Assembly: GCA_002104945.1 (NCBI GenBank)
Contig: MCFH01000007.1
Coordinates: forward strand, 1,116,001-1,180,000
Direction of reading: 5' to 3'
DNA from: Piromyces finnis finn
Lineage: Eukaryota; Fungi; Neocallimastigomycota
DNA: 64,000 nucleotides
Positions 1 through 64,000 of the stretch are shown in pieces. Positions within the stretch are counted from its first letter, which is position 1. Every line of letters starts with the position of its first letter. Under the pieces are notes generated by a model. The model did not search any database. It worked only from the letters and a program-made list of their open reading frames with translations, and was not told the DNA's origin. Both the position numbers and the translations under genes were made by a program.

Positions 1-856
1 GAAATTAAATTTAAAATAATATAATTATAATTCATTAAATTATTAACAAAAAAAGTTGAAAATTATGTTTAAATAAACAAAGAAGAAATAAAAATAAATC
101 AATAATTATAGCTATTAATTAACATATGTATTTATGAAAGAAGAAGAAAAAATGTAACCATAAAGAGATAAAAATAATTATTATGATGAAAACATTTTTT
201 CAAAATAATTAAAAAAAAGTGCATTACTGATATTTATACAAAATAAAATATAATCTATACATTCTATATATTATTTACAGTTTTTTTTTTTTCATTTAGA
301 TTCATTAAATATTTCTTTTTTTTATATATATTAAAATATTTGATATATGAAGTTTTTTTTATCTTAATGAAAATAATAAAAAAAAAATTTTTTTTTTTAC
401 TATAAAAATTTTTATATGCAAAAATTTTCTTTATAAATAAATATCTATTTTAAATTAAAGATTAAATTAATGAATAATAATAACATTGATAATAAATTAA
501 AAAAATAATAATAAAAGTAATAAAAGTAAAATAAATAAATTAAAAGAAAGAAAGAAAGAAAAATAAAAAAAAAAAAGATAAAAAATAAAATAAATAACCA
601 TGATTTTTTTTTTATCTAAATGTATATAATACATAAATAGATAAATAGTAATATATATATTAATAAAAAAAAATAAAATTTATTGATATTAAATGAATTC
701 ATTGAAAATTTTATAATTGTTTTTTCAATAATGTCATTATTAAAAAGAATTGATTTATTCTTTATTTTAATAATAATCTATACTTTAATATACATTTTAT
801 TATGTTCTATTCAAATAAATAAAAAAGAAGACATAAATACGAACAATAATATTAAT

Positions 857-3800
857 ATGGCTGCGAATCGTCAACAATTTGAATATATCGTAAATAAATA
901 TATTTATATTTGTGTTTATAATAATAATAGTAATAATAATAATAAGCAGTAATTAAAAAATAATACCTTTTTTTTGGATTATTAATAAAAAAGTATAAAA
1001 TTCAAACACAAGAACAATGGGAAGAAGAACTCAAAAAACCAACTATTGAAGGTAAAAAAAAAAAATAATAATAATAATAAAATAAAATAAAATAAAATAA
1101 GAAAAAAAACACTATAAATATTCACAATTAATATATATTAATTAATTCTAATTAAATAAATTTTTATTTTACAAATAATAATTTTTTTAACATCAGTGTT
1201 TGACGTTGTATGTTGGAAAATCATAAAATTATAGTATTTTATTATTTAAAGTATATATATATATATTGATTTTTATTAAATTTAATTAAAATTCTAGTAT
1301 TCTGGATGGGCTGGACCATGTAATGCAATTACTTCCACTTTTAAGAAATTAAAATTAGAACTAAATGATGATGTTACTTTTGCTCAAGTTAATATAATGT
1401 ATTTATTTTAATAATAAATAAAGTTTAATAATAATTAATTTTTTATTATTTTGATTTATATAAAGGTTAAAGCTGATGATATCGAGGATTTAAAAGATTA
1501 TCGTGATAATTCCTGTCCTTATTTTTTATTTTATAATGTAATTGATATAAATACAATGATAATATGACACTTTATATTAACTATGTTAATTAAAATAGAC
1601 ACAATTATTAATTTATATACAAACCACAAAAGCATGGTGTATTTGTTGATTTAGTTATAGGTGTTAATGCATCTTTAATTGAAAAAAAGATAAAACAACA
1701 AATAGAGAATGAAAAAAATAATGTTACCAGAGTGGTGGTATTACATAGCTTATTTATTATAATTGATTATAATAATAAATATAAATATATATTTGAATCG
1801 ATAAAGCAATACTATATTAAAAATATTATTTATTATTTCAAAAAAAAAAGTTTGTTCCTGAAAAGAAAGCTAAGCCAAAAACACCACTCAAGTCAAAGAA
1901 GGAAAAGAAAATCGAAAAAGAATATGTTATTGCTATATTAAAATCTGAAGTTTTAAGAAATGATATTATTGAAAAGATTATAGAAATATTTATGAAAAAT
2001 AGCTTTGCAATTGAAGAAAAAAAAGATGTTGAACTTTCATCTGATCAAGTTAGTTTACTTTATAGTGATTTAGCCGATGATAATCCATTAAAATCAAAGC
2101 ATATAGAATATATGTCAAGGTCTATATTAATATATACTAAATAGAAAAATGAGGATATAATAATTAATAAGTTTTTTTTTTTTTTAATTATCAATTTTTT
2201 ATTTATAAAGTAATCCATGTCTAGCATTTTTATTAGCGAGAGAGGATCCATTTACTTTATTAAATGAACTATCAGGACCAGAAAATCCTACAGTAGCAAA
2301 AGAAGAAAATCCAGAAAGGTTTAATAATTTTATATTTTACTTAATAATTAATTAACACTTCTATATAAAGACTAATTTTAAATTTTTAAAAAAATAATAA
2401 ATGAATAAAAAAGTATTCGTTCAGTTTATGGTGTTGATGGTAAGATATTGATATTAACATATATTAACATATATTAAAATTATTATTATTAACATTTACA
2501 TATTAATATATAAAGAAATTAAGAATGCTATATATGTATCCAAAAGTTCTTTATCTGTATTGAGAGACGCAGAAATATTATTTCCGGATAGAGTTGCTGA
2601 AATTAAAGAACAACAAGAAAAGCTTAAAGTCATTTCATCACGTATTCAACATACTCTTATTATTATTAAACCAGATGCATATAAAAATGACAAAAAAGAC
2701 GAAATATTTGATATCATTAAATCAAATGACTTTAATATAATTGCCGAAAAAGAGATTTTACTTACTAAGGATATGGCACAAGAATTTTATAGAGATCATA
2801 TATCAAAATCATTCTATGAAACATTAACATCTTACATGAGCAGGTATACATAAAAATGTTACAAAAATCTCATTTTTCTATATATATTTGTTAATGTTTA
2901 TATGTTTAATATAATTAAAATGTTGCTATAATAAATGAATAGTGGTCCAATTTATGCAGCTGTGATTGAAAAAGAAAATGCTATTAAGTCAATAAGAAGT
3001 TTGATTGGCCCAACTAATCCAGAAAAAGCAAAAGAAGTCGCACCAGATAGGTAATGATAATCAAATAAAATATCAATAAATAAAAATAAATAATTAATAA
3101 TTTATAAATTATTATAATTTATATTAGTATTCGCGCTTTATTCGGTATTGATGTATGTAAAAACGCTATTCATGCTTCTGATACAATTTCCAATGCTGAA
3201 AAAGAAATCAATATATTATTCCCAGAAATTGAAGAATTAAAGGATGATGTAAAGCCAATTATTGAACGTACTTTTGCATTAATTAAACCTGATGTTTATT
3301 CTGAAGACGGTAAAAAGAATGAAATAATATCTTTAATACAGGAAAAAGGTTATAAAATTATTGCTGAGCGTGAAGTTAAATTCGAACCTGATACCGCTAC
3401 TGAATTATATAAAGAACATCAAAATCAATCATACTTTGAAGACCTTGTTAATTACATGTCAAGGTAACAATAAGCTTGCACAAATAATGTATATATTGTG
3501 AAATATAAATAATTTTATTTAACAATTAAAATTATTTGATTTATTATAATAGTGGACCTTCTTATGCTATGGTATTAGAGAAATTGGAAGCTATTCAAGA
3601 TTTTGTATATTTAGTTGGTCCAAAAGATGTCCAAGAAGCCAAGACTTCCCAACCAGAAAGGTATAGTATTGTAGTAAAGATATATTATTATCATTACAAA
3701 AAATTAATATTTATTATAATTATTTTCATTAGTTTAAGAGCTAAATATGGAAGTGATATATTAAAGAATGGAATTCATTGTTCATCAAATGAAAAGAGTG

Positions 3801-6494
3801 CTATTAGAGAAATTAAACTTTTATTTAGTGATATTGACCCATTAGCCTTGCAATCAGAAGAAATTCAAAGAGTTTTGTTTTTAATTAAACCTGATGTTTA
3901 TGCTAATAACAGAATGGATGATATTAAAGATATGTTAATAGATAATGGATACAGTATATTAGCTGAAAAAGAATTAATTATGAATGAAGAAACTTCTAAA
4001 GTTATTTTCAAAAAGCATGAAGAAAAATCATTCTTTAAAGACTTAATTGAATGGGTATCAAAGTAAGTAAATAATAAAATAAATAGTTTAAGTAGTAATA
4101 ATAAAGTTAAACTACTAATATTTTTATTAATTTATTAAATTTAAAAGTAAACCAGTATATGCTATGGTAATTGAAAGATTAGATGGAATAAACAGATTAT
4201 TCAGAATTAAAGGTCCTACCAATCCAGTTAAAGCAAGAAATGATGTACCTGAAAGGTAAATTTGTATTAATTATAATATATTAAATTCCAAAAATTAAAT
4301 ATTAAAAACTATTTATTTATTTACTTATTTATATATAGTATTCGTGCTAAATATGGTACTGATGGTGTTAAGAATGCTGTTCATTCTTCAGATTCTATAG
4401 ATGTAGCAAAGGAAGAAATCAATTTATTATTCCCTGAATTACCCGAAGTTTTAAAGAGCGAAAAGACATTAGCCTTAATTAAACCAGACGCATATGGTAC
4501 AGGAAAGAAGGATGAAATTGTAAAAATGATTAAAGATAGTGGTTTCAATATTGTATCAGAAAAAGAATATAAAATGTCAATAGAAATTGCAAAAGAATTT
4601 TATGCAGAACATACAGGAAAACCATTCTTTGAAAGTTTAACAACTTGGATGAGTAGTGCACCAATTTATGCAATGAAGCTTGAGAAAGAAAATTGTGTTA
4701 AATCTTGGAGGGAATTAATGGGACCAACTAATTCTGAAAAAGCACGCGAAATTTCCCCACAAAGGTAAAGATCATATAACGTTTTAATTAAAAATATTAA
4801 TATAAAATACTTTGTTCTCATTATTCATGAGTTTGTTAATTTATATTAAAATTAATATTAAACTATAGTATTCGCGCATTATTTGGTACAGATGGATCTC
4901 GTAATGCAGTCCATGGTTCTGATTCATTCCGTAGTGCTAAACGTGAATTAGAAATTATTTTCCCAGAATTGTGTCAAAAAACTACCACATTAGCTTTAAT
5001 AAAACCAGATGCTTATGGTTCAGGAAAGAAGGATGAAATTGTTAAAATGATTAAAAATAAGGGATTTGATATTGTAGAAGAAAAGGAATATACTATGACT
5101 ATTGATATGGCTAAAGAATTTTATAAAGAACATTTAGGAAAATCGTTCTTTGAAAAATTAACTACATGGATGAGTAGTGCACCAATTTATGCAATGAAGC
5201 TTGATAGAGTTAATGCGATTAAATCATGGAGAGCTTTAATGGGACCAACAAATTCTAAAAAGGCTCGTGAGTTAGCTCCTGAAAGGTATTTAATTATAAA
5301 AAATTGATTTATTTTAATAAATAAATTTCATAAGAAATCTCATGATATTTCAAACTTTTATAATAAATGATAAATAGTATTCGTGCGTTATATGGTACTG
5401 ATGGATCTCAAAATGCTGTTCATGGTTCTGATTCAACTGCAAGTGCTATCCGCGAATTAAAATTAATATTCCCAGAAATAATTGTAGAAATACCAAAGCC
5501 AACACAAACATCAATTAAAGCACAAATTGTAAATGCTGAATCAGTACAATCTGAAGATATTATTGAAATTAAAGCAAAAGAAATTAATTCAAATAATACT
5601 GAAGCTCAAAAAATTACAACATTAGCGTTAATTAAACCTGATGCTTATGGTGCTGGAAAGAAAGACGATATCATAAAAATGATTAAAGATGATGGATTCA
5701 CAATCATTGCTGAAAAAGAATATTCAATGACATTAGATGTAGTAAAAGAATTCTATAAAGAGCATGAAGGAAAACCATTCTATGAAAGATTAATCACATG
5801 GATGAGTAGTGCACCAATTTATGCAATGAAATTAGAAAGAGAAAATGCAATTAAAGAATGGAGAACTTTAATGGGACCAACAAATTCTGAAAAAGCTCGT
5901 GAAGAAGCTCCTCAAAGGTAAACAAATATAATAAATAAATAAATAAATAATAATAGTAATAATAGTAATAATAATAATATTATTATTATTATTAAACAAT
6001 AATTTAAATATTCACTTTTATTACATATAAAAATGATTTTATTTTTATATCAATAAATAATTTATAAAGTATTCGTGCATTATATGGAACAGACGGTTCT
6101 CAAAACGCTGTTCATGGTTCTGATTCACCAGCAAGTGCCGAACGTGAATTAGGTATTATATTCCCAGAATTAGGACCAAAAATTGCAACATTAGCATTAA
6201 TTAAACCTGATGCTTATGGCGCTGGAAAGAAAGACGATATCATAAAAATGATTAAAGATGATGGATTCACAATTATTGCTGAAAAAGAATATTCAATGAC
6301 ATTAGATGTAGTAAAAGAATTCTATAAAGAGCATGAAGGAAAACCATTCTATGAAAGATTAATCACATGGATGAGTAGTGCACCAATTTATGCAATGAAA
6401 TTAGAAAGAGCAAATGCAATTAAAGAATGGAGAACTTTAATGGGACCAACAAATTCTGAAAAAGCTCGTGAAGAAGCTCCTCAAAGGTAAACAA

Positions 6495-6531
<37 letters not shown>

Positions 6532-9339
6532 CAATAATTTAATTATTCACTTTTATTACATATAAAAATGATTTTATTTTTATATCAATAAATAAATAAT
6601 TTATATAGTATTCGTGCATTATATGGAACAGACGGTTCTCAAAACGCTGTTCATGGTTCTGATTCACCAGCAAGTGCCGAACGTGAATTAGGTATTATAT
6701 TCCCAGAATTAGGACCAAAAATTGCAACATTAGCATTAATTAAACCTGATGCTTATGGTGCTGGAAATAATGGTGAAATTATAAAAATGATTAAAGATGA
6801 TGGATTTACGATTGTTGCTGAAAAAGAATATTCAATGACATTAGATGTTGCAAAAGAATTCTATAAAGAACATGAAGGAAAACCATTCTATGAAAAATTA
6901 ACCACATGGATGAGTAGTGCACCAATTTATGCAATGAAATTAGAGAAAGTAAATGCAATTAAATCATGGAGAACTTTAATGGGACCAACAAATTCTGAAA
7001 AAGCTCGTGAAGAAGCTCCTCAAAGGTATACGAATATAATAATAATAAATAATAATAATAATAAATAATAAATAATAAGTAATAATAATATTAATAAACA
7101 ATAATTTAATTATTCATTTTTATTACATATAAAAATGATTATATTTTTATATCAATAAATAAATAATTTATATAGTATTCGTGCATTATATGGAACAGAC
7201 GGTTCTCAAAACGCTGTTCACGGTTCTGATTCACCAGCAAGTGCCGAACGTGAATTAGGTATTATATTCCCAGAATTAAGTCAAAAAACTTCAACATTAG
7301 CATTAATTAAACCTGATGCTTATGGAGCTGGAAAGAAAGATGAAATTATTGAAATGATCAAGGATAATGGATTCACAATTATTGCTGAAAAAGAATATTC
7401 AATGACATTAGATGTTGCAAAAGAATTTTATGCAGAACATGAAGGAAAACCATTCTATGAAAGATTAACCACATGGATGAGTAGTGCACCAATTTATGCA
7501 ATGAAATTAGCAAAAGTAGATGCAATTAAAGCATGGAGAACTTTAATGGGACCAACAAATTCTGAAAAGGCTCGTGTTGAATCACCACTAAGGTAATAAA
7601 TATAAGATGTTTTTAATATAATGATAATGATATATTATTACTATAAAGATATTATAAAGATTAAAATAAATTTTTTAAATTTAAATTCATATAATTAATA
7701 TTATAATTTTTTTTTTTATTTATATAAAATTAAATATAGTATTCGTGCATTATATGGTACTGATGGATCTCAAAATGCTGTCCATGGTTCTGATTCAATT
7801 GCAAATGCAAAACGTGAATTAGAAATTATATTCCCAGAATTAAAAAAAGGAAATACAACATTAGCATTAATTAAACCTGATGCTTATGGTGCTGGAAATA
7901 ATGGTGAAATTGTAAAAATGATTAAAGATAATGGATTCAAAATTGTCGCTGAAAAAGAATATTCAATGACATTAGATGTTGCAAAAGAATTCTATAAAGA
8001 ACATGAAGGAAAACCATTCTATGAAAGATTAACCACATGGATGAGTAGTGCACCAATTTATGCAATGAAATTAGAGAAAGAAGATGCAATTAAATCATGG
8101 AGAACTTTAATGGGACCAACAAATTCTGAAAAAGCTCGTGAAGAAGCTCCTCAAAGGTATACGAATATAATAATAATAAATAATAATAATAATAAATAAT
8201 AAATAATAAATAATAATAAATAATAATAATAATAATAATAATAATATTAATATTAATAAACAATAATTTAATTATTCATTTTTATTACATATAAAAATGA
8301 TTATATTTTTATATCAATAAATAAATAATTTATATAGTATTCGTGCATTATATGGAACAGATGGTTCTCAAAATGCTGTTCATGGTTCTGATTCACCAGC
8401 AAGTGCCGAACGTGAATTAGGTATTATATTCCCAGAATTAAGTCAAAAAACTTCAACATTAGCATTAATTAAACCTGATGCTTATGGAGCTGGAAAGAAA
8501 GATGAAATTATTGAAATGATCAAGGATAATGGATTCACAATTATTGCTGAAAAAGAATATTCAATGACATTAGATGTTGCAAAAGAATTTTATGCAGAAC
8601 ATGAAGGAAAACCATTCTATGAAAGATTAACCACATGGATGAGTAGTGCACCAATTTATGCAATGAAATTAGAGAAAGAAGATGCAATTAAATCATGGAG
8701 AACTTTAATGGGACCTACAAATTCTGAAAAGGCTCGTGTTGAATCACCACTAAGGTAATAAATATAAGATGTTTTTAATATAATGATAATGATATATTAT
8801 TACTATAAAGATATTATAAAGATTAAAATAAATTTTTTAAATTTAAATTCATATAATTAATATTATAATTTTTTTTATTTATATAAAATTAAATATAGTA
8901 TTCGTGCATTATATGGTACTGATGGATCTCAAAATGCTGTCCATGGTTCTGATTCAATTGCAAATGCAAAACGTGAATTAGAAATTATATTCCCAGAATT
9001 AAAAAAAGGAAATACAACATTAGCATTAATTAAACCTGATGCTTATGGTGCTGGAAATAATGGTGAAATTGTAAAAATGATTAAAGATAATGGATTCAAA
9101 ATTGTCGCTGAAAAAGAATATTCAATGACATTAGATGTTGCAAAAGAATTCTATAAAGAACATGAAGGAAAACCATTCTATGAAAGATTAACCACATGGA
9201 TGAGTAGTGCACCAATTTATGCAATGAAATTAGAGAAAGAAGATGCAATTAAATCATGGAGAACTTTAATGGGACCAACAAATTCTGAAAAAGCTCGTGA
9301 AGAAGCTCCTCAAAGGTATACGAATATAATAAATAAATA

Positions 9340-9384
<45 letters not shown>

Positions 9385-10519
9385 TAATAATAAATAATAA
9401 TAATAATAATAATAATATTAATATTAATATTAATAAACAATAATTTAATTATTCATTTTTATTACATATAAAAATGATTATATTTTTATATCAATAAATA
9501 AATAATTTATATAGTATTCGTGCATTATATGGAACAGACGGTTCTCAAAACGCTGTTCATGGTTCTGATTCACCAGCAAGTGCCGAACGTGAATTAGGTA
9601 TTATATTCCCAGAATTAAGTCAAAAAACTTCAACATTAGCATTAATTAAACCTGATGCTTATGGAGCTGGAAAGAAAGATGAAATTATTGAAATGATCAA
9701 GGATAATGGATTCACAATTATTGCTGAAAAAGAATATTCAATGACATTAGATGTTGCAAAAGAATTTTATGCAGAACATGAAGGAAAACCATTCTATGAA
9801 AGATTAACCACATGGATGAGTAGTGCACCAATTTATGCAATGAAATTAGCAAAAGTAGATGCAATTAAAGCATGGAGAACTTTAATGGGACCAACAAATT
9901 CTGAAAAGGCTCGTGTTGAATCACCACTAAGGTAATAAATATAAGATGTTTTTAATATAATGATAATGATATATTATTACTATAAAGATATTATAAAGAT
10001 TAAAATAAATTTTTTAAATTTAAATTCATATAATTAATATTATAATTTTTTTTTTTATTTATATAAAATTAAATATAGTATTCGTGCATTATATGGTACT
10101 GATGGATCTCAAAATGCTGTCCATGGTTCTGATTCAATTGCAAATGCAAAACGTGAATTAGAAATTATATTCCCAGAATTAAAAAAAGGAAATACAACAT
10201 TAGCATTAATTAAACCTGATGCTTATGGTGCTGGAAATAATGGTGAAATTGTAAAAATGATTAAAGATAATGGATTCAAAATTGTCGCTGAAAAAGAATA
10301 TTCAATGACATTAGATGTTGCAAAAGAATTCTATAAAGAACATGAAGGAAAACCATTCTATGAAAGATTAACCACATGGATGAGTAGTGCACCAATTTAT
10401 GCAATGAAATTAGAGAAAGAAGATGCAATTAAATCATGGAGAACTTTAATGGGACCAACAAATTCTGAAAAAGCTCGTGAAGAAGCTCCTCAAAGGTATA
10501 CGAATATAATAAATAAATA

Positions 10520-10574
<55 letters not shown>

Positions 10575-11664
10575 TTAATAAACAATAATTTAATTATTCA
10601 TTTTTATTACATATAAAAATGATTATATTTTTATATCAATAAATAAATAATTTATATAGTATTCGTGCATTATATGGAACAGACGGTTCTCAAAACGCTG
10701 TTCATGGTTCTGATTCACCAGCAAGTGCCGAACGTGAATTAGGTATTATATTCCCAGAATTAAGTCAAAAAACTTCAACATTAGCATTAATTAAACCTGA
10801 TGCTTATGGAGCTGGAAAGAAAGATGAAATTATTGAAATGATCAAGGATAATGGATTCACAATTATTGCTGAAAAAGAATATTCAATGACATTAGATGTT
10901 GCAAAAGAATTTTATGCAGAACATGAAGGAAAACCATTCTATGAAAGATTAACCACATGGATGAGTAGTGCACCAATTTATGCAATGAAATTAGCAAAAG
11001 TAGATGCAATTAAAGCATGGAGAACTTTAATGGGACCAACAAATTCTGAAAAGGCTCGTGTTGAATCACCACTAAGGTAATAAATATAAGATGTTTTTAA
11101 TATAATGATAATGATATATTATTACTATAAAGATATTATAAAGATTAAAATAAATTTTTTAAATTTAAATTCATATAATTAATATTATAATTTTTTTTTT
11201 TATTTATATAAAATTAAATATAGTATTCGTGCATTATATGGTACTGATGGATCTCAAAATGCTGTCCATGGTTCTGATTCAATTGCAAATGCAAAACGTG
11301 AATTAGAAATTATATTCCCAGAATTAAAAAAAGGAAATACAACATTAGCATTAATTAAACCTGATGCTTATGGTGCTGGAAATAATGGTGAAATTGTAAA
11401 AATGATTAAAGATAATGGATTCAAAATTGTCGCTGAAAAAGAATATTCAATGACATTAGATGTTGCAAAAGAATTCTATAAAGAACATGAAGGAAAACCA
11501 TTCTATGAAAGATTAACCACATGGATGAGTAGTGCACCAATTTATGCAATGAAATTAGAGAAAGAAGATGCAATTAAATCATGGAGAACTTTAATGGGAC
11601 CAACAAATTCTGAAAAAGCTCGTGAAGAAGCTCCTCAAAGGTATACGAATATAATAAATAAATA

Positions 11665-11719
<55 letters not shown>

Positions 11720-12823
11720 TTAATAAACAATAATTTAATTATTCATTTTTATTACATATAAAAATGATTATATTTTTATATCAATAAATAAATAATTTAT
11801 ATAGTATTCGTGCATTATATGGAACAGACGGTTCTCAAAACGCTGTTCATGGTTCTGATTCACCAGCAAGTGCCGAACGTGAATTAGGTATTATATTCCC
11901 AGAATTAAGTCAAAAAACTTCAACATTAGCATTAATTAAACCTGATGCTTATGGAGCTGGAAAGAAAGATGAAATTATTGAAATGATCAAGGATAATGGA
12001 TTCACAATTATTGCTGAAAAAGAATATTCAATGACATTAGATGTTGCAAAAGAATTTTATGCAGAACATGAAGGAAAACCATTCTATGAAAGATTAACCA
12101 CATGGATGAGTAGTGCACCAATTTATGCAATGAAATTAGCAAAAGTAGATGCAATTAAAGCATGGAGAACTTTAATGGGACCAACAAATTCTGAAAAGGC
12201 TCGTGTTGAATCACCACTAAGGTAATAAATATAAGATGTTTTTAATATAATGATAATGATATATTATTACTATAAAGATATTATAAAGATTAAAATAAAT
12301 TTTTTAAATTTAAATTCATATAATTAATATTATAATTTTTTTTTTTATTTATATAAAATTAAATATAGTATTCGTGCATTATATGGTACTGATGGATCTC
12401 AAAATGCTGTCCATGGTTCTGATTCAATTGCAAATGCAAAACGTGAATTAGAAATTATATTCCCAGAATTAAAAAAAGGAAATACAACATTAGCATTAAT
12501 TAAACCTGATGCTTATGGTGCTGGAAATAATGGTGAAATTGTAAAAATGATTAAAGATAATGGATTCAAAATTGTCGCTGAAAAAGAATATTCAATGACA
12601 TTAGATGTTGCAAAAGAATTCTATAAAGAACATGAAGGAAAACCATTCTATGAAAGATTAACCACATGGATGAGTAGTGCACCAATTTATGCAATGAAAT
12701 TAGAGAAAGAAGATGCAATTAAATCATGGAGAACTTTAATGGGACCAACAAATTCTGAAAAAGCTCGTGAAGAAGCTCCTCAAAGGTATACGAATATAAT
12801 AAATAAATAAATAATAACAATAA

Positions 12824-12862
<39 letters not shown>

Positions 12863-13628
12863 ATATTAATATTAATAAACAATAATTTAATTATTCATTT
12901 TTATTACATATAAAAATGATTATATTTTTATATCAATAAATAAATAATTTATATAGTATTCGTGCATTATATGGAACAGATGGTTCTCAAAATGCTGTTC
13001 ATGGTTCTGATTCACCAGCAAGTGCCGAACGTGAATTAGGTATTATATTCCCAGAATTAAGTCAAAAAACTTCAACATTAGCATTAATTAAACCTGATGC
13101 TTATGGAGCTGGAAAGAAAGATGAAATTATTGAAATGATCAAGGATAATGGATTCACAATTATTGCTGAAAAAGAATATTCAATGACATTAGATGTTGCA
13201 AAAGAATTTTATGCAGAACATGAAGGAAAACCATTCTATGAAAAATTAACCACATGGATGAGTAGTGCACCAATTTATGCAATGAAATTAGCAAAAATAG
13301 ATGCAATTAAAGCATGGAGAACTTTAATGGGACCAACAAATTCTGAAAAGGCTCGTGTTGAATCACCACTAAGGTAATAAATATAAGATGTTTTTAATAT
13401 AATGATAATGATATATTATTACTATAAAGATATTATAAAGATTAAAATAAATTTTTTAAATTTAAATTCATATAATTAATATTATATTTTTTTTTTTATT
13501 TATATAAAATTAAATATAGTATTCGTGCATTATATGGTACTGATGGATCTCAAAATGCTGTCCATGGTTCTGATTCAATTGCAAATGCAAAACGTGAATT
13601 AGAAATTATATTCCCAGAATTAAAATAA
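857..13628 (+). CDS. Thioredoxin-like domain + ~20 tandem nucleoside-diphosphate-kinase domains (NME8/NME9/TXNDC3-type flagellar Trx-NDK protein), multi-exon, roughly 3000 aa
   Basis: Manual splicing from ATG 857 (MAANRQQFE...) gives a Trx fold (VFDV|YSGWAGPCNAITSTFKKLK...DNSCPYFLF...GVNASLIEKKI). It is followed by repeated NDK domains (TLALIKPDAY...FYxEHxGKPFY...MSSAPIYAM...WRTLMGPTNS...SIRALYGTDGSQNAVHGSD...RELxIIFPE). All introns are GT-AG and keep frame; stop TAA at 13626-13628. The Trx+NDK architecture is that of NME8/NME9 and sea-urchin dynein IC1 (established knowledge). The first short exons are less certain. Confidence 0.88.
6070..13628 (+). repeat. Intragenic tandem array of 417-nt exon + intron units; from 7176 a higher-order two-exon (A/B) unit of ~1145-1177 bp repeated about 5.5 times
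   Basis: Exons 6070-6486, 6609-7025, 7176-7592 and 7740-8156 are each 417 nt. ORF starts 7354, 8516, 9693, 10838, 11983 and 13135 give periods of 1162, 1177, 1145, 1145 and 1152. Introns are duplicated too and differ mainly in (AAT)n and poly-T length. Confidence 0.95.
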
Positions 13629-13786
13629 AATAAAATAACACTTCTTATTTATATTTTAATGAGTAAAAATGAATATATATTTATTTTATTTATTTAATTC
13701 ATATGTAAGATATTAAATAGTTTTTTAATTATTAATAAAAAAAAAAAAATAGCACATTATAAACATGCATGGTATAAATGTAAAAA

Positions 13787-13823
<37 letters not shown>

Positions 13824-13863
13824 TATGACAAAAAAAAAAAAAAAAGAAAAGAAAAAATAATAA

Positions 13864-13894
<31 letters not shown>

Positions 13895-14133
13895 ATAGAA
13901 ATAAAAAATAAAATTCACGTTAAAAAATAATTTTTAATTTATGATAGTTATAAAATATGATATATAATTAAAATTATAAATAAATAAAGATTTTTATTTT
14001 CGAAATTAAAACTTTTTTTGAATATGAAATTATTTATTAAGGACTTATTAATAAATAATTTAATTATTTTTTTTTTTTATTTAAGTAAAATCATTACTAC
14101 TTTATATGAGCTTAATGATGAGGCAGTATTTTC

Positions 14134-17100
14134 TTATATTTGCATTGAAGATGATAGTAACATTTGACTACCTTTCCATCTTAAATTCTGATATAAGCGT
14201 GAGATTAAATTTGCTACAGTAACTTTCGGTTTCCCTAATTCAATATTTTCTATTAAAGTTTCGAATTTTCCTACCCATTTAGATACTTGATCCTCATCAA
14301 AATGATTTTTACTATAAATAATACCACCTTTAATAGTATCATCATCCCATTCTACAATTATTAACTTAAATATAAAGGTGTTACTAAAATTGGAAGACCA
14401 AAGTTGTTTTATATTTGGACGGTATTTCATGTTTTCAGAATCTATATTTTCTGAATTATTATTATTAGATAAAGATGATGACGAAAAATCAATATCATCT
14501 TTTGTCCATCCTGAATTTCGACTTAATCCAAGAAAAATATCTTTAAGTTCAAGACCCATTTTTCTCCAAAGTGTACTTTCCTCTTTACTAATAAATTCAT
14601 ATTGCACTGGTAATTCTTGTGGTAAATCAGGAAAATTAAAAAGTTGAGTATATGAATAGTCACAATTAACTTTGCGAGACTTTTTAATGGAAAAGATAAG
14701 ATTAGCGAATAAATTATAAAATGTAATACCCTTTTGAGATAAATCAACTTTAATAGGTATAATATTGGAAAGTGGGCCAATTATGCAACCACATTCTCGA
14801 TAAATTCTTCTTTGAGATTGGTGAACACCTATTAAAAATTTTTCTATTCCAGAAATATGTCTAAGAAGAACACCATAGATTGCAAGACAAATAGCTTCAG
14901 TTGATGGCATATTATTATAAAAAGAATTTTCAGAGCCATAATAATTATCATCATCACTTAAATAGTCATAATCAGGTTCTACTAATGGTATATCACTTAA
15001 ATTTACTAACTCACGTTTTTCTCTTTCCATTTTTTTCATTAAGCATCTTTCAACTCTATATTCTTTATAATATTTATTCTTCCAATCATCGAAAAATGTT
15101 TGAAAATATTGATTTTGATCAGATTCTAGATGTAACGGCATAAAACTATAATGTAAATTATATTCTCCCCAATCATTTCTATCAACACTTTTCTGACGTA
15201 TTCCTTGAAGTTGCATTACAGGTATATGTGATATTTTGAGAGAAGGATGTAAAATCGAATTTATTTTTAATATTTCATTACATAGTTTTTCTATAGATTT
15301 TTCATATTTTTTATAATCTTTAATACAACGATCAAGTTCTCTTTGAGCTTTTGATAAATGTCTTTCTAGAGAAATTTTTACTTTTGAATGACCTTGTATA
15401 CATTCTCTTATTCTATTACGAACATATTCTACTAAGGCTGCTATTTTTCTTCTCTCGCTAGTATTTAATTGATATGTTTCTAAATCTTTATCTGATAAAG
15501 ATGCAAAATCTTCAATTTTCATTGTTGAAGATCTAATACGTTTTCTTACATGATCAGATACCTCATGTTTAATTAAGAAAGGTTCAATTGTACTAGTTGT
15601 TTCACTTCCTGATATCATTTTTAATATAACTTGCTTTGCCTCGTTCGATATTTCTAGTCTTTCTCCATTGATTGGATCGATAACAGTAGCTACTGATCCA
15701 TTTCCTTTTTCTAATTGAATTCTATCATTTGTTAATTTTTCTATTAAAACTTCATATTCTTTCTTTCTTTTTTCTAATTGACTATATTTTTCTTTCTTTT
15801 CTACCAAATCTTTTTTATTCTTTTTTAATTTTTCAATCATTTCTTCTTTCTCGTTTGGAAGTAGAATATCATTATTAACCTCTGTACACTGATTTTTCCA
15901 AAATGATTTTATTTTATCAATTGAGACTTTCATTTTATTGATATTCTCTTTTTGTTCTTGAGCAAAATCAATATAACAATAATTATCTTCTTTTGATTTA
16001 AATGATTCCAATGGATCAGAAATTTCACTATCATCATTATCTTCATCTCCAATAATTCTTATATGAAATTTACTATCTCTTTTTTCTTCTTGTAATGAAT
16101 ATAATGTTATAATTTCATTCATGATAGCATTTAATGATATTTCATCAGCCACCATTATTGATCCAATAATTGCAATTAATGTTCTTGGCCGTTCATCTTC
16201 ATTATCCATATTTATATATTGATCATCATATACTAATGGGATTTCTTCAATTGAACTTGTACTTTCTATATTTGTGGTATTATCTAATTTAATATCATTT
16301 TTACTAAACGAAACCCAATCCTTATCTATACCATATTGAAACATAAAAACTTTAAATTGGTTTTCAAATACTGGATTAGTATTTATCCAATTTTCAAGGA
16401 ATTGGTGAACAGAGGTTTCTGAAAGAGTTACTAACTTTGGATAATTTTGTTGTTTAACTTCTTCAAAATAAGAAAATTTTGTTTGATAATCTATAATATT
16501 TTTATAATTCCCCTTTAACTTATTATAATATGTTTCTTCATCAATAATAGCCTCAACATTTGCATCAATAATTTTATTATTTTGATAAAATCTTGTCTTT
16601 AAAACAGCGTATTTGTCACATATTTTATTAACTGCGCAATTCATAATATTTGGATCCAATGATTTATCAATTTGATAACACTGAATTGTATAATAATGTG
16701 AATTTCTTTTTCGTTTTGGTGTATCAACTGAATCAATACAATTAAATAAACCCAATTGATATGATGTTATAGGATAACTTACCATTGCTTGATTTTTATC
16801 TTCACTTAATATTGAAACAAAAGAATTTGTTAAACTTTTGTTTGAAGATAAAATATTTTGATTTATTTTTAAATTAGAAAAACTTGAATGACTAGATGAA
16901 TTAAATAGATGGTAATTTATATTATCATTAGTAATTTCTGTATTCTTATTACTAAATAAGTCATTTACATCATTTTTACTACAGGAACTGTCATTTTTAA
17001 TATTCTTAACAGAAAATTTTGTTTTGTCAATAGATTCAAAATTTGATATACTTTTTGAATTTGATTTTCTTTTGAAAGATGAATGTGATTTGTTTATTGA

Positions 17101-18137
17101 ATTCATGTTTGACTTTTTCTTTTTTAATTTTTCTTTCATTTTACTATTATTATGTACAATTGAAATATTAGAATTATTAGTAGATGACTTTTTCGATTCT
17201 GTTTTTTTATTTTTTTCAATGGTACCACTTTCAGATTTATTTAATTTATGTAAAGATAAATTTCTTGATTTTGTTTTATTTATTTCAAATGAGGAATTTT
17301 TCTTTCTTCTAACTTCCGAATAGCTCTTGCTATTAATAGAATTGTTAATTAAAGATATGTTTCTACTTGTCATATTATTATTTGTAATATTATTATATTA
17401 TATAATATTAATTTTTTTATAATGACTTGATTTAAATTTAATTACAATGTATATATAGTCTTATGAATTTTAAATTATTACTAATAATTATTATTATTAT
17501 TATTATTGTTGTTGTTATTGTTATTATTATTATTATATACCTTTGAGATGATTGTACTATTTTATGATCAATTGGAGGAATAGTCTTCTTGATTATATAT
17601 AATGTATAAAATTTATTTAGTACAATTAATAATTTTATAATATACTATAATGTACATCTTATTTAAAATTATTACTCTTGAAGTTCTTAATTTATCTTGC
17701 ATAATCAAATTATCTGTCACATCATTAACCAAATTTTCCCATTGTGGTATTATTTTTTTTTCTCTCATATTTGATTTAGTATGTGAATTTATATTTATAT
17801 CTTCTTTACTAAAAGAATTTGTATTATCAATTAAATCTATAATACTTTCATTTTTCAATGATTTTTTTTTAATATTTTTAATTCCATCTTTTGTTTTGGA
17901 TTGCTCTATTATTTTATTATTTAATAATAAATTTGATTTCAAGATTGGTTTACTAACTTTTATTTTATCATACACTTCATTTGATAATGATTTTTTTACA
18001 TTTAAATTCGAAGTCAAGCTAGGCTTTTTCGATAACTCTGGTAAATGAGTTACTGGCTCATTGTCAGAATTAGGTAATGTGGTATCATGATTAATAGTTT
18101 TAACAGATTGGTGTGATCTTATTTTTTTACTCTCCAT
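14134..18137 (-). CDS. Stand-alone NRPS condensation-domain-like protein (degenerate active site) with low-complexity basic/Ser-rich N-terminus and internal coiled-coil + SAM-like insertion
   Basis: The 1079-aa ORF contains C-domain core motifs in order: ITSYQLGLF (C1), KYAVLKTRF (C2), SIMVADEIS (C3, HHxxxDG degenerate), YIDFAQEQ (C4), IIGPLSNIIPIKVD (C5), NCDYSYTQL (C6). Upstream ORF 17613-18137 joins in frame through a small exon at ~17540-17590 (KTIPPIDHKIVQSSQ) with phase-compatible GT-AG sites. Confidence 0.72.
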
Positions 18138-19909
18138 AATTTTATAATAGAAATATATTTATACTAGTCATACAAAAAAACATCAGGATAATAATAAATT
18201 CATGGATTTCTATATTGCTATATTTAAATATATATAATTGCAATAATAAAAACTAATGATTAAAAAAAAATAATATAATAAAAATTTTATTTGTTAAATA
18301 TATAAAAATAATAATTTTACAATATATATATTAATATCTCAAATTTCTTAATAAATACCATAAAAAAAAAAGTATATTAACTTAGATTTTTAAACTCTAA
18401 ATACCTTCTAAATTCATTTTAAATTTAATATATTTTAATTTTATTATTTTCATATAATTTTAAATGGAATAAAAAATGTTCTATTATTTTATTATTTATA
18501 TATATAATTAAAATTTATTTCAATCACAAAATAAATATAGTTTTGTTATTATATTTATATAAAGCACTAATTTCATTCAACTATTTATAATATTTCATTA
18601 TAAATGTATAAATACTTCCAAAATCATTTACTATATTATCATACATGAAATTATAAAAAACAAGAGAAAAAATTAATAAAATAATTTACTTTTTGTTTTA
18701 TTTTATAATCATTAGATAATACATATTAATATCCATTTACTATATCATCATACATGAATTTATAAATATAATAATTACTGTTAAATTGAAATTGTTATTT
18801 GAAGTGTTGTTAATTAATGTATCACTAATAATGGATAATGGTACAAATACTTTATTAAAATATAAATGATAAAACCTACATATATTACATATATACAAGT
18901 ATATTCACATATAAATTATGATTTAACCTAGCGTGGTTTGAGTTATCATAGACTAAATTGACAATAGTATATAATTTACATATCTGAGATATTCTCGACT
19001 TATTACAGTATTACAGTATAAGACAAAAGATATTCTTAAAAAGTTAATATATCTAATGATAACAACAATCCATCATATGTCTCTATTTATCAACATTCAG
19101 AAAAATGCTGTAAAATCGTCATAATTAATTAACGTTAATGATGATGAAATTTCAACATATATTGGCCTAATGGTTAATTAATATTTTTAATAACATTTCA
19201 TATAATAAAAGCATTATACAATTCATAAAATATCTTTTTATTTAATTTTTGATAATAACCCCTTAATATTCATATCAGTTCAAAGTCTTTCAAGTACATT
19301 ATATGATGTAGTTTTATCATTTGCACTTACTTCATGAACCACATCTTATAAATTTTTTTTATAAGATTTTTTCATTGAGGTAGAACAATAATCATACTCA
19401 AATCAGGAAATATACTTTATTTTACACTAGTAACTTAATAACTTACTAACTCTTAACAATAACATAAGTATTAATTATAAATCCTAATCAAAGTTATATC
19501 TAATAATCATTTGTATAATTTATTTATTTATTTATTTATTTATTTATTGTTTATTTATTGTTTATTTATTTATTTATTTATTTTGTGTGTATATCTTTTT
19601 TTTTTTTTTTTTTTAATATATATAAATTAATCTATACGCATTATTTGCATTATAATATATTTTCTAATCAGCTATATTAATATAATTGATTATCCTATGA
19701 TCTTTATATATTTTTTTTTTTCCTTTCTTGATACTATTATTTTGTTCTTATTTTTAAGTCCTTAATTATTGAACTTCATTTATATTATTAATATACATTA
19801 AATAATTTTATGACTTTAAAATTTTAAAGATTTATTATATAGAACTCAGTTTTTTGTTTTTGTTTTTGTTTTTTTTTTCTAATTTCGTTAATTTATTTTA
19901 ATTCATACT

Positions 19910-22277
19910 TTATTGTTTAGATTCTGGAGTAGTGGCTGGTTGTTCCTTTGGAACAAAAGTCCATTCCATTGGCTTACTGAAGTCCATAAATTGTTCAACA
20001 ATTTCATCAGTAACTTCATTTCTTCTCTATTTATCATTATTGGGAAAATATTTAATTTTATTAAATATAAATTAATATTTCAAAAAAGTAATATATAATA
20101 TATATAATTTTTTATATATATTTTATTTAATTATAATGCTTTTTATTTACCTTTTGAATGCTAGTGATAAGTTCACTAACAACATCAGCACAAATAGCTT
20201 TAACTTCACCAGTCATTAATTTACCACTTCTGTAATCATCTTCAATTTGCTTTAACTTAGCATCATCTTCTAAGAAGAATCTGAGATATTGGCAAGCAAC
20301 ATCAACTTCTGGATCAGCACCTAACTTAGCTTGTAATTCAGCAGTAGCTTGACCACCAGAGAAAGCGTATCTATTGATCTTCTTCTTGATTTGCTTTGGT
20401 GTATCAGTTAAAAGAATAGCAGAATTTTCAATAGAAGAAGACATCTTAGATCCTGGTCCCTTTTATTTTAATGTTTATTTGTATTGATTTTCAAAAAGTA
20501 ATTTTAAAGTTATTTTAGTATTTTATTTGAAAGAATTATTTTTTAGAAAACATCGTTTTTTATAATAATGATTTTTATTGATATTAATATATGTTTAGAA
20601 TATTACTTGTAAAGCTGGGAAGAACTTTGAGTAAATAGTGCATGGCTTTGGATACTTTAATTTCTTTGCAACATCACGAGTTAATCTAAAGTATGGATCC
20701 TATCAATAATTAAAATAATTATATTAATAATAACAGAACAATAGAATAATTGTTAAAAAAAAAAAAAAAAGGTATAGCAATAATATATATATTAAATATA
20801 TATAATAATAATATTTAAAATATTTATTGCTTTAATCATATATAAATAAAAAAATACTTGATCAATAGCAGCTGGAATTAAACATGGAATATCATGTCTA
20901 GTACCAAATATATGTGGGAAACTGTTACTGAAAGCTGGAGCAGCTTCAATAGATGCAAAATGAACTCTACCGATACAATCACTATCAGTGAAACCGAAAG
21001 TAGCTCTTGCAGCAGATGTTGTAATACACTTAGAAATCTTATTAATATTTCTATAGAAAGCACCACTATATTATTTTTATTTCAAAATATTTTCAAAATT
21101 ATAAATTATTAAAAAAAAAAAATTCAATATACTCGATTATATGTCAAATTTAAATATCTATATGTTTCATATTTTAAATATATTTTACCCCATGTATTCA
21201 TAATCAGAGAAGATAAAGGTTTTCTTTGGATCAAAACCAACAGAAATAATATCCTTAGCATTTTGCTTACCCATATTAAGACAATCTTCTTGCTTCAATT
21301 TTTCTTTGAATAAGAATTTTTCATCATCAGTTAATTGAATAACAAGTGGACAGTCAAAAACATCTTGTAACCATCTAATAGTTTAATATATATTTTTTAA
21401 TTAAGTTAAAATGTTTTATTTTTATTAACTTTTTAATATTTTACTTACTTGCAGAAAATGAATGGAATTAAGTGACCAGTGTGCATACTGTCAGCACTTG
21501 GACCACGACCAGTATATAAATAAAATGGTTTTCCCTTTTCATAACGGTCTAAAATAACATGTAATTCTCTTTATCAATAAAAACGATAATAATAATAAAA
21601 GATTTTAAATATGAAAATATTAATAAAATTAAATAAGAAGTTTTTTTAAAAAATAATATATTTTCATTTTTAAAATAAATTTTTTTATATACCTGTGGCA
21701 GAAGAAAATACCTCTCTTTAAGAAATGGTGTGGTTCTTTACCAGTAACCTTTCTGAAACGTTCTAAAAGTTCATTATCAATTGGTCTTGTACCAAATTGT
21801 TCAATAAGTTTGTTGTAATCGATAGCGGCACTAGTACCATCAGCATTCTTAGCACCTTGAACTTCCCATGGGGTAATTTTTTGTTCTTCTACAATTTTTT
21901 TAGATTCACTATTTTAAACACAAAATATAAAAAGAATTATATTAATTGAAACATAAAGGTATACTATTAATCAAATATTTTTAAAAAAAAATAAAACAAA
22001 AGTAAATATATTTATGTTTTTGTTTGTTTTATTTCTTCCATTTTAAATATTTATATATGCAGTAATCATATTTTTTTATTATTTATTTATTATTTTTTCT
22101 ATTATTATTACTATTATTATTATTGATTTTATAATTATACTTTAATTTAATAACAATATAATTAAAAAAAAATATTTTGTATATATAAAACTATTATTTA
22201 CATAATATTTAATATACCAAATCAAATATATATATATTTAATTTTAAGATTTTTCACTACTATTTAAATCTAATTAA

Positions 22278-22309
<32 letters not shown>

Positions 22310-22375
22310 CTTCATATAATTTACAATTAACAATTTTTATAAAAATAAATATACTATTTACTTAGTTTCAGCCAT
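19910..22375 (-). CDS. WRS1: Cytosolic tryptophanyl-tRNA synthetase (multi-exon)
   Basis: Spliced translation gives [41 protein letters not shown] (HIGH-type motif), [20 protein letters not shown]|[20 protein letters not shown] (KMSKS-type motif) and [13 protein letters not shown] at 22375 (MAET-intron); stop at 19910-19912. Confidence 0.97.
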
Positions 22376-23791
22376 TTTGACTCTATTATTTTTATTATTA
22401 TTTAATAACTAAAAAGAAAATACGATATTATATATTTTAAAATAATATTTCCTTCTTTTTAAAAGTTATTTTTATAAAATTTTGAAGAAAAAAAAAAAAA
22501 TAAAAAAATTTTATATAAAGATTTTAATTAATCAGAATATATATTATAATATATTTGATTTTATTTGTATAATAGTAATAAAAAAATCATTATATGGAAA
22601 ATTAAAATATATTTTTAATTTTTCATATAATGATTTGTAAGTAAATATTAATAAATGAAAATAAGTAAAATTGTATTATTATCCATATTTTTTACCAATA
22701 CTAACATCAAGTATAAATAACTATGTGATGTTTAAATATTTATTTCAATATTTATTCAATATTGTTATTAAATAATAATAAGGAATTTTAATAATAAAAA
22801 ATAAATATATAATGTCTTCGATTATTAATAAATATTTTATCAAAATATTACTTTACATTTACTAATATATAATAATATGATTGGTTAGTTTTAAAGATCA
22901 AATATATTATTGTGTAAAAAAATATACTAGTTTTAATTTTTAAAAAGCTTATTTAAAGTAAAAATAATTATGCTAATATGTAGTATGTTATTGAAAAAAA
23001 ATAAAGGAAAAAAGTATTTTTAAATATTAATTGTATATTATATTATAGTGAAGTGTAAAGATTATATTATATAAAGATTGAATGATTGAATTTTCAAACA
23101 AAAAATTAAAAAAAACAAGATATATATACTAATAATTAAAGATCATTACCAAAATTGTTTATATTATTTAAAAAATGATTTATTTCAACAATTTTTTTAT
23201 AAGTTATTAAAAGTTCTTATTAAAAAAATTATCATAAAAAATGGTTAATTTGATTGCTAATTAATTATATTTTATATAACAATTGTACTTTTAATCCTTC
23301 TTTTTATTTTCTTTTTCCTTTTTGTTCTATTTTTTTTTATTAATATTATTAATATTTATTATTTGTATTTTTAATTTTTAAAGAATTTAACATAACCCAA
23401 ATTCATTTAACTTAACCCTTATAATATAAATTTAAAAATTAAATTTACCTACCAAATAATTTTTTTTTATTTAAATAACATTGAAAATTATTTCCATGTA
23501 TATAATAGTATTTGTTTTTAATATTTTTATTTATTTCAGTTATATTTTTTCTTTTATATTTAATCATTTAAGTGTATTGATTATTTACATATAAAATATA
23601 GAAGACTTGAAAATTACAAATTATAGAAATTAATATTTTTTATTTCTGATATATTAATTAATAAATTTCAAATTTTTTAATTAAAGCTTATTTCTTATTT
23701 TTTCCTATTATTTGATTACTATTAAAGTCGTTCTTGCTTTAATTACTTTATTCATATTTATCTTCTTTTATTTCAGAAATATAATAATTTA

Positions 23792-26096
23792 TCAAACATT
23801 TCCATTTTTATTATTTTTTTCTTTCAAATTATTCTCATTATCATTATCCTTCTTTTCATGTTCATTATTTTTATTTTGTTCGGTTTCTTTCATATCTTTT
23901 AAATTTTTATTATTTTCTTCTTTTTCTTCATTTTCTTTTGTTTCATTCTGGGCTATTAATTTAATATTTTCCTCTCTAATTATATCTTCTTGGTCAGTTT
24001 TATTAGTTTTAGTATTAGTATTTGTATTTTCATTTTTATTATTATTTTCTATTATGTCATTAGCTTCTTCATTATTATTATCATTATCACTATTATATTC
24101 TAGTTTTTTATATAATGTCATTTCATTTTCATTATTACTTGCTTTAAAGGCTATTTTATTGCTTACAATATTTCTGATATTATCATTATCATCATCACCA
24201 TCCTTATTATTGTTGTTTTTTCCATTTTCTTCTTGTTTTGAACTGCTATTATTTAGATCATCCGTTTTTTTATTGTATGAATCGACAGAAGAATTATTAT
24301 ATTTTGTGGTGTCTTTAATAATATATTCTTTATTAGTCTGAATGTCTTTTAATTCCTTTTCTTTTTGAATTAATTTTTGCTTATATTGGTTAATGATTTT
24401 TTGTTGATTTAAATATCTTATATAAAGACGTTCCACTGTACTATCAGCTGCTTGAAGTTTTTTATTAAGATAATCAATATGTGATTCTAATGGCTCTTTT
24501 ATTAATATATCTAATATATATTTTTCATTTGTTTGGGTTTGATTATCCTGTTTTAAGAATAGTATAAAAAAAAAAAAATAAAAATATAAAAAAATTGATA
24601 TAAATAATTTTCTTTTATAAAAAGAATAATTAATCTATTTTCTTAATCAAAATTATTTACTTTGTAAGTAATCAAATTTTCAACTTGAATGTATTTATTT
24701 TCTAAAACAGGTTGAAGATCTTCTGTTGAAGTTTGTATTTCCTGATATTCTTTTGGTGGAGGTATCTATATATATATATATATATATTAATTTTAATATA
24801 GTATAAATATATATTCTCTTAACTTTTTTTTTTTTTTTTTACTTAATTATTTTATTTACTTGTTTTATAATTTCATTTGCTTCATCAAGTTTTTTTTGTA
24901 GTATATCATTTTTTTCAATTGTAATATTATTATTTTCTATTAATTTATCCACTTCGCCTATATTTAATATAAATATTAATATGCATTTTATTAATTACAT
25001 ATGATAGCAATGAAACTAATTATATATCTTAAAGGTTAATTACTTAATGTGGATGTATATAGGCCTGAAAGCTATATTAAACATAAACAAACATACATAT
25101 AAACAACAACAACAATAATAATAATAAACAATAATTAAATATTAGCTATATTTTTTTTATCAAAATATTTATTATTTTATATAAATATATAAATATTAAA
25201 AATTTAAGTAACCAAATCATACTTTTTGACTTGAAAAATCTGTATTTATAGGTTCTACCATTAGTAATGCTTATAGTATTTATGTATTTTAAAGTTAGCA
25301 TTATAAATGTATATATGTATAAAATAATAATAAAATTTACCATATTTTGCTATGTTTTTTTGTACTTCGATAATTTCTGAATAAGAGTTTCTCATTTCAT
25401 ATAGATCTGTAATAATAATAATATTTTAGTAAAAACTTTATATTTTATGATAAAATTAGTATGTTATTATATAATTGATTACCATATAATTCTTTAAACC
25501 ATGATGATAATACAATTACTGACATTGATTTTATTCTCCATTTTGAATTATTTTTGTAATTATCTTCATATTCCATAGTATCAATTACTATAATATATAT
25601 AATAAATAATTGAAATATTAGACATATTTATACTTTTTAATTAATAGGTAGTAAGTTTTACATATATCAAGAAATTCTTTCATAGAATTGCATATTTTTT
25701 CAAACTCTATTTTAGGAAAATCTAAAACTCTATTGATAAATATAATACAAGAATAGTTAATTTTAGATTTTGATATATTCATTAAGTGAAATTAAAGAGC
25801 ATATAAATCTAATATATTATTATATATACTTTTCATTTATAAATTGACATGTTTTGGTATATATAATAGATAAAGTATTAAATTGGTAAAAGTTTGCTTT
25901 TGTGAAGTTTTCTTGCTATGTGATTAATACATTTAATTCAATATAAAAATATTAATAGTTGAAATAAAATGTAAACTAGAATATCAATACGAGTATATGA
26001 ATGGAATGAAATCTTTTTTTTTTTTTAATTACTTGTTGATTAATACTGATAGTTTTGTCAAATTCTTGGTACTCTAAATAAATTGTGGGGTTTTCC

Positions 26097-26138
<42 letters not shown>

Positions 26139-27723
26139 GAAAAAAGAAAGATAAAATCAATATTTATTTATAATTTAATATTCATTATTTTATTTTTGAC
26201 ATTTACTTTCTCTAAATTTATTTCATTACATATTTTTGAATATAAGTTATTAAGCAATATTAAAAGCTTTGACTAGCATGGTGTTATTTATATTTATATT
26301 TATTATATTATTATTATTAATATTATTACTTTTATATATATTAAGTTATATATTCTATAATTACAAGATATTTTTGAGTTTCTTTATGAAATATTTTAAA
26401 TGACCTTTTTTTTTTTTAATGTTTTAAAATAAGTTTTAAAATATTATTAAGATATTTTTCATTTTTTTTTATTTATTCTTTATAATTTGTTTAGTTTTTG
26501 ATTTATATATCTATTGTTAATAATTTTATATTAAATTTATACCAATTTTCTTTTTTTTCTTTCGATAGCAATTTTTGTATCATAATATTATGAGCTAAAT
26601 TCATTATTAAATTAGATTTCATAATTTTATATTCTGAAATTTTTTCAAAATCTTCATCTCTATATACATTATATATAATAAAATAAATAAAAAAGTTTTT
26701 ATTAAATCATTATAATTTTATTATAACAAGACTAGAATATTAAATATAATTAATTACGTTTTAAGTTTATCATTTGTTTTATTTTGTTCGTCTATTAATT
26801 GTTCGATTTGGAGTTGTTCAAAACTAACAGATTCTTTCAAAGTATTATTTTGTTTAAGTATAGCAATTAATTTACTCTGAAGCATATCCTTTTCTTGTTT
26901 TAAATTCTGACAAGTATCATATAATTCAGCTATTTGATATATATATATAAAAAATTTTATTTCGGAATTATAAGATTTATATTTAAACATTAATATAATA
27001 CTTTTAATAATTTATAGTTTTTAAGTATATATTTTAGAAATTCTAATTATATAATCTTACCATTTTCAAGAACTTTTCTTTCCAATTCTTGTGACATTAC
27101 TTCAATAGCTTCATATTGTGAATTTTTACTTTTTTTATTATTATTTTTTGTATCATTCTTTTATTTGACAATATATATTATAAATTGATTTATGTAAATT
27201 ATATAGTATTTATATATTACTTTTCTAAATAATAAAAAAAAGAAATTATACTTGTAAGATTTCAATTCTTTTTGAAAGTCTTTGATTATGTGAAAATAAA
27301 AGTTCATTTTGTTGCTCAGTCTTTTGTCATTATCATTATTATTATTATTTTTTTTTTAATTTTTAATTTGTTAGAAGTAATGAAAAATAAAAAATTTAAG
27401 GGATTGTTAAAATATAATAGTTTTTTCTTTCTTTCTTTTTTTTATTTAAACTTTATTATTTATATTAATACTTTTTTTGCTTCAAGAGATAACAATTTAT
27501 TTTCATTTTTTAATTGTGTTGCTAAAGCTTGCTCCTATTTATTTTGAGAAACAATTATTTATGAGTTATTTTCTCCTCTTTCATATAGTATAAAATATAA
27601 TGCCAAAATTTATATAATGATTTTTACTTCAAGTAATGCATTCTTGACAATTGTCAATTGAGCTTTTGTTTTTGTATATTCATTTATTAGTTTTTGATAT
27701 TTTTGAGCATGTTGGGATTCCAT
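23792..27723 (-). CDS. PPP1R21: PPP1R21/KLRAQ-domain coiled-coil protein (FERRY subunit Fy-2-like), multi-exon, with Asn/Glu-rich C-terminal tail
   Basis: Spliced N-terminus MESQHAQKYQKLINEYTKTKAQLTIVKNALLE|EQALATQLK...|TEQQNELLFSHNQRLSKRIEILQ|...SQELERKVLEN parallels the PPP1R21 N-terminus as recalled (KYQKLAQEYSKLRAQ...SLTFRNLQLAKRVELLQ...DLQKKIEENE). A later exon reads NFYQFNTLSI. The middle exons are not fully resolved. Confidence 0.68.
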
Positions 27724-28029
27724 ATTATTACTACTTTTTTTTTTTTTTTGAAATGTATTAATAATTGCTCATATATTTTATATTTTTTGTTTGTTTGTTT
27801 TGTTTATTCTTATTTTATTTTTATTTTTTTAATTCTTAATACTTTTTTCTAATATTAACATTATAATTTTGAAATGAAATGTGTAGTTTTTTTAAAAAAA
27901 TATAAAATGTAAAGCTTAATTAGCTAACTAAAACATTTTATTAAATAATTTAATTAAAAAATGAATAATTCGTTTAAATATTTAAAAATATATTTTATTA
28001 TTTATTAAAGTTTTAATCAAAGTTAAAAA

Positions 28030-28060
<31 letters not shown>

Positions 28061-29351
28061 CTTTTTTTTTTTTGAGCAATAGGTAGTTAGTGGTTAGTGG
28101 TTAAAATGTTTACTTTTATAACTTTACTATAAAATTTTTCTATTTATCAATTATATATTTGAAGCACTATATAGTATATCTATTTTTTATTTTTATTTAA
28201 TTTTTATAATAATTGTTGCTATTTTTTTATGTATAATTATGAATAAATGTAATAGTTAATACTAATTGTAATAGAGTGTATTTAATTATAAATTCAATAA
28301 TTAAGGATACCAGCAAAATTAGAAAATAAGATAAAAAAAAAAAAAAGAATAATAATTAATTATGTCTCTCTCTAATAAGCAAAAAAAAAAAAAAAAAAAA
28401 AAAATAAATAAATAATAAAAATGTATTTAAATAATTTGATTTGAAAAGTATTATTAATAATTTAAACATTTAATGGAATAATATAATATTTTTGTATATT
28501 TAGTTAATTATCTAACATGTATATATATATGCATATATGAATAATTAATTAAAATTATATTTTATTTAAAGTGATAATTTATAATCATCAATAATTAAAA
28601 TTTTTAATATTTTGTTTGAATTTTTATATAATAAATTTTTAAAGAAAAAACTGAAATTATTTGAAAAACAAAGCAACATAAAACAATAATAAATGTAAAA
28701 TATTATTTATTATTAATAATCTAATTATTAGATTTAATATTTTATGTTCTTCAACTAATAGAAAAAAAAATAAATAAAATCCAATAAAATTCATTATTTA
28801 TTACTTTTTATTATTATTCTGGTAATTTGATGTAATTTTAAAACAAAATAAAAAAATAAAATATTAAAAGGTAAAGTTTTTTTTTCTTTCTCTCTCTCTT
28901 TCTTTTTTTCTTTTTTCTTCTTTTTTTAATAAATTCAAATTAAAGATATTAATATATTCATAACATTCCAACATTATATAATTTCATTAATCCATTAATT
29001 AATTAATTAATATCAACATAGAATAAACTAAAAATGTATTTAACATTAAGGTTTAGGAAAATTTTGAAAATTATAAATAAATTCTAATAATAGAAAGAAC
29101 GAAAAAAAAAAAATTATACAAACATAAATAAATTAACATTATATTTCTCTTTATATTATTAAATATAAAATTAATAATCTAATATTTATATTATATATAA
29201 ATTCATTAATATCATTTAATTTAGTAGATATATTCTTCATTCAAAATCAGTAAAGAATTGATTTAATTATTTATAATTAAATTAAATTAAATGTATTTTA
29301 TAAAAATTGTTAAAAAGTTAAAACAATACTAGTATAAATTAATTATATAAA

Positions 29352-32300
29352 ATGATATCGAATAATAGTAATAATTCGTCATCCAAACAAAAGCTGGAAT
29401 CTATATTTACTAATGTTGAAAAAAAAAAATCAATTTCATCATTGACAACACCTACTTCAGTGCTATCACCAACTATTACAGGATCTTATAATAATACTAT
29501 TGGTTTAGATTTATCAGAATTAAAGGAAAAGGATGCAGATGTTAAAGGATGGATAAATAAAATGCTTTCTTCTTCAATGCCTTTACCTAATGTTAAATCT
29601 ATTGAAAGTAGTACTAACATTAATTCTGAAATTTCACCTACATTTGCCGCATCACCTTCTTCTACAGCTTCACCAACAACTGATAATAATGTTCCACAAC
29701 AATCATCTATTCTCCTTATAAAATTGGAAAATGCTGGGCAACAAATTTCAAAATCAATTGAGAAAATAAGTAATGAAGTAGTTAAAAATATTCCTCGAGT
29801 AATGTATGATATTGAAAATATGAGGAAAGATATTAGAATAATGCAAGAAAGTATTAATCATGTTAGAATGGAGTATAGAAAATTTAATACTGATAGTTCA
29901 GAAGTAATACAACCAATGTTTCTTCTTGACACTATACGTCTTAGAATGGAAGATACTCGTAAGCTTTTGAAAGAAGCCGAAAATTGGTCCAATCTTTCTT
30001 TAGAAATGGATGATATTTTTAATAATAAGGAATATGAAAGAGCTGCTGTTACATTAGAAGATGCTCAAAAAAGTTTAGCATTACTTAAAAATAGTTCAGA
30101 TTATGAAGAAAAACGTGAATTATTACGAAAATATCTCAATCGATTAGAAGCTGAGCTTAGTCCACTTTTATTACAAACCATTAAGTCCAAAGATATTAAA
30201 AATCTTAAAAAATATCAAAAAATATTTAAAAAAATCGATAGAGAAAGTGAATTTTATGGATGTTATTTCAGAAATGTTAAACAAGAGATTATTAGATACT
30301 GGATGGGATTTGAGGTATTTCAGATTTTGAAATGAAATGAATATTGATATTTGTTATTTTATTATGTAAAAAACAATTATATTAATGAAATTAATGGCTA
30401 TTTATATTTTTTATATATTAATAATATTTTCCACTTTTTTATTTTTATTACCTTTTAATTAAATAGGTTAAAGATAGTGAACAACAAGAAATAGTAGTTC
30501 CAATTACACCACTAATGCCATCACCAAATAAAGAAGACAAAGAAGATAAAAAGGAAGAAGATGATAATATTTTAATAATTAATTCAACTAATCCTCATAA
30601 TTTATCCTTTGTTGAATGGATACCATCTTATTTTGATGAATTATATTCTATTATTGTTAAAGAGTTTAATTGGAGTGCTAATATATTTAAACAACCAGGA
30701 GATGTTGTTTGCCATTTAATTAATGAATCCAATAAACACCTTAAGCCATCTTTCAGCCAACGTTTAGAAAGTTTTAAAAGTTCTGATGGTAGTCATTTTG
30801 TTATTTCCTTAATTAATATATATAAAGTTGTAGAGAATTTTGCTCAAACTGTAGAACATAATATTTTATTTCAAAGGGATACCAGTCGTTTCCTTAAAAT
30901 GTCTACTTTTGCACCTACTTGCATTAATTCTAGTGTTATGAGTCGTTTTAATAAAAATTATCATTTAGGTAATTGGGGTGAATATCTTTTTGAACCTTTC
31001 CTCCCTTACCAGCAAAATTTTGCAAACTTAGAATATAATTATCTCATTGAACAATTAAAAAATCTTTTTAAACCCGATGTTATGGCTCATAAATCTCCAA
31101 ATGAATTAGTGGATCATTTACATCTTTCAGTAGATAAAATATTTAATAAAATTGAAGGAACTATTCAACGTTGCATTGATTTAACGTATGGATATGCTTG
31201 TCCACATACTTTAAAAATTATCAATGATTATTTAATCACTTCATTAGAAAAATATTCTGATATATTAAGAGTTATCCGCTCTCGTACAGAAATTAAATTA
31301 ATAAGTAAGATTAAAGAAGAACATAAATTAGGCATTCATTCCCCTCTTGCTTCTACTACTTCAATTAATAACTCTTCTAGATCGTCTTTAGAATCAATAA
31401 ATGATGCTGATGAAGATCTTCTTCAAGAAAGAAATCGTCAAGTATGGTTCAATTTCCAACTTGGTTTTAAACTTTTAGGAGTTTGTTGTCTTTTTGATAA
31501 AGAGATTAAGCGAGTAGAGCTTCAAGAATTACCTCAATTCTTTGAAATGATTTTTAGTAACCGAAAGACTTTAGAAGAAACAAATGATCTTTTAACTCAA
31601 TTAAATTCTATTCTTAAAATAAATCATGCCGATTCTGAATATGAGATACAATTAGATTCTCCAGTGGTCAAAAAAAATGAGAGTAAAGTTTTTAATAGTG
31701 AAGGTGATGATATTAAAGATAATAGTTTTGGTGAGGTTATAGGCCAAGAAGAAAATCATGAAGATTCAAATAATTCTAACCTTGTACAAGATAATGCTGT
31801 CAAATTAGAAAAAGAAGATTCAGAAAAACAACAGAAATATTTACAAAAGGCAGCAAAAGAATTACAAATATTTGAAGAACTCTATCGATCTCAAAATGTT
31901 GGTAGTGTCATTTCTCGTGAAATGATTCGACTTTCCTCTCTTAATAATTATGAATTGAAAGAATGTATCCGTATTATTACAAAACAATACTATCAAACCA
32001 AAATGGATACTTCTACAAAAAATTCAAATACTAATACTACAGAATCTCAAGCTTCTGCTATTCTTATGGATATGCCAGAATTAGAATTATTACCACAAGA
32101 TAAAATCCGATCCACCATATTAAATAACGTAAAGGCACAAATGTCAAATATTACAAGTGAATGCCAACATTTCATTTATGATGCCATTTTCCTCATTATT
32201 GATGAACAGCTTTCTGATTTATTTAATAAGGAACGTTGGTCTCATGTCACTTCAACCAAGACTTCTCCTTTCAACTTTGAAATACCACAATTTAGTCTTT

Positions 32301-33224
32301 CCCCATCTTCATATATTATTAATATTGGTGAACATCTTCTTTCTCTCCCACAACATTTGGAACTTTATATAAATGATGAAGCATTAACTTATTCTGTAAA
32401 TACTTTACCATATTGTCAACCTATGGTGTTTTTAACTAATTCTCTTTTAGAAGATATAAATATTACGCCTTCTAAATCCACTGAAGAAAATCAACATCAA
32501 GATGATGAATCAGAAGTATATATTTCATATTATTATTATTTATATATATGCTATTATTTTATAATATAGTAATTGTAATGCATAATTCATTTTTAGTTAA
32601 ATGTTATGGATTTTATATTTACTATTATTTTAATTAAAATATTATATATTATGATAATATTTATTTATTATTATTTATTATAATAATTTTTTATATTTTT
32701 ATTATCCCCAATATTAACCTATCAATCTCTTATTATTATATATTTATTCAATTTTCAATTTTTTTTTTAAATAATATTATTTATTTTTAAATTAGTTTGA
32801 AGAACCTAGTGGCCATATGTGGATAGTGTCTTTATGTAATGGTACAATGAATAAATATATTAAAAACATTATGAATATAAAAGAGTTAACAGCACAAGAA
32901 TCAAAACAACTTGGTACAGATATTAGTTATTTAATTAACATTTTTGGTGCTCTTGAAATTTATGTTTCACCTATTCTTAATAGTATTAATAACTTTAGTC
33001 ATATGAATGATAAGGAATTACTTAAACGAAAAGAAGAATTAGAATCTATTCTCAATAAACAATTAAATTTAAATGAAGACAATAATATAACAGAAAATGA
33101 AAATAACGAAAATCTAAAAGAAGATAATGGCATATCATCTTCCATGATGTTGATGTTAACTGAACATGAAGAATATGAATTAATTAAATTATGGATAAAA
33201 ATTCGTAATATTAATGAAATATAA
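29352..33224 (+). CDS. COG7: Conserved oligomeric Golgi complex subunit 7 (3 exons: ~29352-30313, ~30466-32517, ~32797-33224)
   Basis: LLIKLENAGQQISKSIEKISNEVVKNIPRV...LKEAENWSNLS...SSDYEEKRELLRKYLNRLEAELSP matches the COG7 N-terminus. The C-terminal FSLSPSSYIINIGEHLLSLPQHLE and WIVSLCNGTM...ESKQLGTDISYLINIFGAL are COG7 hallmarks. Confidence 0.9.
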
Positions 33225-36200
33225 AATAACAAAAAATGGTATACTTAAAATGGATATATTTGATATATAAATATTTTTTTTTATTACAATTGATTTTATA
33301 AAGTAATTCAAATTTTTTCAAAACGTTAAATACAAGTAATAAAAATAATCATAATTAAGATTAATAGCAATGATAATATTCAATAAATAATAAAAAAATA
33401 AAACAAATCATTATAAATGTATATTATTATTAAAAAATATACATATATATAACTTTTTAATTAATATTTTTAAATTGTAAAAAAATATATATGCATAAAT
33501 ATACAAAAATGAAAATATAATAATTTCCTTTAATAAAAACTATTTTTTTAAACAATAATTAAATAAAAAAGGGTTTTTGATGTTTTTGATAGCAATAATT
33601 ATTTTTCAATAAAGAGTATACAATATTCTTAAATTTTCTAATAATAAATAATTTTGTTTACTCCTTTTTTTTCTTTTTTTTTTTTTTTTTTAATATTTTA
33701 CTATTAATTGTTTACAATAACAAATATCATAATGTATTACAAAATCTTTCATTTTATATATAAATTGAATATATATTAAATATATATAGCCACAATGTTT
33801 ATATAAAAAATTTTTAATATTAATTTATATAGTAAAAACTTTATTATATATTAAATACTAGAATTACAGTTACTAGATAAATATTAATATAGCAATATAT
33901 TATTAATGATAATTATCAATAATTAATTTACAAAATGTGCATTAAACAAATTTACTGAGGAATATCAAACAAAACAATAGAAAGAATTATAACAAAATTT
34001 TTCATGTTTTATTTTTAATGACCTAATTCATTTATGATAAGGTTAATAATAAAAATTTAAATAAAAAAATGTTACACAAAACATTATTAATTTGAATTTT
34101 TATCAGTGATTTTTGATGAGATGTATTTATTAATTGCATATTAGATTAAATTTTTGTTTTACTAAGTTCATGGTTACACTAGGGAAAAAGATTTTAACTA
34201 TTTTTAATAATATTTAAAATTAAAAAAATATATATTTTATTATTAAAGCGAATTTTAAAAATTTTATAAATAAAAAACGAAAAAAAAAATAGTTATTTAA
34301 AAGTGTTAAAATGGTGAATATCTGCTACATGTATTACTATAAAAATATTGTTATATTTAATTTATTATAATAAAAATTATAGTGATGTAATAAATATAAT
34401 AAGTCCGTATTTTTAATTGTTTGGTTATAAAGCAATAAATAGATATTAATCTTTAAAAAAAATGTTTGAAGAATATCTTTTTAACAACAATATTTTTTTG
34501 ATAATATTGCTTATTTTATTTATTGGTACATGAGATTAAAATGAAAAAAATATTTCTTCAAACATTTTTTAATATATATCGAATATTTGAGATAATTAAG
34601 TTTTTTGCTATGTTAAATTAAATATATACTTTTTTTTAGCAGTTTTTTCATCAAAATTGGAAATTCTCATAGTATATATTAATAGTTGAACTAAAATAGT
34701 AAATGAATAAATATTAAATAAATAAATAAATAAATTAATAATAAATAATAATCATTATTTTAGATAAATATTATATGGATTAATTATCATATTTATAATA
34801 CTAATAATTATTAGTATATTTATTATAATTAAAATTAGTACTTAAACTTAATTTACTAATTATTTTCTTTTTTTTATAATAATAATAGTTTTTTTTTAGA
34901 ATACTTAATATTCAGTAATATATTATTATATATTATATTTTTTTGCATTAAATGTGATACATATAATAAATAATGTATTTATATTATATTATATAATACA
35001 TTTATAAATATATTATTAATAACCATCTGCATATATTTAATAATCTAATATGAAGTTTTTTAATGTTACCAATAGAGAAAACTTTTTTAATATATGTCAA
35101 ATATACAATAAATATATTTGGAAATATATTATAATAAATAAAATGTTTATAAATATAATACAAATATCTTTAATTTAATATATTCATAATAACCCAGTAT
35201 ACATTAATAATATATTAAAATAAATATAATATATTGCAATATATTAAATAATTATTCAATTCAAATTAAAAGTTACACAAATAAAAAAGAAAAATTGCAA
35301 AAGGTTAAGTACACAAAATCTTATTTATTACTATTTTATATTTTAGCTTTATAAGCCTTTTAATTATTTACAATATATTACTACAATATTGTTGATATAT
35401 ACATATATATGAATTATAATTCCGCACATATATTATATTTATTTTTTTTTCTCTAATTTATCTAGTATTGACCATAAAAATAAAATAAAAATAATCAACA
35501 ATTAAAATTAAATTATATAAATATAATATATAAAAAAAATTTAAGATATATTATGATAAATTTAACAAAATTATAGCAATAAAATTAATTAAGTTTAAAT
35601 GTATTAGTATTATAAATTAATTATGTAATTTATATTTAAATTTTTTTTTTCATATATATTATAATTAATAGAAAAACCTAATTTATAATAAAATTTTATT
35701 ATATTATATGAACCTTAATAATATATCATAAATATAATATATAGTATTATAAAATATATAATTTAAATGTGATAATATATGATATTTAAAATCTTTATAT
35801 TTTTTAAAATAAATTTTACTACTTTTTTTTTTTTTTATTCACAAAACCGAAATATATTTATTTTTCTATAAAAATTATTGAGATTAGATTAAGAAAAAAT
35901 AAATGTAATTTAATTTAATATCAGTTCATTATTTATTTATAACAAATCAAGAAAGTGTTAAAGAAAGAAAAGAAGAAAAATAAACTCAATAATTTAATTA
36001 TTATTTTATTATAATGAAATAATAATAATAGCAAGCCGTTAAAAAATATAAATATAAAAAATAAATATAAAAATAATTAATAATAATAAAAAAAAGAAAA
36101 AGATTTATAAACAAAAATAGAAAGAAAAAAAAAAAAAAACTAAGCAGAAAAGAGTAGCAAAAAACTTTTTCGGAATTGTTTTCCTTATTATTTTATATTA

Positions 36201-36713
36201 TTTTTTTATATAGATATAAAATAAAATAAAAGGAAGACAAAAAAAAAAAAACTATCTAAAATAATTTTTTAAGTATTAATTAATAATATAAAAGAAATTA
36301 GAACAAATAAGCTAAAGAAATAAAAATTATTTTTAGGTAAATATTATTTTTTATAATATATTCTAGTATAAATAATAAATTTATTTAAAAAATAAGTAAA
36401 TTTATAATTTTACACTTTCATTATTATTTGTTTTAGTTTTAATTTATAGTAATATACAATATTTTTATTTTTATATATTTTTTATTTTAATATTATAAAA
36501 TTATCAATATAGTAAGATAACATAGAATTATTTAAACAATATCTTTCCCCTTTTTTTTCAAAGTTATTTAAAAATATTATTTGTTAATTTATTATAAATA
36601 TTTTTTAATTTATGTGAAAATAGGTTCAAATTTATAGATAAAGAAAATATAGAATATAAAAAAATAAGTAATAAGGCAAAATAATAAATAATATAGTTAC
36701 GGAAAACATAAAA

Positions 36714-39700
36714 ATGGATAAGACAAAAGGTTCAAAAAATAATAAAATTATAGCTTATAATAAGGCTAAATTTAATTTTAAGAATTTTAAAACATTTGCA
36801 ATTTATAATGGCCCAGTAAACTTAATATCATGGTCGCCAAAAAATAAAGTTGATATTTTACTTCTTCCAATCGATAAATTAACAAATACTGCACTCACAA
36901 GTTATGGTAATGATCAGAAATCCTTCTCGAGTAATAGATCATTTTCAAATTCTCCATACCAAAATTCCCCATACCAAAATTCTCCATATCAAAATTCCCC
37001 TCTTATTTTCGAAAAAAATAAAAACAACCTTGGAATATATAATCGTGAATCAGATGCATTCATATTTAAAGGAGTAAAAATGATTATTGGTTTTATAGAT
37101 ATAACAAGATTTATTCAAAAGTATTCTAAACCAAGTAGTTTTGCTAGACATATAAAACATAATTTAAAGCCAATTGTAAAGGATTTTAATATTAAACCAG
37201 ATGGTATTGCTATATTTGGTTTACCAGAATTAAGATTAATTTGTTCAGAAGAGGAATGCATTGAATTCATTGAACATCTTCGTGGATATTTCCAAAATGT
37301 TATTCTTATTGCGGATATTGATGATTTAGGAATATTTAAAAAAGTTAGAGATATTATTGATGGTACATTCCTTAAAAGTTCAATATTTTTTGCAGATGGT
37401 AGTCAAAAGACTAGACATGATCTTCCAACTGCAGGTTATTTAGATTATCTTACAGAATTAAAAAATGAAATTAATAATAAGGCTGATTTTATGGTTTTTG
37501 ATGTTGAAGTACTTCCACCATTTGTAGGAAACCACAAAGAATATATTTTAATGCATAAAGTTATTGAATGGATAGGTGAATATAATTTCTTAGGTTCTGT
37601 TGTTCATACCAATGAAATGAATGATCCAAAAGATGTACGTCCACTTGCTTACTTAAAAATTGCTGATGATAATGTTTTTGAATATGTTAATTCAGATCAA
37701 ATAAAGAAAACTAAAAAAGCTATTGAAGGTTTAGTCCTTAAATTAGATCCATATGAATATCCAATTACTCCTGCTACATGGGAGCCTGTATTAAATGCTG
37801 TAAAATTCCCACCAATTATTAGTGATCGTTTTAAAAATATAACAAGTGTAAAAAGAGAAGATTTTACTGACACTGTATTTGCAAAACCAATTCCACCAAA
37901 GGTACCATTAATAGCAGAATTGCAAAAAGTTACACAAAATGAAATAGGTGATGCAGTAGTAAAAAAACCACGTGTTCCAATACAAAGACCAACAAGAGAT
38001 AATTTGAATCTTGGAGGTAGTTTAAGAATTCATCATTCTGTTAGTTTCAAGAATAGGAAGAATAAGCCAAACGTTGAAAAAGAAAAAGTTTACAATATTT
38101 CTAGAGTAACAGGAATGAGTTATGTAGGAATTAGTTGCGATATGAAAAGAACAAGTGAAATTAATATGAACATTGCTAGAGTATTATTTAGACTTTTAAC
38201 TAAGAAATTACTTAGTCCACTTCGTTATTCAATTGATGTTCCATCAAATGAATATACCCCTGCATTTAATAAAATGATAGATGTTTTGGAAGAAATGATT
38301 GAAAAACCTTCTCGTTGTATTCGTTATATGGAAAATTCTGTGTTTAAAGATCAAAATATAACTAGTATTTTTCAACAATTAAAAGATGATTTATTAAATA
38401 ATAGAGTTGAAGTATTAACAGTTACAAGTGGATCATTAAGATTAATTGAAGAGAATCCTTTGCCATATAAGCCAGTAATTGCTATTGGAGGTGAAGTTCA
38501 AGAAGAACCAAATACTTTATACATTTTTGTTTCCGAAACAGTTCCAGATATTTTAGAAGCTGTTCTTCATATATATTGTAAACAAAAATATGTTTTCTCA
38601 ACCCAACAATGTGTAATTATGGAATCTGCTGTTGTAGGACAAACTCAAAAGAAATGCAAACTTCCAATATCCGAAAGAATAATTTGGCAATTAAATAATT
38701 TATCTTACTCAGAAAAAATTGATTTAGTAAGAAGAACTCAAAAAGTTATCGATACTATTGAACATAGTAAAGTCGCAACAACTAATAAGCATGAAACAAT
38801 ATATGCAGTAGAAATAGCCAAATATATTAAGCAATACTGTAACTATCTTTTAATTAAAAAACAAAATTATGAAGATAGATTAATACAAGCAACTTATGAA
38901 GGTTTCCTTCCTACTAGCGTTTTCGAAGAAGAAATGGCACAATTTATTGCATGGGCTACTTTAGATCCTATTGGTCCAGATTTAATGAATGAATATTGTA
39001 GATGTATTGAAAAAGTTGTTTCAGATAAATATTTTAAGTCTGATTCTCCATATTCTGTATGCCTTTGTTACCTTTTCTATGCTTTTTGGAAAGGATGTCG
39101 TCGTGTAGCTTGGATGAATTTATATTCATCTTTATTAGATATTAATTCTCTTTATCTTGAAGATTCAGATCAAGTAGCTGTAGGTATGGAAATGACAACA
39201 ACTCAATCTAATATGAATTTCCTTTATGATTTAAATAGTCATCAACTTTCGAAGGCCATGCATACACTTTTACGTTCACGTGGAAGAAAAATCCCATTAG
39301 GAAATTATGAAAATCAATTAAATCAAACATACACTGAAAGTGATCATAAAATGAAAACTATAGCCAATGCTTTTATTTTTGTTTATCCTGTTTTGGTAGA
39401 TTTATTATTAATTAAATTCCTTGGTTCTGGTATTTTTGTTAGTAGTAATCTTGAAGAACAATCAAGAAATTGTATTAGTCTTGTATTACTTATTATTTTC
39501 CCAATTATTGGTGGTATAATTAACTCCGTTGCAAGAACTTGTACTTATTATTTCTTCCAAAAATCAATGCCATTGATGCTTGAATCATTCTCAAAAAGAT
39601 TATCTTCAGCTTTAATCGTTATTACTATTGTTTCTAGTGTACTTGCTGGATTTTCAATATTATTTACTAGAAAAGGTATATACGATGAAAATTTAGAAAC

Positions 39701-42700
39701 TGGTGGAAGAACACTAAATCATTATGAATATAATTATTATGCAATTCCTTTGACATTCTTCTATGCAATGGGATTTTGTCTTTACCTTCTCTTCTTTTCA
39801 ATACTCACATCTATTAAAAACTCAGATATTATGTTCTTAAAATGTGATGGTCCTCGTTCAGCTATCATTGGTGTATGCATTTTATTAATTCCAATGGCTT
39901 GTGCTAACTTTATATTTACACCTGATACAACAAAACCTGGATATCAAAAGGAAAGGAGAGATGAATTTATTATTCCTTGGAAGTCAAATTTAGCTTGGGC
40001 TGTTTATGATTTAGCTTTCTTTGTATCAGTAACTTATATGGCTCATATGTTTAAGCGTATAGCACATGATTACATTGATTGGCCATCAAAATTGAAAATT
40101 CCATCTGATGAAGAAATTCAGAGTTATTTTGAAAGTAGTCATCCAAGACCAACCCCATTCCCAAATGAACCAAAAGATGTATATGATAAACGTATTCTTT
40201 TATGGAACAGAGCAGCTCGTCAATATTATATGAAAGAAGTCACTAATAATATTCATTCTCCATCATTTAAGTCACAACCTCAAATTATCAAACAACGTGT
40301 TGTTCAAGAACGTTGGGAAATGGAATTGATGCAATGGTTCTTCCTTCGTACAGGTACAACTATTTATCCAGAAAAATATAGCAACCAATGGGATACAATG
40401 GTTAAGGGTGGTATTATTGATTTGAAAAAGAAATATCAAATTGAAAAGTTAAATCGTGGTGATTTATTATTCCAATTTGAAAGTCCTGCTATTTACTTTG
40501 GTATATTCTATTTCATCTTTATTTTTATTGATAAATGGGCAATGTTTATTATGACTGGAAAGCCAGTAATTTCAATTTACAATCCTGGTATGAATGAAAT
40601 AAATAATATGTATGTTAATGCTACCTTATTTGCAACAATATTTATGTTAATTAGTTCAGGTTTTCTTGAAATAACATTAAATTCATTGTTAAAATATGAA
40701 ATGGAAAGTTCAATCCAAGTTCGTATGAATACTCATAAAGGAAAAGAAATGTTTGCTTCTTTTAAGAATAATAGTAGAAAAATTTATCGTACAGAATTAA
40801 TTAAATTTTTAACAATGATGTTTATTGTATTAATGATTGTTATGGGTGTATTTTTATTTACTCAAATTGGTGAAACAACAAATTATTTAGCTGTAGTTCT
40901 CTTTTTACTTGTTACTTTAGGTTTTACGGGTTTCTTAGTTGGTTTATTCCATAAATTATTCTTTAAATCACAAGATACAGAAGTATTATTAAATAAAATT
41001 ATGATTGTTATTATTGTTTTAGCAATTTTAATTCCGGTAGCTCTTAAATTTATGTTATCTAAACAAGGCGTACCATGGCAAGTTGGTATTACTACTTCTT
41101 TAGGTGGATGGTTCTTTGGAATCGCATGCATTTACTTATACTTTAAGGAAACTTACAGTAATGTTCATTATACAACTACTCTTGCCCCACATTTAGCATC
41201 TTCTGGTCAACGTTTCATTAATGATACTCATGATTCATTAGCTATTAAGACTTTAAATACATTCTGTCAATTGAAGGCTCCAAAATCAAAGATTCAACTC
41301 TCATCACAATCACATCAACTTATCTTAAATAAAATGAATCATTTCTTAGAGCAATTTTCTTATCTTCCAGATGGTCATATATTGAAGTTAGCTTTCCCAA
41401 AGGGTAAACAAATTCTTTCCACAATTGTCCATGATTTATCAAATGGTAAAATTAAAGTTTTCTTTTTACCTGAACAACTATTTGATATTGCAGGTCATCG
41501 TTACACTGCTGTATCAAGAATGAATGAAAATGTATTAGAAGTATATACCTTTGAAAAGCAAACCATGGGTATTGTTACTGATGTTATTAATGATGAAGTT
41601 ACTACTTGGGTTTGTGCTAGTATTGTTCATGAATTCTGTGAACAAGTATTTGGATATACTCATGCAAATGCTTGTACATGTGAATATCTTTGTTATCCAG
41701 CTGATCGTGTATTAAAGGTTTTACCATCACGTTATGAATACCAAATTAAAAATAGTACAGATTATGAATCAAGAAAGATGTTTTATAACACAGATAATAT
41801 TACTCTTCAAAAGGGACTTTTTGATATTAAGGTAGATGTTGAATGGCCAAGACTTTCTCGTGAATCTCGTGTATGGTTGATTCGTTGGATGTCTGATTTA
41901 GAAAGAGTTATGTCTGAATTTGATCAAAATTCATATCAATTTAATATTAATAAAATTAAAACATTTTTAAATAATATTCCATCAAATTTATTAGCTACTA
42001 TTCATAAATACAACAATCCTGGTTCTGATATTCGTGAATTAGTCGCAATGAATCTTATATCTATTTTCAATTCAAGACTTATTCTTCAAAACTTAGATGG
42101 TGCTACTGGTTTTAGAGTTGGAAGAAGAAATGGATTACAAAAGAAGAAGACTAGATATTCATTTATTATTAGCTATAAAACCCTACAACCATTTAAGTCA
42201 AAGGTAAATGCCAATACAATGAGGGGTACTACAATAAGACGTTCTCAACGTGAAATTGAAAATGAAAAACCAAGTTTCCTTGAAAATGTTTCTATAAAAT
42301 TGAAGGAATATGAACTTTTATTCTTCCTTTCATTTACAGGAGATCCAAGATTTGGTAGAGAAATAAGTAGTATGAAAATCTTCTTCTTAATTAGATTTAT
42401 ACTTGTAAGATTCTTTAAAATAGCACGTAGACTCTCATGGTATATTACAAAAACATTCTATCTTAAACATAAATCAGAAACTATAAATTTAATGAGACAA
42501 ATGAAGGATGGTTTATTCCGTACTCATTTTGTTAGTGGTGGAAGATTGCTTAGAGTTGATTCTTACAATTCAAGTGCTGAAACTCTTGTTAGTTTAATGG
42601 AATTTAGAGATGGCTATATGATAGCTAATCGTTATTCTGGTCCAAGAGCACTAACATGGAAACCAAATAGTAGTGATGTCCCAGTTAGTAGAGGTTACTT

Positions 42701-45437
42701 TAATATTCAAAGTAAACAATTACTTTATGAACAAGATCTCGATAAGAAGGGAAATATTGTTCAAACTAAAGTATATGTTTATAAAAATCGTGATCAACAA
42801 TTACCAGTAGAAGCTTATTATGTTGAAAAAGATATAAAGTTATCAGAAAATCATACTCAAAACCAAAAATATCTTAAGAAGAGAATCTTTTATGATCAAG
42901 GTGAAAATCATAGGATTTCAACTGTGATTTTAAGAGTAAAGCAAGAAAAAACTGGAGAAAATATTGATGTTTATGCTACTTATGTATATGAGAAGGCTTC
43001 TAATAATGCTGTTACTCATCCAATTCCAAAGTACATTTCTTATAAATGTACTCAATTAAATTGGTCAATGGTTACTTTTTATGCTACTGGTTATAAAATT
43101 GAAAATCCTACTCTTAGTGAAGATCCAAAATTCTCCAGAATAGAATTCCGTCGTTTAAATAATCCTAATGTTGTTTACATTACCACATTTGATTATTCCC
43201 ACCCACAAAATACCAAAACCAACACTGTTCTTTTTTCAGAAGTTACTAATAATTATGTTCAAGTTGAAACTCCATATGAAGTTGCTAATGATCCATTAAA
43301 AATTTTAAGTGGAATCCCATCTCCATCATTTTATGCAAATAATGAAGTTTTAACATACAAGCTTAAATCCAAAAAGGATTGGATTTCTCACAAAAAAGTT
43401 AAGCGTATTTCATACTTTAGTGCAAAATATTCTACTTCTCTTCGTAGACAAGAATTATGGACTTACTGGCGTGCAAATAAAATTGAAGGTGTTTTCGCTC
43501 GTGACTTTGATGAACATCTTTTAAGAGAAGAAAAGGTCTTAAAGAAATATTGGAAGTATAGAGATAGTGGTAATAAGAGTAAGGCTATCGAAGCTTTAAC
43601 AAAAGTTAAACATATTCTTGATGTAGTTTTAGTGGTTACTGATCGTCCAACTACACGTACCAATTTACATTTAAAGTATTCTGACTTAGAGATTTTAGGT
43701 ACTGGTGGTGATGGTACAGAAATTGGTCGTCAATCTGAAACTGAAAATGATGATACTATTCTTCCAGTAATGAACCTTGATAGTGGTACTTGGCCAACTG
43801 GTGGTGGTGGTGTAGGTAGTTGTAGAAGAGATCTTATTGATTATTTGGAACACATTCGTTGGCATTCTCTTGTTGAAATTGGTTCTGCTGAAGCTGTACA
43901 ACGTGATTATCAAATCGAAAGAAACATTGCCTCTATTACTTATTTACCACTTTGGGATGTAGATTTTTCATCTCCAGATGAAAATATTTATAGAAAATTA
44001 GAATATCGTGCTTTATGTAGAAAGAAGATGCACACGAAAGATGAAATTGTTGTAAATATTTTCTCTCCAATTATTTACCAATTAATTTATGCATGTATGG
44101 ATGAAGATTTAACTAATGATAAGTTGAAGGAATATGAAGAATTATTTGTAGATTTATATCTTTACTTCCAAAAGTGTGATTGGACTATTAGTTGGAACCA
44201 TGTTGTTACTCAACGTACTTGGATTTGTACATGGCTAGAGGTTTCAGAACAAAAATTAAAGGAAGGAAAGTTGATTGATATGGAAATGCCAACTCTTAAA
44301 GAAATTGATATGCTTTTCTCGCTTATCAATCGTTTATTATTCCCATTGTCTGCAAAGTTAGATAATGTACCAGTTGTTCATGCCTCTCATCATGGTATTC
44401 AAGCTATTCTTGGTGTAATTGCAAAAGCTATTAATGGTTCAACGTTAGTTGTTTGGGATCATGGTATTTTATGGCGTGAACGTTTATTTGGTTTATGTTC
44501 TTCTGATGATATGCCAAAGTTTGTACAAATTGGTTTCGTTGGTTTAACCAGATTAGTTTCTAGATTGGTATATGCTAATGCTGATTATATTACTCCATGT
44601 ACTAGTATTCAAAATGTTTCTTGGGAACAATGGCTTGGAGGTGGAAAATATGGTGATGATGCTGAAAGACAACGTATTGCTAGAAATATTTACCCAGTTG
44701 TAAATGGTATGAATGTTGCTCGTTTCAATCCAAAGCCTGAATTAGAAAATCAAAGTCCATTAGCAGTTATGTTGTCACATATTAGTCCTGTAAAAGATAT
44801 TCATAATGCTATTCATGCTGCTGATGTTATTGTTAATGATTTACATATAACTAACTATACCCTTCACATTTATGGTAGTAAAGAAAAGGATGCTGCTTAT
44901 GCAGTTGAATCTCAAAACCTTATCAATTCTCTTAATCTTCAAAACAATGTTATTCTTCAAGGTCTTGGAAATGCGTCTAATGTACTTCCAACTGGATGGG
45001 TCTTTGTTAATTCTTCTATTACAGAAGGTTTACCATTAGCTCTTGGTGAAGCAGGTTTATGTGGATTACCTGTCGTATGTACAGATGTTGGTGGTTCTCG
45101 TGAAGTTATTTCAAACCTTGAAACTGGTGTAGTCTACGGTTCCATTGTTCCACCACAAAAGGCAAGACAATTAGCTTTAGGTCAGTTAAGAGTGTTGACT
45201 ATGACTGATGGTTTAGAACAATTAGTTGATCCACAAGCTCCATTAATTAAGTTAGAAGAATTATTAGCTAGAGGACCACAAGCTGTCGAACAAAGAATGT
45301 GTCATCCAACAGTAAAAGAAAAGAGACGTAAGCTTGGTTTATTATTAAGACAAAGAACTATTGATACTTTCTCTATTGCTAAATATTGGCGTCAACATGA
45401 ACAAGTTTTATGGTTAGGATATTTATATAAAAATTAA
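36714..45437 (+). CDS. 2907-aa multi-pass membrane protein with C-terminal PelF/DUF3492-like GT4 glycosyltransferase (Gtb3-like putative exopolysaccharide synthase)
   Basis: Single uninterrupted ORF. GT4 EX7E motif NSSITEGLPLALGEAGLCGLPVVCTDVGG; PelF-like VVWDHGILWRER and MLSHISPVKDI; LDSGTWPTGGGGVGSCRRD block. Two hydrophobic TM clusters at ~39360-40060 and ~40490-41145. The N-terminal region may be a degenerate TIM-barrel (by eye). Confidence 0.8.
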   Translation: MDKTKGSKNNKIIAYNKAKFNFKNFKTFAIYNGPVNLISWSPKNKVDILLLPIDKLTNTALTSYGNDQKSFSSNRSFSNSPYQNSPYQNSPYQNSPLIFEKNKNNLGIYNRESDAFIFKGVKMIIGFIDITRFIQKYSKPSSFARHIKHNLKPIVKDFNIKPDGIAIFGLPELRLICSEEECIEFIEHLRGYFQNVILIADIDDLGIFKKVRDIIDGTFLKSSIFFADGSQKTRHDLPTAGYLDYLTELKNEINNKADFMVFDVEVLPPFVGNHKEYILMHKVIEWIGEYNFLGSVVHTNEMNDPKDVRPLAYLKIADDNVFEYVNSDQIKKTKKAIEGLVLKLDPYEYPITPATWEPVLNAVKFPPIISDRFKNITSVKREDFTDTVFAKPIPPKVPLIAELQKVTQNEIGDAVVKKPRVPIQRPTRDNLNLGGSLRIHHSVSFKNRKNKPNVEKEKVYNISRVTGMSYVGISCDMKRTSEINMNIARVLFRLLTKKLLSPLRYSIDVPSNEYTPAFNKMIDVLEEMIEKPSRCIRYMENSVFKDQNITSIFQQLKDDLLNNRVEVLTVTSGSLRLIEENPLPYKPVIAIGGEVQEEPNTLYIFVSETVPDILEAVLHIYCKQKYVFSTQQCVIMESAVVGQTQKKCKLPISERIIWQLNNLSYSEKIDLVRRTQKVIDTIEHSKVATTNKHETIYAVEIAKYIKQYCNYLLIKKQNYEDRLIQATYEGFLPTSVFEEEMAQFIAWATLDPIGPDLMNEYCRCIEKVVSDKYFKSDSPYSVCLCYLFYAFWKGCRRVAWMNLYSSLLDINSLYLEDSDQVAVGMEMTTTQSNMNFLYDLNSHQLSKAMHTLLRSRGRKIPLGNYENQLNQTYTESDHKMKTIANAFIFVYPVLVDLLLIKFLGSGIFVSSNLEEQSRNCISLVLLIIFPIIGGIINSVARTCTYYFFQKSMPLMLESFSKRLSSALIVITIVSSVLAGFSILFTRKGIYDENLETGGRTLNHYEYNYYAIPLTFFYAMGFCLYLLFFSILTSIKNSDIMFLKCDGPRSAIIGVCILLIPMACANFIFTPDTTKPGYQKERRDEFIIPWKSNLAWAVYDLAFFVSVTYMAHMFKRIAHDYIDWPSKLKIPSDEEIQSYFESSHPRPTPFPNEPKDVYDKRILLWNRAARQYYMKEVTNNIHSPSFKSQPQIIKQRVVQERWEMELMQWFFLRTGTTIYPEKYSNQWDTMVKGGIIDLKKKYQIEKLNRGDLLFQFESPAIYFGIFYFIFIFIDKWAMFIMTGKPVISIYNPGMNEINNMYVNATLFATIFMLISSGFLEITLNSLLKYEMESSIQVRMNTHKGKEMFASFKNNSRKIYRTELIKFLTMMFIVLMIVMGVFLFTQIGETTNYLAVVLFLLVTLGFTGFLVGLFHKLFFKSQDTEVLLNKIMIVIIVLAILIPVALKFMLSKQGVPWQVGITTSLGGWFFGIACIYLYFKETYSNVHYTTTLAPHLASSGQRFINDTHDSLAIKTLNTFCQLKAPKSKIQLSSQSHQLILNKMNHFLEQFSYLPDGHILKLAFPKGKQILSTIVHDLSNGKIKVFFLPEQLFDIAGHRYTAVSRMNENVLEVYTFEKQTMGIVTDVINDEVTTWVCASIVHEFCEQVFGYTHANACTCEYLCYPADRVLKVLPSRYEYQIKNSTDYESRKMFYNTDNITLQKGLFDIKVDVEWPRLSRESRVWLIRWMSDLERVMSEFDQNSYQFNINKIKTFLNNIPSNLLATIHKYNNPGSDIRELVAMNLISIFNSRLILQNLDGATGFRVGRRNGLQKKKTRYSFIISYKTLQPFKSKVNANTMRGTTIRRSQREIENEKPSFLENVSIKLKEYELLFFLSFTGDPRFGREISSMKIFFLIRFILVRFFKIARRLSWYITKTFYLKHKSETINLMRQMKDGLFRTHFVSGGRLLRVDSYNSSAETLVSLMEFRDGYMIANRYSGPRALTWKPNSSDVPVSRGYFNIQSKQLLYEQDLDKKGNIVQTKVYVYKNRDQQLPVEAYYVEKDIKLSENHTQNQKYLKKRIFYDQGENHRISTVILRVKQEKTGENIDVYATYVYEKASNNAVTHPIPKYISYKCTQLNWSMVTFYATGYKIENPTLSEDPKFSRIEFRRLNNPNVVYITTFDYSHPQNTKTNTVLFSEVTNNYVQVETPYEVANDPLKILSGIPSPSFYANNEVLTYKLKSKKDWISHKKVKRISYFSAKYSTSLRRQELWTYWRANKIEGVFARDFDEHLLREEKVLKKYWKYRDSGNKSKAIEALTKVKHILDVVLVVTDRPTTRTNLHLKYSDLEILGTGGDGTEIGRQSETENDDTILPVMNLDSGTWPTGGGGVGSCRRDLIDYLEHIRWHSLVEIGSAEAVQRDYQIERNIASITYLPLWDVDFSSPDENIYRKLEYRALCRKKMHTKDEIVVNIFSPIIYQLIYACMDEDLTNDKLKEYEELFVDLYLYFQKCDWTISWNHVVTQRTWICTWLEVSEQKLKEGKLIDMEMPTLKEIDMLFSLINRLLFPLSAKLDNVPVVHASHHGIQAILGVIAKAINGSTLVVWDHGILWRERLFGLCSSDDMPKFVQIGFVGLTRLVSRLVYANADYITPCTSIQNVSWEQWLGGGKYGDDAERQRIARNIYPVVNGMNVARFNPKPELENQSPLAVMLSHISPVKDIHNAIHAADVIVNDLHITNYTLHIYGSKEKDAAYAVESQNLINSLNLQNNVILQGLGNASNVLPTGWVFVNSSITEGLPLALGEAGLCGLPVVCTDVGGSREVISNLETGVVYGSIVPPQKARQLALGQLRVLTMTDGLEQLVDPQAPLIKLEELLARGPQAVEQRMCHPTVKEKRRKLGLLLRQRTIDTFSIAKYWRQHEQVLWLGYLYKN
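36948..37001 (+). repeat. 15-bp coding tandem repeat encoding (NSPYQ)x3 + NSP
   Basis: aat tct cca tac caa / aat tcc cca tac caa / aat tct cca tat caa / aat tcc cct, read directly. Confidence 0.9.
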
Positions 45438-46125
45438 AAAAAAACATAGACTATATCAAAATCCTTTACAATTGGCATTTTTGTATAATTATCCTAAAAA
45501 ACATTGTTTAAAAATCAAATCTTTATCTATTTAAAAAAAAAATGAAATAGAATTTTCAAAATCATAATTTTTTATCACATTGAATAATATTTTTTTATTA
45601 ATATATCATTTATTTTCACAATATATTATATTTTCTTTTAATTTAATTTTTAAAGCATTTAATACTTCTAAACGAAAATTATTTCATAAGAAGGAAAAAA
45701 AGAAAAATAAAGAGTAAAATTTAATATTTATATTTATTAATATTTTTACTTTTTTTTTTTTTAAAAAAAAAAGTATTTAATAAAATAGAATTATTATATA
45801 ATATTTATAATAATTAAAATATCGACAGACATGAAAAAAATTTACAGAAAAAAGAAAAACATTTTAAAAATCATAAATAAAAATATTCATAATAAATAAA
45901 TAAATAAAGTCATAAATGTATAAAATAAAAAATCTATAATAGTAAAATTTAAAATATTGGTTTTGATTATTAATGAAAGGTATATAATAGAAAAGTAGAA
46001 AGAATAATAAACAAATAAATAAATTTTATTTTATTCAATGTTACAAAGATTATTAATATATACATATTTAATTATAAGTAATTGAAAAATAAAATTTATG
46101 AAAATTTGTTCTTATTTATATTACT

Positions 46126-46257
46126 TGTGTCTTATGCCATATACAATGAGTTAATTAATACAATGAATTATTAATGTAATATATAATGAAGTCATACAAC
46201 TAGATAAAATATATTATTTGACACTTATTAATTTAGTTCATTCTTAGTATTCTAACA
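46126..46257 (-). repeat. 3' LTR (132 bp, TG...CA) of the copia remnant
   Basis: Begins TGTGTCTTATGCC and ends ...TTCTAACA, adjacent to the PPT (GAGAGGGAA on minus). Matches 48012-48118. Confidence 0.82.
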
Positions 46258-47734
46258 TTCCCTCTCAGTCAAGAATATTTTGTTTATCAAAACTTTTATC
46301 TGTATATATCGTCATCTTTGATCTATTAAAATCTTTGGTAATAGGATCAGCTAGCATTTCTTCAGTTTCTACATACTCCAAAGCAACATTTCTATTCTTA
46401 ATATTATCTCTATTGAATTGATATTTTATGTCAATGCGTTTTAATTTGTTATTTAATAGTTGTTTTGCTTGCAAGATTATTAGTATAAACTTTGATTGGG
46501 TAAAGTATTTTTAATATTTAAAACCTTTTTAATACATTCTGTCATAGTAATATATTCTGCAGACGTTGCTACAACGGATTGTTTCTTGGTTTGTCAGCAT
46601 ATAGGATCATTGTTCATTAATATAATATATTCAGAGGTGTATATCCTGTCCTTAATGTCTCCGGCAATATCAGAATCACTATATACAACTATTTCCTCAT
46701 GTCCTTTGTATTTAAGTTTATAGCTTTTAGTATAATTTAAATATTTTAATATATTAATTACAATTTTCCAATCAGCAATAGTTGGATGTGCACAGAAGCA
46801 CCAGTATCGAAAGTCCAAATAATTTTGCTACTTGATGAGTTCATAACTAGAGATATAGTAGATTCTGTTGTTTCTTTATTAAAATTCTTTTCATTTTCTT
46901 CTATTTCTTTATCCTCTGTAAACTCTATATTTTCTTCTTCTTCTATTGTTTCAAAACTATCCAACCTTTATTATATATAGCTTGAATTTCATCAAAAGAG
47001 ATTTCATCATCTTAGGAGTCTTCATTATCTTCTTTTAGTGATTCTTGAGGGTAAATATATTCTATGCTACTTATGAATTTGTTTTCATTTTATATATTTT
47101 TTTTGTGCTTAAGCCCTTTTCTTTCTTTTGATTTGTCGCTACGTTTGTTCTCTACACTATTTTTATTGTATTTTTTATATGTGTTATAAATACAATTTTC
47201 TGTATTGTGTCCAAATGTTCTCTAAATGTAGCAATAAGTTGGAATTGGACTTAGAACATAATTGGGTTTGTAAGTACGGCTACATTTTCCATTTGTTTCA
47301 ATGTTGTTGAGATCCATAAAGTCATCATTATTTTTAGTATTTCTATCGAAATCAATATTAATATGTAAATAAATTTGGAAGTTTTTTTTTTATTAATTGA
47401 TTCTTTTAGAAAATCTTCAACCGATTCATTTCTATCTGGGTGGATTTGTTGTCTAAAATTTTTTGGGAACCCAAAGTAAAGTACTCTAATCTTTTTCTAA
47501 GATAAGTGTTGAATGGTATTTACTACATTAAAAATTTTTTTGATCTGGTTTATTACATTCTTACATTCGGCAAGATTTTCGGCTTTTAAAGAGTACAATT
47601 TCTTGTCAAGGATTTCTTAGGCTCTTAATTTAGACATATCATCGTAAGTAGTGTTATTAAAGTAATGAGACTCTTTAATTTTTTATTTTATTAAATATTT
47701 TGTTATAAAATAAAGTTTATTAATATATACAAGT

Positions 47735-47736
<2 letters not shown>

Positions 47737-47794
<58 letters not shown>

Positions 47795-47960
47795 TTCCGA
47801 GTGCATTTCTCCCATCGATCAGAGTTAGCTCCAATGGTGGTTCTTAGAGAAACGTTGGCTCATTCCTATTGCTAGGTGGTTGTGACCCTCCTGGTCTGTC
47901 ATACTGTTTCTTCAGCTTCGACGCTCACTTAATCCATGTACATTAGATGCATGTCGTTGT
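47737..47960 (-). mobile_element. Short GC-richer poly(A)-tailed retroposed fragment (5'-truncated LINE 3' end or SINE) nested in the copia remnant
   Basis: A 55-nt T run (47737-47791) abuts ~170 bp of roughly balanced GC content in an AT-rich background. It lies between the 5' LTR and gag. No convincing TSD found. Confidence 0.6.
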
Positions 47961-48011
47961 CATTATTACTTGAAAAATAAAATCTGAAAATTTATTTTCA
48001 TTCATACTAAT

Positions 48012-48118
48012 TGTGGCTTATGCCGCAATATGTTAATACAATATGTTATTTATGTAATATATAATGAAGTAAATACAACTAGATAAAATTTATTATTTGA
48101 CACTTAATGAATTTAGTT
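48012..48118 (-). repeat. Truncated 5' LTR of the copia remnant
   Basis: TGTGGCTTATGCC...ATGTAATATATAATGAAGT...ACAACTAGATAAAAT...TATTATTTGACACTTA...ATTTAGTT is a diverged direct copy of 46126-46238. Confidence 0.8.
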
Positions 48119-48681
48119 AAAAATAAATAAATAAATTGATAAATTTCTATTAGATAAAAATTTGATTAGGTTTATAACGTTACTAGTATTGATTTTCTTA
48201 GTTTTCTTATAGTTACACTATTGTTATGAAAACTGTAATGATAAAAATATAAATTACATATATTTTATGATTACAACGTGGCCTATATATTAGTTTATTA
48301 GGCAATGATGAATATTATAAATATTTACAGGATTATTAGAATTATCATTAACTTTATTTTTACTTAATAGTTATTACTTTCATTATTAAAAAACAATTCT
48401 AAATATGAATAACAATAACTCATTTCTTAATACACATTAATTTTTATTTTATTTTTTTAAAATTTATTTTTTAATATCTAAATAAAAAGTTATAGTTATG
48501 GAAGCAATTTAAAAAAAAAAAAAAAATTTAAAAGATACATTTATAAATAAGGAAAATAATAAAAAAATTTGTAACCATTTGAAATATTATTGATATTATA
48601 TCATTTTTATATATGTTAAAATAAATAAATAAAAAAAATTAATGAATTTCACATAAATTAATAAATTAATCCTTTATTGGT

Positions 48682-48713
<32 letters not shown>

Positions 48714-48754
48714 ACTTTAATATTTGTTATTAATTCATTGAAAAAAAATTTTTT

Positions 48755-50910
48755 TTATTGACTTTTCATGGCTTGAAAGAAAGTCTTATTATTAAATATA
48801 ATGAAAGAATGATTTTTATTAATAATGTTATTATATGCTTAATAATTAAATACAATTATATAAATAATATTTACCTTTAAATATTTAGCAAAGGTTTTCT
48901 TATCTGAATTTTGCATTGCATTAACAAAATCGTTAGCAGCTTGGGATGGACAATTTATGGATGGGAAAAAGTAGGACAAAAGGTATTCGGCATATTTAAC
49001 ACCTTGTTTTTGTAAAATAGTTAAGTGAAGAGCTGAAATTTCATTCATGATCTAGAAAATTAAATTTAAAGTTAATATATTTATAAATTATTTAAATAAC
49101 GATAATTATTTCAACTATGTAATATATATGTAATAATAAGTATATTAACTATTTAACATTTTATAGTAGTAATAATAAAATAATTATTATTTAAAGTTTT
49201 TATTCTTACAACTAAAGATTCAGCATTATGGAAATTAAATTCATTCTTCATTATAATTTCGAATATAATAGTAACAATTTGTTGATAGATGAAATCAACA
49301 AATCCTGGTATTGAGGTTTGCTCAGTTGTTCCTCCCCAAACATTAACCATTTTTCCTAAAACAGAAAGTGCAGATTTTTGACTTTGAATATCAGCTGAAT
49401 CACGTGCGCAATGAACAACGGATTCCATAATCATTGGAAGATGTTTACTATTGCCTACAAAATAAAAAAAAAAGGAAAAATTTTAATTTATTTATTAATA
49501 TTAGCGCTGCTTTGAATTTATTAAAAAGTATTATAATTTAACTTACTATCACTAATAAGTATATTTTGAAGGCTACTGGTAAAGATGGTACCTAAAAAGT
49601 TCATATAAGCTCTTCTAAGTTCAAACATTGAAATAATATCATCAGTACCATTGGCAGGTTGATTTAAAAATATAAAAACTCTTTCTACAATTGGATATAA
49701 TAATTCATTCATGATTGGTAATGAGTTATTCTTAAATTTGTGAATTAAAAGGTCAAAAAAAGAAGTTAATAAGGAAGTGAGTTCATTTTTTGAACATTTA
49801 GTAAGTAAACCGCCATTCATCATTGGAATAACAAATTTTATGACTTCACTTCCTATACATGGAATTAAACGTTGTAATACGTATCGTATAGAATCACGAA
49901 TACTATTTTGATCTGATAAACGTTCTAACACAACAACATTTGACTCTAAAGTTTTATTGAAAATGGCAATCCATGGAGGTGTAATATTATTTTGTAAAAG
50001 GGAGATATTTGGAAAACCATGGCCTATACTACCAATAGCATGAATTATATGATTCAATTGGTGAGTAAATTGCATATTTTTTGGTGTATCCATTTGATAT
50101 AAAGATTTTGATATAATTTCGTCAATAGTATTAAGCATTGGTTGAATGATAGTCTAAAAAATGATATAATAAAAAATGATATATATTAATAATTATTTTT
50201 AACTACTATTATATTATATGTATTATTATTATGCATTATTGCTACATAGTTATTATTATTTTGAATTTTTGTAATCAATGTTTAAATAGCTAAACTTACA
50301 CCAAGATATTCAGATTGTTGTTCTATTGGGATGCTTTCTAATGAGATTAACATACCAACAGCTTCGAATAAATATAAATCATTATAGGATTGAGAGTTTA
50401 AGTTATTTAAAGTAATTGGTGTTGGTTGAATAATTAAAAGATTTTGAATATTTGTTAAAACAGTTTGAACATATGGGGCTAATTTAGCCTTCATTGATTT
50501 AACAAATCTAGCAAATAAATAATTTAATCTAGTTTTAATAATAATTTCTGAGTTATGGAGACCGCTAATTTATTACAAAGCAAAAAATTGTAAATTCAAA
50601 AAGTATTTTAAAAAATTATTACATTTATCAAAAATGTATAAAACAATTAGCATTTTATTTAATATAATGAAATAATAATAAAAATGAAAACTTATAACTA
50701 ATGTTGTTTTATGTCCAAAAGTAAGAATTTTATAAAACATTTACCGATTACAAACGAAGGCTTCTAAAACGTTTGGAATAAATTGTGAATGAATATCAAA
50801 GAAATTGGTGTATCTACTAATAATTTCAAAATACATGATCGGAATTGCAGAATGAGGGTAATAAATTACATCTTTTTATGTTGTATATAAGTATAATTAA
50901 TAATTTAATA

Positions 50911-50957
<47 letters not shown>

Positions 50958-52713
50958 TAATAATTAGTTATATTATAAAAAATTATTTATTTATAATCTA
51001 TTAGTTTAAATGTTATATAATATTTATCAGGAAACTAACTTGATTGGAACATTTTTTCAATCATTTGATAGAAAACACTCCCTGGTTCATAATTTAAGGT
51101 AGCTCTCTTTGATTCACCAAAAATATAAATTAAATAAAGGGCTAATTCTGCTTCGGACCATGAGGCGTTAATAGATGAATTTGAACTATCAATTTTCTCA
51201 ATATTGATACGGTCAAATGTAGAGCAGACAATAGAAAATACTGTTTGGGTACTAACATTTTCATCAATGGCAAAAATAGAGTCATAAAATACCTTTAAGT
51301 TTTTTCTCATTTCAATGAAAAGGGCTTCATCTTCATCTTCACCAAAGGAGAATTCTATGTCTTCATCATATTTCATTTTTGCTATAATAACTTTTAATAA
51401 TTCTAATATATTTTCTTGGTAGTTTGGAATATCAGAAAAACCAACCTTCTTTTGTTGTTTTAATAAATTAGCATAGTTATTAACAAATGGGAAAAGCGCT
51501 GATGAAGTATCATCATATTCGTTAGCTAAAAGTTTTAACATGTATGGGAACAAAGTTTGTATATAACCATATGCCATTGTTTTTGCTTCTGGGATTTCTT
51601 TGACATCATCACAAAGTGAAGCAAGCTCGACACCCAAAAGGTTAATTAATTTTGCGATTTGTTCTTCAAAATCAATATTATCAAATTTTAACTGAGGGAG
51701 AAGGTTTGGAATATTTAAAAGTTGAATTAATTGTAATTTTTCAAGTGGTCTCATACCTTTGGAAATAATACTACAAAGACATTCGGTAGCAGCCATACGT
51801 AATTCTTCGACATTCATGAATTGATATAAAGCTGACATAAAAGTATCAGTAACAATTAATTTAATATCAATCCACATAACATATTGACCAATAATATTTA
51901 AACATTTATTAGCAATAGATGGATTTGCTTGACAATTAGTCATTAAAATTTTAAACCAATATTCAACTAATTTAATTACAGCACCTTCTCTCATAGTATC
52001 TTTAATGAGTGTATTTTTTTGTAATTCGTTAGATGATCTATTAATAAGTAAGGAAACTACTTCTTCATCAATTGTAGAACAGATACGTAAAAAGAAGTCA
52101 ATAAGTGTATTTGATCTTGGAGTATTCATTGATTGATCTACTAAACCAATTAAATCGTCAAAAAATGTTGGCCAATTTTCTGGATATTGATTCTTAAATA
52201 ATTGTACTATACTTTGAGCTAATTTATTTTTAATAAATGGCTTTTCATTAATATCTAATGATATTTTTATCCATTCCCAAAGTGTTTGCTTTATATAATC
52301 TTGTTGGTTTTTGTCTAAATTATTTAAATGATTTTCAATAGTTTCTTCTACAACTTGAAGTGCAAAATATCTAACTTCCGGAGTGCTATTATTAAAATAA
52401 AATATTTTTTTTCAATTTATTATTTAAAATATATTTACAATTTAATTTTTTTTTAATTTATTAATATATTTATATGTATATATACATTAAATCAATAATA
52501 AAAAATAGAATGTTTTTTTCTTTAAGTAATATATATCTTTATAAATAGATAAAAAAAATACCTTGGTGGTGATTTAATAAATAAATTTAAACAAAGTTGC
52601 CAACCATCATTAGAGTTTTTAATTTGTTCACAATATTGTGTAGCTTGAGCTTTCATCTCAGCATTTGAATTGGAAGATAAGGCACATTGAACTGCAGCTT
52701 CTAAATTTTCCAT
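48755..52713 (-). CDS. LOS1: Exportin-T (tRNA nuclear export receptor), multi-exon
   Basis: MENLEAAVQCALSS...KAQATQYCEQIK, EVRYFALQVVEE, FIKNKLAQ...YPENWPTFF, IDFFLRICSTIDEEV...NTLIKDTMRE, KGMRPLEKL, FIEMRKNLK and NDLYLFEAVGML are Los1/XPOT-type blocks. Final exon TFFQAMKSQ*, stop at 48755-48757. Confidence 0.92.
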
Positions 52714-53487
52714 TTTCTTTATATTTCTATATTTTATATATTAAAATAATTATTAAATTATTAAATTTGTATTTAAATGTTAATTTTCAAATCAATATTT
52801 ATTTATTATTATTTCTTTTAATAAATATGTGTTTCTTATTAAAAATATTAAGCTTTAAATAATACTTTAAAATATTATAAATATTATTAATTCTATTTCT
52901 TATATCAAATTATTTATTCGAAATATTTAATAATTTTTGATTTTACATTAATGTAATGAGAAAACAATTATTTATTTTTTACTATGCTTAAAAAATTAAA
53001 TTAAAATCTAATTACAAAGGTATTTATTTTATTTTAATTTATATAATTTTTATATGAATATGGTTTTATTTTATTATGAGATGTAAAATGAATTTGCTTT
53101 AAATAATATATTACGGTAATTTGCCAATATTAAGTTGAATTGAAGTTAACAATTTAAATTAATTATTTAGATTTTATTGTGATTTGAAATTAGATTTTAT
53201 TTTCAATTAAAAATCATTAATTCTTGTAAATTTAATTAGATAATATTATATAGCATTCTTTGTTTTGATTGATTTATATTTTTACAATATTATAATTTTT
53301 AAATGTTCTTGTCAATCTCTTTCTCTCTCTCTCTTTTTTTTTTACTGCTGAAAAAAAATATAAAAATAAAAATTATAAAAATTTGTATAACACATTTTTA
53401 AAATTCATTTAATTTTGTAGATTTTTTTTTTTTTCGAAAATTATTCAATAAATATTTGCGAAATATGTAGAAGTCTTTCTTTCTTTC

Positions 53488-53519
<32 letters not shown>

Positions 53520-55466
53520 TAAAATAAAAATAAAAATAAAAAAATTAATTCTTATTTACGTTCTAAAAAGTGATAATCCTGTTATAGGGAAATTTGCATA
53601 TTATTATTGATAGATTAAAAGTTATAGATTGTTAATTTTCCCTTTTTAATATATGAAGTTTTTATAATTAATAATTATAAAATCCACTATCTTAAAAAGA
53701 GGTAATCTTTATATTTAAAAGAGTATGTATATATAGAATAATAAAAACTAATGACAATTTTTTTTTTTTCGAAAAAAAATAATTCTTTTGTTGCTAAAAA
53801 ATGTTTGTTAATATGTTGAAATATTATTGATATTTCTTGTCTATTTCTTAATATAATTTGTAGTTAATTTTTATAATCTTTGATTAATTTAATCGTTCTT
53901 TTTTATTCTTTATAAATTCTCTATTTGGAATAATATTAAAAGTTTAATGGGGAAAATATTTATATATAAATAATTAGAATAACAAAAAAATTTATGTTAA
54001 TATTAAAATATTAATAATAAACATGAGTTATAATTATTCATATTATAATAAATATATTAATAATATATGCAATCTATTTTATTGCTTTAAACATAAAAAA
54101 CATTTAAAAGCATTCAATTATTTATGATTATCTTTTTTTTTTTTTTTTTTTAATTAAAAATTCTATTACAATTAAAAAAAATAACATATAAACAATTACA
54201 TTTCAATATATTATAATATATATTGCATATTAAATGTATGGTTTAATTTTTAATGATTAGAGGAAGACATACTATTAATATTAATATATTATAATATATT
54301 TCAATATATTAAGATCAACTATAATACTTACTTTAAAATTTCAATCGATTATATGAATTTTAATATATATAATATTTTATAAAGTGTTTTTTCAGTTCAA
54401 ATGATTATTCTTTAATATGTTAAATGTGACATAAAGTCTACTTTTGAACAAAGGTTTGAAAGTCATCATTTAAAAGGAATAGTGTTTGAAAGTATAAGGA
54501 TATATTAAATAGTTTTTTATTTAATATAATAAATAAACTTCTTTTAATAAAGAAAATAATATTATAAATGAATTTAGTATTTAATTCTTAATAACAATTT
54601 TTTATATTTTATAATGCTCTTAATTATGAAATATATTTTAAATATTTTTATTCTTTTATAAAATTAAAAAAGAAAATTTTGTAAATAATTTAAAGAAACT
54701 TATTTTATTTATATAATTGTAAAAAAAAGTTTTTAAGATGAAATTTTATTTTGTATGGCCTAGATAAAATTTAAAATTTAATTATTAACCACCTTATTTC
54801 TATTAATTAACTTTCTAATTTAGCTTGATTTTAGCATAGATTTTAGAGAGATTCGATTTTAATAGAAAATAAAATTATTAATTTATTAATTTACTTTATT
54901 TATATCAGAAATAAATAATAATTTAAATTTTTATTGAGAATATGTACTAAAAAAATAATTTTTTTTTGTTAAGTTTCAAGAAAAAAAAGAAAACGATATA
55001 TTATGATTATAAGCTCGATTAATTATTTTATTATTTTTTAATAAAATTATATAAGTAGTGTAATTTTTTTTTAAATGAAATAATTTTTCAACTTTCAACA
55101 GAAAATTCATGATTTTTCATCCTAACCATATTAAAAAAAAAAAAAAAAAAAATAAACTTGATATAATAATAAAATATAAAAATCTAGTTTAATCATATTT
55201 ATATTTCATTATATTTATTTCTTTTTTAATGTAAGAAATGGCTAAAAATTATAATAAATAATTACTTTTGGTTATTGATATAAATAAACTAAAAAAAAAA
55301 AAAAAAAGAATAATAAATACAAATACTATGTATGATAGATTTCTTAATTATAGAAACTTAAATAATATAATGACAGAGATATATAAAATTTTTTTTCAAG
55401 TACGGAAGGTAAGATAAAAAAGAAAAGAAATTAATTCTAATGGTTTAAATAAATTTCAGTTAAAAG

Positions 55467-56459
55467 TTATTTTTTTGCTGTACTGAAAACCTTAACATTT
55501 CCATCTAAAATAAAGTATTTATATAAATTTAATTTATTATTAAATATAATATTGTTATTATAATAATATTATAAAATAATGAAATAATTTTTTTTTACCA
55601 TCTGAACATGAAAATAATAATGGCTTATATGGATGGAATGCAACATCTCTAACTTCAACACCATCATGGTAATGTAATATACCAGTGAGTTTACCTGTTT
55701 TTAAATTGAAAATAAAAAGTTTTCCATCATATGTTGGTGCTACAATATATCTTCCATTACTAGTTACTTTAATTAGCCATGAATTAGAATGGTAACTATA
55801 ATTTTATTTATCCAAATATTTAAATATTAAGAATTTATTTGTTAATATGTTAATATATTTAGATGCTAAGTTTTACTATATTAATTGCTTTCATTATATA
55901 TATATTTTTATAAATTTAATAATATACTTTTCATCTTGGAAACTATTAATATCTTCAATTTTGAAAGGATCATGTTCTGATGCTGGATATATCAACTTTT
56001 CTAAATGACATTTATTTGGTTTTGATGCTATAATTATACATAATTTTTTTTTTTTTTTTTAAAAAAAAAACATTATTAAATGAATATTTTAACCTTTATT
56101 GTTATTATTATTATAATTAATTGTATATATATATAAAGATACTTACGAACGGTATCGTCATCAGCATCTAATACTTCTACACCACGAGTAATGAAATAAC
56201 AAAACATTGGTGAATCTTTTGTAGGTAATTCATCATTTTGACCCCAGATAAACTCTGGTTTTGGTAATTCCAAGCAATCAACAATTTTAACACAATCACA
56301 ATAATGCGAATATGGTGTAACAAAACGTTGAATAATCTTTATATTTATATTGAAATTATATTTTGTATTAAAAATAAAAAAAAAATTAATTGAAATTATA
56401 AATTATTAAAAGAAATAATAAACATAAACATAAACATAAACATAAACATAAATATAAAC

Positions 56460-56516
<57 letters not shown>

Positions 56517-58914
56517 TTGATATGAAAACTTACTTGTGCAGATTCAAAATCAAAAATACTTATATCTCCATCAGTAGCGGCAACAAAATAACGATTACCT
56601 GTATTTGGTAAAAATGAAATAGTAAAAGCCATACAAGTTATACCATCAAACATTTTGGTATAACTATCTAATTCAGTCCAACTATTATTTTTCATTTTCC
56701 ATTTTATAATATAACCATCTTGACTAGTAGTGACATAATAATTTTCACCTTTGTAGCATATATTCTTTATACATAAAACTTCTTCAGCATGTCCTTCTAA
56801 ACGTGAGACAACCTTACCACTTACAACATCAAAAATCTTATATATTTAAATTATTAATAATTTATTCATATAAGCAGTGATTTTATTAAATTTTATTTAA
56901 ATAATAACAATATTTTTTTTTTTAAATTTATACTTTTAATGGACATGGCAATATATGATTGTCATCATCTTCAGAACTCCATTTTTTTCTATCTTTTAGT
57001 TTTCCTGCAATAATCATATGTTCCATCGAAGGTGTAAATCTACCAACAAAGAACTCATCAATTTGCTCTTCCTTTTAATAAAACAATATATGAATTATTC
57101 AATTATTCAATTATTAATAATTCTGATAACAAATATCTAAATAATAACTATATATTATTATAATAATACATCAGCATCTCTTAGTGTTTGAATAAGGTCA
57201 AAAGTTTCAACATCCCATATTTTTGCTGTTCCAATAGTACTGAATGTTGCAAGCATTTCTCCATCAGGTGATAATACCAAACCAACAATTTGAGCTAATA
57301 AAAGTAAATATAAATTAAAATAAGATTATTATTAATTTATCTCTCTTTTTTTTTTTTTTTTTTTTTTTTTTCATATATTCATGAATTTAGTAATAATATA
57401 AATTTACAATAATCTTGAATATTTGCTTCCTTTACTAGTTCAAGTGGACATTCTTCATTAATGAAATTGATCATTTCACCATTGTCGGCGTTATTTTTCC
57501 AATATTCATCAGGGTATAAACTTGAAAGGTTGCAAATTTCTGGAATATCAATACTTTCTTTTATCTTTTCATAATAAATAAATAATTGATTAATAAATTA
57601 ATTCATTTATTTATTATTTAAATATACAATAATTATTTAAAATATTTTATTATATTTTACTCTTTTAAATTTGTCTGCTGGAGTAAATAAATTATTAATT
57701 TTGCTTTTATCTTTAGTTTTTGATGTTTCACTCTTATATATTTACATTTTTAATAAATATATCATTTATATTAATAAATATAAATCAATAAATATAATAT
57801 ATAGTATAATTTAAAATTAATTGTTACAGATTTTTTTGATCTTCTTGGCTTTTCATTTGTATCTGCAAAGTCCTCCATATCATCATCTTTTACATAGGAA
57901 TAAAGAAACAATTGAATATATAATTAATTAAATCACTTATATTATTATTAAAGATATTTATATCAATTATTAAATATAAAAAACAAATAATTACCATTAT
58001 TCTTTTTCTTTCTTGATGCTTTTTTTGTAGGTTTTGTCTTTAATTTCCCATATTTAATTATTATTGTAAATTATAAAATATAGTAGATTAATATTATCAA
58101 ATTTATAATAATATTGATGTATCGATTATTAAACAGATTTCCATTATGAAAGTAAGAAATAAAATTATTCATATTATTTAATGAAATTTATTATAGCACA
58201 TTAATAGAGATATGATATTATCTATATATCAATAATATATACTAAATACATGCTTTATATAATAATTACCTTTACTGTTGAAGCCTTTGACTTCTTTCTT
58301 TTTGTTGTGTTTGAAATAGATTCTATTTTCAATATTATTGATAATTATTTTGTATATGTTGTTATTTGTCATTTATACAAATATATTTTTAAATAAAAAG
58401 TTTTAAATTAAATTCAATTATCGTTTTTGAATTTGCTTTTTTTTATAAAAGAAGAGTATAAATACAAAAACAAAACAAAAAAAAAAATACCTTCATTCTT
58501 AATATCAATAAAGTCAGCTTCTGAGCTTAATAATAAATTATCATTATTTGGTTCAGCAAAGCTATCAGACGTTACTAGTGAAAATTCTATTGGTTTATTA
58601 TCTTCTGGATTTAAAATTTCTAGTTGGTCTGAGGAAGCCTCACTATCATTTTCAATTTCTATATCCATATCATTATTATTTTCTTTTTCAATATTATTAT
58701 TTGCTTGTAATAATTTGCTTTTATATTGAAGCTCTTTAGTTTCCTTTTCAATCTTTTTTTGAAGTTGTTCTAAAAATAATAAACGTTTTTCTATTTGGTC
58801 TTCATTATAATTTTTCATAAATAGTATTTCAATATCTTCTTGATTAATTTTATCGTCATTCGAAATGTTTTCTTGAGCTGAATTAGAACTTTCGGTGTCA
58901 TTATTTGATGTCAT
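55467..58914 (-). CDS. WD40-repeat protein with acidic/coiled-coil N-terminus, multi-exon
   Basis: Spliced WD repeats: IVGLVLSPDGEMLATFSTIGTAKIWDVET; IFDVVSGKVVSRLEGHAEEVLCI...YVTTSQDGYIIKW; SNGRYIVAPTYDGKLFIFNLKTG; EVRDVAFHPYKPLLFSCSDDGNVKVF. Stop at 55467-55469. Confidence 0.82.
56420..56516. repeat. Intronic compound microsatellite (AAACAT)n + (AAT)n
   Basis: Read directly; lies in an intron of the WD40 gene and produces the spurious poly-Ile/FM tail of ORF 56396-56695. Confidence 0.9.
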
Positions 58915-59259
58915 CTTGATTATTATTATATTATTATTATTTTTACTCTTTCACTTCTAATAAATATATTTTTAAAATTTCTAGGGAATAATATTATTGT
59001 ATATATTTTTAAAAAATAATAATACAATTATATAATATAAAATTAATAATATGTAAATTAATAATTTTTTTCTTTTCTTTTCTTTATTATTTATTTTCAA
59101 GGATATGTTTTTAAAATATAAAATCGTTTTACAGATTACTATATAAATAATTTATCAATTTGCTTGATTATAGCAAATATAAATAAATTAAGTTAAATAG
59201 AACTATTAATAATTTAATTAATTAATTCTTTTCCTTTCCTTTCACCCTCTCTCTTTCTT

Positions 59260-59305
<46 letters not shown>

Positions 59306-60472
59306 TTATTGATAAAACTGGATATTACATCTTTTTTAATTTCTACATAAATTTTAATAAAATATTTGAATTAAATTGATTTCACATAAATTGCCTTTTG
59401 AGTAAATTTAATTATTTATTAATTTATTATGTATAAAAGCATTGATTTGTTCCAATTATATAATTACTTAAAAATTAATTAATGAGTTGTTATATTGTAA
59501 TAGTCTTTGAAAACTCATGACTTTTTTTTTTTTTTTTTTTTTGAGGTATTATAAAAATTTAAATTAATTTAATTAAAAACTTTTTGTATGAAATTCTGCT
59601 TACTCTTATCATTTATTTTATTTTTTAAATAATCCTGAATTGATAAAAAAAAAAAAATAAAAAATAAAAAATTAAAATAAACTTTCTTGGTTAATTATAT
59701 TGTGCACTTACAATTTTACAATTTTTATATAAATATTTAACGAAAATAAATTAAGATGATATTTCTTTGTTACTTATTATTTTAAAATAAATAATTAATG
59801 ATTAATTTATTTTCCTTAAAATTAATTTATTTATTCTTTTTTTTTAATTGGTCTTTAATAAAATTTTCTATAATAATTAAATAATTAATTATAAACAATT
59901 TAAAAGAAAATTTTATTTTTTTTTTAAATTATAAATAAAAATAAATTATTCTTTTCAACTTTTTTTTTTTTAAAAAAATAATAATAATAATAGTTCTATT
60001 AAATTTATAATGATTTTCATTCGTTAAACAATTTATTTTTAAAAAAAAAATTAATTATTTAGGACAATTTAAAACTTAAATAAATGAATAAAAAAAAAAA
60101 ATTAGAATTATTATGGATTAAAAGATTCATTTGTATAATTTTTCTAGAAATTATAAATAATTTTCATTTTATTAATAAACTTCTAATAAAATAAAAGATA
60201 TATGCTAAAATATTAATAAAAGAAGTTATAATAATGTATATAGAAGATAAAATACTTTCAAATAACATAAAATAAATATACATTATTAATATAATTATTT
60301 ATTAAATAGGAAATATTATTGTTATTATTATTTATTAGAGTGTTTTTTTATGTACTATTGTAACTAATTAATTTTATTTAATTGATGTGATGAATTTTAA
60401 TTAAGAAAAAGTTATATTATTATTCTTGTAATTGTTTAATTTTCTTTCTTATTTTTTGTAATACTTTTTTTA

Positions 60473-60504
<32 letters not shown>

Positions 60505-60764
60505 AATTAAACTAAATTGATGTCTTCAAAATAAATATTTTATTTTTGAAAAATTAAAATATAATATATATATTATTTTTAATATAGATGCGATTAAAAG
60601 TAGAAATAAATGATAGAATTTCATTTAATTTTTCAATTAGTACATATTATTTATATACAAAACTTTTTAAAAATATGAAATGAAAAAAAAAAAAGGAAAA
60701 AAGATATAAAACAAATATTCAAATTTTCTTTTTATTATTGAGACTTTATGCTTTATTTTTTTGT

Positions 60765-64000
<3,236 letters not shown>

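What the first reader, a model, noticed from the sequence alone, without database searches (positions are those of the whole stretch)
857..13628. Giant thioredoxin-NDP kinase polyprotein: one Trx fold followed by ~20 NDK domains
Seen: manual splicing gives 1 Trx-like domain + 20 NDK domains in one frame. Domains 5-20 keep the canonical NDK catalytic set: K of KPD, Y of FY..H, R of WR, T of GPT, R of SIR, N and phospho-acceptor H of NAVHGSD, E of RE. Established: NME8 and sea-urchin outer-arm dynein IC1 carry Trx + 3 NDK, NME9 carries Trx + 1 NDK, and they associate with the axoneme. Inference: a roughly 3000-aa beaded chain of apparently intact kinases could act as a phosphotransfer relay or local ATP-regeneration scaffold along zoospore flagella in a hydrogenosome-bearing anaerobe, or fold into single-chain pseudo-oligomers (classical NDKs are hexamers). 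I know of no described NME protein with this copy number.
Basis: partly seen in the sequence, partly recalled or inferred. Interest (0 to 1): 0.9.

Follow-up and report, generated by a model that had tools for sequence, protein, structure and literature searches.

The report
Dynein-type thioredoxin protein with 20 kinase domains
A gut-fungus version of a flagellar-motor accessory protein (thioredoxin plus nucleoside-diphosphate-kinase domains, three in animals) has grown to 20 kinase domains by recent in-frame tandem duplication, 17 of them with a complete catalytic residue set.

Summary
Window 857-13628 (+) splices through 31 GT-AG introns into one 9,003-nt frame: 3,000 aa, one thioredoxin-like domain (WAGPC, not CxxC) and 20 NDK domains. 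D2 and D5-D20 keep all nine catalytic residues.

Full-length mRNA contigs of two related gut fungi share the start, the stop and the D1-D6 exon junctions, with Trx + 9 and Trx + 11 NDK.

It belongs to the opisthokont Trx/NDK outer-dynein-arm lineage (NME8/TXNDC3, NME9/TXNDC6, sea-urchin IC1). The Trx domain's best solved matches are outer-arm thioredoxins.

Chytrid orthologues carry 4-8 NDK domains, and a Trx-less protist transcript carries 17 degenerate ones. Twenty is an outlier, not a new kind.

D7-D20 are a window-specific clade, built from 417-nt frame-symmetric exons and ending in 5.6 copies of a 1.15-kb two-exon cassette.

About 3.4 kb of the array is perfectly periodic.

The kinase-relay function is untested; human NME8/9 lack NDPK activity.

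Another note of this scan (s1-186046) covers the same stretch. The scan has not reported this on other DNA.

The parts
857..13628 (+). Whole gene: 32 exons, 31 GT-AG introns, CDS 9,003 nt, 3,000 aa
   Evidence: model, no internal stop; same start (MA.NRQQFE.) and same end (FPELK*) as the orthologous mRNA contigs L001 and L008.
857..1916 (+). Thioredoxin-like domain (aa 11-116, motif WAGPC) plus a Lys-rich linker; six small exons plus the first 66 nt of exon 7, including an 11-nt micro-exon at 1197-1207
   Evidence: about 92% identical to P0158 residues 1-120. PF00085 at 38.6 bits on P0158; best PDB matches are TXNDC6 (4.7e-22) and outer-arm LC5 and LC3. AlphaFold pLDDT about 95, and Foldseek to 8j07_v1 at rmsd 1.4 A.
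1917..5480 (+). NDK domains D1-D6: old, individually diverged and conserved. D1 is catalytically dead (H118Y); D3 and D4 are partly degenerate; D2, D5 and D6 are complete. D1-D4 carry two introns each.
   Evidence: each domain pairs 1:1 with its counterpart in the relatives; omega 0.07-0.18 at dS of about 0.8.
5481..5612 (+). Low-complexity linker of 44 aa between D6 and D7, inside the 540-nt exon 5378-5917
   Evidence: A linker sits at the same place in P0158, L004 and L008, but its sequence is not conserved.
5613..7287 (+). NDK domains D7-D9: older members of the window-specific expansion (exons 92-95% identical to one another)
7176..13628 (+). 5.6 tandem copies of a ~1.15-kb cassette (A exon 417 nt, 144-147-nt intron, B exon 417 nt, 164-199-nt intron with an AAT microsatellite), encoding the end of D9 through D20. 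Units start at 7176, 8338, 9515, 10660, 11805 and 12957.
   Evidence: exons and introns are 98-100% identical; units 3 and 4 are identical; units 1, 2, 5 and 6 carry private SNPs or indels.
9425..12817 (+). Stretch of perfect period-1145 identity (2.96 copies). Here the copy number rests on the assembly alone.
8673..8693 (+). B-type conversion tract inside the A-type exon of unit 2; it turns AKVDAIKA into EKEDAIKS in D12
   Evidence: private variants of unit 2 at the positions equivalent to 7511-7531.

Best explanation
This is the orthologue, in what appears to be an anaerobic gut fungus, of the opisthokont thioredoxin/NDK subunit of the axonemal outer dynein arm (TNDK-IC: NME8/TXNDC3, NME9/TXNDC6, sea-urchin IC1).

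Shown: a real, spliced 3,000-aa reading frame with a redox-dead thioredoxin-like head (WAGPC), six old NDK domains under purifying selection, a low-complexity linker, and a 14-domain tail. The tail arose after this lineage split from its sequenced relatives.

Shown: the tail grows and shrinks in frame. Each 417-nt exon is a multiple of three, is flanked by phase-2 introns at the S|IR motif, and encodes the last 40 aa of one domain plus the first 99 aa of the next. Unequal crossing-over between units, with gene conversion (the chimeric D12 exon), therefore adds whole domains. The latest step made 5.6 near-identical copies of a two-exon cassette.

Inferred from homology: the thioredoxin head docks on the tail of an outer-arm dynein heavy chain, as LC3, LC5 and TXNDC6 do, and holds the NDK array next to the motor.

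Inferred from residue conservation only: the 17 complete active sites are working phospho-histidine NDP kinases that equilibrate ATP/ADP with GTP/GDP and other nucleotides at the axoneme. This would be a tethered nucleotide-homeostasis module comparable to the radial-spoke adenylate kinases of mammals. The degenerate D1, D3 and D4 would serve structure or binding.
For: Gene model and domains.

Catalytic residues. The window has 17/20 complete sets, chytrids 2-6 per protein, animals 0-1 of 3.

Orthologous full-length mRNAs with the same start and stop. Genomic orthologue with the same exon design and at least 11 domains before the contig breaks in a repeat.

Family: 40-odd chytrid proteins that NCBI names TXNDC3/TXNDC6, plus animal TXNDC3 homologues including sea urchin. 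Thioredoxin head closest to TXNDC6, LC5 and LC3. NDK array closest to sea-urchin IC1 and to axonemal NME7, NME5 and RSP23.

Selection: omega 0.05-0.18 against the relative at dS of about 0.8.

Lineage-specific expansion: D7-D20 form one clade, support 98/91 and 96/97.

Transcription: RNA runs of the same organism hold 0.50-0.52 of the sampled words of 857-5400, against 0.54 expected if every exon is present.

Docking role of the Trx module: PMC10886578. Tethered adenylate kinases as precedent: PMC11779644.
Against: No localisation or activity data exist for any fungal member.

Human NME8 and NME9 have no detectable NDPK or thioredoxin activity (PMC13256974). Group II NMEs are generally reported inactive (PMC7024210).

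The youngest 11 domains are so recent (dS about 0 between units) that their intact frames and active sites say nothing about selection for a high copy number.

The copy number in the 3.4-kb perfectly periodic stretch is unverified. Short-read contigs of the organism's own DNA run hold only 0.49 of the words of 5401-9514, and RNA runs 0.27-0.29 against 0.69 expected.

Relatives' mRNA contigs show only 9 and 11 domains, although short-read assembly would collapse identical units.

Basidiobolus, which has no flagellum, has a related 5-NDK protein.
Confidence: 0.6

Rival explanations
1. Assembly inflation: the gene is real, but the assembler wrote too many copies of the 1.15-kb cassette. The true protein would then have about 12-18 NDK domains.
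For: Units 3 and 4 are identical, and 9425-12817 is perfectly periodic. The organism's own short-read contigs hold only about half the words of the repeat region. Relatives' mRNAs show 9 and 11 domains.
Against: Units 1, 2, 5 and 6 each carry private SNPs, a conversion tract or distinct microsatellite lengths (181, 199, 164, 164 and 171 nt). At least five of the six units, and so 18 domains, are therefore distinguishable. Assemblers normally collapse perfect tandem repeats rather than expand them, so three perfect copies imply spanning long reads. A third gut fungus's contig also runs into a near-identical repeat after D10.
Confidence: 0.2
2. Structural role: the NDK domains act as a scaffold, a microtubule- or dynein-binding ruler, or a nucleotide sensor. 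They would not be kinases, as proposed for most animal group II NME proteins.
For: NME8 and NME9 lack NDPK activity (PMC13256974). NME7 is a structural inner protein of the doublet microtubule (solved entries). The catalytically degenerate D1, D3 and D4 are as strongly conserved as the intact domains, omega 0.10-0.18.
Against: All nine catalytic residues are retained in every post-D4 domain here, and in every domain from the third onward of the chytrid orthologues sampled. Animal orthologues and the 17-domain protist protein have lost them. That pattern is hard to explain without selection on catalysis or at least on nucleotide binding.
Confidence: 0.3
3. Neutral, unstable coding VNTR: the high count is a transient, possibly strain-polymorphic by-product of unequal crossing-over. 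Exon skipping among the frame-symmetric exons may give shorter proteins in vivo.
For: dS between units is about 0. Domain counts differ between gut-fungal relatives: 9, 11 and 20.
Against: The older duplicates show purifying selection: A against B has dS 0.23 and omega 0.33, and D5 against D10 has omega 0.22. Every gut-fungal relative keeps a post-linker array. No isoform evidence was obtained either way.
Confidence: 0.25

Closest known systems
NME8 / TXNDC3 / DNAI8 and sea-urchin outer-arm dynein IC1 (TNDK-IC)
   Same: N-terminal thioredoxin-fold domain followed directly by group II NDK domains. Best Swiss-Prot match is sea-urchin IC1, 43% identity over three consecutive NDK domains. Animal TXNDC3 homologues are recovered at E of about 1e-113.
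   Different: 20 NDK domains instead of 2-3 (PMC2978717). 17 complete catalytic sets against 0-1 in the animals sampled. WAGPC instead of WCGPC. No acidic or low-complexity C-terminal tail. Predicted inter-domain geometry does not superpose (rmsd 15-19 A; both are predictions).
Chytrid 'thioredoxin domain-containing protein 3/6' proteins (e.g. Rhizophlyctis rosea, Phlyctochytrium bullatum, Spizellomyces punctatus SPPG_06597, Batrachochytrium dendrobatidis BATDEDRAFT_35212)
   Same: Direct orthologues. Thioredoxin-like head, often WAGPC or WSGPC. The first one or two NDK domains are degenerate and all later ones are catalytically complete.
   Different: 4-8 NDK domains against 20. The chytrid proteins printed here end in a long Ser/Thr/Pro/Lys-rich tail that the gut-fungal proteins lack. 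The gut-fungal proteins have an internal linker after D6 instead.
NME9 / TXNDC6 and Chlamydomonas outer-arm light chains LC3 and LC5
   Same: The thioredoxin head's closest solved relatives: E 4.7e-22, 1.1e-17 and 3.9e-13. The modelled head superposes on TXNDC6 in the human axoneme at 1.4 A. LC3 and TXNDC6 bind a dynein heavy-chain tail (PMC10886578).
   Different: LC3 and LC5 have no NDK domain, and NME9 has one. All three keep the CxxC motif.
NME7 (DM10 + two NDK domains, microtubule inner protein)
   Same: Best solved sequence match for a tandem NDK pair (E 1e-52), and it is axonemal.
   Different: No DM10 domain here. The predicted arrangement of adjacent domains does not match NME7's (rmsd 15-18 A).
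Uncharacterised 3,149-aa protist transcript product P0151 (JGI sample 3300017162) with 17 NDK domains
   Same: A very long uninterrupted array of NDK domains with ~5-aa linkers.
   Different: No thioredoxin head: the 750-aa N-terminal region has no Pfam match. The domains are old and mutually diverged, and only 1 of 17 keeps the full catalytic set.

Membership tests
NDK / NME superfamily (Pfam PF00334) | Sequence match to the NDK profile above the curated threshold | tested here: met
   exon translations score 59.6-138.4 bits against a cut-off of 27; 20 full-length domains.
NDK / NME superfamily (Pfam PF00334) | NDK alpha/beta fold | tested here: met
   Tested on the orthologue's domains D7-D9 and D1: AlphaFold pLDDT 96 and 91, and 0.7-1.5 A rmsd to solved NDKs. 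The window's own spliced protein could not be submitted by reference.
NDK / NME superfamily (Pfam PF00334) | Catalytic set K12, Y52, R88, T94, R105, N115, H118, S120, E129 (human NME1 numbering, mapped by motif) | tested here: met
   complete in 17 of 20 domains. D1, D3 and D4 are incomplete.
NDK / NME superfamily (Pfam PF00334) | NDP kinase activity through a phospho-histidine intermediate | not testable with these tools
   Needs an enzyme assay.
TNDK-IC / NME8-NME9 (thioredoxin + NDK outer-dynein-arm subunits) | N-terminal thioredoxin-fold domain of the outer-arm light-chain type | tested here: met
   PF00085 at 38.6 bits on P0158, about 92% identical to the window here; top PDB matches are TXNDC6, LC5 and LC3; the window's aa 1-125 match animal TXNDC3 heads at E of about 1e-25.
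TNDK-IC / NME8-NME9 (thioredoxin + NDK outer-dynein-arm subunits) | Group II NDK domains directly following the thioredoxin domain (1-3 in animals) | tested here: met
   The kind is met; the number (20) lies outside the described range.
TNDK-IC / NME8-NME9 (thioredoxin + NDK outer-dynein-arm subunits) | Redox-active CxxC (WCGPC) motif | tested here: not met
   WAGPC. The motif is also WAGPC or WSGPC in the chytrids where the regex hit and in some unnamed 3-NDK relatives, so it does not define the lineage.
TNDK-IC / NME8-NME9 (thioredoxin + NDK outer-dynein-arm subunits) | Physical association with the outer dynein arm or axoneme | not testable with these tools
   Inferred only from homology of the Trx head (PMC10886578).
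TNDK-IC / NME8-NME9 (thioredoxin + NDK outer-dynein-arm subunits) | Restricted to opisthokonts that build motile flagella | tested here: inconclusive
   named Trx + NDK hits are chytrids and animals. Basidiobolus (no flagellum) has a partial 5-NDK relative with no Trx head in the model. The search was length- and word-limited.
NME7 (DM10 + 2 NDK microtubule inner protein) | N-terminal DM10 domain | tested here: not met
   no DM10 hit on the full-length orthologue. The N-terminus is thioredoxin-like.

The most novel reading that the evidence does not exclude
Each outer dynein arm of the zoospore flagellum carries one polypeptide with 17 working NDP-kinase sites, a fungal counterpart of the radial-spoke adenylate-kinase system. 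Its domain number is a fast-evolving, selectable dial (9, 11 and 20 in three gut fungi; 4-8 in chytrids) set by unequal crossing-over of frame-symmetric exons. The dial might track flagellar length or number, or the nucleotide economy of a hydrogenosome-dependent cell. A corollary is that the ancestral opisthokont TNDK subunit was a true kinase and animals later lost the activity.
Probability: 0.15. Interest if true: 0.75.

Novelty: new variant of a known kind. Interest (0 to 1): 0.5.

Why it matters
What the NDK domains of the dynein-associated NME8/NME9 proteins do is an open question, because the human proteins show no kinase activity.

Fungal orthologues keep every catalytic residue in all but their first few domains. 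This gene takes that to an extreme: 17 complete sites in one chain.

That suggests the ancestral role was catalytic, or at least nucleotide-binding. It also offers natural material to test the idea, either a recombinant A/B di-domain or the 6-domain orthologue of Spizellomyces.

The locus is also a clean example of how frame-symmetric exons that straddle domain borders let a protein's domain number change quickly and in frame.

No protein of this length was found for this locus in a 5.8-billion-protein collection. Published annotations probably fragment or miss it.

Tried and rejected
Read mapping. I therefore have no depth-based copy number, no splice-junction reads and no isoform evidence.

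Word shares as a substitute. These worked for the unique 5' part (0.50-0.52 observed, 0.54 expected). They were uninformative for the repeats, because even the organism's own DNA contigs hold only 0.49 of the words there.

Tandem Repeats Finder found nothing, because the 1.15-kb period exceeds its 500-nt limit. I measured the repeats by script instead.

Looking up the window's own exon ORF among called genes found nothing.

Searches for a named Neocallimastigomycota protein of 818-5,152 aa found none. Only metatranscriptome and metagenome contigs turned up.

Pseudo-oligomer test. Chain-based fold searches show only that the packing differs from NME7 and from the predicted NME8 models. The pseudo-hexamer idea is neither supported nor refuted.

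Rejected readings. NME7-like: there is no DM10 domain. Pseudogene: 9 kb of open frame and omega of about 0.1. Fusion of separate genes: relatives' mRNAs are collinear from the same ATG to the same stop.

I did not type the spliced 3,000-aa protein into any tool. Pfam and structure tests of the thioredoxin head and of whole domains were run on the 80-92% identical orthologue P0158.
Full report
**What is in the sequence**

The window is extremely AT-rich, with GC of 11-30% across this region. Raw ORFs on the + strand between 2560 and 13377 score 59-138 bits on Pfam NDK, against a cut-off of 27. A motif scan found twenty 'AG|TATTCG...' acceptors, each at the conserved S|IR motif of an NDK domain.

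Joining exons at canonical sites gave 32 exons and 31 GT...AG introns of 72-199 nt. The CDS is 9,003 nt, from ATG 857 to the stop at 13626-13628. It translates to 3,000 aa with no internal stop.

**Independent support for the model**

A search of 1.84 billion cluster representatives with one 138-aa exon, followed by word-index searches, recovered P0158. P0158 is a 1,487-aa product of an intronless 4.8-kb contig present in two JGI samples. A second 6.1-kb contig, L008, encodes 1,729 aa.

- Both contigs start MAGNRQQFE. and end FPELK*, like the window's model, which starts MAANRQQFEY.
- P0158 is 80% identical over the first 1,060 aa, with no indel at any exon junction. This validates an 11-nt micro-exon (1197-1207) and the choice of donor at 1737.
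- They carry Trx + 9 and Trx + 11 NDK domains.
- L004, a metagenome contig of the L008-like species, shows the same exon design. It reaches D11 before ending inside a near-identical repeat.

RNA runs of the window's own organism hold 0.50-0.52 of the sampled 31-mers of 857-5400. The expectation is 0.54 if every exon, and nothing else, is present. The 5' third is therefore transcribed as modelled.

**Anatomy**

- **Head (aa 1-125).** This is a thioredoxin-like domain whose active-site motif is WAGPC. The first cysteine of CxxC is missing, so classical disulfide reductase chemistry is excluded.
- **D1-D6.** These domains have diverged from one another. Each pairs one-to-one with its counterpart in the relatives. 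They are under purifying selection, with omega 0.07-0.18 at dS of about 0.8.
- **Catalytic state of D1-D6.** D1 has Tyr for the phospho-acceptor His. D3 and D4 lack one or two phosphate-binding residues. D2, D5 and D6 are complete.
- **Linker.** A 44-aa low-complexity linker follows D6.
- **D7-D20.** All fourteen are complete. In total, 17 of 20 domains keep K12, Y52, R88, T94, R105, N115, H118, S120 and E129.

**How the array grows**

From 4869 onward every internal exon is 417 nt, except the 540-nt exon that holds the linker. Every intron is phase 2, at S|IR. Each exon encodes the last 40 aa of one domain and the first 99 aa of the next. Any gain or loss of exons therefore keeps the frame and adds or removes whole domains.

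D7-D20 form a clade to the exclusion of the relatives' post-linker domains, with support 98/91 and 96/97. The relatives' own terminal domains pair with each other in the same way. The tail therefore expands, or is homogenised, separately in each lineage.

The youngest layer is a ~1.15-kb cassette of A exon, intron, B exon and intron, present 5.6 times from 7176. Its exons and introns are 98-100% identical. Unit 2 carries a B-type tract inside its A exon, giving the chimeric D12. This is a footprint of gene conversion or unequal exchange.

**Is the copy number real?**

This is the weak point. Units 3 and 4 are identical, and 9425-12817 is perfectly periodic.

Units 1, 2, 5 and 6 have private SNPs, indels or microsatellite lengths. 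The five B-type introns within the cassette array measure 181, 199, 164, 164 and 171 nt. At least five of the six units, and so 18 domains, are distinguishable. Three perfect copies in an assembly also imply long reads, since short-read assemblers collapse such repeats.

Word shares in the repeat region were uninformative, because the organism's own DNA contigs hold only 0.49 of the words there. I put about 0.2 on material inflation of the count.

**What family it is**

The Trx head's best solved relatives are:

| Solved chain | E-value |
|---|---|
| Human TXNDC6/NME9 as modelled in the axoneme | 4.7e-22 |
| Chlamydomonas outer-arm light chain LC5 | 1.1e-17 |
| Chlamydomonas outer-arm light chain LC3 | 3.9e-13 |
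| Ordinary thioredoxins | 1e-11 and weaker |

An AlphaFold model of the orthologue's head superposes on the TXNDC6 chain at 1.4 A. The NDK array's best Swiss-Prot match is sea-urchin outer-arm IC1, at 43% identity across three domains. Ciona IC and vertebrate TXNDC3/6 follow. The best solved tandem match is axonemal NME7.

Database searches return about 40 chytrid proteins that NCBI names TXNDC3 or TXNDC6, plus animal TXNDC3 homologues. This is the TNDK-IC lineage, described as opisthokont-specific (PMC4415241). Nme8-like genes have been noted in Fungi (PMC7024210).

**How unusual it is**

| Group | NDK domains per protein | Complete catalytic sets per protein |
|---|---|---|
| Animals | 3 | 0-1 |
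| Chytrids | 4-8 | 2-6 |
| Gut-fungal mRNAs | 9 and 11 | 6 (P0158; L008 not scored) |
| This gene | 20 | 17 |

Domain counts are, and catalytic sets. Outside the Trx family, a protist transcript (P0151, 3,149 aa) has 17 NDK domains, but only one is catalytically complete.

The papers I could search describe 2-3 NDK domains for Nme8 (PMC2978717). None describes larger arrays. No protein model for this locus turned up among 5.8 billion sequences.

The finding is therefore a strong quantitative outlier of a known architecture.

**Function**

- **Shown.** The frame is intact, the older domains are under selection, the catalytic residues are conserved, and single domains fold as NDK at about 1 A to solved NDKs.
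- **Inferred, docking.** The Trx head docks on a dynein heavy-chain tail, by homology to LC3 and TXNDC6 (PMC10886578).
- **Inferred, catalysis.** The array acts as a tethered NDP kinase. The precedent for axoneme-tethered multi-domain nucleotide kinases is AK7, AK8 and AK9 on mammalian radial spokes (PMC11779644).
- **Cautions.** Human NME8 and NME9 show no NDPK activity (PMC13256974). NDK only exchanges gamma-phosphates, so 'ATP regeneration' needs another NTP pool. The youngest units are too recent to show selection for number.
- **Pseudo-oligomer idea.** It could not be tested. The three-domain model has pTM 0.72, but its packing matches neither NME7 nor the predicted NME8 models, and I could not inspect its coordinates.

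**Verdict**

This is a new variant of a known kind, of moderate interest. The decisive next steps are spanning long reads, full-length cDNA, flagellar proteomics and a kinase assay.

Noticed in passing
L003 (JGI sample 3300017162, contig Ga0186135_100066), gene 443-9892: An intronless 10.1-kb contig encodes P0151, a 3,149-aa protein. Its 750-aa N-terminal region has no Pfam match and is followed by 17 mutually diverged NDK domains with ~5-aa linkers. Only one domain keeps the full catalytic set. This looks like an undescribed giant NDK-array protein of a non-fungal eukaryote.
   Followed up: partly
P0003 (Basidiobolus ranarum K7432_008496, partial, 1,419 aa): A fungus without flagella carries a relative with five NDK domains, three of them catalytically complete, separated by long acidic low-complexity spacers. 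The partial model has no Trx head. This is at odds with a strictly flagellar role for the family.
   Followed up: no
window 1917-4459 versus 4460-13628: D1-D4 each contain a second phase-2 intron after the 'YMS' motif, giving 108-nt exons at 2211, 2943, 3553 and 4148. That intron is absent from D5-D20. The expanding tail therefore descends from a domain type that had already lost it.
   Followed up: partly
window 7026-7175, 8157-8337, 9316-9514, 10496-10659, 11641-11804, 12786-12956: The B-type introns hold an (AAT)n/(ATA)n microsatellite, and total intron length varies: 150, 181, 199, 164, 164 and 171 nt. These are the main copy-specific markers of the otherwise identical cassettes.
   Followed up: yes
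window 14134-17373 (- strand): An uninterrupted 1,079-aa ORF runs convergent to the NDK gene, with about 500 nt of 13%-GC spacer between the two stops. Another note of this scan (s1-185700) calls it a condensation-domain pseudoenzyme. I did not examine it.
   Followed up: no
L009 (Ga0307465_100945, 3,783 nt): An mRNA contig of a further gut-fungal relative has the same Trx-D1... order. It shows one frame shift near 2100 and runs off the contig end after about eight domains, so its count is unknown.
   Followed up: partly
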